A stretch of 63,846 nucleotides of DNA, the filler included, from Guillardia theta CCMP2712 (Eukaryota > Protista > Cryptophyta), in assembly GCF_000315625.1 (NCBI RefSeq). It is 6 parts of 6 records of this genome, joined end to end, with 100 filler letters (N's around TTAATTAATTAA, not from the genome) between each part and the next. Parts side by side here need not be neighbours in the genome. Positions count along the whole stretch, not along the records: positions 26,058 to 51,210 come from NW_005434376.1; 5 more parts are not named here. The stretch is one strand, 5' to 3'. Every line of letters starts with the position of its first letter. Position 1 is the stretch's first letter. A model generated the notes under the pieces. That model ran no database searches. It saw nothing but the letters and a program-made list of their open reading frames with translations, and was not told the origin of the DNA. Below are positions 1 to 63,846 of this stretch, one piece after another. Made by a program: the position numbers and the translations under genes.

Positions 1-655
1 ACTGGTACCAAGAGGGCGGGAGAAGATTCCGGGCAAACGATGCGGAGGACGTATTTGCAACTTTCCACTTTTTTCAATTCTGCAAGGAGTTCATTTTCAG
101 GTGGTCTTTCAGTTGTCTTGTAGCTCTCACTTGTGTTGTTGTCACTCTTTCATTCTTGGGTTCACTCTTCTACCTGTCTTGATCTCATTGCTTTTGTTGA
201 CTATATTTGTCTCACAATGTTGCAGTCGAAGTGGTTTCGGCGAGATGGGAGCGGCTCTCATGAAGCTCGACAGGTATGTTCACCTCCCCCCTCCTCCTCT
301 CTTGTCTTAATGGCTGCCACATTGTTCTTCCAGTTGCTCCAGGTTGCAATTGTGGAAAGATGGGGCGTTGTGGCCTGTCTCACCTTGCGAGTTCGTGTCA
401 TCGTACGATGGACACAAGTGGAAGTAAGAACAAGTATGAGAAGAGGAACATGTTGTAAGTGTAGCGATGAGTGAGAATATTCTTCTTGCTGTGTTGTATA
501 CGCCACGTTGATGATGGACTCGTGGACAAACCTCACGAACCGTTCGTGTCTGCTTCCATTGATTCGGAGCGGGAGGGTATAATGAGAGGACGAAGGGAGA
601 TGGAAGGTGGACGAAAGAGAAAATGAATCAGAGGAAAATTGACGAGCTTCACCTC

Positions 656-784
656 CACAAACAGCTGTTGTTCATGACACACAAACAGCTGTTGTTCATG
701 ACACACAAACAGCTGTTGTTCATGACACACAAACAGCTGTTGTTCATGACACACAAAGAGCTGTTGTTCATGACACACAAACAG
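656..784. repeat. 24-bp tandem minisatellite (CACAAACAGCTGTTGTTCATGACA), about 5 copies
   Basis: Directly visible; one copy has a C>G variant; gives the HKQLLFMT/FVCHEQQL repeats in spurious ORFs. Confidence 0.95.
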
Positions 785-856
785 GGTCATGTTAACTATT
801 CTCCTGCTCTCCTCCTCCAGACTCCCCCCGAGCTCTGCATCCCCCGCACGCACTCA

Positions 857-2415
857 TCAAGAAAATCGATTCTCCCTCTTCCTCCGCTTCTCCTGGGAGT
901 GCAATGAGGCCCGGGCAGGAACAAGGAGCACGGCTACCATCTCTTCTCTTGATATCTCAGGCCCTTCTCTCTCTCCCCTCTTCAGCTTCAGCGCTGACTG
1001 CATCACATTTCTTCACGACATGTTACAGTTGTACATTCACACATACCTTCTCCACAGATCTCCCTTGTTGAAGTCCCACGTTGACTTGCTCGAATCTTCC
1101 CTTCTTCTGCACCTGAAGCATTCACGTCAACACCAGCCAGCAACTTGATCTTAATCTCTTCCTGCCAGTCCCTTGGCCTATCCTGGGTCCTCCACATCCT
1201 GTCAGTCTTGCCTGCCCTGCTCGCCCCTCCTCTCATCATGTCGTTTGCTCTTTGCACTTCGCGCTCCACAACATGATTCCTGACTTCATCGGCTCGACCC
1301 CCGCTGGAACAACCTTAGTGTCATGTAAACTGAAGGCACACAATATTTGCAGCACATTTCACCAATTGCAAACACAATGTTTGAAGCACATATCACAACA
1401 GCAATCACAAGTTTTAACGTCCTGTCACCGATCTGGAACTCTTCCGATGAGATGTCTCTTGACAGCACTCTGAGAAGATCCGCTGACGGCATGAAATGCA
1501 CGGACAACATCAGCTACGTCGATCTTAACGAGCTCCTTGAAGCAGAATCGTCAGGATGATACGCTCAACAAAAGCTTTCAAGACCTCGGGTTTGTAGTAC
1601 TTGCTGTCTAGCTCGAAGTTTTCGATCTCACTCAGTCTGGACATCACCTTGGCGTCCATCTTAGCCTGTGACAGCTGAAAGCAGTGAGCTGTCGCCTTCA
1701 TCCTCGTCAACAGCATCTCTCTTCTTAGTTTGCACTCTCCGTGTAGCTCTTGAGAGATCTCCTCAAGTGTATGGAGATGGTCTTGCACGAGCTTCTCATC
1801 GACCTCGAAGATGGAGGGCGTCAGATGCGCTTCTCCTCCACCTTTCTCTGTCTTGGCGATCGCCTTCAAAGCTGCGGCCCGGACGCTTTTCAACAATGTG
1901 GATGCCTTTGATCCGTTCGGTTGGTTGAACTTGATCAGGAGACGTCTGAGCTTCTTCAGTCCCTTCTCTATCCCCTCGTGTTCCTTCTTCTCATCTGACT
2001 CAACCACTCCCCTGCTCCTCTCCCTGTTCCCCTCCAGAAGGATCAAGCACTGATATTCGCCCACGAGAAATTCAAGAGCAGCGCATCTCCACTCCTCGTC
2101 TCTCACGACTCCCGGCCTATCCCTCCCTCCTCCTCCTCGTTTCCACTTGAAGTTTCTTTCTTCCAGGATCTCGAGCATCGAGGAAGCGAACACCAAATCG
2201 TTGCTCTCCTCGACAGTCCTGCCGCTATGGCCCTCCAGTTCTCTGATACCCAGCACAAGCTCAGCACAAACTCTACGGAACAATGAGCATGCATGTGCTG
2301 ACTCTCCTCTGACGCACGCATCTAGCTGCTTTCTCTTGTGTTCCAGCATCTTCCCGCACTGCCCTGTCCCCTGCACTCGCCGCCATAGCGCCTCCAGGCG
2401 CGCCTCCCCTGCCAT
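857..2415 (-). CDS. FAM98-family (DUF2465)-like protein, multi-exon; 3' end approximate
   Basis: ATG at 2415 (MAGEARLEAL...); FRRVCAELVLGIRELE and ISQELHGECKLRREMLLTRMKATAHCF resemble FAM98 blocks (L..EY..RREML.KR.D.T..SF); further small exons downstream. Confidence 0.6.
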
Positions 2416-2643
2416 ACTCAATGGCACTTTTATTGACTGAAAAGAAGGCCAAATGGCACAATGACTAGGGGTGTCTGCTACCGAAATTTGCTTAGATTGA
2501 GGGGTGGGGGTACTGCCTTGGGCCCGGGCCGGGGCCCAGCTCCAACCAATCTGAGTGACCAGGGAAACTTTGAACTTTGAAACTTCGCTGACCTCAAACT
2601 TTCCTACCTCATCACCCAAAGTATCAAAGTTTGATTCACGGCC

Positions 2644-3201
2644 ATGGTACGAAGAGTCATGGCACCTGCGGCGGCCGTGGGCGCTTCCGTGGTGGCGATG
2701 GCAGTAGTGATGGTGGTGATGATGCGGCAGAGAGTGACGCCAACAAGCCTCATCCTGGTGAGGATGATGAGGATGATACACTCCCTCCTCACTTGCTCGC
2801 CTCTCGTTTGACACTTTCCCAGCCGTGGTACGAAAGCGTGTCAACTGGAGATGGTACGGGCCCTGAGTCTGTCAACGTCTGGTCCATCCCCCCCACCATT
2901 AGCTATGCCAACACCTTCCAAGACCCGACCAAGTGGAACGGAGATCACGTCTTGAACGGGGGGAACAAAGAATGGGCTGAGGAGGACGCGGCATTGCACG
3001 CATACAACATGGTCTGTGAAGCCTTACCACGCTCTCTTGGAGTCCGTTGACTTCATCCCGCAGGAGAACTGGAGAAACAAGATTCTAGAGACGCAGGTCA
3101 GACGGCAGGTGAAGCAGTACGACCTGATGAACACCATGAGGCATAAAGACGGCTACAAGAGCGGGTTAGCAGCGCTCGCGGTATGGAAGCAGCTGTTCTG
3201 A
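2644..3201 (+). CDS. Small 3-exon protein with N-terminal hydrophobic anchor, unknown function
   Basis: MVRRVMAPAAAVGASVVAMAVVMVVMMRQR..., GT-AG introns at about 2758-2822 and 3012-3063 join ORF pieces PWYESVSTG... and ENWRNKILE...KQLF*. Confidence 0.6.
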
Positions 3202-3931
3202 CATGCAGCTATGAATGTAGGTCAAGATCAAGTGTTCTTGCATCGAAGAAACCTGAGAGCGTGGGGAACGATGCTGCAGTACAGCCAGCAGATCTGAAGA
3301 GGCTCGCCAGCCTCCTCTCATCCACTGTGAGATGAACTCTTGATTCAAGTCCTTGAGGACTGATCAGATTCTCTTGTCGTTGTACAGAGCCAGCATCTTA
3401 ACCAGGACAGACTGCAGAAGCAATCCTCGGAAGGAGGAGAGAGTATCTCCAAGGTCCGCACCCCTCGCTCCTTGCAACCGCCAGCACAACTGACATTGCT
3501 CTCAAGCTCATCGAGGTAGAGGAGAAGAACGGCAAGCTCTTGCGAAGGATACTCGATAGGCTGCATGAGAGGAGAAGAGAGAGCCGATCGGGAAGGACGG
3601 GGAAGCGGTCTCGACCCTGCTAGCTGGTGTGTTCGGGTTGTGACTCCTGTGCAGATACGTTAGGCACCTTGAGCGACAAAACAGGCGGATGCTGCGGCAG
3701 ATAAAGGTGTCTTATTGTTTGAAGTTACTGCCTGCCTTTCCTCTTGATCCTCCTCCTTTCTTCTCTTCGTTTCTTCTTTCGCCTCCCTGCTCCTCTTCCT
3801 CTTCAACTTCCTCTCTTCTCTTCTCTTTCTCCTCACCTCCTCCGTCAGGACAAACTTGAGGATCTGCAGGATGCCAAGCATGCATAAAGATGGTCTCGTA
3901 CATCCTCATCCAGTAAATTTCTCATCTTCCC

Positions 3932-6026
3932 TCATCTCGGGCTGTGCAGCGGATCAGCGTGGGGCCTGAGACCTTCCCGTTCCTTCGTGAGCATCCGTAG
4001 GCGAGGGTGAAGGGCAGGGGAGCGAGAGGACTGGGACACGAGGGTCGAGTATCCCTCCCTGCTCTCCTGATGCCCGAAGATGAGCTGCTCTTTCTGCTGG
4101 GAAGTAACTCGCTCCTGCGGGGGAGATGCTCTTCCAAGGTCCTGGATGGCGCTCCGGATGAACTCGTCGTTGTAGCCGTGGCGGGAGGACGCGTTCACAA
4201 CGTCGGCACGCAGTGAGGGTGACCTGCTGCCCGCAAGGACAGACAAGATGGACGGGGGAGTCCCCTCGCGATCCACTCGCATCCTCCCGCGGGGCTGCGG
4301 TCTGTGAGTGGAGGCTGCCAGTTCAGCTGACCTGCTGACCCTGTCGTGCCCTGCGATGGGGTTCCTAACTCCTGGATGCGGCTCGAGGGAGCGGAAGGTG
4401 GAGGCGTCGGGGGGGGAGACAGACCTTTTGGTCCTCGCAGAGTGATTGTGCTCCTCTCCCTTTTCAAGATGGCTGCTGCGTTCCTTGGACCTCCCGCTGG
4501 CTGCCCCGTGCTTCCCCTTTGAAGTGTGCATGGCTACGGACCTGGCCATGAGCTTGTCCTGGAAGGAGTCGAGGTGGCGGTGAAGCGACTCAATCAGCTC
4601 GACTGACTTCCCCTGTACCTCATTGAGGATCTTCACCTTCTGCACGAAAATCTTCATAGCGCTCGAGAGGTCCTCCGCCTCAGCTCCCTGCTCTGTTCCC
4701 TTCCCCTCCGCCCCGTTCTCCTTGCTCTCCGTCCCGTTCTCCTCCGCCACCGTCTCGTTCTCCTTCATCTCCACTTCGCCTTCTTGTTTCCTCGTCACCT
4801 CCATAACCGCAGCAGCTCCTCGCTGTCCAGTCGAGCTGTTCTGTCTCAGCTCTTCAAGCTTCGCAGTCTTGATCTCATCCACAGAGAGCATGAGCAGTTT
4901 GATGGACGACATGATGCTGGACAAGACCGGCGACGCCTCTGCCATGCTGTCGGAGAGGCAGAGCTCGATGTGCTGCTTCAGCTGATGGTTGATGATAGTC
5001 AAGAAGTCCTCCTCCCCTATCTCTCCCTGCGCGTTGCAGAGCGAGCGGTTCTCCGTGATGTTTTCAAAGTCGTCGACGCTGAGGTAGATGGGAGGGTCGA
5101 AGTGAAGCCTGTAGAGCCCGTCGTTGAGCTCCTGCATGCTCAAAGATCCCGACGAGTCGCAGTCAAGCACCTGGAGAGAGAGCTTTGGAATCAGACTGAG
5201 TCGGGTGAGGGAAGCGAGAAGAGGAAAGAAACGAGGGGGAAGAGCAAGGAAGGCGGAGTGAGAAAGGAAGAAGGAAGCCGAGCTAAGAGGCAGGAGGAAG
5301 GAGTGAGGAGGGAAGGAACCTGATAGAGCGAGAGAATCTTGTCGCGGAGGTCTTGTGCGCTCTTGAAATGTCTCAGGGTCTCAAGAAGAGGCTGTAACCC
5401 CGCGAAAAGAAAATGACAAGAGCGAAGCAAAGATAAAGAAGATGAGAAAGAGAAAATACCGGGAGGAAAGAAACAATGAGGATGCTGAGGGCAGACGGGG
5501 ATGTTTAGGAAAGGAAGGCTGAAGGAGAGAGGCGAAGAGGAGCGGAGAATGAGAAGAAGATCACCTCGAGGGGGTTCTTGACCTCATCCATCTGAGCTTT
5601 GATCTTCAGCTCAGCTTGTCGTCGGACTTCTGCCTTCTCCTCCTCCACTGACGAGACGAACTACAAGCGAATGTGACGCAAGGTGAGAGGAGTGGGACAG
5701 GGGAGAAAGTCATGCAGGAAGCGCCGAAGGGAGCAGAACCACACAGACCTCGTCAAGAAGAATGGCGACGACAATGTTGAGGAGGACAACACCTGAGGTT
5801 GATCAACCTCCCGATCTGACAAGCTCAAGCCATCTCACCGCATATAAGCATATAGGAGGTGAAAAATGCGATCGCCTGTCACAAGGTAGCGGTGCAAGGA
5901 GTGAGAACAGAGCAAGGCCAGTAGCTTCCAACTTACCGTACTGCGGCTTCTTGGCAGTGATGCTGACGAGGTTCTCCTTAAGCTGGATCGAGCGCGTGTA
6001 CTCCTTGCTGCTGTGAGGATCGGCAT
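3932..6026 (-). CDS. Ion-channel S6 helix + EF-hand C-terminal protein (apparently lacking S1-S5)
   Basis: Spliced AIAFFTSYMLICGVVLLNIVVAILLDEFVSS (S6-like), then EF-hand DCDSSGSLSMQEL and a second EF-like NAQGEIGEEDF, coiled coil and disordered tail. Confidence 0.6.
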
Positions 6027-6102
6027 CTTTCCTTCGAGCCGCTACCTTGACAAGTCAAGTGAGCTTCGGACAAACAAAATGAGGATGTAGATCCCGGCAC
6101 AA

Positions 6103-6184
6103 AGCACCGAATGATCGTCGTCCTTCTGTCATGCTCTATCTACAGCACCGAATGATCGTCGTTCTCCAGTCATGCTCTATCTAC
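6103..6184. repeat. 41-bp tandem duplication
   Basis: AGCACCGAATGATCGTCGT...GTCATGCTCTATCTAC occurs twice, period 41. Confidence 0.9.
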
Positions 6185-6771
6185 CCAGTCGTCCATCTCC
6201 CCTCGTCTCTCGCTGCCTTCGGCTCTCATCTTCCCTTCCTGTCCTTCCTCGCTAGTCATTCTGTTCTCGCGCGAATTTGACTAATCAGCTGACTAATCAG
6301 TGACGCGTTGCCTGAAAAAAAAACTCACCTTTTACAAGATTGACCGTCGGACCGTACGGTCTGTGCCGGGCCGCGTCCGATCCGACCGGTGGCAGCCCAT
6401 CACGGCCCGGCGAGCCGCCGCTCTACTAAGCTCCGAACCTGTAGCCCCGGCGGGACTACATCCGAGTGACTCGCGCCTTGAGCCTCTGCCACTCTTTACT
6501 CAAAGTTAAGTTCTGCCACACTGGCAGGCGGGGACTCGATTCGCGCCCGGTGCGTTTCGACTCCTAAAGTGACTTATTCAACTACACGGAGTGAATTACT
6601 ATAGTTTACTATAGTTCAGGCCCGGGCCCGGGCCCGCGGGCCCCCGTACTATCCGAGTACTACGGCGGACGGTACTACGGTACTAGTACCCGGATAAAAT
6701 GCAGTCACGTTCATCCCCCTCGTACACAAGTTATCATCCCCCTCATACTAGCTACAAGGCGAAAGGCCGCG

Positions 6772-7811
6772 ATGCTTGCGGCATGGGAGACAGGGAGGAT
6801 GAGGATGGCGGGGGTAGTGGTGGTGGCGATGGTGGTCATGGTAGCGATGACAACGAAGATGTTCAGTGCGAATGAACAGACCTCAGTCACTTCCAGAGAC
6901 GAGCTGCTTGCCAGAGGGAGGAGAGGAGGGCTTGCTTCGTTGTTTAGGGAGGACAGTGGGTCTGACGGAAGTGACCGCATTAAGCGGCTCGAGGATGAGG
7001 CAAAAGCAGAATCGATGGAAGCGAAGATCAAGCAGGAGGCGGCAGAGCTGGAAAGGAGGAGAGCAGAGGCTGTCAGGTCGCAGGCAGACGCGACTGAGGC
7101 GCATTTGGGGGCATTCAGAGATAAGAAGCTTGCCAAGGAAGACTTCGAAAGGGCCTCCAAGTTCGCATCTGATGCAGTCAAAGCACAGCAGGATGCGCGA
7201 TTAGCTGAGAGGAAGGTGCGTGCTTGCGTGAGGTCGCTTGCTCCTGTACATCCTGATCGTTGCTTCAGGCCGAGATATCGGAGAAAACCTTGTCTCTCAA
7301 GAGGGAGGTATCCGACGTGCTCAAGGAGCATGCAGATACGGACAGGAAGGAAGCACAGGAAGCGATCGACTCGTTGAGGGACGTCAAGGAAGAGATCAAG
7401 CGAACAAGGCGAGAGATCGACCTTCTCAAGCGAGAGTCTCGTGCGAAGAGGTGAGGAGGGAGATAGGAGGAGTTGTGAGTTGTTGAAGAAGAAAACTTCA
7501 GGTTGGAAGCGGATGAGCGGATTAAGATCGCGCGCAAGCTGATCAACACGGCGAAGCAGCTGAGTGTGGAGGCAAAAGCTGAGCAGATCAAGGCGCGAGG
7601 CAGCGCGACGGTCCCTGTGGTGTCGCAAAACGCTCTGGAGCTCATGGAGAAGGAGGCAAAGCGGGTGGGTCACCTGCTCCAGCTGGATTCGAACAGCCTG
7701 AAGAGCGCAGAGATGGTGCTGCACGACCTGAACAACAACAAGGAGAACCCGCTGAGCTCTCTCAGGTCGAAGATCGAGACGGTAGAGCGAAATTTGGCCA
7801 ACTTCACATAG
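6772..7811 (+). CDS. Membrane-anchored coiled-coil protein, 3 exons, unknown function
   Basis: Hydrophobic MAGVVVVAMVVMVAM then E/K/A/R-rich helix; introns at about 7216-7268 and 7451-7501 link ORFs 6772, 7260 and 7503. Confidence 0.65.
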
Positions 7812-7903
7812 AAGGTTTTTAATGAAGGAAGATAAAGTTATGCTTATCCTGGGTGATTGTGTCTTGCTGGTGCTGTGCTGGTGTTGAGATGACTTGTCAC
7901 CTG

Positions 7904-10508
7904 TTATCTGCCCGCAAGTTTGACGTCTCTGCGCAAGTGCAACTGCAGACGCTGGCGGACGGTGACGTGGCAAGCCAGTGTCACGACCTCACGGCCCCCC
8001 TCGGACGTAGGCGTCAGCTGTGACGATGCAGCCCTTGACCTGAGTAGCGACGAGAGGAGGAAGAGGTCAGGGAGGTGAGGGAGGGTCAGAGAAGGACAGG
8101 AGGCGAGGTGTACAGGGAAGGAGGAGGAGAAGCAGAAATGGAAGACAGCAAGAAGCAAAGATGAGGAGGAGGAGGGGGGGAGAATGAGGAGGAGGAGGGG
8201 GGGAGAATGAGGACGAGGAGGGGGGGGTAAGTGAGGACGAGGAGGNNNNNNNNNNNNNNNNNNNNNNNNNNNNNNNNNNNNNNNNNNNNNNNNNNNNNNN
8301 NNNNNNNNNNNNNNNNNNNNNNNNNNNNNNNNNNNNNNNNNNNNNGAGGAGGAGGAGGAGGAGCAGCAGCAGCAGCAGCAGCGGACCTGTATGGCGTTAG
8401 ACGCTTGAAGGCCGTTGGTAGCGGTGCTGCGTGCAAACTAGTCAGAAGGCTCAGCCATTCACAAGTCTAAAGAGGACGTGAGGTCCCATTGGAAAGGAAG
8501 GATGCTGAACAACTTGAACTCTTGTGACATGCTGATGGGTGAAGTCTGTCAAGGACGATGAGACCGGAGGAGCAGGCAGCGCAGTGGGCAAACGCACCTT
8601 TGAGTTTGACCCGAAAGCAACAGCGCTCACTTTGAAACAGTCGAGATTCCCGGGGATGTTGTTCTCAATCTTTGGACAACTCAGATGGCTTTGAGTCGAA
8701 GAGTTTTCTTCACCTTGATCTTATTTCCTTCCAACTTCCTCAGGCTGACATCATTCTTCATCGAGCCAGTCACGCTGCGAGAGCAAGGGGCAAGGTGTGA
8801 GATTAGCAATTAGAACAGAAAACAAGTAGACAGAGAACTTGACCAACCTGTAGAAGATGGTCGTGTCTGAAGAATTGTGAACAAGTTCAATCTCGACGGT
8901 GTGAAAGAATTCTCCTTCTCAACGTCAGCTCGTCAAGGGAGCAACCACCAGTTCAACCTCCATCAGGTTGGAAAGTCACCGGCAACACAGACATCTCCTT
9001 CCTGTTTGCTTGCTAAGGTACCACGATGTCAGACAAACAGTCTTGTAAGATGCTCAACCATTGAAAATTCTCATCTCTTATCTTCATCTCGTCTGGCCTC
9101 GTCTTCTCTTCTCTTCTCTTCCTTCTCTTCTCTCCTTCTCTTCTCTTCTCTTCTCTTCATCTCATTGCACCTTCGTCTCCATACAGCCCTCCTCTCACCG
9201 TTGTTTTTAGAGAGCTCACGAGCTGAGAAATCTCCTGCGGCAGGTCGAGGAGCTGACGAGAAGGAGAACCGGGGCTCTTGCTCGTCGACCCGTTCAAAGA
9301 GGCAGACTTGTCTAGCAGGATCGGAGACTCGCTGAGTCCAGCTGGTCTCCAGCTGGTCTCTTTCGAGATCATCAACTTTGACATCCCAGTTTTGACGTCT
9401 TCAACCATCTCTGACATTTGACCGCTGTTGTCAAACCTGACGGGCGGAGATCGGGACGGCGTCGAGTGGTCCTGCGACTTTGACAAGCAAGAAGTTCGCG
9501 GGCTGGGCTTGTCATCCTGGTCCGAGGAGAGGGCGAAGGCGTGAACAAGGAGGGAGGAGAAGTTGCTCTGAAAGATCGGGTCGACTTGAAGTTCCAGCCT
9601 GATTCATGTCAGGGATGCTTCTGAGGAGATGGGAGGGAGAGGGGAGAGGAGGGAGGGAGAGGGAGAGGAGGGAGGGAGAGGGAGAGGAGGGAGAGGGAGA
9701 GGAGGGAGAGGGAGATAGGGAAGAGGGAGCGGGGCGGGGCAGGGGGAGATGTACTGGGAGTCGTGTCTGAGTTCGAGGAAGGGTCGGATGAGCTTCATTT
9801 TCCGCTTCATCTCGTCGTTCCTCTGATGCAGGTCCAGGTTCACCTGCTCGCACCATCGGCCTCAGCCGTTGAGACGTCAAGGAACGGGTCAACCGACCTC
9901 ATGGATTGAGCTCTCGTCGCATGTTGACTTGTCAAACGATTTCGCTGCGTCGCATCGCTCGTGGATTTCAGCTTGCGCCTTCACGATCTCCTCCGACGAC
10001 TTGAAAGACAAGCTCGTCAAGGAGCAAGGAAAGGAACGTCACACATCATAGAGAGTCATAATCTCTCTTTGCAACGCAGTCAGAGGGTTTGGTGTTTACC
10101 TCCCTCAACCGGATCATGGTGTGCTCGAATCCCTCGGATCGTTGCTGTTGGTGCTTGTCAGCATGCAAGGAGTTGAGATTTCTTGTCTACCTGCACCACG
10201 GCGCGCAATCTCCCTCTGATGGTGGAGATCTGCGATCTTATGCTTGCTATCATCGCAGCCTCTTGTTCATCCAGTTGTAGCTGAAGAGATCAAGTAGAGT
10301 GAGAGGAAACGAGGAAGAGAATGAGAGGGGAGGGCAGGGGAGGGAAGGGAAGGGAAAGAAATGAGGGAAGGGGGGCGGGGCGGGGCGGAGAGAGGGGGGG
10401 AAGAGGACAGAGTGGGAAGGGTGGAAGAGGAAGAGTCAGACAGAAGGGAAGTGAGAGATCGCGTCAGGATCAGAGACAAGGAGATGAAAAGAGGGAGGGA
10501 GGAAGCAG

Positions 10509-10540
<32 letters not shown>

Positions 10541-10640
10541 CGACGACGACGACGAGAAGGAGGAGGAGGAGGAGGAGGTGGTGGTGGTGGTGGTGGTGGA
10601 GGATTATGATTATGATGCAGCAGCAGCAGCAGCAGCAGCA

Positions 10641-10671
<31 letters not shown>

Positions 10672-13600
10672 ATGACGATTAAATACCTGAACTTCTGCTG
10701 CCTTGACGAGGATTTCCTCCTTGTCATCGGCGAGATCTTTCATGAGAAGCGTCAGAACTGAGAGGAGAAAAGAGAAATCACGACTTGTCAAGGTTTGTTC
10801 GATCTCTGAGACAAGGTCCATGGACTCCTTCATCGTGAAATTTATCTTGGCAGGAAAGTGAGATGATGAAGAGAATGCAAGATGTGAAACAGACTTTAGA
10901 TTCTGTGTCTCGAAGGGCTTCGATGGCTTTTTCCCTCCTCACATCAGTCTGGCAAAAGCAAATCAGTTTGATGGTAAAGTTTAGAACGAGAACGAGAACG
11001 AGAACGAGAACGAGAACGAGAACGAGAACGAGAACGAGAACGAGATTGAGATTTTGGAGGTTTGAAATTGAGATAGGATTGAGATTGAGCTGAGATGAAA
11101 TTGAGATTGTGATGTGATACGATTGAGCTGACTTGTGATCTTCTCTGATCTGTCTCAACATTCTGCGCTCACCTGGATGTTGCGCAAGTGCCTCTCAAGG
11201 AGATTCGCCGCATCGTTAGCTCTAGCAGCGTCCTGAGTGACTCGTGATAGCTGACGAAAGAGTTAGTTGCAGGATGAGGATCAGAGAGAGGAGGATGGAA
11301 AGAGTGTTGTTGTTTGTTGTTGTTTGTTGTTGTTTGTTTGTTGTTTGTTGTTGTTGTTGTTGTTGGCATAAAACCACAACAAACAAGGACAGTGTGAAAA
11401 ACAAAACGAAATGTAAACCTCCTCATCTTGGACACTTCGAACGTTTTCAACAAGATTTGCTGTTCTCTATCGGCAACCTTGTAAACACAAGAATCGAAGT
11501 GAACGAAAGAACCTGAGCTTCCCGCAACACTGCCTCCAGTCTTGCCGCTCGACTTCTGGCCTGTGAGAACGAGGATGAATCAGATGATGGAACGAGATGA
11601 TGCGAAGGGAGGGGATGAGGAAGACAACTGAGGGAGAAGGAGGAGAACTACAAGGAGGACGAGAAGGAGGAGGATGAGAAGAAGGAACGTGGGAGCGGGG
11701 GGGTTAGCAGCGAGGAGAGAAAGAACAAGGAGGAGGTGTAAAGAGCAGCAGGAAACATTTTCGTCCTCATTTCGACTGGTTACCTCCCTTGCAAGCGCAT
11801 CTGCTTCCTTGGCTTTCCTCTCCAACTCCCTAGGGACGTGTCAGAGTCGATGCTGACACTGCGGAGCATCACAGGGTCCTTTCTGCGTTGGAGAAGTTGA
11901 GGGAGCGAGGAGGAGAGGAGAGGAGTGAGGAGGAGGCGGAGGAGGAGGAGGAGTTTCTTGCTCGGGATGACGGTGCTGTGTAGGGATTCAGTGGCGGAAA
12001 CTGTAAGGAGGACACCGACTGATGGGAGACCGAGAATCGTCCATCGACTTGCGGAAGGCAACCACGTATCTGGTATAAGCAGAAGAGGAGGAGAAAGAGA
12101 TCGGTCAGTTGAGAATGATCGTGGCAAGCGATTGATCTTTCCACAATCAACCGGACACAACAAGTGTGCATTCAAGTCAAACATCACACATACCTCGGCA
12201 GGGCTTGATACGGATGGTAGATGACATGTAAACCCTTTCAACAGCATCAGCAACAACGCACCATCACTCTCTCTCCTTCCACCTGCGAGTTCGCTGCCTC
12301 TCCATCAAACACTCTGATGGAATCAAAACCAGCTCGCCGGATCGCCTCAACGTCCATGTCCTGCCAAACACGGACAAGATTATATCGTGACAAGGCTACT
12401 GTAGCAACGTTTCTTGAAAACAGGCAAGTAACATGCTGTACCTTGAAGACCGAGGAGTCCTGTGCCCCTGCACTCGCAGGAGTTTCCATCATCATACCCA
12501 CAGCCACCTGATAAGAAGACTGTCAATATCCATAACATGAAAGTATCAGACGTGGTCAGCATACCTCGCAGAGTAGCAGCATAAATGAGTTGCAGTATTG
12601 TGGCGTTTCAATCGGCTACAGGAAAGTCAGCACGTTTCAAGATTGCGACGCGTCCTCACAGCATGCGACACGAAGTATATTCCTGGACCAAAATCTCCCT
12701 GGAAAGCAGGAAAACATCATCTTCATCGTTTTCGCCATCGTCATCTCCATCTTAATCGAGGCCGTCATCATCATCGTCTTCAACTCAATCCTCCCAGCCA
12801 TCAAACCTCGGCACTTCATACATGCATTTCCCCCTCCATTCACTACAACCTCTTGCCAAACGTTGCGCTGGAATCCATTCTTACAGATGCTCCTCACAAA
12901 ACTCTTCCCAGCACCGAAGGCTGAAGAAAGACGGAAAAAATCATCGTCGTCGCAAGAACAGGTTTCAACCCCCACCATTGTAGATCAAACTCAGTCGGTT
13001 GTTGGGCTTTTTGAGAGAAGCGACTTGCGCTTGAAACCTTGTCTGCAAGCATGATGATCAAACAAGTTTTGTCAGCTCACCCGCCAGCACCGTCAGCGGG
13101 ACGTTCTCCACTCGCTCAATGAAATCGATCTCCAGGTTGCACCGTTCTTTGAACATGTACCTGACAACATACGTCGGTGACGAAGAGGAGAGGTAGGTGC
13201 GATCATGGTAGACCTCTGCATTTCAACCTCCACAAACTTGTACTCCTGGCTGTCTCTCGACAACACCACGAGCCGAGGCTTCGGGAAGTCTTGCTGCACG
13301 GGCGAAGGTCCCTGCATGCAGGAGTAAGATTCGTTCTCCTCGCTCGAGGCCGGGGACCTCATGGCAGCAAATCTTCGCTGGCTGGTCGGCATTGTTGGCA
13401 AGTTGCGCTAAAGCGCGGAGCTCAACCCAACGTGATACGCTCGTGTCGAAGAAGTACAAAACGCCGAGATCCTCCACCTGCCCCTCCATTTAGCATCGCA
13501 CACCTTCCCTCCTTTCCCCTTCTCCTCACCTTCTTGTTCGCTGCATTGGCCAGCGCATCTTTGACATGTCCCAGGTGATCGGCCTGGATGTTCATCTTCA

Positions 13601-13685
13601 CAGGAACGGCAGAGTCATCTGCACATTCCCAGAAGAACTGGACCATGATGCTGGCCTGGCAAGTACGACCTGCGAGCAAAGACAT
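7904..13685 (-). CDS. PARP-catalytic-domain-like protein with coiled-coil and C-terminal extension; many exons, ends uncertain, may be more than one gene
   Basis: Spliced motifs in PARP order: SQEYKFVE, IDFIERVEN, SICKNGF, GDFGPGIYF, LLLCEVAVG, GFDSI, HVIYHPYQALPRYVVAF (about 12050-13260); coiled-coil exons 9780-11830. Confidence 0.65.
10983..11045. repeat. (GAACGA)n intronic microsatellite
   Basis: About 10 perfect hexamers. Confidence 0.95.
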
Positions 13686-14879
13686 TCATGACGAGATCTG
13701 CCTTCACATGCTCCAGACGATGATCAAACGCAACTATCATAGTTTTTCTGGAACCTTCAACTCTTTCCCTGTATCATCTGACCCATAGTCCGTAATGCTT
13801 TCCTTTACCCACACCTTCCTCTTTGTTCATCTTCGCTCTTGCCTTCCCCCTGACTTCCCTCCATACTCCTTCAAGAGCTCCTCCCTCCTTCCCATCTCTC
13901 CCCCCTCCCCCCCCCCCCTCCTCCATGTTCCTCTGCGCGGGCCTCGATCCTCGCTCGCCATTCCAGAAATTTGACAGCTTGACTACTGCCCTGTTCGTTA
14001 CTAATAAGACCGTTTATTCCTTTGTTGTGTCTTCTTGAAAATGTCTGAGGCAGGCTCTGGAGGGGGTACTGAACTTGCCCGGCGGGCACTGCGCCCGGGC
14101 CGGGCAAGTTCCCGGCGGGCCGGGCCGGTACAAGTCATGATGGCGTCTCTGAGTTGCTCCGAAACTTTGCAAGTAGCAAGTCACAGTATATTGCCGCACA
14201 GGCCCGATTTTTGCTAATCACCGCACACGAAACAGGGGCCTAGTTGAGGAGCACATGAGAGATAGACTGTCACGTTATGCTAGGGTGTTCAGAAAGCCTC
14301 GCAACACGTCAGGGTCGCCTTTGTTTTACAGGAGAGTTTTGTTAACTGGGGGCCGCAAGTATCCGAGCTTGACTGGCACGGCTCGCATGCGGCAGTGCGA
14401 TCCACTGAGTCTATCATCATCGGGCCCTGGCACTGGCAGTGACTGCTCTAACTCATAGTAGATCTGTATGATGAACTTCATAGAGTCGCAAGTCTCGGAA
14501 CTGTCACCAGGGGAGGCTGCGGCGCAGCCCGGTGCCCTCGCGGCGTCATCAGTCTGCCGCAGTGCACTGCGCCGGTGGGCCCGGGCCCGACGCGGCCAGC
14601 AGGCCCGGAAGCAGGAAACTTGAAACCGTGGCTACCTAACTGCCTCCCTGTCGATTACGAGGGTGGCCTTCTGCTTGGGCCATTTGAAAAGATCATTGGC
14701 TAAAGTTTACCATATGGCAAGCTATGTGTATTCTCAGTGCAGTATGCAAAGTCTACACAATTAGATGATATGAGTGTAGGTTCAAGAGCATGAGATCCAT
14801 TTCTTCAGCGTAGGGGAAGCACACAAAGGTACATTTTCTCCATTCAGTTTCAGACCAAAAACAAAGTTTATTGAATAAT

Positions 14880-15949
14880 CTATTCGTCACCAGCATCATC
14901 GTCATTCTGAAAAAAGCAATCAGCATCATAGTTTCCCTGACAATCTCTGAAAGTACCTCCTGGATGTTGTAATACTTGAGCTCGTATGTGGACTTGTTAG
15001 TGGACACAATACGCAAGAAATCCCTCATCTGCAAACGAGCGATCAGCAAAGAAGCTGTTAGTTGTCATTCGTCACCTGTAGCTTCTTCAAGAACTTCTTC
15101 GACAGATATTTAAGATATCTCTTGGAGAAGAGGCCCTCAGCCTTGTTGAATATCAGGGCAACCACATCTTCCGAGGTAAAGCACTTACGGTGACCACGAT
15201 CTTGCTCTTGTCTCGGCTGATTGCAACAGTGTCCCCCAAGTTGCCCGCTTTGCCGTCGACCTTGATCTTCTCCTTGAGGTACTTCTCCTGCAGACCCAAC
15301 CCGTCAGCCGGCCTCCAGAACTTGCAAACAGCGATGCTGCACTCACAAACTGGCTGGTGTCAAGGATGGAGTCCGTCTCGGCTGTGGTGCAGTCGATGAC
15401 AAACTTGTGTCCCTGCTTCTTCTTGGAGGCAGGACCTTTGCCCTTGACTGGTGCCTTCTTCTGCAATCCAAACATCAGTTTGGAGGCCCGTGGGAGCGCA
15501 TACGCTCCAAATATGGTTGTTCCATTCACATATTCCAAATAAACGCAAGCGAGAAGCAATCAAGAGAAAGGTGGGAAGTGCATGTCACTCGCGCAAGTGT
15601 AGTGTAATGTTGATGTTTCTCATCCGCGTGCACGAGGAGACTGTTCAGAGGTATTCCATGACAATCCATACATCGATGTGCAGAAATCAGGGAACAGATA
15701 CAGTTTTGCTAACAGAAACAGGGAACAAAACGATGACAACCAACAACATCAGGGTGTAATGTGTGCTGCAATCTTGGAAACATTAGCATTGCGTCGTGTA
15801 AAAGTGCTGTCAACCATGGAACCAGTCATCACAAGTGGTCTGCAGATACCATAGCAAAGAGTTACGATAGATAAACACTCGATCATCATAATGTGATCAT
15901 GGCGGAGCCGGCGAGCGCGAGCTGTTGATCCTACCTGTACAGGCGCCAT
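14880..15949 (-). CDS. RPL22: 60S ribosomal protein L22 (eL22)
   Basis: Exons MAPVQ / KKAPVKGKG...KFVIDCT...SQF / EKYLKEKIKVDGKAGNLG...VT / AEGLFSKRYLKYLSKKFLKKLQ / MRDFLRIVSTNKSTYELKYYNIQE / NDDDAGDE*. Confidence 0.95.
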
Positions 15950-17177
15950 TGCGGAGGGGGATGCACGAGGGAGCGAGGCAGATTTTTTTTTAAGGTGGTG
16001 ATTGGAGACCCCTCGAAAGCTTTCATTGGATATTTTGAAATAACACTAAACATTCTACATTAGTTGAATGAAATGAAATTATGTGTGATCTCCTGTGAAA
16101 ATTGGATGAGTAAATTCTTCATTGGCTACAGTTTTAAAAACGGTTCTGCCTCAAGAAAGAACATTTAAATACAATATAAACAAATTATTTTGTACTGTGT
16201 ATTTTGTTTTAAAGTAAAACTATTCTATTTCTCCCGCACGCGAGTGTCTACCCCCGTGACAATCCAGATTTTTCCGTCCTGCATGGTAGTATTCTTGAAC
16301 CCCCTACCATTGTTTTCAACATTCACTCATTATAATTTAAAAACTATTTTTCAATATTGAGTTACCTTCCATTTAGATAAATAATTATTAAATTCAATTA
16401 TGGTACATATATGTTTGGCATAATTTATTGGACACCTATCCTGTGTACCAACTTCGTTACAATATATTTATAAGGTTTGGGGTGGGGGTAGGGGGTAGGG
16501 TGGGGGTTCAAAAGATATATAACCGGTACTTTTCCCAGAATGAACCCGATGTTCTCTATCTGATCTGAGTGCCTACATGGGGTGGGGGGTTCATTTGGGG
16601 TTCGAAGACTACCCACCCCTTTTAGGAGTACAGCTGTCCCTGCAGAGAGAGGATGGCGCGGAAAATGCGAGTGGAGGTAGAAAGAGGACGTGGATGGGGG
16701 ATGAATGCCGGTTGGAAGCTGAGAAATGAAGGAAGCAAAACGATCATACTTGAAGGAGGGCGTGATGGTGTAGAGAGAATGAGGTTGAACAAATTGTGTC
16801 AGGGATTGATCGCATTCATAGAAGAGGAAGAAGTCCAAATGATAGAGAGTAAGGATGAAAATCGCAACTGTTGTGTATTTGATAAGGTAGAACGTAAAGC
16901 AAGCAAGAAGCAACAGCACGTTCAGGATTAGAATGATTGATAAGGTTGCATTGTCTGTGGGAATGCACTCACCATTGTGCAGGTGTAGCAGCTGACCAGG
17001 TCGAGGAGGCCAACCTGAACCACTCGTTCTATCGACGAGTATTGGTCTGTTTACTCCCGGAGAAACTGGTCAGAAATTTTTTCTCTGTTGCGCGATCTCT
17101 GGGAGTTGAGCATTTCTTTCACGGCCACAGTCGGGAAGACCGATAGTTTCTTTCGCTAATCGGTGCAATTGAGTCTA

Positions 17178-19622
<2,445 letters not shown>

Positions 19623-20292
19623 GCCGCTTTGAATTCATGGAGACCTATCGATGGCCAACGCACGAAGAGCTTCATCGGATGTCGTGCGACCACACCTGAG
19701 CTTTCGACCTTCTTTGTTTCGACGTTGCACAAGATCCTAGAATTTGTACGTGCATATCCTGACTACGAACTTTTGGTTAGTGGCAATGATAAGCGAGTGC
19801 ATTAACCTCGTTTTTCATTGCCACAGATCATCAACCCGTCGGGCAAGGGGCAATCAGCTCGGAGTCGGAGAGAATATTCAGTAGGGTAATAGATGTGAAT
19901 GCCCACTTTGATGTGCTATCTTTGATGGCTGACCTCTATGTTCTCCATCTCCTGTCGAGCGAGGAGAGTCTGCGATCTTCACGGACACTCTATCCGGCGA
20001 GGAGCGACGGAGATGGAGACGAGCGGCTCACGGTGGAGGGTTGGCGATTGATGTGTGTTCTCTTCTGTTGATAGACTCTAGCATTGCCTGGGATGGGTGA
20101 TCAGACTGTGTTGTTGTCTGTCAATCAAAATTGTTGAGCTGAGGGATGTATGGATGAGGGTTGTGAATGTTCCACCCGCTCTTGGCTGTGCGTCTCCCAG
20201 TAATCCGCTGAGAAGATTTAAATCTCTTGGTTGCAGGAAATACAAATAAACATGTTGAAATACAAATCCTTGCAGACAGACGGACCTTAGGC

Positions 20293-23200
20293 TCAGCTGT
20301 CGCTCTTGAGAATCTCTTGGAGCTGGTGAATGTGAACTCGAGCAAGGCCGTTTCGTACGACTGAGAAGCATTCTTGATTGGAAACAGGCCGGATCAAGTC
20401 CAAGTGTCCCCATACCTGACTCGCAGGCCTCCCATGTACTGCATCTCCGCAGCTCCACTGCACGCTGATCTCACTTGAGGAACTAGGAAGGAGATAAACC
20501 TGAAAGCCTGAGGGCCAGGCCGATGCAGAGGCGAGGGAGGATGTGCCATCCCTTGAGGAAGCACTGCGACGGTCTTGAGGTGCTGGCGGGTAAAAGGAAC
20601 TCTCACCTGATCCCAACACCAGCACAGTGGCTGCATGCCGAGGTAGCCTGCAAGGCCTGTGTCCAGCCATGGCTCGAAGAGCAAGGCGACGCCTTCCTCA
20701 GCTTGTTTGTCGTCCTTGAAGCCCTCGCCTCCTGCCTTCAAGTCATCCTGTGCCAAGGACTGAGCTGACTGACCCTTCCTCTTGTCGGCCATGTAGAGCT
20801 TGGCGAGGAGTGCGGCGAGAGGTTCGTCCATGCTCTTGATCTGCTCGGCCGTTACCTGTGGCCCCTCCCCCACGCTCTCGGACCTTGCGTGTCATGCTGA
20901 TCGCTTGCTCGTGGAGTGCCTCTCCGTGAAGGATCAGCTTGTCAACCTGCAGGCAGGTCAACTGCCGCCCGTCCTCATCTCCTCAACCTCCATCAAGCAC
21001 GCGAGCCACCAGCAGAAGTCTTTCTCCTCAGGATGCTTGCACTGAGAGTGCACAGTCAGCTTGAGGGAGAGGGAGAGGGAGAGGGAGAGGGAGAGGGAGA
21101 GGGAGAGGGAGAGGGAGAAGAGGGGAGAGGGAGGGGAGAGGAGGCGAGTGAGCGAGTGGGTGAGTGAATGAGGGAGGGAGGGCACGATATCAAAGAATGA
21201 GGACGAGGAGCTGTCAAGCACACAGGAAAGACTCTGAAGATGGGTCCCAGGAGGAGGAGGTGGCGTTCAAACTTTGCTTTCTGCGAGGAGGAAGTCAGAG
21301 TCGGGTGGTCAGTGGGCATGAACCTTTCCTGCCCAGTGATGAGATGGAGGCGGAGGAGGACGGAGCAGGCGCTGTTGACAGCCCCTGGAGGACGGGGGTG
21401 AGGGACCAAGAGGAGGAGGAGGAAGGAGAAGGGAGACCAGAAGTTCCAACTTCACTCATCACTTGATGAGAAGAGTACATCTCTGTCCCTGTGCGGAAGA
21501 TAATGGGACGCAACGAATTCTTCTCGACGTCCTCCAAGGACTGTCCAGCCTTGTCCAGCTGCCGGAGGACTGAGCAGGAAGAAGACAGGAGAGGACAGGG
21601 GAGGAAGGGAGGGGAGGAAGGGGAGGGGAGGAGAAGGGGAGGAGTAAGAGGGAGAGGAGAAGCGAGGACAGGAGGGGAGGATGGGAGGACGAAACCGGAC
21701 CTTCTTGGACAGGGTGGTTCCAATCTCAACGTATTTGGCAGGTCCGCCTGAATGATTATCACCAAGGATAAAAATGATGCAGAAAGGACAATCGACGGAG
21801 GAGGAGGTAGCAGAAAAGGTAGAGGTGGAGAGAAGGTAGAGAGGAAAAGGATGGGGAGGAGGACAGGAAGCAGCAACGATGGAGAGATGTCAAAAGAGTT
21901 CAAGGACAAATGAGGATGGCGCGCCAGCGAGGAGCAAAGCATTCTTGCCTAACTTGAATCTCCAGATGTGAGCTCGCAACGGCTCTGTGAGACAGAGAGC
22001 GTGAGGACGACGAGGATGAAATTCTTTCCTCTTCACCGGGGAGCAGCATGCCGGACAAGGACTGCATGTGCTGCTCCTGCATGTTGCCTCTCTTCAACCC
22101 CTCTCGCATCCTCGGCTTGCCAAGGCACCTGAACGTGCGGCTGCTGCAACCAGATCGCTGCAAGGGCCGCCCCGACAGAGTTTCTCGTCTGACGCGAGAT
22201 GTCAAGAGTAGCCAAGATAGTGGAAGCAAAAGAGAACAGCATGAGGATAATGGAAAGGAGGATAATGGAAAGGAGGATAAGGGAAAGGGGGAGGAGGATG
22301 AGGAGGAAGGAGGAAGGTGGTGGTGGTGGTGGAGGAGCAGGAGGAAGGTGGAAGGTGGTGGTGGTGGTGGTGGAGGAGGAGGAGGAGGAGGAGGAAGGTG
22401 GAAGGTGGTGGAGGAAGAGGAAGGTGGAAGGAGGAGGTTGAGAACTCGCCTCCTCCTTGAGCTCGCTCATGGAATTGTAGGCCTCTCGTTTACCAAGGAG
22501 ATGTCGTCGGAGGTTCTGTTTCAATCTCGACTCTATGCTCCTGTGATACATGAGATCAACATGAACTTGAGCACATTTATGCGTTGAGGCGCAAAAATCA
22601 GTGAGAGGAGGACGGAGATTGAAAAATGAGGGAGAGGAGGAGTAGAGTTGCGGGGATGGCAATAGCAGAGGGGGGGAGGGGGAGGAGAGGAGAGGCAGGG
22701 CAGAGGAGGAGAGGAGAGACTTGAAGGCTTGAGAGGGGTCAGGGTGGGGAGCAAGGGCATAGATAGAGGAGACGGATGTCTTGAGTTTGACCACCTCTCA
22801 AGCTGACTCGTCATCTCGTTCGGCAGATTCTCCACCTCCTCGATCAAATTTTGCCTGGTCTGTTGGTCTTGGGTGAGAGGACGAGGAGAAGGAGGACGGG
22901 AGGACGGGATTTGTTCGCACCTGCTCGATGAGCGTGTCTCTGTCTGCAGAAGAGCTTGCAAGGACGTCAGTTGACAGGTACCAAGGTGCACCGTCCTCAC
23001 ATGAAGGGAGGAAGCAGGAACGAAGGCGCAACCTCTACATCTGGCAGGTTCTTCGCGGCCCATGACTCGCCGAGGAGATGGATCGCCGCCTGAACTCCTT
23101 GTGACTGCAACACGATCAGCATCATGCGGAAGAGATGGCGATGGAGATCATAAACAGATGGAGGTCGTGATGTTGGTGGTGGTGTTGGTGTTGGTGCGGC

Positions 23201-23577
23201 TGTGATGGCGACGACGACGACAATGACGACAATGTCGATGACGATGACGATGATGATGATGATGATGATGATGATGAGGTGGTGGTGGTGGTGAAGGAGG
23301 AGGAGGAGGAGGAGGAGGAGGAGGAGGACGCCAAGGATTTCTCATCATGTTGGGTGGGCCGGGAATGAGAACAAGTAGATGGAGCGTCAGGTATCACCGA
23401 AGGAGCAACCCGGAGTTGGATGTAGTCTCTGATCAGTTCGTCCAACTTTTGCTCAGCCTCTCCGAACACGCCCGTGTCCAGAGCAACCTCTTGCTCAGCC
23501 GTTTTCAACCATGCCGCATCTTGGTGCTGGTCTGCGCCATCTTGATCGAACTTGAAGGAGCTTGAGGAGGACTCCAT
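20293..23577 (-). CDS. Multi-exon protein, possibly Rab-GAP/TBC-like at the C-terminus
   Basis: Start MESSSSSFKFDQ; exons separated by microsatellite introns; LFEPWLDTGLAGYLGMQPLCWCWDQ resembles the TBC W..F...L.......WD motif; 3' end approximate. Confidence 0.4.
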
Positions 23578-24186
23578 CTCATCAACACCGCATGGAGCTG
23601 AGAGCCCTTTGTCCTGTCCTGTCCTGTCCTGTCCTGTCCTGTCCTGTACGATGTTTCTCCCTGCTCCGTTTTGCCCTGGTTGTTTGCTGCTGCCCTTTCC
23701 CTTCCCTCAACCGGAGGAAACAAATAGTCACAATACTTTTCTGCCTTTGATATTTTTCTATTGATACAACGAGGCAGACTCGATATTTTGAAAGTTCAAA
23801 AAAGGAAGAAAAAAGAAAAAAAAATATGAAGGGGGAAGAGCGAAAAAAGATGAGGGAGGAGGAGGAGGAGGAGGAGGAGGAGGGGGAAGGAGGAAGGAAG
23901 AGGGAGGGAAGAGAGGAAAGGATGTTGTGGATAACATTAGTTTCACAGTGCTATGTTTCTTCATGCCGGCTGTCGTGAAGCGACGGCGGTTGGATTGAGA
24001 AATGGCGGGAAGCGAAGAGGGAGGATAGGAGAGCAAGTGAGTCAAGCGGGGAAGGCAAGTAAAGGCGCTGATGAAGGAAGGAGGAACCTCCAGCAGTAAG
24101 AGGACGAGAGCAGCATGGCAGAGGAACGCTTGAGCTTTTCCCGCATCCTCACCTTCCAATGGCGCGCAGGTTGAAATTCCTCAGCC

Positions 24187-24936
24187 ATGGCGCCGGTGCC
24201 ATTGACGTCCAAGAAAGATCCCGAGTGCGTGAAGGTAAGTCGTGTTGACCTGAAGATGCTTGTCTGATCCCTCGGGTGCCCGAAGGTGGTGGTAAGATGC
24301 CGTCCCATGTCAAGGAAGGAGGTGGAGGACCAGCGGTATGGAACCGAGTATCCACAGCCTGTTGTCCGACTCTGACTTGCAAACATGAAGAATCCGCATC
24401 GTCGAAATGGACACGAAGACGGGAGAAGTCTGGCTGAAGAACCCTGAAGGTTGATGCAAGCAAAACCCCACCCTTTTCCTCCCTCTCCCTCTCCCGTCTC
24501 ACCGTTTGCCTCTACAGACACGAGAGAGCAACCGAAGCCTTTCACTTTCGATCAAGTCTCTACGTCTCCCTCCTCTCGTTGCCCCTTGACATGTCGGCAG
24601 GTGTATGATCACGCGACAGACCAACAGTTCCTCTTCGAGACCACAGCAAGACCCATCGTCGACTCAGTTGTACAGGTAGGCGATTTCTTGCAGTAGAGAA
24701 ATAGTCAGCTGATTTCAATGTCCTCCTCCTCCTCCTCCTCCTCCTCCTCCTCCTCCTCCTCCTCCTCCTCCTCCTCCTTGTCTACCTCATTGTCGTCCTC
24801 TACTCCCAACTCTTTTACCTTCGCAGGGATACAACGGAACCGTCTTTGCATACGGACAGACAGGAACGGGGAAGACACACACGATGGAAGGATTGTGGGA
24901 ACCCGCCGAGATGAGAGGTAGACGAGGAGAACAAGG

Positions 24937-24989
<53 letters not shown>

Positions 24990-25778
24990 TCCTAACTGTA
25001 CGTGCCAGGTATCATTCCCCGCTCCTTCTGTCATATCTTCGAAAGCATAGAGGTCACCCACGATCAGGTCAGTCGATGCATGTCGGCGAGGTGGGCCCGT
25101 GACCCCTGGCTCGTTCGCTGCAGAACTTCCTTGTCCGGGCCTCGTACCTCGAGATCTACAACGAGGAAGTACGAGACTTGCTGTCCAAGGACCCGAAGAA
25201 CAAGCTTGAACTCAAGGAGGACGTCGAGCGGGGGGTGTACGGTAACACTCCCAAGGCCCTGGCTCGACCTTGCTCTGATGGCTGGTGGTGCAGTGAAGGA
25301 CCTCACATCCTACGTGGTGAAGGGCGTGACTGAGATGGAGAACGTGCTGCTTGCGGGGAAGAAAAACCGTTCGGTTGGAGCTACTTTGATGAATCAGGCA
25401 TGTCTGCATGTCGAGAACTTTGAATAACCCGCGTTGTCTCACTTTCCTTTTGATTTTCTTCATACCTCCTCTCCCACTACTCTCATCCTTCCTCCTCCTC
25501 CGTCCTCCGTCCTCCTCCGTCCTCCCTCCCCTTGCCTCCCTCCTTCTCCCTCCTCTTTGCTCCTCCTTTCCCTCCTCCTGCAGGATTCTTCCAGGTCCCA
25601 CAGCATCTTCACCATCATCATCGAGAGTTCGGCAACGCACGCAGATGGGTCGAAGCATATCCGAGCGGGAAAGGTGACTTGATCGCACGCTACCGACGTC
25701 AAGAGTGATGGGCGACGTTGTAGTTGAACCTGGTCGATCTGGCGGGCAGTGAGCGACAGAGCAAGACTGGAGCAACTG
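24187..25778 (+). CDS. Kinesin-2 (KIF3/FLA8/FLA10-like) motor domain, 5' part only, cut by gap
   Basis: [98 protein letters not shown]. Confidence 0.93.
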
Positions 25779-26056
25779 GTTAGACTGCTGCTCTCCTTGC
25801 CCCAGCACTTCCCCTCCCTCCTCTCTTCGTTTTTTCTCGGAAAATTTCTCCTTGCCCCATTTCCTGTCGCCCTCTGCCCTCAACCAGCCTCTTGCGATGC
25901 TTCCACTCTCGTCCCATTTCGTCGTCGTCGTCCTCCTCCTCCTCCTCCTCCTCCTCCNNNNNNNNNNNNNNNNNNNNNNNNNNNNNNNNNNNNNNNNNNN
26001 NTTAATTAATTAANNNNNNNNNNNNNNNNNNNNNNNNNNNNNNNNNNNNNNNNNNN

Positions 26057-27614
26057 NGTGCCAGCAGCTCTACGCTCGGGTCGCGCACGTCTCTTGCTCT
26101 TGTCTTCATTCACACCCCTACACCTACTCGTACATACATGCCTACATCCTATCTACATGCTCCTCGCGGAGCTGAGCCTTGGGCCCTCACTCATGCGAGC
26201 GTGATCTTGCTGCCTTGCTCGATCGCCCCGGAGCCTGCCGCCTTGCTCCTGGCGGCCATGACGCTCCCCAGCAGAAGCGCTGGCGTGGCAGCGGCCTTTC
26301 TTGCCGTGGTCGCGATGTCGTCTGGGCTGGGAGACGTGGAGGGGAAGGCGAGGGGGCTCCNNNNNNNNNNNNNNNNNNNNNNNNNNNNNNNNNNNNNNNN
26401 NNNNNNNNNNNNNNNNNNNNNNNNNNNNNNNNNNNNNNNNNNNNNNNNNNNNNNNNNNNNGACCATGCAGAGACATGGGCGATCTTGATGGTAGAGCGGG
26501 GGGCGGGGAGGGGAGACATGGCTGCGCGAGCGAGGGGAGGGGAGGGAGCGTGAGGGGAGGGGAGGGAGTCTGTAAGTACGAGGAAAGGAGGGGGGAAAGC
26601 TTCATGTCTCGTGGCGTGTTACGGAGGTCTGCATGTCTAAAAGGTTTTAGAGGATATGGGGCGACTCCTTTAAATGGAGCTTTAGAAGGATCTAGAGCAT
26701 GCTCTGTAAGGCTTCTTAGACCTAGACCTCCGCTGGGTCACGATGTGGGGATGCAAAAGGTTTTAGCAGATGTGAGGAAGGCTTCATATCTCACTGCTTC
26801 AGCGGACGATCAAGACCTGCGTAACCACAGGGTACTACACTCAGGACTACAAGTGTAGTCCGAGTGTAGTTACAAGTGTAGTCCGGGCCGAGTGTAGATA
26901 GAAGTGTAGTCCGAGTGTAATTCCCCCAATCCCTGTGGTCACGCAGGGTCTTGATCGTCCGCTGAAGCAGTGAGATATGAAGCCTTCCTCACGTCTGCTA
27001 AAACCTTTTGTATCTCCACATCGTGATCTAGCGGAGGTCTAGGTCTAAGAAGCCTTACAGAGCATGCTCTAGATCCTTCTAAAGCTCCATTTAAAGGAGT
27101 CGCCCCATATCCTCTAAAACCTTTTAGACATGCAGACCTCCGTAACACGCCACGAGACATGAAGCTTTCCCCCCTCCTTTCCTCGTACTTACAGACTCCC
27201 TCCCCTCCCCTCTCGCTCCCTCCCCTCCCCTCGCTCGCGCAGCCATGTCTCCCCTCCCCGCCCCCCGCTCTACCATCAAGATCGCCCATGTCTCTGCATG
27301 GTCCGTCAAGCGGAGCCCCCTCGCCTTCCCCTCCACGTCTCCCAGCCCAGACGACATCGCGACCACGGCAAGAAAGGCCGCTGCCACGCCAGCGCTTCTG
27401 CTGGGGAGCGTCATGGCCGCCAGGAGCAAGGCGGCAGGCTCCGGGGCGATCGAGCAAGGCAGCAAGATCACGCTCGCATGAGTGAGGGCCCAAGGCTCAG
27501 CTCCGCGAGGAGCATGTAGATAGGATGTAGGCATGTATGTACGAGTAGGTGTAGGGGTGTGAATGAAGACAAGAGCAAGAGACGTGCGCGACCCGAGCGT
27601 AGAGCTGCTGGCAC
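26057..27614. repeat. Large inverted repeat (arms about 26057-26832 and 26931-27614)
   Basis: Arms are near-identical reverse complements; the same ORFs appear on both strands in the ORF track. Confidence 0.95.
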
Positions 27615-27767
27615 GGGATCTGGCTGGTATCAGAGATGAAGGGACCAGGGTGATGTCAGAGCACCCGCCGTCATCATCTGCATCCAAAGTCGAGCTGTCT
27701 GCAGGCATCAGCCTGAGCGATGCGATCTGGCCCCTCCTCCTTCCTTTCCTTCGCCTCCCCCCTCAAG

Positions 27768-28210
27768 CCATCCGTATCGTATACACCAGGATCAAGAAGA
27801 AATCTGGACCCTCTGTCCCTTCGTTCTGCAGACTCACCCTCCTTGAGCAACCAACTTGACAACCGACCCTGTCATTGATCCACCTCGAACCATTGATCAC
27901 AATTCTCTTGATTCTGATCTATGGGCCCCTGTCTATCCTATCCTATTCTACCCCGGGGAACAATGTTTTGCCAAGGCATTCATAATTTTGAGCGCTTTCA
28001 TTTCAACCACATGACTTTCTTCATCTCATCTCATCGCATCTCATCATTTCTTTCTCATTCAATTTTGGCCATTCGATTTCATCTTTGTAACTACCGGCAT
28101 GGGTTCCATAGATCAGGATGAGTGAGTTCCTAACATACTAACCTGCCTTCTTTCCACCTTCATGTGACGGGTGAGAGCAGGGGATCTCGCTGTCGGCGCT
28201 CAAGAACGCC
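27768..28210 (+). pseudogene. Degenerate inverted RWP-RK gene relic
   Basis: IRIVYTRIKKK...FCRLTL (stop soon after) and QGISLSALKNA match the two exons of the minus-strand gene at 29.0-29.3 kb; the RWP motif is missing. Confidence 0.75.
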
Positions 28211-28942
28211 ATGCTGAGCTTGCAGAGCGATCACGTTAGCGGACATGTATCAATCAGTCATACTCGTGTTTTAGTTTGTCTTGGCGACTCAGGACTCGAG
28301 GCGTTGTTGGAGGTTTTGAGGTCATGCAGACAGGCTGATTTGCCAGGCGCATTCCCAGCAGATCTGATTGAGAGGATGATCTAGCTGGAGGCTTCTTGAG
28401 CTACAGCAGTCTACTCCAGCATCTACTCCAGCAATGTGACTCAGCTGCAATATGCTTACGAAGACAGACGGAAAACGGCATTCCTGGAGTCTCGAACAGC
28501 AATCCTTCATGTTGTCCAGCTGTCTTATACTTGCCAACCCCTCATGCCGCGCCATTAGGCTGATGTTGTCTGCCACTGTGGTATGGCATCCTTGACAGCA
28601 CATACAAGCTCTCGTGTCATCTTTATTTCAGGAGATCATTCAATGCAATCTTAGCTCCTCTGTCCTCTCAGGCGTCGCATCATCCAATCATGTTCCTCCT
28701 TCCCTCCACCCCTTCCGCCTCCCTTCTTGTTACTCTCTACGGGCTTCAAACCCCCTCCTCCTCCAGTCCCATCCCCATGTACCACTCGATCCACCCTGCC
28801 TCAAGCCCCTCCCACAATCCCACCCCCTCTCGTGCCCCTCCCTCCAACCCCTCCTCCTCCTCGAGCCTTATCTCCCACCCTCCTTCATACTTCTCCTCCC
28901 TCTCATCGCCCACCTGCACAGCCCTCTCCCCTCCCCCTGACG

Positions 28943-29515
28943 CTGTTGGGACGGGAGGACCCGGCAGCGATGGCGCGCTGGCGGCGCTGACAGCGACGGG
29001 CTCGGTCTCCCTCCTCCTCCTCGCGTACGGCCATCGCCCTAGCCCCAGTGCCCGGCAAGCGTTCTTGAGCGCCGACAGCGAGATCCCCTGCGCTCGATCG
29101 TCACATGGAGGTGTATAGGAGGGAGGGAGGAGAGAGGGAGGGAGGGGGGGAGGTCGCTTACCAGGTGACGGGCAGCGTGAGCTTGGGAGAGGTGGGTGAG
29201 GGAGCGGAGGAGGTCGAGGGTGAGTCTGCGGAAAGAAGGGGAGGGTCCGGGGGATGGAGAACCATTGAGTGTCTTCTTGATCCTGGGGTATACGATACGG
29301 ACGGTCTTGACGGGAGAAGGGAGGGGGGGGGAGGAGGAAGGAGGAGGGGAGGGGAGGGAAGGGAAGAAGAAAGGAGGAGGGGAGGGAAGGGGAGGGACAA
29401 AGAAAGGAGGAGGGGAGGGAGGAGACTGAGGGGAGGAGGAGGAAGGAGTAGAAAGGAGAGTTGTCATGGCAGTCTGAGAGAGCATAGAGGAGGCAGGAGG
29501 GGCATGGCTGGCCAT
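28943..29515 (-). CDS. RWP-RK domain transcription factor (3' exon not resolved)
   Basis: VYPRIKK...LTLDLLRSLTHLSQAHAARHL, intron about 29090-29161, GISLSALKNACRALGLGRWPY. Confidence 0.88.
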
Positions 29516-30618
29516 CACTGTTCTCGAGGGCGAGCAGCATTAAATAGACGTAACAGCAGGCTGTAGGTCCGGTCCCGTGACCGGCTGTTGAGGGGGTAGG
29601 TGTATGATCCAGGGGGTGGGCAGGAGCTCTAGAGGGTGTGCTTCTGACCGCTTCCATCCACTACCCCACCCCCCGAGCCCCCAGAGTTTCTATAGTAACT
29701 ACCCACCCTCCGGGGCACTTCCATACTACGGCTGCTGGTGGCCCCTAAACGTGATTTTTTGAGACGTAAGTGTATCTGAAAGAGTCACCGGATGTCCGAG
29801 GCTGTCAACCGTTGAGGCTCCTGCACGGCTCGTGCCCATCAATCTTCAAGCCAGCCTTTTGACTGCACCTTGATCACCGTGGCACCCCCTCGGACAGTGA
29901 CTCCGGTTCTCGGCGTGAGGGGCCGCATCGAGGGCAACTTTATGATAGTCGGTCCGATCGGTCACACCGGTGTCAGTTAGCCTAGTAGGCGGCAGCGGCG
30001 GTAGGGCCCGATCGAGTCCGTCGGTGGTCGGACTACACTGTGACCGTCGGTGACGGCGGGCCTCCGGCCGTGAACCGGTGACCGGTTCACAGTGACGGTC
30101 ACTGTTATGACAGCCCGGACCCGCCACTCCCGGTCCCGGACTGACTGACTGCCGTCCGATCATCCCATCCGAGCGGGCCCGCCGGGCCTGCCGGCGGCCT
30201 GGCCGGGCGGCCGGCGGCCGGGGTCCGAGTCGGCTGAGCGGCCGTGCGGGGCCCTCTTCCCCACGCATACAGTCCTCCTGATCAGCATGCTGATACATGC
30301 CCTGAGGCTGCGCTGGGATCTTCAGCTCCTGCACCTCCACCTGTCCCCTATCCTGCTCCTGCTCCTTATCCTCCCCTGCCCCCCTATCCTGCTGCTGCTG
30401 CTGCTGCTAGTGCTGTTGATGCTGCTTCTCCTGCCCCTGCCCCTGAGCCTACATCTATCACTGCTCGTGCTCCTGTTGCTTCTCCTTTTCATCCTCATGC
30501 TCCTGCTTCTGACCCTGATCGACTGTTCGCAATGCTTCAAACTGTTCGCTATGCTTCACCCCTTTGATCCTGGTGCTTCTCCTGCAGCACTTGCTCCTGA
30601 GCCTGCACCTATCACTGA

Positions 30619-30650
<32 letters not shown>

Positions 30651-30939
30651 ATCCTTTCTCCGCTGGTTGACAAAGATAGGATCACTTTTTACATGTTTGG
30701 TGATTTGAGTGCGTTCATCTTCGCGCACTTATTATTTCATCCTGTTTGTTTTGCACTTGTTTGCTTCTTTCTGCACCTGTTCACTTCTTCAATCCAGGTG
30801 TTCGATCTCAACGCCAAGTTGAGTCTTGACATGTCCGTTCAAACGCGCTGCAAGATGCCTTCATCATCTTCGAGCAACAGCTTGTAGATTTACCTCAATC
30901 TTGTTCATTGGTGATGGATTTGCTGGCAGGATTTGCTTG

Positions 30940-31432
30940 ATGCTTTTCCTATTGATTGCTCTGAATGATGTTCAGGTATGCCAGCGCTGTTTGTTTTGTT
31001 TAGAATTGAGATCTTCTTTCATGGCAGAGGATTTCATGCGCGGCAAATGATCAGTATGCTGCAACCCAGGTTTGATCAAATCATTGTGCAGCTGACACGC
31101 TGCGATGTGAATCAATACTTTCGTTTGAACCTTACCATCTTCACTTGTGAAATCAGCATCTTTCACTCTCAAAGCATTGCGGTGTGATTTCGAAATCCGC
31201 ACCTGCTGTCAATCTCAATTGTGTTGTGTCAATGCTTCAACCTCCTTGACTCTTCTCTGCTGACTTGCTCTCTGTAAAGGTCGTTGATGACGATGAAGAT
31301 GAAGAAGAGCTTGATAAACCTCCATCTGTTCATGACGACATGAGCGATAAAGGAAACGAGAAAACACGAAAAGATCCGCCTCATGTAGAACAGACGCCAA
31401 GAAAAGAGCAGAAGGTATGAGGCGATGATGGA

Positions 31433-31467
<35 letters not shown>

Positions 31468-32286
31468 CGACGACGATGACAATGACGACGACGACGATGC
31501 TATTCTTGTCATTGTTGTCATAGTCACCGTCTTTGTCGTATTGATGACACAAAGTGGTCTATGACAATCATGTGATAGTGATGCCGAGCGAATAACATTT
31601 CTTTTCTGCTCTTCGTCAAACAGGTTGACGACGTCGAGTTTGACCCGGAGGAGTTTGAAGGCTTCGAGCAAGCAGCTCCCAAGGCAGACGACCAGCAAGC
31701 AGAGTTGAACAGAAGGATGGAAGAGGCGAGGCGAAGGATGGCGATGATGAAAAAGAAGGTGAGGGCGGGGGAGGGAGAGGAAGATCTTCTTGCTGCGGAA
31801 GGTATGGCTCTGACTGCTCTGCTAGGAACTCTGGGAGTATTACCCTGAGATGATTGCTGGATTGATTGTGTTGGTGTACGTTCTGAATTACGTCCGAGGA
31901 AGGTTGGTTCCCTGTCGACTTCGATCTCGTACTTTTCACTTGCTGTGTTGTTGATTCTTGTCTTGCTGCCAGTTCGAAGAACAGGCAAATCGCCAACGGC
32001 TGGTTATCTGTCTGTATCAACAGGTTGCAAGACAACTTTGCGCTGGTACGTGCAGTCATCGACAGTCGTTCCTACTTGTCAAGCTGTCAGTTTCTTCGTT
32101 CATGTCATCACTGAACATGACAACACCTCCTCGTCATCACGTCGCATCCTCCTCCTCCTCCTCCTCCTCCTCCTCCTCCTCCTCCTCCTCCTCCTCCTCC
32201 TCCTCCAATACCACCACCACCACCACTTTCTCCTCCTCCTCCTCCTCCTCCTCCTCCTCCCCCTCCAGTACCATCACCACTATCAC

Positions 32287-32320
<34 letters not shown>

Positions 32321-32329
32321 TTCTTCTTC

Positions 32330-32376
<47 letters not shown>

Positions 32377-35236
32377 TATCATCGTCATTTGCCTCTATGC
32401 TCTTCCTGCTCGTCCTCCTCCTTGCCGTCATTCACCATCACCTACCAACAACCATCTCCTGCTGCTCCTCCTGCACTACCAACACCACCATCTCGTTATT
32501 CACCGCCACCACCTCCCCCTCGTCCACCACCACCTCCACCACCTCCACCACCACCACCACCACCACCACCACCTCCTCCTCCTCCTCTCCCTCTTCCCGC
32601 AAGCCTGTGAGAGTCCTCGTGGCAGGTTGGGAAGGACAACGATGAGGTCCTGGTGAGAGACAGCGCCTGCCATTACACGATGTACTGCAGGTATGGAAAG
32701 GGCAGGGAAGCGAAGCGATGGGATGGGATGGGATGGGATGGGATGGGTTGGGGAGAGGAGGGAAGGGAAGGAGGGGAATGGAGGGAAGAGGAAGAGAAAG
32801 AGGGGCAGGGAGGGAAGGGGAGAGGAAGAGGGAGAAGCGAACAGGAGAGGATGGGGAGAGAACGAAGAAGAGGCAGAGGGAGAGAGGGAGGAGGGACAAT
32901 ATTGGTCGTACGGGCTAAGGGAGGGAGGAGGGAGGGAGAGACAGGAGCTGACTAGCGTGTAGCGGAAGGGTTAACTGCGAAAGCGTTTCAATCTCTCTCG
33001 ATCTTAAACCCAGGTGCTTCTCCTCCTCCTCCCCCCTGCTCCTGCTCCTGCTGCTCCTGCTGCTCCTCCTTCGTCCTCCTGCTTCTTTTTCCTCCTCCTG
33101 CTCCTTTTGTGCTCGTGCTCGTGCTCGTGCTCGTGCTTGTGATCCTCCTCGCTCCTCTCCTCCTCTCTCACATCCAGCAGGCAGGACCTCTTCTCCCTCC
33201 TCTGGGAAGTCTTTCAGCCTTTCGGGAGCGCAAAGTGGGAGGACACGGTGACGGTGGACGTGATGCTGGGCAGCGAAGGAGAGACGGGGGGGATGAAAGA
33301 GAAGTTCACTCTCGCAGTGCTGCAGAAGAGCTCTGAGAGCAAGGTGAGGAACGTGAGGAAGAACAGAAGCAGCTCAAGGAGGAGGAAGCGGGGGCGGGGG
33401 GCGGGGGGCGGGAGAAGGCGGAGGAGGAGGGGCAGGAGCAGATGTAGATGTGATTGTAGAGTTGTAGACCTTGAACATCTCACTTTTGCTCTGCCTCTCA
33501 GGTGAGATCTGAAAATAATGATCTCGAGAGTGCAATGGTCAGGCGATGGAAGACGACATTGCATGACTCCTTCTCCTGCATCGCCGACGACGAGGAGATC
33601 CCAGTGGACCTTATACCTGATGTGGTGCGATACAAGTTGTGTCCTCGCCTGTCCTCTGCTCTGCTCTGCTCTGCTCTGCTCTCCCCTCTCCTCCTTCTCT
33701 GCTCTGCTCTGCTCTGCTCTGCTCTGCTCTGCTTTCCCCTCCTCTCTGCTCTGCTCTGCTCTGCTCTGCTCCCCTTGCGCCCATTCACATCTCATATCAC
33801 CTCATTGATCGGCGTCGCAAAGTCTCATTACATGTCTTCGACCATGACAGGTTGCAAACACCCTCAACGACCACCGGCAGTACATCCGCCTCATCCACTT
33901 CTCCGACAAGATGATCGTGGGTCCCATCAACCAGCGCGAGCAAAGATCGTGCTTGAGGTTTTCCTTCTTCCTCCTCCCCGATGATCGACACGCGGCCAAG
34001 GTCAAGTAGAGGAGGGAGGAGGAGGAGAGGTACAGGAGAGTGCAGGGGAGGAGAGAGGAGGGGAGGGGAGTGTGAAGAGATGTGAAGGAATTAGGAGCAG
34101 CAGCAAGAGGGAGACAGAAGAGTTGGGCTCTGTGGTAGTGGGATAGGAGAGAGGACAGAGGAAATCAAGGACGGGGATGGGGACGTGAGGAGAGGGGGAG
34201 GAGGAGGAGGAGGAGGAGGAGGAGGAGGGAGGGAGGGATCATGGAGGAGGATGGAAGGGGAGGAGGAGGGAGGTGGAGAGAGGAGAAGGTGGGGAGTGGA
34301 GGGGAAAGAGAAGGAGGATGGAGGGGGGAGGGAATCGAGTGGACGCTGACAAACTGTCCGTCAGGATGGAGGAAAAAGCAAGTCGGACATGGAGAAATTG
34401 AGAACCTCGGAAATTCTCCTCGAAATCTCTTTTGTCTCTACTCCCGGCNNNNNNNNNNNNNNNNNNNNNNNNNNNNNNNNNNNNNNNNNNNNNNNNNNNN
34501 NNNNNNNNNNNNNNNNNNNNNNNNNNNNNNNNNNNNNNNNNNNNNNNNNNNNNNNNNNNNNNNNNNNNNNNNNNNNNNNNNNNNNNNNNNNNNNNNNNNN
34601 NNNNNNNNNNNNNNNNNNNNNNNNNNNNNNNNNNNNNNNNNNNNNNNNNNNNNNNNNNNNNNNNNNNNNNNNNNNNNNNNNNNNNNNNNNNNNNNNNNNN
34701 NNNNNNNNNNNNNNNNNNNNNNNNNNNNNNNNNNNNNNNNNNNNNNNNNNNNNNNNNNNNNNNNNNNNNNNNNNNNNNNNNNNNNNNNNNNNNNNNNNNN
34801 NNNNNNNNNNNNNNNNNNNNNNNNNNNNNNNNNNNNNNNNNNNNNNNNNNNNNNNNNNNNNNNNNNNNNNNNNNNNNNNNNNNNNNNNNNNNNNNNNNNN
34901 NNNNNNNNNNNNNNNNNNNNNNNNNNNNNNNNNNNNNNNNNNNNNNNNNNNNNNNNNNNNNNNNNNNNNNNNNNNNNNNNNNNNNNNNNNNNNNCCCTCC
35001 TCTCCTCTCCTCTCCTTCCTCCCTCCTCCTCCTCTCCCTCTCCTCTCTCCTCCTCCTCCTCTCCTCTCCTCTCCTCTCCTCTCTCCTCTCTCCTCTCTCC
35101 TCTCCTCTCCTCTCCTCTCCTCTCCTCCCCTCCCCTCCCCTCTAACTCCACGTGTCAGTTGGCCGCCAAGTTCGAGCAGAAGCTTCTCAAGAAGCAGCAG
35201 AAGAAGTCCATGCCCATCAAGATGAAGATGAAGTAG
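30940..35236 (+). CDS. CCDC47: CCDC47/DUF1682 ER membrane protein (PAT complex subunit); start uncertain, spans a gap
   Basis: Acidic N-terminus (FDPEEFEGF), TM EMIAGLIVLVYVLNYVRG, KNRQIANGW...LQDNFAL, QDLFSLL, IRLIHFSD, basic tail KFEQKLLKKQQKKSMPIKMKMK*. Confidence 0.85.
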
Positions 35237-35929
35237 ACTTCCTCTGGGCCCGCCTCAATAGCTGAATGAGCCTGAGTGAAGACCGTTGAATCCTCCTCCT
35301 CCTCCTCCTCCTCCTCCTCCTCCTCCTCCGGGGAGTCCTGCGGAGTCTCCTGCTCCCCGGAGTACGGTCCTCCTGCTCCTCCTCCTCCCGGAGTCCTATG
35401 AAGTCACTGAACATGTTCAACGGTCACCGTCCGACGGTCACTGTGTCACGGATCAAGTTCAGCCTGGCAGCGGCTGGCCAGTGGGCCACCCGGGCCCGGC
35501 CCGGGGGCCGGCCCGGTCACCGGGTGACTCCGAGTCCCCGGCGTCCGGCCGGGCACGGCCGGGCACGGGGGGCCGGGCCTGCGGAAACAAATCAGCCTGA
35601 GTCAGCAACTTGCCAGTGACTGGCCGGGCCGCGGGCGGCGGCGGCGCCGCCCGAGAGGCAACGTATTACAGTTAGTCAGTGGCTTTTTACTCAACTACTT
35701 CAAGTAGCTTAGCCTACTAGTAGAGCTTCCGAGTCAGATTAATTAATTAAGCATCAGCCTTTAAATTCGAGACGGTCAAGATTAGCACACTACCCCACCC
35801 TTGATATTCCATTGATCTGAGCTAACCGTACCCGGTACTTTCTACTTATCTTGTTCACTCCACGTCACGCCCTAAATGTTGGGCTCCGTTACCACCCCAC
35901 CCCATAAGACTCACTCTTCTCTACGAGAA

Positions 35930-36965
35930 AAAGTGGGTAGGGTTGGGCCAACTAATCCATGGACAGCGTGGGGTACTTAAAGGAGAAATAGGGGGTACTT
36001 CATGGTCAATAGGGGGGTACACTGATCATGACCCGATGGTAAACGCATGTAGGGAAGGGAGGTGGTATGAAAAGGGACCCAGTACCCTAGAAATAGAAGG
36101 GAATTAATGGGGTACTGCGATCAGATCATTTTGCAAGAGTTTGATTTGCTGTTTGGTCCTATCAAGGTCCTATCAGACATCGTATGAGATAGGGAGCCGA
36201 TAATTCATGGGACAACAGGGTACCCACCTATGTGTTCGACCTTGGTATTGACGGTAGGGTAATGTGAAGGGTGGGTAGTAATCATTACCACGGGTGTCAT
36301 TAAGAAAATTTGTTGTTACGTCAGGGTGGGTACATTCACAAAGGGGGTAGGGGTTACACCAAGGAGTACTGTGGGCGGGTAGGGTTGGCAGAGAAGAAGG
36401 TTGACCTAGGTTTCGGTCCTAGGAAAATTGTATGGAAGTGACAAGGAGAGTGAGCAATAGTAGGGCGGGGTGGTAATCCGTAGATCGCAGGGGTGTGTGT
36501 GGGCTCATATTCAACTCTTCTAGGGTGGTGGGGTACTTTCAATTATCACGAGCTAGGGTACCAAAGAGGTAAACTTTTTCGGAGTGGGTGGGGGGGGGTA
36601 GTACCCTACCCCATAACACCATTCAGAGGCAGTGCACTGGAACATCGCATGAGAAGGGTGGAGGTAGGAACAGGTGTAGCATAGGGGTACCGTAAAATGG
36701 AGGGGTAGGGTAGTCTTGTAACCGGTGATTATGTAGGAATAGAATGGGGTGAAGACGAGATACAGTGACAGGGTGTTGCATTGGGTAGGGTACTCCATGA
36801 CTACAGGGTAGGGGTACTCGAGATGGGTGGGGGGGTTCAGATGTAGGTCAGAAGAGGATAGGACCAGAGGGAACCTGAGTTGACAGTCAGAGGTGGGGGT
36901 CATTTGGGGGAAAATTGAGGGGTTGTATATCTGAGGGTGGGTAGAGACAGGGGGAAAGGGGGGTG
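35930..36965 (+). promoter_or_regulatory. GGGGTA(C)/GGGTAG motif-rich upstream region of the AP2 gene
   Basis: Many strand-biased copies, no convincing ORF; regulatory role is inferred. Confidence 0.4.
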
Positions 36966-37563
36966 AGGGTCGTCCTTGTTAGAATGGCACAGGCGACATG
37001 CAGGTACGAACGTCGGGGCAAGGCGGGAAAATGGAGGACGAGGAGGACGAGGATGGGGGTGAGAGGGAGTAGAACGATGCTTCTGTCATCGTTGAGGGAG
37101 GAGGAACGATTGTGTTGTTTGTTCTCTGAGAATGTCGAGGAAAGGCTGCTCACTTTGTTCTTGGGTGAGAAGGATGTCAGGGAATTGTTGGGTAGCTGAT
37201 GCTAAAAGCATGCTGATGAGGGTTAAGACCACCTTGAGCTTTTTGTTTCTTGATGTGAAACCTGCAAAGGTGAAAGCTTTGAGTTGTGGGGAGGGACAAA
37301 GTTGGGAGCTGCCTCTCACAGTTTCGCAAATTGTGTGTGGTCCCGTTCTTTGCCCATTGCGTCATCTTTCCTGGATTTTTCTCGTCTGAGCAAGTGTGAT
37401 TGTGTGTTTTGATGATCATTATCCAGACATCTCAGAATTTTCCCCGTGCCTGTACCGAGTGTGACTTATTGGTATGTTGCAGGGCATGTGTTGGGAGCCC
37501 CCTTGCTTGAGAGCAGATTGAAAGAGATGAGCTTGCCTACCTGTACGTCCAGTCTCTCGTAAG

Positions 37564-40353
37564 ATGCTCATATGTGAAACACACGACATGGACAACTACG
37601 AACAGGAGAAGTTCTTCCCTTACGACTCCAGTCCCGACGACAAATACCTGGAGGAGCCCATGAGCTCGGACCTGATGTACGAGCTTGAAGATGACAACAC
37701 TTGTCTACAAACGAGCAACATGGATGCTGAAAACCAGTCCCATCTTTCCGCACTGGCAACTCCGGACAAAGCGCTGGAGATGGATGTATTTGTCGAACGG
37801 ATACTCTCATTTTGCGACAAGATGCGAGAGTTGAAACTCTGCCAATTGCCGGAAGAGTCCCAGTCAAGAATACGGTCATGTCGTGGGACATCTGATATTA
37901 GGAGCGTTCTTCTCGAAGTCTTGACTGCTGTGTTGACGGGATTGAAATCAAGAGGAATGGAGTGTTCGCCCGTCGACAATGCGGTGGAACGAATGGGGCA
38001 ACACGACACTTTTGTTTCAATTCAGAATATATTTTCAGAGTTGGAGTGCATGGAGTGGGAGAAGCTCTCTGTCAAAGAATCTTGCGAGGTTGAGCAAGAA
38101 CCTACAGGGTCAAATCAGCGGGTGAAGCAGGACGACGACGAAGGCAATGCGAGAACGGTGACATGTACTAGTCGATATGGTAGAGCGCGAAACGTTCCAA
38201 ACTTTGCCAGGATGGTAGACCCTCTGTCGAATCGATCGAGTGCAGACCATGCTAGCAGCAGAGAGAGAGGGATGAGCAACACACTCAACGACGAGGCCCA
38301 GTCCTCTGCCAACCAGAACATGATCGAGATAGTGAAGAACATCATGAGCAGACTCGACGAGTTGTTGGATTCTTCTCTTCCCATCCAACAGCAGGAGAAG
38401 TACGTGGGCGTTCGGGTGAAGCAGGCAGGGTACGGTGCTGTGATCAAGAAGAATCATATAGAACTCAACCTTGGCACGTTCACGTCAGTGGAAGAAGCAG
38501 CGCGCGCCTACGACGTGGCTGCGCTGCTCTGCCAGGGTGATCGTGCGAAGCTGAACTTTGTGGACTCCATTGATCTGGTCCGGAAGTATGACGCGAACCT
38601 GATACGAGATGTCGCGCCACTCCGATCGAACTACTGCCCGATCAACTTCGACTCCGTGGACCTGGAGAATGTGTCTATCTTCGGGGATATCTTGAACGAC
38701 TTGGCTGACAGAATACCTTATGGTGCGGTGAGGGAGTTGGATTCTGCGTTCTGGGACGTCTTCTCAGAGAAAAACAAGAGCTTTCAGTCGTTCCAAGACT
38801 TTGGGTTGCAGCTTCTCTGGCTCACCTCTCAGCTTGAAGACAAGGCTCTGAATGCTTTTTTCTTAGCGAACCGCCTGTCGTGGGAAGAGCGATGCCGGGC
38901 GTGTAAGAGCGGAACAGAGGCAGTCGAGCTTGTAAGGGAGCTGGAAGAACGTGGCATCAACTGGGACAAGGTGAAGGGGATCTGGGAAGCTGCTGGAAAG
39001 AAGGAAGCGATGGGGAAGGAAGGCGGGGCTGAGGCTGCGCGGGAAGGGGTGAACACAGACGAGGGCAACAAGACTCCACAGCACTCGCTTCCCATGAAAC
39101 GAAAGCGAAGTGAAGCTAACGAGTTTCTAACGTCATTCCTGAGATTAAATTGGCATGTGATATCTGGGCACGACAGCGATGGGAGCTCAGAATGCCAAGG
39201 CCTCGAGCCAACGTTGGAGTATATCCGGCAGAACAAACGGCATACCATGACAGGGCTCGCGGGCATGTTAGCAGCAAACAGACTCTATCGAGACGGACAG
39301 GGGAGAGTGAGACCTGCAGCGTTGGAGCACATCGGGAAGTGTCGAGGGCTGATCTGCCGTTTCTGTGGCAAGGAGTTCACTCATGCCCCGGCTCACTTGC
39401 AGCATGAACGAGCGCACATGCAGCAGCAAGAGACCAAAAACCCGTGAGTCTTTGCACCTTGCTCCCCCCTCCTCGCTGTTGCCCTCAGTGTCTGTCGCTT
39501 GTCGCGCATGTCTGTCGTGCTCCTGTTGCCCCTCCGACTGACTCTGACACGGTCCACCAGATCGTCGAGGATTTTTCAGCACATGATGCCTGGAATGAAC
39601 AAGGCTTCGATTCGTGCAACATTGCACTCACAAGAGGTCTTGGGTCTGAAAGGTCTGAATGAGAACTGCCAAGCAGACCCAGCAATTGCCGGCTTCTGCA
39701 CCCGAGAGAATGTCTTTGCGTGCGTTTCAGAGTTCGTAGCCTCGATCCCGATGACGGCTGTACAATTCACCGACCCGCCAGAGACTGTGGAAGTGCCGAC
39801 GTTGAAGTCTGAGAACGAACAAGTGAAATCCTGTCTGCGTGACCTTCTTCAGATCGAGAAACAACTCAACCCCTGCCACTTCCAGCCTGACTGGAAGGAA
39901 AAGGAGTCGCCGCAGTGGGTCAGCGATTGCGAGTCGGTCTTGAACGAAGACGGCCTGGTCTCAGTCGTCTCGAGGCTGTTCCAAGGGATCAACTGGATGA
40001 ACCTGAACAAGAAGATCGAGGAGATGGCCGAGTTCCACGAGAGCCTCAAGCCAGAGGCCGTCAACGCGTGTGGATCCGACGCCAAGACGTGCATAGAGCA
40101 GGGGCTGCCTTGCCCGCTGTGCGCTAGGATGAGCAAGGGAGTGGCAGCTTGCTTCGCACAGGGACATCTGTACATCTCCGAGGACGGGGAGCTGCCGACG
40201 TCATGCAAGGAGTGCAAGCTGAGGAACAAGGGGGCTTTCTTCTGTTTCAAGCGCGGCCACATGACGCGGCTCCGGGCTGTTCCCTTCTCGAGCGAGGGAG
40301 TGCCAGCTTCGAACATGCTGCCTGATGTCTACTTGGGTTCCATCATAGCATGA
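37564..40353 (+). CDS. AP2/ERF-domain + C2H2 zinc-finger protein with C-terminal Cys/His motifs
   Basis: KYVGVR...LGTFTSVEEAARAYDVAALLCQGDRAKLNF (AP2); CRFCGKEFTHAPAHLQHERAH (C2H2); GTGAGT donor at about 39444 splices in frame to ORF 39499-40353 via acceptor 39488 or 39560. Confidence 0.85.
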
Positions 40354-40643
40354 GATGGCTCGGACTTGTTTTTCTAGGTTTTCTTCCAGGAGGTGGGAGG
40401 ACGCTGTGATGCTGGGAGGAGTAGGGAGAGGAGTAGAGGCTAGGGGAAGAGAGGAGCGGGTAAGATAGGATGTGTCGTTTTATTGCTGAAGTCACTTTTC
40501 ATTGACGGAATGCAAGTGTGCAGCAAGCGCAAAATAACATGGGCGAGAGGGAAAACCCCTCCTCTCTCAACGTCTCCTCTCCCTCTAGGCCCTCCCGGGC
40601 CTTGCCCGAGACGCGGGCGACCCCTCGACTCTCAGCGGCTCCT

Positions 40644-41512
40644 CTACATGAACTTCTGAACCAGGAAGGCGATCACAGCCATGACAAGGACAGGGACGAG
40701 GATCTTTGTGATGCCTCCTGACCCTCCGTCGGAGTCAGCGGAGGCTCCTAGCTTGGATTTTTTCTTGGGCGCATCCCCGTCGCTCTTGTAGTCCCCGATC
40801 TCGTACTTCTTCAGTTGCTCCCGAGCTGCCTTAGAGTGTCCGATGTCCTCGAACGCATCTGTCGCGTCCATGCCTGCAGTAACAGTGTGAGCAGAGCCGT
40901 ACATGTCTCCTCCTCCCCTCCCTCCTTGCCTCCCTTATCTCCTCCCCTGCCTACCCTATATCCTCTCCTCTCTCCCTTATCTCCTCTCCTCCCTCCCTGC
41001 CTCCCCTATCTCCTCTCCTCCCTCCTTTCTCCTCCCCTCCCTCCTCCAAGTCTTCGTGCTTCCTCACCTGCAACTTCCAACATGACTTCCTCACCACCCG
41101 GATGCTCGATCAAGAACTTGGTGACGTCATAAACCTGAAGATCAAATAAGGGACATCTTCAATGACGCAGATGTTGGAAACAATGAGGTTGAGCTCCATA
41201 CCATCAGCATTAGCATGAACATCATTCAGACTACTCTTTACAATGGAGACCTAGCATCATCAACATCACATTCAACTTTATCTCCATCGCTACTATCAGT
41301 ATCTTTCATTGAATCTCAATAATCCCATATATCCCCATCATCATCATCATCCTCTTCGCCTTTCACATCGACTCATTAATATTCAGCAATTAAACTTCAT
41401 AACACTGGTAAACTTCATCTCTTTCTCTCATCACCTTGCCATGAATCGCCATCCAGCAATCCTCCTTGGTCTTGTGGAGTTCTAGATCCGCGCTCGAATA
41501 TTCTTGTACCAT
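40644..41512 (-). CDS. CYB5: Cytochrome b5, tail-anchored, 3 exons
   Basis: HKTKEDCWMAIHGK / VYDVTKFLIEHPGGEEVMLEVAG / DATDAFEDIGHSKAAREQLKKYEIG plus C-terminal TM helix. Confidence 0.95.
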
Positions 41513-41669
41513 GATGAAAAAACTAAAAGATCCTGAAGCACAGGAATCATGTTAACTTTTCAAGTCTCCGTTTTGCCACTCCTCCTCGCCTCCTCCTCCT
41601 CCTCCTCCTCCTCCTCCTCCTCCTCCTCCTCCTCCTCCTCCTCCTCCTGATCCATCTCCCTTCTTCCTA

Positions 41670-41703
<34 letters not shown>

Positions 41704-42181
41704 ATCCATCACCCTTCTTCCTACGCTTGTTTGTCTCATCTCATCTCCCGCTTCTTCCCTTTCCATCACTTCTTCATCATCTTCTTACAACTTGGTATCT
41801 CTTGTTCACATCCTTCTGCTCTATTGTTCACCATACTCTTCGATTCATCCTGTTTTCAAACTGCGCCCTCCTGTCGAAAAGTCTGCATGCGTCTCTTTCC
41901 TGTAGACGCTGATCATGTTCTGCTTCCAGTAGACGAAATCTTTAAGACACACCACTCCCCATTATCAAGCTCAAAATTCCTACATCGAAATCCTCCTCCT
42001 CCTCCTCCTCCTCCTGCTGCTGCTCTCCTCCTCCTCATATTCGTACATGCATTTGATTTCTGCATTGATCTTCATGAAATTCCATGTTTCAGACTTGATT
42101 GTCGATTCATAGAGCCAGAAGCGTTTTTTACTTCCTCGTTGCTATCAGTCTGGCCCACGTAACATTGCCCTCCACCACCAT

Positions 42182-42216
<35 letters not shown>

Positions 42217-42329
42217 ACTCTTTCACCATTTCTGACTTCTTCATGTTCATCTTGCTGCTGCTACTGCGTCTTTTCCTTCCCCATCTCAAGGAAGTTCTTC
42301 CTCCGCCATCTCGCCCCCGCCATTAACCA

Positions 42330-43265
42330 CTACCCACCCACACTTTTACCCACTCAACAAGAAACACCCGTGCTTCTTATTACCCCTACCTCATCCGAAA
42401 TTACCCCACCCCGATTGTTGTATATAATCAAAATGATACCCTCTAATTTATATCAGGATACCCCTACTTTGTACATCATTGAAACTTTTTTCAAAAGACT
42501 ACCCCCCAATAAATGGAGTAGTTTTTGCAAAACCCCACCCATGAACATGATTACCCACCCTAATTTCACCCCACCCTCCAGCATTGTGATACAATCCTCT
42601 TGAGCCTGGAACCCTACACCCCACCTCATCACTTCCTGTACCCTACCCACTGCATGACCTCTTGTTGAATATAACCCCTCATTCATAATTTATCACCGGT
42701 ACCCAGAAAACTATTACCCTCATTTATAAGCACAAAAGTACCGGTTATTCTATTTCAAATTTCCCACATGGTGGGTTATCTAAATTTCTTCACCCGTCAC
42801 TTGGAACCCCCTACGCACTCTTCGTTGTTAAATGTACCCCTACCCCCTTGGCGTCTCCTCATACCCCTCGACGGCCCTCGAGTAGGGAATCAACCAGACC
42901 TTTCACTACCCTACCCCCCTCATCCATAGTACCCCTGATTTAACACCCCCTACCCCCAGTAAACCCTACTTCTAACCACCCTGATCCATTCACCCCATCA
43001 AATGTTCAATTGCTTACGTACTCACCCTATGATTTACAGTCATATGACCCGGTACTTATATACATAACCCACCCCATGAAGAAAACTGGAAACACCACCT
43101 TGGTTCCCAGCCCTGAATCTGTCACCACCACCATACCACATGACCACCTACCCCCCTTCCACGGCGATTTACTTTACGTTTCAAGGGACCACCACGTGTT
43201 TTGAGCATCAACAAGGGGGTACATCATTATGGATTGGGTGGGTAGTCATGGTGGGGTAGTGAGGT
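42330..43265 (-). promoter_or_regulatory. (G)TACCCC-rich intergenic tract (GGGGTA on the minus strand)
   Basis: Dense TACCCC/ACCCAC copies on the plus strand; mirror of the pattern at 43500-43760. Confidence 0.35.
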
Positions 43266-43792
43266 AGTGACGTTCGCATTTTTTTTTCGATCGGCGCCAT
43301 GCATAGCCTCAGTAACTTGGTCATATCGGCTTCCCGGGCCCGGCCCGGCTGGTCATCCGGCGCCGGGCCCGAGCTTCGGAGTGAAGTCAGCTCAGTCATG
43401 ATTTACTACTACACCCACACGCAGAGGTCTAGCTGCTTGCTTCACTAATTTTAGTATGATAAATTAAAGTTAACTAAATAATAATAGTGGCTTAAAAATG
43501 GGTGTGGGGTGATGGATAGCTTGCAGCATGGCGAGTCCTTTTGCAAGAGGTGGCTGGGGTACTGTCACCAGTGGAACTTTGAAATGTAGGGTAGGGGTAC
43601 TTGAAATTACACAGAATCTTAATGTGGGTGCATAATGTATTGATTATTGGTGGGTACTTGCGGCTATATATGGAGGTACCAGAAAAACAATGCTTCCAAT
43701 TTATGGGTGGGGGTACTAATTTCGGGGGTACTTTCATTCAAGATGCTGGAGGTGGGGGGGGTGGGCGTCAGCCTGTTGTTCGGGGGCAGACG

Positions 43793-44765
43793 ATGGCGGG
43801 AGAGTGGCGAGTACTGGCGGTGCTCGCTACCGTCTTCCTCATCGATGGGTACAGGAGGTACACGAGTAGTCAGGCCGAGGAGAAGGAGAAGGCAGTCAGC
43901 GAGCAGGAGCTCGACCCCTCCTTCCGGTTCAAGGACCACGAAGCCAATCGCCTCCACATCCTGTATTGCCAGGCAGGGTGAGGCTACAAGAAGGCTGTAG
44001 TGGAGTACTCCAACTACCTACAGCACAGGCTCCCTGGCCTAAAGATAACTTCGGAGGAGAACGATGCTCCCGCTCATCTTCGGGCGCTTGCCTCGATGGT
44101 CAGCTATGCTCAGATGGCGGGATTTGCCGTTGCCTTCTTTGGCACGCAGATGTTTGCTGCATTGAGTATGCCTGTACCGCAATGGGCGAATTACATGCAA
44201 GAAAACAAAGGAACTGCAATCATGGGATTCTTCCTTGGCAACATGGTGATCAGTGGCCTCATCGCGGTACTCTCCCTACTCTTCCTCCCTCGCTCCCTCC
44301 ACTCCTCCATCCATTCACCTCCTCGCCCTCCTCGCCCTCCCGGATGTTCCGTGCTTCTCTTCCCCCATCCTCGCTTTCCTTTTTTCCCCTTCCTTCATCC
44401 CTCCACCTCCCCGACTCCCCCCCCCCCCCAACCTCCCTTCCCTCGTTCTCTCTGTACATCCATCCCCCTCTCCCTCCTTCGCACTCTCTTCCTTCTCCTC
44501 TCGCCTTCTCCACTGCAAAACAACCTTCTTCATTGTCACAATCCCATGCTGTTACATGACCTGCTCCACACCATTCCGTGATGGCACTAGCGATGGTGTG
44601 TCTCTCATTCTCATTCCTTCTTGGCAGACAAACGCGTTCGAGGTGTACTTGGGCGGCGAGCTTGTCCATTCCAAGATCAAGACGGGAGTCTTGCCTGACA
44701 TCCATTGGTTGGTCAAGGAGCTTGTATCAAGAAATCCTGCTCTTGATCAAGCTGTTCCGAAATGA
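43793..44765 (+). CDS. SELENOT: Selenoprotein T-like (Rdx family), Sec at in-frame TGA 43979-43981; intron 44267-44627; about 203 aa
   Basis: Signal peptide, LYCQAG-U-GYKK, in-frame continuation past the TGA, hydrophobic middle, FFLGNM, TNAFEVYLGGELVHSKIKTGVLP; SECIS downstream. Confidence 0.93.
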
Positions 44766-44786
44766 GCGAGACGATGTGGAAGATTG

Positions 44787-44852
44787 CACCGGCAATGACG
44801 AGAATGGGCGAAAACCTTGAGGGGCCCGTTTTCTGAGACTGACTTCGCGGTG
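44787..44852 (+). promoter_or_regulatory. Eukaryotic type II SECIS element
   Basis: ATGAC (44795) / TGAG core; helix GAGAATGGGC pairs with GCCCGTTTTC; unpaired AAAA then mini-stem CCT-TG-AGG; lower helix CACCG/CGGTG. Confidence 0.92.
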
Positions 44853-44934
44853 GAAGCTTTTACTGACACCTTGCTCATTCCATAAGAATGAAGAAAGAGA
44901 AATCAATGAGCATGTCGGGGTGCGAGCAGCAGTG

Positions 44935-45831
44935 CTAGCTACGATGGAAGAACACGTCCCTGAAGTTTGCGACGATGCTCCCCTTGCTGTAATCCTTAAT
45001 CTCCTCCTCGCTCTTCTTCACTCCGAGCAACGGTGCCACTCTGTTCCTGTAGAACTCGATGGTCGTCTGGTTCGTGGCGATCAGCAGCAGGTGCCATCCG
45101 CCCAGGATGCACATGAAGAGGAAAATGCAGAGGGCAGGGAGGAATATGAACGATCGCTTCCCCATTTCTATACACTTGTCCAGCTCCAACGGAGTGAGCT
45201 TTTCCACCCCGTACAGGTACCCCGTCCACACGCAAACACTGAAGGAGGAAAAGCTGATCGCGCTGCCGTACCCGCTCCCCAGCCAAACTCCAGCTAACCA
45301 GAGAAAGAAGTAGCCATGGTTGCGCAGCCCGACACAGCAGTTGGTGAAGGGGCAGTGGTGGTCCATCCTCAGGACGCAGTGTCCGCACACCGAGCAATGG
45401 TGTGATCGCTCCGGTCGAACGAGCTTGCAAGTCTTGCAGAGTCTCCCGTGCGGCTCATCGCTGTTCCCCTTGACAACATAGCCAGGGCTAACCAGGAGCG
45501 TCAGCCCGTACATGCACTCGACGGCGACGAACAGCAGCGAGCACATGCTGATCTCTACCCACCACCGCGTGCTGTACGCCTCGACGTCGAGGAAGCGGAG
45601 CATGTCGCCCTGGAAGTAGAGAGCGAACGCTGGGATGGCGATGCTCAGCGATACGAGGATGCGGGAAACAACCGTGTTGGTGAAGGAACGGACCTGCCTT
45701 GACAGCCTGCGGACATTGGAGGTGACGAGGGAGTCTGGAAGGAACAAGACCAAGAGGTTGGCGAGGAGGTCAGGAATGAGCGGGAGCATGGCGAGGCCCA
45801 CGGTGAAGATGGCGATGTCGACGATGTCCAT
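44935..45831 (-). CDS. DHHC palmitoyltransferase
   Basis: CKTCKLVRPERSHHCSVCGHCVLRMDHHCPFTNCCVGLRNHGYFF, NQTTIE, YSKG..ANF; TM helices; first in-frame ATG at 45831. Confidence 0.93.
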   Translation of the reverse strand: MDIVDIAIFTVGLAMLPLIPDLLANLLVLFLPDSLVTSNVRRLSRQVRSFTNTVVSRILVSLSIAIPAFALYFQGDMLRFLDVEAYSTRWWVEISMCSLLFVAVECMYGLTLLVSPGYVVKGNSDEPHGRLCKTCKLVRPERSHHCSVCGHCVLRMDHHCPFTNCCVGLRNHGYFFLWLAGVWLGSGYGSAISFSSFSVCVWTGYLYGVEKLTPLELDKCIEMGKRSFIFLPALCIFLFMCILGGWHLLLIATNQTTIEFYRNRVAPLLGVKKSEEEIKDYSKGSIVANFRDVFFHRS

Positions 45832-45967
45832 CCTTGAGATCGGGGGCAAGGGGATGGAGAATTCTGCGAGGTGGGGAACGGTGTGGGGGACTGTGGATGG
45901 AGCAGGGGCAGGAGCAGGGGCAGGAGCAGGGGCAGGAGCAGGGGCAGGAGCAGGGGCAGGAGCAGGG

Positions 45968-46013
<46 letters not shown>

Positions 46014-46316
46014 AAGGACACCTTTGAAGTGCCTAGATGATACAGGCGAACGGATCCAAGGAAGGCTGACAGACAATGGGCTCTCGTGGCGCCTTGAAAG
46101 TTTCCTCCTCCCGGTCTTCGCACAACTCCTCCTCTCCCAGAGTTTGTCCCCCTTCCTCAGTCTTCCTCCTGCTCCTGTTCCTCCCTTCCCTCCTTGTCCT
46201 ACTTTCCTCCGAAACTACCCCACCCCAAATTGAAAATCTTAACCTCGAAGACCCACTTAAATGATCCTCACAGTACCGGTACACCAATCACCCTACCTCC
46301 TCCATCCGATCCCGCA

Positions 46317-48011
46317 ATGGCGTGGGAGCGCGACATTCAGATCGAAAGCGACGCATGGCGGGGGAGGCCCCTGACGACGACAGGAGGGAGGGTATGGGAT
46401 GCTGCTCACCGCATGGCAGACTTCCTCGAGGCCATGCAGGAAGAGCTCGGCCTCTCTCGCCCTGGCATGCAGATCCTGGAGCTCGGCGCAGGATGCGGCT
46501 GGCTGGGAATGACAATAGCACGATCTCACCCGGGAGCGCGGGTGTGTCTGACCGAGATGGAGCACGGAGGAGCTCTCGAGCATCTCCAACACAACGTCCA
46601 GCTGAACCAGAAGGACGGAAAGCTGGGAAATGTCGAGACCTGCGCATGCGATTGGTCGCATTGGGTAGTGAGCGGGGAAGGGGAGGACGAGAAAGGTTGT
46701 ACCTACTGCGCCTGCTGCTCCTGCCGATGTTCCCCCTCATCCTGATCCCGCTCTTTTGCCTGATCCCTCTTCTGCTCAACTCCTCCCGCTTCCACTCTTG
46801 CTCGTTGGTGCTGGGGGGGTAGATGCTCCTGCTCTCTTGTTCCTGCTCATCTGCCCCTGATCCTGATCCTGATCCCGACACTGCACATATTCTGTCCCTA
46901 CTCCTACTCCTACTGCTTCTTTTGTTTCACTTGATGCTACAGCCAGTTGCCACAGACCACCACCAATACCACCTCCTCCTCCTCCCTGCTCCTCTTCCTG
47001 CTCCACCATCTCCACCTCCACCTCCACCACCACCACCACCTCCTCCTCCTCCTCCTCCTCACCTTCTTCATCATCCTTCTCCTCCTGTTATGACTTGAAG
47101 GGAAGGGAAGCGATCGGAGATGGCACCACTGCTCGAGACGCGATGGGATCTGATCATAGGCAGCGACCTCGTCTACAACGAGATCGGCGTACAATGGTTG
47201 CCAAAGGTAAGGAGGACGAGGACGAGGACGAGGAGGAAGAGGAGATAGAGGGAAAGGGAAGACGAGGAGTCGAAGACGAGGTCGAGGTCGAGGACGAGGA
47301 TGAGAGTTTACTTGAGTGAGGAATGAGGAAAGGTGGAAAGAAACAAGCTGATTGATGGAACATGAGGTCAGCAGAGCCGACCCAAGGACAGCGCAAGACA
47401 GGACAGGGCAGGACAGCACAGCACAGCACAGCACAGCACAGCACAGCACAGCACAGCACAGCACAGCACAGCACAGCACAGCACAGCACAGCACAGCACA
47501 GCACAGGGCAGGGCAGGGCAGGACTGGGCAGGGCAGGACAGAACAGGACAGGGCAGGATTTGAGCTCTGTCTTGCAGGTTCTCAAGGGTCTGCTAGGAAA
47601 GGGAACTATCGCCTTGTACTCTCATACGAAGCATCGGCTGGACATGGCGGATCAAGAATTTTTCGCGGAGCTAACAGCCAACGAGCTGATATTCACTGAG
47701 GTGCTCCTGCTCCTCCTACTCTCCAACTCCTCTCCCTCACCCCCTCACCCCCCTCCAGGCTCCCCCTCCCCATCTCTCTTCCCTCCCCTCCCCGCCGGGC
47801 CGCTCCCCTGTTTCTCTTCCCCCTCCCCCACAACGTCCTCACTTCTCCCTTCAAGGTGCATGAGCCAGGAGTCCCCTCCCCTCCTCCTTCCCCTCCCTTC
47901 TTCGAGTCGCTCTTCCCGGACATGCGCATCGCTATCCTGAGGATCGAGCGCTGCCAGGATGACGTCAAACTCCCCAAGTTTGAGATGCCAAAGTTAGCAG
48001 GAGCCGCCTAG
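46317..48011 (+). CDS. METTL21-like (family 16) SAM-dependent lysine methyltransferase, 4 exons
   Basis: TGGRVWDAA, ILELGAGCGWLG, LTE, CDW, WDLIIGSDLVY; ends ...KLAGAA*. Confidence 0.88.
47416..47506. repeat. (GCACA)n intronic pentanucleotide microsatellite
   Basis: Directly visible, flanked by GGACA/GGGCA variants. Confidence 0.95.
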
Positions 48012-49221
48012 CCCGCGCCTACAGTAGGTTCTAGTAGATCCAATGATCCTCCTGACTCCGATGATATCATGACTCGGAGTTCTGGAGCCGCGAAGTTAGG
48101 CATCAGTCTGGCTGCCTACTGTCAGCAGGCCGCCTGCCGGGAGTCCCAGCTGAGGCTGCTAGTATAGAGCAGACTGATGCAAGTTGGGGAATTTTGCATA
48201 TGTGATCAATTCTCAACCAACAGCTAGAAATCACACTGCTGTTGTGAACAACTCGAGTCCACACTGACAGGAGTTAGACTCGCCAAGTTTCCGACTCGGT
48301 TCGTCTACTATAAAGTAGCGCTATGTGAGAAAACATGACTGAGTGACTGTCGGACAGAATGATAGTATACAATCACTGAAACTGTCAGTGTGCGTTTGCA
48401 CTGATTGTTACTTTGGATACACATGTAACCCACGCCCTGAACTGAGTCGGAATCGGAAGTTGAACAGCCTGATGTCACTACCGTGATCAGTGCCACGGTG
48501 CTGACTCAGCCAGTGTACTAGCGGCTCGCTGCCTCAGTGTAGCCTGAGCCTCACCACATCGGACCGTAAACCGGGGCGTCCTTCCTTGACTCTCATCATG
48601 GCATCGGCCCGCCGCGGGATCCGCTACTACTGAGCCGCCGGGGCGGAGCCTCGGAGCCCAGGCTGACGGTCCAAACTTCCGAAGTTCTGAAGACGGTGGC
48701 CGTTCGCCGTCCGTCGGGGCTTCGGAACTTGAACGGGGGGCCCGTTAGTGACTGCAGCCCGGACGGTACCCGGCGTAGTACCGTGCCGTACTACCCCTGG
48801 TATTTCAATATTTCGAGAGTCGGATGACCGTACTCCGAGGCTGCGCCCGCCGCCCGGGCCGGGCCGGCCGCGTGCGCCGCCGGGCCAGCCTGAGCCGGGC
48901 GGCCCGGCCGGGCGCCAGCTCTGGACGGCACCGTCGGTCACTCAAACTTTCACATGATCCGGCGTGACCCCTAGTAGTAGGTTTTACTCAAAGTTAAGTA
49001 TTAGGTAGTAGGGCCTCCCTGCCCCCCGATGGAACTTCCGAACTTGCAGCCTCCACGTAAAATGCTGACTTGGTGGGGTGGGTACAAGAGCTGACGGGTA
49101 ATGGGGTACTTGTTGTTCCACCGAAAGGGTACTTTTAGAGAAGATATGAGGGGTGTCAAAGAACATACACGGGTACAACAGAAGAGTGTTCCGAGGCAGG
49201 TAGGGTGGGGTAGTGATACAA

Positions 49222-50777
49222 ATGGTTCGTTGTTGCCGATTGTGTGCGGTGGTGATGGCGGGGGTGACAGTGGGCATGGTGGTAACGACGAGGATGGGGA
49301 TGAGAGGAGAAGTTGGAGATGTGCAGACCGAGACGAAGAGAGAGGAACAAGGTATGTGCGAGATGTCGCTCCGTGGAGATCCTGGCATGATTTGATGATA
49401 GGTTGGTGGGTGTGGCAGGGAGGGCAGGTGAAGAACGGGACGCAAGGGCAGGAGAACATTACGGTGAAGGGTCAAGCAAAGATGCAAGAGGGGAAGATGG
49501 CAAGGACTCAGAACAATGCTTCAGGCTATCAGGAGATGAATTCATCAGCAGGCAACTTGGCTTTCAATGGTTCCGCGAAGAATTTGTCATCTCATGCTTA
49601 CGGGTGCGGAAACAGATCGATCAGCTCGCCTGTTCTGCTTTTTCCTCCTGGAGCATACGGAAATGGTTCGTCTCCTTCCTCTCCAAATTCCTCTTTCACA
49701 GCGAGGATTCATCCGACGCGAGGGAATAAGACTGCTTCTGCCATCGCTGCTCAGAAACGAGCCCCCATCCAAGATCGAAAAGGAGGAGAGGTACCCTGGC
49801 ACAAACTTGTACGGCAGAAACGGCATGCTTTCTATCGCCCCTCTCCTCTTCCTTCTCCTCGTCCCCCCTCAGCCGCCCCTCCTCCCTCCCCCTCGCCCCC
49901 GACCCCCCTTCTACCAACCCCTGACTCCACGTCCTCTCCGGACCCTTGCTCTCCTTCCCGCTGCCAAGTGATCCTTCGCTCTACCCTGCATGTGCCATGC
50001 TGCAAGACGACGGCAACTCATGTGTGGCCATTGATCGTTAGCAGCACGCCCAGGAGCGGCACTACAGCGACCAAGCGGCTGCTACAAACGCTGGGGATTG
50101 ACGTACATGACGATTGGGGAGATCCTAGCAAGGACGGCATAGTCAGCTGGATTCATATCTTCAGTGAGCACGACAGGCTCGGGTTAGAGGGAGGAGGAGG
50201 AGGAGGAGGAGGAGGAGGAGGAGGAGGAGGAGGAGGAGGATACTTCGGGCCAGGGAAGCTGAGGGGAGGAAGGTTCAGGGTTGCGTTTCACCTCGTCCGG
50301 GATCCTCTGTCCTCGCTTACGTCGCTGATCTGCACGGAGCCTCTCTTCCGACCGGACTACTGGAGCTACATCACGAGGCATGTGAGGCTAGAGGAAGAGA
50401 CGAGGAGGAAGGGGGACAAGATCAAGGCAGGGATGTCCATGTACTTGCAGTGGCACGAGTTCTTGGACGCTCTTGGTATCCCTAGGATCAGGCTAGAGGA
50501 CGTGTTCAGGGAGGAGGGAGGATACGAGGTGGTAGCCAGCATCTTCGGGAGCCTTGGGAGGAAGGTGCCGGACCAGCCGCAGTTCGTAAGGAGGCTGGCG
50601 GAGGCGAAGAGGACCAGAGTGAACGCTCGGGCGCACAGGAAGAAGTTCAGCTGGAGCGAGCTGTTTGCTGTGGACGAGGATCTGACCATGCGGATCTGGG
50701 AGATGGCGAGAAAGTATGGGTACGGGTATGGGGAGAGGCCTGGGAGTCAGCCGGTTCGGCATGTTGTACAGTGTTAA
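49222..50777 (+). CDS. Type II membrane sulfotransferase-fold protein
   Basis: Signal-anchor exon from ATG 49222; 51-bp intron 49351-49401 splices in frame to the long ORF; STPRSGTT (5'-PSB-like) and HLVRDPL...S (3'-PB-like); Pro-rich stem. Confidence 0.75.
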
Positions 50778-51379
50778 AGGAGGAGGAGGAGGAGGAGGAG
50801 GAGGAGGAGGAGGAGGGGTGAAAACGATAATGATGACGCTGATATTCTTTGCAAACAAGGTGTTCAAACACACTGAACAACGACACAACAAAGATACTGG
50901 AGGTGGATGTACTAGTAAGTTAGAAGTAACAATCGACTTTCTCAAGCACGTAATCGGTATCACTGTCACCCGAGCAGCTGTTTCCTGAGGTGAAGAATAA
51001 GAGGAGGCGAGAAGAGAAACGAGCAGATCATGAAGGTTGGAAGGAGAGGAGGGAGATGGAGATGAAGATGGAGAAGGGGTGGAGAACGGAGGGGTGGATC
51101 ATACAGTGACGGAAAGGGAAGGAGGAGGAGAGGGAGAAGGAGAAGAGGGACGTAGGAGCGGAGGATGGGGAGGAGAGGGGAGGGGGAGGGGGCAGGAGCA
51201 GGTCGTTACCNNNNNNNNNNNNNNNNNNNNNNNNNNNNNNNNNNNNNNNNNNNNTTAATTAATTAANNNNNNNNNNNNNNNNNNNNNNNNNNNNNNNNNN
51301 NNNNNNNNNNTTTACACCGGCTATGTACCAGCAGACTCGCTGATGCAGGAAGTTGTAACTGTGAAGGGCTGCCAGACAC

Positions 51380-51549
51380 AAGATGAACAATGTAGCCACA
51401 AGAGAAGAAGGCTAGATTGTTGTGAAGATGAACAATGTCGCCACAGGAGAAGAAGGCTAGATTGTGAAGATGAACAATGTCGCCACAAGAGAAGAAGGCT
51501 AGATTGTGAAGATGAACAATGTAGCCACAAGAAAAGAAGGCTAGATTCT
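51380..51549 (+). repeat. 42-bp tandem repeat, 4 copies, reading EDEQCRHKRRRLDC
   Basis: Lies within ORF 51343-51573; the first unit is 45 bp. Confidence 0.9.
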
Positions 51550-51778
51550 GAGGAGTTTACTAGAGACTTGTAAGAATGAATATCCAAACATTGATCAAGC
51601 AATAAGCTTGTATTCAGGGTGCACAGTTAGTAAAATATACCCCCTGGATCCTTGTTGTTTAATCTCTCCAATCGTCTCCAGACATGCAACCAGATAAGCA
51701 ACCATATGAGCAACCATATGAGCAACCATATGAGGCTGCACAGTCAGTAAGATGTACCCCTGTCTGGGTTCTCGTTGA

Positions 51779-52387
51779 CTACAACCATGCGTTTCTAGAC
51801 TTGCAGCCATATGAGCAATATTCCTCATCATATCCATTGCACAGTTTGTATACCATTCCACAATCCCAGCATGACAACTCGAGCTCCTCTTCACATCTCT
51901 TGCAGTGTCGCTCCTTTATCAAGCGTCCATCGCGACATACTGCGGTTTCCATCGCGTCGAGGTGCTCAAACACATCATCACATGTAGAGCATCTCCATAC
52001 AAAATAATTATCTGTGCAGGTCTTGCAGGCAGACAATCTATTGCACTCTTCAGAAGGTGTCCAAGAGCAGCACATCTCGCACATAAAGTTGGCATTGTTG
52101 AATTCCTCGATCTCTGACTTGCATAACTCCATGTACCTATCAAAGATGATGTCCTTGACATCACTCAAGCAAGAGTTCTCAAGATTGATCCTGTTGAACT
52201 TCACAATCAAAGGATTCATTGCCGTTTTTTCCACATCAGACATCCACCTTGTCATTTCTTGATCAGATATCTTGAAATGATTGCAATCTATCCTCAGATC
52301 CCCTTGGTCCTCTCCCTTGTAGAAAGCCACCCGCCTCAGACCATCAGTACCAAATGCACAAAAGGCAGCAACAACACTTACCCGCAA
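51779..52387 (-). CDS. Cys-rich hypothetical protein with multiple CxxC pairs
   Basis: CEMC, CKTC, CSTC, CKRC, CWDC, YCSYGC in a 202-aa non-repetitive ORF; true start uncertain. Confidence 0.55.
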   Translation of the reverse strand: MRVSVVAAFCAFGTDGLRRVAFYKGEDQGDLRIDCNHFKISDQEMTRWMSDVEKTAMNPLIVKFNRINLENSCLSDVKDIIFDRYMELCKSEIEEFNNANFMCEMCCSWTPSEECNRLSACKTCTDNYFVWRCSTCDDVFEHLDAMETAVCRDGRLIKERHCKRCEEELELSCWDCGMVYKLCNGYDEEYCSYGCKSRNAWL

Positions 52388-53397
52388 GTTACCATCTCAC
52401 ACAAAAGGCAGCAACAAGACTTATTCTTCTTCTTTTTAGTTTTACACTTCCCCCGTAGCCGCTGGTAGGATTAGCTTTTCTTTTTTGGACCACCCCTCCT
52501 CCCTCCTCTCCCCTCCTCGTACCACCCCCTACCCGTGTCTAGACCGGCCTCGCATCCCCTGTCCATGTCTGCACGTACCNNNNNNNNNNNNNNNNNNNNN
52601 NNNNNNNNNNNNNNNNNNNNNNNNNNNNNNNNNNNNNNNNNNNNNNNNNNNNNNNNNNNNNNNNNNNNNNNNNNNNNNNNNNNNNNNNNNNNNNNNNNNN
52701 NNNNNNNNNNNNNNNNNNNNNNNNNNNNNNNNNNNNNNNNNNNNNNNNNNNNNNNNNNNNNNNNNNNNNNNNNNNNNNNNNNNNNNNNNNNNNNNNNNNN
52801 NNNNNNNNNNNNNNNNNNNNNNNNNNNNNNNNNNNNNNNNNNNNNNNNNNNNNNNNNNNNNNNNNNNNNNNNNNNNNNNNNNNNNNNNNNNNNNNNNNNN
52901 NNNNNNNNNNNNNNNNNNNNNNNNNNNNNNNNNNNNNNNNNNNNNNNNNNNNNNNNNNNNNNNNNNNNNNNNNNNNNNNNNNNNNNNNNNNNNNNNNNNN
53001 NNNNNNNNNNNNNNNNNNNNNNNNNNNNNNNNNNNNNNNNNNNNNNNNNNNNNNNNNNNNNNNNNNNNNNNNNNNNNNNNNNNNNNNNNNNNNNNNNNNN
53101 NNNNNNNNNNNNNNNNNNNNNNNNNNNNNNNNNNNNNNNNNNNNNNNNNNNNNNNNNNNNNNNNNNNNNNNNNNNNNNNNNNNNNNNNNNNNNNNNNNNN
53201 NNNNNNNNNNNNNNNNNNNNNNNNNNNNNNNNNNNNNNNNNNNNNNNNNNNNNNNNNNNNNNNNNNNNNNNNNNNNNNNNNNNNNNNNNNNNNNNNNNNN
53301 NNNNNNNNNNNNNNNNNNNNNNNNNNNNNNNNNNNNNNNNNNNNNNNNNNNNNNNNNNNNNNNNNNNNNNNNNNNNNNNNNNNNNNNNNNNNNNNNN

Positions 53398-54871
53398 CGC
53401 TACATGCCCCCAGAGTCCATGCAGAGAGGCCGGTGCTCGGAGAAGAGCGACGTGTGGGCTACGGGGTCACGTGCTGGGAGATCCTGACTCGGGCATGACC
53501 CCATACTACCCCATGACGGACCCGACTGTGATCGGGTACGTGTGCGGGGGTGGGAGGCTGCCTCGAGAGCACCTCCTCGGAGGGTGCCCGGACGGGTTGT
53601 GGGCCCTGCTGGAGAGCTGCTGGGCGACGAGGGAGGAGGACCGCCCGAGGTTCGCCGAGCTTGCGGTAGCTGTAGGAAGAGCCGGAGCCGAGGGGGATGA
53701 GGGGGCTGCTGCATGGACATGGTCAGACAGGACGCCTGGACAGCAGCGGGCAGGGGCCGGCAACCAGTCGCTATGCCGAGGCATACGCAGCATGGCAGAA
53801 GCTGCATGGAGAAGGATCGGAGAGGCAGCGGGGGGAGGGATCGAGGCGGTGGCGAGGAGAGTCAGGAAGCGCAAGTACGCAGAGCTCGTGGAGCTGCAAG
53901 AGTCAGCTTGCATCGCCTTGGAGTCCACGGGCAGCGACGCTCTCAGCTCGCTGAGGACGGGAGCTCAGGCGCTGCCGGTCGGGATGGAGCAGCCGGCAAG
54001 GGAGGCATGGAGGCTGCTGAGGACGGGAGCTGACGACAGCATAGAGGCGGTGATGCAGGAGATGAGGACGTACGAGGCTCTCGCGGAGGTACAGCAGGCT
54101 GCGTGCGAAGCCTTGGTCAGCATGGCTCAGCACGGGGAGGCTGACAAGCTCAAGGCGCGAGAGGCGGGAGCGATCGAGGCCGTCGTCAGCGCCATGACCA
54201 CGCACACGGACGACGCGGGGGTACAGCAGGCTGCGTGCGAAGCCTTGCGCTTCACTGTCAGCTTCAGGGACGAGAGCCAGGTGCAGGCGCGAGAGGCGGG
54301 AGCGATCGAGGCCGTCGTCAGCGCCTTGTCCAGGCACGCAGTCGACGCGGGGGTACAGCAGGCTGCGTGCTGGGCCCTGAGACATACCATCAGTGTCATC
54401 AAAGAGAGCCAGGCGCGGGCACGAGAGGCGGGAGCGATCGAGGCCGTCGTCAGCGCCATGTCCAGGCACCAGAGCAACGCAAAGATACAGCAAGGTCTAT
54501 GCGAGGTGATGACAGCGATAGCCGAGAGCCACGAGCAGAACAAGCTCCCGGCCATGCAGGCGGGAGCGATCGAGGCCGTCGTCAGCGCCATGACCAGACA
54601 CGCGGAAGACGCTGGGGTACAAGGATCTTCCTGTGAAGCACTTGAGAGCATGACGGAGTGCATGGCAGACAGTCAGGCGCGGGCGCGCGAGGCGGGAGCG
54701 ATCGAGGCGTTAGTGAGGGCGATGTCCAGGCACGCGGACGACGGTAGCGTACAGCAGGCTGCGTGCAGGGCCCTGAGACATACCGTCAGCCGCATCAAAG
54801 AGAGCAAGGCGCGGGCACGAGAGGCGGGAGCGATCGAGGCCGTCGTCAGCGCCATGTCCACGCACGCGGAC
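53398..54871 (+). CDS. Tyrosine-kinase-like C-lobe fused to armadillo repeats (partial, between gaps)
   Basis: RYMPPE, KSDVW, YGVTCWEILT, GMTPY, CPDGLWALLESCW..EEDRPRF; then 44-aa (132-bp) repeats AGAIEAVVSAM..H..DAGVQQAAC.AL. Confidence 0.85.
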
Positions 54872-56558
54872 NNNNNNNNNNNNNNNNNNNNNNNNNNNNN
54901 NNNNNNNNNNNNNNNNNNNNNNNNNNNNNNNNNNNNNNNNNNNNNNNNNNNNNNNNNNNNNNNNNNNNNNNNNNNNNNNNNNNNNNNNNNNNNNNNNNNN
55001 NNNNNNNNNNNNNNNNNNNNNNNNNNNNNNNNNNNNNNNNNNNNNNNNNNNNNNNNNNNNNNNNNNNNNNNNNNNNNNNNNNNNNNNNNNNNNNNNNNNN
55101 NNNNNNNNNNNNNNNNNNNNNNNNNNNNNNNNNNNNNNNNNNNNNNNNNNNNNNNNNNNNNNNNNNNNNNNNNNNNNNNNNNNNNNNNNNNNNNNNNNNN
55201 NNNNNNNNNNNNNNNNNNNNNNNNNNNNNNNNNNNNNNNNNNNNNNNNNNNNNNNNNNNNNNNNNNNNNNNNNNNNNNNNNNNNNNNNNNNNNNNNNNNN
55301 NNNNNNNNNNNNNNNNNNNNNNNNNNNNNNNNNNNNNNNNNNNNNNNNNNNNNNNNNNNNNNNNNNNNNNNNNNNNNNNNNNNNNNNNNNNNNNNNNNNN
55401 NNNNNNNNNNNNNNNNNNNNNNNNNNNNNNNNNNNNNNNNNNNNNNNNNNNNNNNNNNNNNNNNNNNNNNNNNNNNNNNNNNNNNNNNNNNNNNNNNNNN
55501 NNNNNNNNNNNNNNNNNNNNNNNNNNNNNNNNNNNNNNNNNNNNNNNNNNNNNNNNNNNNNNNNNNNNNNNNNNNNNNNNNNNNNNNNNNNNNNNNNNNN
55601 NNNNNNNNNNNNNNNNNNNNNNNNNNNNNNNNNNNNNNAGGCGGGGATGGCGGGGAAGGGACAGAGCTTGTTCGTGCTGCTAGGGGCAAGAGCTGGCGGT
55701 GAGACGAGCGTCGAGCAGGGGGCTGAAGCTTTCTCAGCTTGTCGGTCAATGTTGCGGTCAACCTTGATNNNNNNNNNNNNNNNNNNNNNNNNNNNNNNNN
55801 NNNNNNNNNNNNNNNNNNNNNNNNNNNNNNNNNNNNNNNNNNNNNNNNNNNNNNNNNNNNNNNNNNNNNNNNNNNNNNNNNNNNNNNNNNNNNNNNNNNN
55901 NNNNNNNNNNNNNNNNNNNNNNNNNNNNNNNNNNNNNNNNNNNNNNNNNNNNNNNNNNNNNNNNNNNNNNNNNNNNNNNNNNNNNNNNNNNNNNNNNNNN
56001 NNNNNNNNNNNNNNNNNNNNNNNNNNNNNNNNNNNNNNNNNNNNNNNNNNNNNNNNNNNNNNNNNNNNNNNNNNNNNNNNNNNNNNNNNNNNNNNNNNNN
56101 NNNNNNNNNNNNNNNNNNNNNNNNNNNNNNNNNNNNNNNNNNNNNNNNNNNNNNNNNNNNNNNNNNNNNNNNNNNNNNNNNNNNNNNNNNNNNNNNNNNN
56201 NNNNNNNNNNNNNNNNNNNNNNNNNNNNNNNNNNNNNNNNNNNNNNNNNNNNNNNNNNNNNNNNNNNNNNNNNNNNNNNNNNNNNNNNNNNNNNNNNNNN
56301 NNNNNNNNNNNNNNNNNNNNNNNNNNNNNNNNNNNNNNNNNNNNNNNNNNNNNNNNNNNNNNNNNNNNNNNNNNNNNNNNNNNNNNNNNNNNNNNNNNNN
56401 NNNNNNNNNNNNNNNNNNNNNNNNNNNNNNNNNNNNNNNNNNNNNNNNNNNNNNNNNNNNNNNNNNNNNNNNNNNNNNNNNNNNNNNNNNNNNNNNNNNN
56501 NNNNNNNNNNNNNNNNNNNNNNNNNNNNNNNNNNNNNNNNNNNNNNNNNNNNNNNNNA

Positions 56559-56686
56559 TGCACAAGTGAGCTTGCTCACCGATGCACAAGTGAGCTTGCT
56601 CACCGATGCACAAGTGAGCTTGCTCACCGATGCACAAGTGAGCTTGCTCACCGATGCACAAGTGAGCTTGCTCACCGATCCACAAG
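56559..56686. repeat. 24-bp tandem repeat ATGCACAAGTGAGCTTGCTCACCG, at least 5 copies, runs into a gap
   Basis: Directly visible; each unit contains the inverted repeat GTGAGC-TT-GCTCAC. Confidence 0.95.
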
Positions 56687-57999
56687 TAGCTCCGGCAGTC
56701 TCTCATGTGTAAGGCTAGCCACCAGTAGCTCTGTGACATCAACACGTCCCTCGATCGCAGTCTCCTGGGAGTTGCTGATTTGATCCTACTCAAAGCTGAC
56801 GATCAAGAGACTTGAAATAACAGTCAGACTCGGAATCGACTAGTACCTCCCAGTGTTTTCCGGCAACTTCATGTCCGGTCCGCAGTGTAGCTGATATCCG
56901 ACCGACCAATCTGGCTGGGGAGAGGCTTGTTGTTCCTAGAGTGCATCCGAAGATCGATCAAACAGATTGTGGCTGGGATACTAGTGATAGGGCTGACTTG
57001 AAACAACTTGCGGCTAGAGAGAGAGCCTGATTGAAGAGAAGAGTCATCCGAATGTGTGTAGCGAGACTTGATGGGATTGCACGAGTTTGCAGCAGAAACG
57101 AAAAAAACACCAACAAACAGAACCTGCAGAAAATAACAGGAATGACCATACATGAGATCAACATGGTTGGCATGTATACGAGGCTTGAGACTCCTGGGTC
57201 ATGACGGATCGAAATCAAGCTTGTTGCAAGTGGACCGACGTTGTGTGACGCACGGAAGTCTCGAGTCTGATTTTGAAAGCAGACCCGAGAATTTCAAAGT
57301 CTTTGAGACTTNNNNNNNNNNNNNNNNNNNNNNNNNNNNNNNNNNNNNNNNNNNNNNNNNNNNNNNNNNNNNNNNNNNNNNNNNNNNNNNNNNNNNNNNN
57401 NNNNNNNNNNNNNNNNNNNNNNNNNNNNNNNNNNNNNNNNNNNNNNNNNNNNNNNNNNNNNNNNNNNNNNNNNNNNNNNNNNNNNNNNNNNNNNNNNNNN
57501 NNNNNNNNNNNNNNNNNNNNNNNNNNNNNNNNNNNNNNNNNNNNNNNNNNNNNNNNNNNNNNNNNNNNNNNNNNNNNNNNNNNNNNNNNNNNNNNNNNNN
57601 NNNNNNNNNNNNNNNNNNNNNNNNNNNNNNNNNNNNNNNNNNNNNNNNNNNNNNNNNNNNNNNNNNNNNNNNNNNNNNNNNNNNNNNNNNNNAAAGACCA
57701 CCATCAGAAGCATGACGACTGAGTCACTCTCTCTCCTCTCTCATGGACGCGATTCCAACCCCCCCGATGTGTTCATCCATCCTCCCCTTGGACAAGACAA
57801 GGTCTCCAACCTCTTCCTCCTGAATGCCGGTTTTCGCTGCCTCCTTCGTTTCCTAGTATTTTATTGAGGCGGTTTGTTTGGTTCTATCCTCCCCCTCCTT
57901 TGTTTGCTCCGGTTTGTCCTTCTTTTTCAGTCAATAAATTGAATGATCACTTGCTTTCCTTTCTCTCCTCCCATGCATCTCTCCCTCGCACCCATCACG

Positions 58000-58176
58000 C
58001 CATCTTGCTCTAGAGTCACTTTGCTCGGACTCTTGTTTGTCTTGGCAACACCTTCTTCCATCTTGCTCTAGAGTCACTTTGCTCGGACTCTTGTTTGTCT
58101 TGGCAACACCTTCTTCCATCTTGCTCTAGAGTCACTTTGCTCGGACTCTTGTTTGTCTTGGCAACACCTTCTTCCA
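58000..58176. repeat. 58-bp perfect tandem repeat, 3 copies
   Basis: Units start at 58000, 58058 and 58116. Confidence 0.95.
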
Positions 58177-60923
58177 CTCTCCCGCGTGAGACGCTGTCAT
58201 CGGTCACCTGACGCCGCGCGTCGACCCTAGACGAAGAGACAAGTTGGTTCGTGCCGAGCATCGTTTGTCCCAAGAGTCATCGTGTGCTGATCAGGGGGTT
58301 CTCAGCTGCCCCCGGCTCTGATCTCATTACTGCTCCTCGGGTCACTGAGCACTCGCTCACACAGTGTGTAACTCCGGATCTTGAATGTTTGATCGATCAG
58401 AGTTCGTTTCACTCTACTGCGTCTCACAACATTCAGTAACGAGGAGAACAGTCACATAGTGTAGCCGTTCTCTTTGGTTGCCAGGTCAGTTCACCCCACG
58501 TCTCTTGGTACTAACTTTAGTCTATTTCAAACCTAAATTCAGTTGAGTCAAGAAGGAAAAGTCAGGTGGGCAATTTGGTCAAATGAGTCAAATGATTACG
58601 AGGGGACGATGAGGCGGAGGAGCTGAGAGGATGTGGTCATGAAGCTGGCCGGGCTGTAGTGACGTCTAGTCATCATTGANNNNNNNNNNNNNNNNNNNNN
58701 NNNNNNNNNNNNNNNNNNNNNNNTTAATTAATTAANNNNNNNNNNNNNNNNNNNNNNNNNNNNNNNNNNNNNNNNNNNNTTCTCCTCCTCCTCCTTCCTC
58801 CTCCTCCTCCTTCTCCTCCTCCTCCTTCTCCTCCTCCTCCTTCTCCTGCTTCCTCTTGTCTTGCACCTGCTGCTAGCCCTCCCTGCTATCAGCACATGCA
58901 CTTGTTTTTCTTGCTCTTCACTTAGCACCCTGTGGTCACCCTTCCTCTTTCATCGCGCTCGACTGCAAACACATGGCGAGCTCTTTTACGTCCTGTTACC
59001 TTCTGTTCACCCTCTTGCTCTTTTCCTTGCCTCTCCTCCTGACTCTCTGCAGACTCTCTCAAGAGCGGATGGCTCTGGCCCCAATCTCGAAGAGCTGCAA
59101 CAAGGTGAAAAACAACGAGTCTGGCAGGCAGGCAGGCAGGCAGGCAGTCTCGAGAGGAAGGAGAAGAGAAGAGGACAGGGAGGAGGGAAGGACGCTGATG
59201 AAAGCGTCAGGGAGATGGGGGAGGTGAAATCGATGCGCAATTAATCTTTTGTGGTTTGCTAGATCTTCTCCTAACCAAAGAAGCGCTGCAGCTGCTCCTG
59301 TGCATGATCACCAGCAGCAGGCGGGGAAAACTGTCAGTCCTCTTGCTTGGCCGAGTACGAGTAATCTCCTGCGCCTCCTCCTCCTGCTACTACTACTACT
59401 ACTCCGCATCCTTCTGCTCCTCCTGCTCCTGCATCTTCTTCTCTTCCCCCCGCCCCCCGCCCCCCCTCCCTTCCTTTGCTTCCTTCCTCCCTCTTCCCCC
59501 GCCCCCTTCTCTTCTGAAGCTTCCAAGTGTTCTCTTCACCTGTTCGCTCCCCCCCGCTCTTCTTCTCTCCTCTTGCATTCGGTTCTCATGCTCGGTCCTC
59601 AGGTTCTTCTGGTCCCAGCAGGGCAACGAAAGCAGAAACAACTCCTCACAGGTCTTGCTCCTCCCCGAGCATACTAGCATGACGCCTTGTGCAGTTCGAG
59701 CTTTGCTTCCCGTCTTTCTCCTCCCCTCGTCACTCGTTCCGAGCACTCGACTAGAGTCAGAGGCTTCGGCTCGAGCTTGACATGGCCAGCGAGGATGGAG
59801 ACCACTGGACCGGCAGGAGCAGGAGCAGGAGCAGGGGCAAGGGCAGAAACCCAGAATCGTATCGTCTCCTCCTCTCCTCTCGTCGTCGAAGCTCGTCCCT
59901 ACGTTGCCGCTTCATCAGCAAGGGTAACTCAGTTGGCAAGCGGGACGAGGGCTGCTGGGACGCAGCTGAAGGAAGAGGGAGCGAAGGAGGAGGAGAGGGG
60001 AGTGAGCAGGCCACTGGTGTCAGAGAAGGAGCAGAGAGTCTCTTTGAAGTCAAGACAGGTGCAAACTCCCTCGTTCTTGTCTTCCCTAGTTCTTGTCCTC
60101 TTCGCGATCAGCCGTTACCGCCTCTCCTTTCTTCCTTTCGTCCTCTCCTCTCTTCCCCCTCTTTTCCTCCTCTCTCCCTCCTCTCCTCTTATCTCCTCCT
60201 CTCTTCCCACCTCCCAACCTCCTCTTGTCTCCTCCTCTCCTTGTCTCTGACTCACCAGCAGGAACGGCTTGCTCTCGCGTTAGCCAAGGAAGTTCTCAGC
60301 TCAGCCAAGTCCCTCAAGAGTCCTGAGAGCGACAGAAGACCTTGAAAAAAGGAGGAGAAGCGCCGAGAAGAGGAGGAGGAGAGAGGGAGGGGGACGAGAG
60401 GGGGAGGAGGAGAGGAAGGGAGGAAGGAGTAGAGTAGGAGGATCAGACAAGCAAGAAGTTGGTGAAAGTTAATGCTGGACAGCAGCAGCTGATTGCAAAC
60501 CTTTTAATATCAAACAAACAGCAAAACCTCCTTCCTATCACTTGCACTCCATTGATCATTCTCCTATAATGCCCTTCGTTCTCCTCCTCCTCCTCCTCCT
60601 CCTCGTCCTCGTCCTCCTCGTCCTCCTGCTCAGCCTCCTGCTCCTGCTCAGCCTCCTCTTCTCAAACGTCGTCTGTTCTCATTCTCGAATACGCTGGCGA
60701 CAAGTCGTGACGAGCCAGATACCAGCGCCTGATGAGAGTCATTGACCATCTCCTCCTCCTCCTCCTNNNNNNNNNNNNNNNNNNNNNNNNNNNNNNNNNN
60801 NNNNNNNNNNTTAATTAATTAANNNNNNNNNNNNNNNNNNNNNNNNNNNNNNNNNNNNNNNNNNNNCAACATCATGGATCTCACTTGGGCTTCGAGTGAT
60901 GAATCTAGCGACGATGAGGAGGT

Positions 60924-61063
60924 ATGATGATGATGATGATGATGATGATGACGACGACGACGACGACGATGATGATGATGATGATGATGATGACGACGAC
61001 GACGACGACGATGATGATGATGATGATGATGACGACGACGACGACGACGATGATGATGATGAT

Positions 61064-61128
<65 letters not shown>

Positions 61129-61133
61129 TGATG
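60924..61133. repeat. (GAT/GAC)n compound microsatellite, probably intronic
   Basis: Follows GTATGA; yields poly-D/M/S ORFs. Confidence 0.9.
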
Positions 61134-61194
61134 AGAATGACGGCAAGGATTCTACATCACATCAGTGCGCTACTCCTTGACACGTGTTGCACTA

Positions 61195-61903
61195 GGACAA
61201 TCGAGTTGTCCACATCCTCAGCACTGAGGACCAAATCCCGGACGGACAGGAAGGTGCAAACATGATCACCTCCGCCATGAAGATCAACGTAGAGGAGGAG
61301 AACTCCCGCAGGAGGGAGGAGGAGGAGGAGGAGGAGGAGGAGGAGGAGAGGAGGAGGGAGAGAGAGGCAGAGGACTCGGAGAAGGGCAAGGGTCAGGCTG
61401 GCCAAGCGCTGCCACCTGCCGCTATTCGCACCCCAGATGCTAAGAAACCAGAGATAGGGGAGGATGTCGAAGAGGCGCATGTAAGTGTTGGGAGGGCAAC
61501 GGGAGAGGACGGAGGGGAACGAGGGCAAGGGAACGGGAGGGGAGGGAGGAGGGAGGGAGGACGGAGAGAGGACGGAGAGAGGACGGAGAGAGGAGGGAGC
61601 GAGGAGGGAGGGAGGAGGGAGAGAGGAGGGAGGGAGGAGGGAGGGAGGAGAGAGAGAAGAGGAGGCGAAGGAGGAGGGATGTAGGGAAGGGATAGAAGGA
61701 AGACGGGTAGACGGAGGGAGGGAAGAGAGGGAGGGATCAAATGTTACATGGGTGCGGGGCGGATGAAAAATTCCTCGTAGGTGACCTGGACAAGGGAGTG
61801 GTGGGAGGAGGAGCAGAATTCAACAGCAGCTCGAGCATGCTGGAGTTTGAGGAGGTAGAGAATGTCCACCTTCCCCTTCCTCCTACCGTACAAACAGACC
61901 TCT

Positions 61904-61944
<41 letters not shown>

Positions 61945-62170
61945 TTCCTCGTCCTCGTCCTCGTTTCATGTATCGGCTTTGACGGAAAGTCAAGTTTATC
62001 CTTCAGACATGCTCGCCTCATCCCTGTGCGGGTAAGAGGAGGCGGAAAAGTTGAGATAGTGGAGGAGGAGGAGGAGGAGGAGGAGGAGGAGGAGGAGGAG
62101 GAGGAGGAGGAGGCATGACTTCAAGTGCAGGAGCTGAGGATGAGCTTGGAGCTGATCGTCAGGCTTGCTA
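61195..62170 (+). CDS. 3' exons of an acidic hypothetical protein
   Basis: Tentative GT-AG chain ...EDVEEAH / ...MLEFEE / TCSPHPCAG / AEDELGADRQAC*. Confidence 0.35.
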
Positions 62171-62448
62171 ATGACGAGGATACGGAGAATGCCGCGACCT
62201 GGGCGCTACTTGCCCTCGATCGATAGATCCCTTCCTCTCCTCCCTGCCCTTTTCCTTCCTCCTCCTCCCCCCTTCCTTTCCCTTCCTCCTCCTCCTTGCA
62301 TCCTCCTCTACCCCACTTACTCCTCCCAGCCCCCCTCACTCCTCTTCCTCCATTTCCTCCTCCCGCTCTTCCTCCCCTCCTCGTCCTCGTCCTTGTTCTG
62401 ATTCGTGTTCTCCTCCCTTTGTCCTCCCCCCGCCCCCGCTTCTCCTCA

Positions 62449-62734
62449 GAACGTCATCGCGTTCAACTGGTGCAGCGTGACAGGAAACCCTGTCTCCTTC
62501 ATGGGCTGGTTGTGCCTCACCATCCCTTACTGTGGTATCCTCTTGCTGGCTGCATGGTACATCATCCGCTTCCGGTATCCTCCCCAGCTGAGGACCCTAC
62601 AGATCTCAGAGCTGACACGAGAGCAGCCGAGGATGAACTCTGTCACAGGTCCTGGCCTTGGGCGTCACAACTGCACTGTCGTGGCGTGGGCATTTTGGAA
62701 GCCTCTCGATCTCGAGCCGATCTTCGGCTCCATG
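62449..62734 (+). CDS. Internal exon of an SLC13/Pho87-type anion permease
   Basis: NVIAFNW...PVSFMGWLCLTIPYCGILLLAAWYII.F.YPP resembles the SLC13 N..A....ISF..W....LP segment. Confidence 0.6.
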
Positions 62735-63846
62735 NNNNNNNNNNNNNNNNNNNNNNNNNNNNNNNNNNNNNNNNNNNNTTAATTAATTAANNNNNNNNNN
62801 NNNNNNNNNNNNNNNNNNNNNNNNNNNNNNNNNNATGGCAGAATAATCATAAGATACTTCCCTGTGATGAATGATTTTTGAATTGCATATTTTCCACATG
62901 CGATGCCTTGAAGATTTGTTTGATGGAGATTGCATCATTTTGCAGATCCACGTAATTAGTCAAGCTCACTTGTTATATTAGACATCAAGCATTGCATAGA
63001 TTGTTTCACAAGATTTCTGCATGCATTTCGCCTACTGCAGTTAGGATGTTTGATTGCATGTAAACACTGATGCCGCCAGAGGCAATCAAGACATCTTAAG
63101 CCTTGAACACCGTCGAGAGTCTCCACTTCTCAGATTTGCAGAGTGTGTTGATTTCTTGATGCGTGGGATTAGTTTTGAGCGTTCATCTAGCTGTGATGTC
63201 GGACATTTGAACCGTCAACACAGTATGCACACATGTATTATTTGTTCTATTGTGAAATAAAGTGATCTCAGTCTTGCATTCGAGGCCATGCTAAAGAGCA
63301 TTTCTGTATCTTCTTTCATTTCACATAAATGCAGAATGCATGCAGGGGTTGAATGATGATGAAAACATCGCTTCCCCTGTAGACCATTCCGACTCACTGT
63401 AAGCTTGGGATCGACATCACAAGTGGTAGTGATCTGATTGCAGAAATCTTTATACATTCATGAGGTATCATTCTTTGCAATAATCTCATTACAATGACAA
63501 CCGCAAGTAGCATCAAATACATGTTCAATGGTCAGCACAATAAGCCTCACATTGGTTTCTTCGTTGTGCCTGCATAGCAGAGATACATCAAAAAGTTGCA
63601 AATAAACCTAATTATGCACAATGTATGCTTGTAGCTCTAGTAAGCCACATTGATTGCTGTAGGATTCTCATCCTGTGGTTGAAACAGACTTTCCATGTCG
63701 CCACAGCTACGTGGAGCATGTTGATCCTTGAGCATCTTGAATGCATGCTCAAGCAGAAATAATGTGAAGATGTTGCTTTTGAGGATCTGAACTGCAATTA
63801 CTTGAATTTTTCTAGACCGTCGAGGAACAAGTGCATGAAAGCACCT

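What the first reader, a model, noticed from the sequence alone, without database searches (positions are those of the whole stretch)
43793..44852. Selenoprotein T split by its UGA codon, with a type II SECIS
Seen: ORF 43601-43981 ends at TGA, but the frame continues GYKKAVVEY... into ORF 44000, and a full SECIS hairpin starts about 20-30 nt after the true stop. Established: UGA plus a 3'UTR SECIS directs selenocysteine insertion. The TGA sits in GGGTGAGG, which mimics a splice donor, so gene predictors could easily mis-model this locus.
Basis: partly seen in the sequence, partly recalled or inferred. Interest (0 to 1): 0.8.

Follow-up and report, generated by a model that had tools for sequence, protein, structure and literature searches.

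The report
Guillardia selenoprotein T gene, mis-annotated
This is an ordinary, expressed selenoprotein T gene of the alga Guillardia theta whose selenocysteine (UGA) codon the public annotation removed with an invented intron; its only unusual feature is one extra residue in the redox motif (C-x-x-x-U, not C-x-x-U).

Summary
The piece is Guillardia theta CCMP2712 nuclear DNA. The locus is GUITHDRAFT_122252, which UniRef names "Selenoprotein T".

The real gene:
- Start ATG at 43793 and in-frame TGA (Sec63) at 43979-43981.
- One real intron, 44267-44627 (361 nt, GT..AG), and stop at 44763-44765.
- SECIS at about 44776-44863, with AUGA at 44795 and GA at 44835.
- Poly(A) site at 44906. The product is 203 aa.

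Three transcriptome assemblies cross the TGA without a gap. They and raw RNA reads show the 361-nt intron, and raw reads carry A-tails at 44906, downstream of the SECIS.

Ten related loci keep TGA at the same codon followed by GYK[KR]AV[MV]EY. Four of them show SECIS elements of matching architecture, with compensatory helix changes.

SelT is a known, widespread algal selenoprotein, and a G. theta selenoproteome of 14 proteins is published, so this is essentially known.

One small surprise: G. theta has C-Q-A-G-U, while all 20 comparable relatives have C-x-x-U or C-x-x-C. "Type II" SECIS is supported by homology, but in G. theta itself it is thermodynamically marginal.

The parts
43788..43792 (+). 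Short 5' UTR; the most upstream transcript contig starts at 43788
   Evidence: table 8: X9 record 4 spans 43788-44265 and 44627-44938. Read depth is zero over 43635-43768.
43793..44266 (+). Exon 1 coding part: Met1 to Ala158, including Sec63
   Evidence: The N-terminus MAGEWRVLAVLATVFLIDGY parallels MDWRIIAVLSAVFLYDAF of relative L001.
43979..43981 (+). In-frame TGA, the selenocysteine codon 63, in the motif C59-Q-A-G-U63-G-Y-K-K
   Evidence: TGA sits at the same codon in 10 related loci. It is retained in mRNA contigs.
43978..44028 (+). False 51-nt 'intron' of the public gene model GUITHDRAFT_122252. It is not spliced in the RNA data and removes the Sec codon plus 16 codons.
   Evidence: Only this GT..AG interval reproduces the 186-aa GenBank protein P0005. 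No joint appears here in four RNA runs.
44267..44627 (+). The real intron: 361 nt, GT..AG, pyrimidine-rich, phase 0
   Evidence: table 5: the joint 'skips 361, GT..AG' appears in X5, X9 and X13 contigs and in X24 raw reads. MMETSP peptide P0002 reads ...GLIATNAFEV... across it.
44628..44765 (+). Exon 2 coding part (TNAFEVYLGGELVHSKIKTGVLPD...VPK) with stop TGA at 44763-44765
   Evidence: Pfam Rdx PF10262 scores 23.1 bits against a cut-off of 22.6.
44776..44863 (+). SECIS element. Helix I: 44776-44791 with 44848-44863. AUGA: 44795-44798. Helix II: 44800-44809 with 44824-44833 (10 bp). Apical loop GAAAACCUUGAGGG: 44810-44823. GA: 44835-44836.
   Evidence: Rfam RF00031 gives 26.4 bits. Supporting results: constrained fold; pattern unique in the piece; best hit of a model built from relatives' SECIS; same architecture in L003, L009, L010 and L002.
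44766..44906 (+). 3' UTR (141 nt) ending at the poly(A) site 44906
   Evidence: table 7: 5 reads carry an untemplated A-run behind 44906. Depth peaks over 44640-44907 in the RNA run X24, which looks 3'-biased from this depth profile (my inference).
44935..45849 (-). Neighbouring convergent gene, a DHHC palmitoyltransferase. It is not part of the selenoprotein gene, but its 3' end must overlap the SelT 3' UTR.
   Evidence: Pfam PF01529 scores 115 bits. Contigs X5 and X13 run from SelT into it, and a few antisense reads lie over 44707-44840.

Best explanation
This is the nuclear gene for selenoprotein T (SELENOT, Rdx / thioredoxin-like family) of the cryptophyte alga Guillardia theta.

The gene has two exons and gives an mRNA of about 760 nt that keeps an in-frame UGA at codon 63. 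A SECIS stem-loop lies in the 141-nt 3' UTR, with its AUGA 452 nt downstream of the UGA in the mRNA. By the established eukaryotic mechanism it would bind SBP2 and recruit eEFSec with Sec-tRNA[Ser]Sec, so that the UGA is read as selenocysteine and a 203-aa protein is made.

The protein has three recognisable parts:
- an N-terminal hydrophobic signal or anchor;
- a Cys59 / Sec63 redox pair just after the first beta-strand;
- the SelT-specific hydrophobic insertion (residues ~99-160) inside the thioredoxin-like fold.

It is therefore most likely a membrane-associated (ER-type) thiol / selenol oxidoreductase that cycles through a selenenylsulfide.

Shown here: the gene structure, retention of the UGA in mRNA, splicing, the poly(A) site, conservation of the UGA and flanking peptide, and a SECIS-like structure shared with relatives.

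Inferred: actual Sec insertion, localisation and redox activity.

The public annotation is wrong at one point, a 51-nt false intron that deletes the Sec codon. The redox motif has one residue more (C-Q-A-G-U) than in all relatives examined.
For: Identity of the locus: exact cluster look-up gives XP_005818541.1 / EKX31561.1, GUITHDRAFT_122252, UniRef 'Selenoprotein T', Guillardia theta CCMP2712.

Family:
- Pfam Rdx on exon 2 and on relatives P0007 (34.8 bits) and P0006.
- phmmer finds 661 relatives at E<=1e-3, the best at 65% identity and E 1.3e-48.
- Atlas neighbours are Rdx / SelT-like.

UGA is coding:
- The frame stays open and conserved beyond it.
- All 10 related loci keep TGA at the same codon, followed by GYK[KR]AV[MV]EY.
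- Full-length family members carry Cys there, or W where TGA was translated as Trp.

RNA:
- Contigs of three runs cross 43860-44265 with 0 differences and 0 gaps.
- The intron 44267-44627 is spliced in all four runs.
- A-tails sit at 44906.

SECIS:
- Rfam gives 26.4 bits at the expected place.
- My pattern is unique in 50 kb of sequence, against 0.045 expected.
- Relatives L003, L009 (Rfam 32.2 bits), L010 and L002 have the same layout: AUGA, one mismatched C, a 10-bp helix II, an A-rich bulge and (C/U)GAG.
- Six of 10 helix II pairs differ by double compensatory changes between G. theta and L003. Three of 10 do so between L003 and L009.
- A model built only from L003 and L009 ranks 44787-44850 first in the piece.

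Sec use in the organism: 14 selenoproteins in 12 families are reported for G. theta, and SELENOT is among the most widespread algal selenoproteins (PMC7539508).
Against: - There is no protein-level evidence (75Se labelling or mass spectrometry).
- The Rfam score is below the gathering threshold (26.4 against 35), because helix I is displaced by an 11-nt 3' internal loop.
- Unconstrained folding of the 3' UTR is not better than shuffles (z -1.44).
- The model built from relatives scores only 13.3 bits, E about 0.1.
- The C-x-x-x-U spacing departs from the family's C-x-x-U, so normal redox function is not certain.
- Raw-read depth over the TGA is low (about 1.8x in X24). Contigs cannot exclude a rare isoform that uses the 51-nt splice.
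- tRNA-Sec, eEFSec and SBP2 of G. theta could not be examined with these tools. No tRNA lies in the piece.
Confidence: 0.93

Rival explanations
1. The public gene model is right: a 51-nt intron (43978-44028) removes the TGA, and the cell makes a 186-aa SelT-like protein without Sec, reading ...CQAG-LPGLK...
For: GT..AG boundaries exist, with a good GTGAGG donor. Removing the interval keeps the frame and reproduces the GenBank protein exactly.
Against: - No joint appears at 43977/44029 in any of four RNA runs, whereas the real 361-nt intron is seen in all four.
- Contigs with depths of 11, 53 and 311 are colinear with the genome there.
- The 'intron' encodes the most conserved peptide of the family, U-GYKKAVVEY, which is kept in frame in 10 relatives.
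- A SECIS would then have no purpose.
- A rare minor isoform cannot be excluded from contigs.
Confidence: 0.03
2. The UGA is a genuine stop, as in a decaying or truncated gene. Only a 62-aa N-terminal peptide is made, and the downstream frame and hairpin are relics.
For: The redox motif has an unusual one-residue insertion, which could be a sign of relaxed constraint. The SECIS scores below Rfam's threshold.
Against: - The downstream frame is intact across a spliced intron for 140 codons and is 52-65% identical to relatives.
- The transcript is abundant in several independent studies.
- The SECIS core, helix II and A-rich loop are all intact.
- The TGA is the ancestral state in all relatives, not a new nonsense mutation.
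Confidence: 0.02
3. The UGA is read through, but by something other than Sec-tRNA, such as near-cognate Cys or Trp insertion. This would give a non-seleno SelT.
For: Nothing specific in the data. Some gene callers translated the homologous TGA as W in metagenomic relatives, but that is an artefact of the code table chosen.
Against: A SECIS lies in the 3' UTR. G. theta is reported to have 14 selenoproteins (PMC7539508). The same gene uses TGA as its real stop at 44763.
Confidence: 0.02

Closest known systems
Algal SELENOT (Jiang et al. 2020, 'The algal selenoproteomes', PMC7539508)
   Same: A Sec-containing SelT with a 3' UTR SECIS. It is listed among the four most widely distributed Sec proteins in 36 algal genomes. 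G. theta was analysed there (14 selenoproteins, 12 families), so this gene is very probably already in that catalogue.
   Different: The per-species family list is in a figure I could not read, so I could not confirm that SELENOT of G. theta is included. The C-x-x-x-U spacing and the false GenBank intron are not mentioned in the text I searched.
Kinetoplastid SelT (Lobanov et al. 2006, PMC1557815)
   Same: A distant SelT homologue in protists, with a CxxU redox motif and a predicted export signal. The genes were mis-annotated because of the in-frame UGA. Their SECIS elements were atypical and hard to detect with default models.
   Different: Those genes have no introns, and their models were split in two at the UGA rather than spliced around it. 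The UGA-SECIS distance is about 850 nt there and 452 nt here. Here the motif is C-x-x-x-U.
Mammalian SELENOT (ER thioredoxin-like oxidoreductase; motif C-V-S-U as I recall it, not checked here)
   Same: The overall layout is the same: a signal or anchor, a beta-strand followed by the Cys...Sec-G-Y-[KR] motif, a hydrophobic insertion inside the Rdx fold, and a C-terminal ...GAFE[IV]... segment.
   Different: There is one extra residue between Cys and Sec. The SECIS begins about 10-20 nt after the stop in a 141-nt 3' UTR. No experimental data exist for the algal protein.
SelW / SelH / Rdx12 (other Rdx-family proteins; Dikiy et al. 2007, cited in PMC7539508)
   Same: The same Pfam family (PF10262), with a CxxU/C motif at the start of helix 1.
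   Different: From my knowledge of the family, not tested here, these lack the roughly 65-residue hydrophobic insertion. In this protein and in P0007 that insertion stretches 121 residues over 56 profile positions. So this protein is SelT, not SelW or SelH.

Membership tests
Selenoprotein T (SELENOT), Rdx family PF10262 | Significant sequence similarity to the Rdx / SelT family | tested here: met
   - PF10262 scores 23.1 bits against a cut-off of 22.6 on the exon-2 peptide.
- Close relatives score 34.8 and 24.2 bits.
- There are 661 phmmer relatives.
- UniRef names the locus Selenoprotein T.
- Atlas neighbours are SelT-like clusters scoring 0.92-0.93.
Selenoprotein T (SELENOT), Rdx family PF10262 | Sec (or Cys) at the conserved redox position, preceded by a Cys and followed by G-Y-[KR] | tested here: met
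   The sequence reads ...LHILYC-QAG-U-GYKKAVVEY. The U column aligns with U, C or W of relatives.
Selenoprotein T (SELENOT), Rdx family PF10262 | Two-residue spacing of the redox pair (C-x-x-U or C-x-x-C) | tested here: not met
   G. theta has C-Q-A-G-U, three residues between Cys and Sec. All 10 read-through relatives (CSSU, CASU, CSGU, CQGU) and all 10 full-length representatives (CxxC or CxxW) have two. I treat the spacing as typical rather than defining, because descent from the family is shown by 52-65% identity over the whole length to relatives with the canonical motif.
Selenoprotein T (SELENOT), Rdx family PF10262 | SelT-specific hydrophobic insertion inside the thioredoxin-like fold, plus an N-terminal hydrophobic signal or anchor | tested here: met
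   Kyte-Doolittle peaks lie at residues 1-17, 99-128 and 140-162. In the relative P0007, the Rdx profile positions 18-73 are spread over 121 residues.
Eukaryotic SECIS element (Rfam RF00031) | The AUGA ... GA non-Watson-Crick quartet | tested here: met
   AUGA is at 44795-44798 and GA at 44835-44836. Both align to the model's AUGA and UGA.
Eukaryotic SECIS element (Rfam RF00031) | A helix II of about 9-13 bp leading to unpaired AA(R) in an apical loop or bulge | tested here: met
   There is a 10-bp helix after one C/U mismatch, and the loop starts GAAAA, 12 nt after AUGA.
Eukaryotic SECIS element (Rfam RF00031) | Score at or above Rfam's gathering threshold | tested here: not met
   The score is 26.4 bits against 35. 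The model's helix I is not formed at the expected register. A 14-bp helix I exists further out, with an 11-nt 3' internal loop. Relative L009 scores 32.2, and L002 and L003 are not detected at all, so the model is weak for this clade.
Eukaryotic SECIS element (Rfam RF00031) | Located in the 3' UTR of the mature mRNA of a gene with an in-frame UGA | tested here: met
   The stop is at 44765, the element spans 44776-44863 and the poly(A) site is at 44906.
Eukaryotic SECIS element (Rfam RF00031) | Type II form (an extra apical mini-stem, with AA in a bulge) | tested here: inconclusive
   Relatives fold with a 4-5 bp mini-stem (L003, L009, L010) or a long helix III (L002). In G. theta only CC/GG can pair, at -12.6 kcal/mol against -13.5 for the open loop.
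Eukaryotic SECIS element (Rfam RF00031) | Binds SBP2 and supports Sec insertion | not testable with these tools
   This needs a reporter or binding assay.
Sec-decoding organism | tRNA-Sec, eEFSec, SBP2, PSTK, SepSecS and SPS2 present in the genome | not testable with these tools
   Only 25 kb of the genome is on hand, and it holds no tRNA. Literature reports 14 selenoproteins in G. theta (PMC7539508) and says tRNA-Sec is retained in algae with secondary plastids (PMC13578239, not specific to G. theta in the text I read).

The most novel reading that the evidence does not exclude
The one-residue expansion of the redox motif (C-Q-A-G-U instead of C-x-x-U) may be a functional, selected variant of the Rdx active site. 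It would form a larger selenenylsulfide ring, with altered redox potential or substrate range. That would make G. theta SelT a natural experiment on how the spacing of a Cys/Sec pair tunes a thioredoxin-fold enzyme. The sequence fact itself is certain. The probability given is for the variant being catalytically competent and functionally distinct, rather than neutral or mildly deleterious.
Probability: 0.25. Interest if true: 0.4.

Novelty: already known. Interest (0 to 1): 0.25.

Why it matters
Practically, it corrects one public gene model. GUITHDRAFT_122252 / XP_005818541.1 should be 203 aa with Sec63, not 186 aa with an invented 51-nt intron. It also shows a failure mode that differs from the usual one: the predictor spliced around the UGA instead of truncating at it.

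The database searches show how widespread the general problem is. Most of the 150 best SelT relatives are 100-160 aa fragments that begin just after the Sec codon, or carry W at that position.

Biologically, it adds nothing new about Sec decoding. The only point of possible interest to selenoprotein specialists is the C-x-x-x-U motif, which could be tested biochemically.

Tried and rejected
- The PDB sequence search with the 95-aa piece gave only chance hits, E >= 0.36.
- Unconstrained RNA folding does not show the SECIS, because the quartet is non-canonical (z -1.44). I used constrained folding instead.
- Rfam did not detect SECIS elements in L002 or L003. I found them with a pattern scan of my own.
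- MAFFT alignments of the SECIS elements (A1, A4) were out of register by one column on the 3' arm. I therefore did not run the count of structure pairs and counted compensatory pairs by hand from the folds.
- The model R1 missed the G. theta element with default filters. With filters off it ranked the element first.
A 5-sequence one worked.
- P0004 is an MMETSP relative that is 92% identical, and I tried to learn whether it shares the C-x-x-x-U motif. No contig is on record for it, and a word search with the 62-aa N-terminal piece found nothing. That blank says little.
- The miRNA-like and snoRNA-like Rfam hits in the piece lie in or next to low-complexity microsatellite tracts, and I rejected them.
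- The two GGGGTAC-rich stretches share no longer similarity.
- I did not fold the protein. The tools take no read-through sequence, and the mis-modelled P0005 would be uninformative.

Full report
**What is in the sequence**

- On the + strand an ORF (43601-43981) ends at TGA 43979-43981.
- The same frame continues as GYKKAVVEYSNYLQHRLPGLK... into ORF 44000-44581.
- The first ATG compatible with the transcripts is 43793.
- The frame leaves exon 1 at GCG|GTACTC (44266/44267) and re-enters at TTGGCAG|ACAAAC (44627/44628), in phase 0. It ends at TGA 44763-44765.
- Joined, this gives 612 nt and 203 codons with a single internal TGA at codon 63.
- The context is ...LHILYC-QAG-U-GYKKAVVEY.

**Whose gene it is**

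- A word search with the 95-aa piece after the TGA found an MMETSP peptide identical to the spliced C-terminal 102 residues (P0002).
- Its cluster also holds XP_005818541.1 / EKX31561.1, 'hypothetical protein GUITHDRAFT_122252 [Guillardia theta CCMP2712]', which UniRef100 L1I5P3 names 'Selenoprotein T'.
- The window piece is therefore nuclear DNA of the cryptophyte alga Guillardia theta.
- That public protein has 186 aa and reads ...LYCQAG-LPGLK....
- The only way to obtain it from the DNA is to remove 43978-44028, a 51-nt GT..AG interval whose donor is the GTGAGG that contains the TGA.

**RNA evidence**

I laid four RNA data sets on 43300-45300.

- Transcriptome contigs from three runs (depths 311, 53 and 11) are colinear with the genome from 43788/43857/43860 to 44265, with 0 differing letters and 0 gaps. 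The TGA and the 'false intron' are thus present in mature RNA.
- All three contigs, and raw reads of a fourth run, skip 361 nt with GT..AG ends (44267-44627).
- Five raw reads carry an untemplated A-run immediately behind 44906. Depth in that run peaks over 44640-44907, which I take to mean a 3'-biased library.
- Polyadenylation is therefore about 40 nt downstream of the SECIS, not upstream of it.
- Caveats: contigs cannot exclude a rare isoform, and raw-read depth over the TGA is only about 1.8.

**Family**

- Pfam Rdx (PF10262) matches the exon-2 peptide just above its cut-off (23.1 against 22.6 bits).
- It matches the close relatives P0007 and P0006 more clearly (34.8 and 24.2 bits).
- In P0007, 56 profile positions are spread over 121 residues. 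This is the hydrophobic insertion that, as I know the family, marks SelT; SelW and SelH were not compared here.
- Hydropathy shows an N-terminal hydrophobic segment (residues 1-17) and two hydrophobic stretches (99-128 and 140-162).
- An exhaustive phmmer search gave 661 relatives at E<=1e-3, the best at 65% identity and E 1.3e-48.
- ESM Atlas neighbours are 'Rdx family' and 'SelT-like protein' clusters.

**Conservation of the UGA**

- I fetched DNA for ten related genes from metagenomes, metatranscriptomes and Logan assemblies (L001-L010) and read them through with the break marked.
- All ten have TGA at the same codon, preceded by a beta-strand-like [LMI]H[IF]x[YF]C and followed by GYK[KR]AVMEY.
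- Full-length family representatives have Cys at that column, or W where a caller used a TGA=Trp table.
- This is the classical comparative signature of a Sec codon.

**The SECIS**

- Rfam SECIS_1 matches 44786-44846 at 26.4 bits. E is 0.034 in 3 kb and 0.28 in the 25-kb piece, below the gathering score of 35.

Anatomy:
- AUGA is at 44795-44798, followed by one C opposite a U.
- Helix II is 10 bp, GAGAAUGGGC with GCCCGUUUUC.
- The apical loop is 14 nt, GAAAACCUUGAGGG.
- GA is at 44835-44836.
- Helix I is composite and 14 bp long (44776-44791 with 44848-44863). It is reached through an 11-nt 3' internal loop, which explains the low Rfam score.

Evidence that it is more than chance:
- A simple pattern (AUGA, at least 9 bp, AA at the loop start, GA) occurs once on both strands of the piece, here. 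Shuffles give 0.045 expected.
- Relatives have the same layout. L003 and L009 read AUGA-C, 10 bp, AGAAACC, a CCAU/AUGG mini-stem, then CGAG. L009 scores 32.2 bits in Rfam.
- L010 was found by a model built from L003 and L009. L002 has a GAAAAA bulge and a long helix III.
- Six of the ten helix II pairs differ on both sides between G. theta and L003 while staying paired. Three do so between L003 and L009.
- With filters off, the relatives' model ranks 44787-44850 first in the whole piece, though only at 13.3 bits and E about 0.1.

On 'type II':
- The relatives clearly fold with an apical mini-stem.
- In G. theta only two C-G pairs can form, and the open loop is about 1 kcal/mol more stable.
- The label therefore holds by homology but is marginal for this copy.

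**Sec machinery**

- The 25-kb piece has no tRNA, and the rest of the genome is not on hand.
- Jiang et al. 2020 (PMC7539508) report 14 selenoproteins in 12 families for G. theta. [quoted passage not shown]
- A 2026 review states that tRNA-Sec is retained in algae with secondary plastids (PMC13578239).
- I could not read the figure that lists the families per species, so I rate inclusion of this very gene in that catalogue as probable, not shown.

**The one unusual feature**

- G. theta has C-Q-A-G-U, three residues between Cys and Sec.
- All ten read-through relatives have two: CSSU; CASU six times (L002 and L004-L008, one clade); CSGU twice; CQGU once.
- All ten full-length representatives in which the motif is visible (CxxC or CxxW) also have two.
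- L010's C-Q-G-U suggests a 3-nt insertion (GCA) into such a motif.
- The three extra bases are in the transcripts as well (0 differences).
- A paper search for 'CxxxU' found the term only for SelK, not SelT.
- Whether the wider ring still cycles as a selenenylsulfide is unknown.
- I could not establish whether the sister taxon (P0004, 92% identical) shares it.

**Verdict**

- This is a known kind of gene in an organism with a published selenoproteome, at a locus already named SelT in UniRef.
- Interest is low to modest.

Noticed in passing
window 35970-36817 and 42834-43731: The heptamer GGGGTAC occurs 16 times in the window against about 2 expected (0 of 100 shuffles reach 16). Fourteen of the copies lie in two stretches. 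The second ends about 60 nt upstream of the SelT start codon. The two stretches share no longer similarity. It could be a promoter-type motif or a decayed repeat.
   Followed up: partly
window 44935-45849 (-) and 44707-44940: A convergent DHHC palmitoyltransferase gene (Pfam PF01529, 115 bits) has its stop codon only 29 nt from the SelT poly(A) site. Two transcriptome assemblies fuse the two genes into one contig. A few antisense reads lie over the SECIS region. The 3' UTRs must therefore overlap in antisense.
   Followed up: partly
window 45899-46013: A near-perfect (GGAGCA)19 / 12-mer microsatellite lies just upstream of the DHHC ORF. The whole piece is rich in purine- or pyrimidine-only microsatellites. 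Most of the weak miRNA-like and snoRNA-like Rfam hits (for example 31430-31540 and 32916-33086) fall in or next to such tracts and are not RNA genes.
   Followed up: partly
database relatives P0006-P0154: Most of the 150 best SelT relatives in the 1.8-billion-protein library are 100-160 aa fragments that begin just after the Sec codon. Several full-length ones show W at the Sec position (CTSW, CVAW), meaning TGA was translated as Trp. SelT is systematically mis-called in public gene sets.
   Followed up: partly
L010 (Ga0307489_10089159), upstream of 483: This relative has C-Q-G-U. The G. theta C-Q-A-G-U looks like the same motif with a 3-nt insertion, which suggests how the odd spacing arose.
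   Followed up: no
runs X9, X10, X19 ('organism C') and X20 (freshwater metagenome): Runs under a third organism label (C) hold part of this G. theta stretch, and the X9 contigs laid on it match with no differences. A freshwater metagenome holds a fifth of its words. Possible causes are prey or kleptoplast material, a label variant, or a close relative. Names are coded, so this could not be resolved.
   Followed up: no
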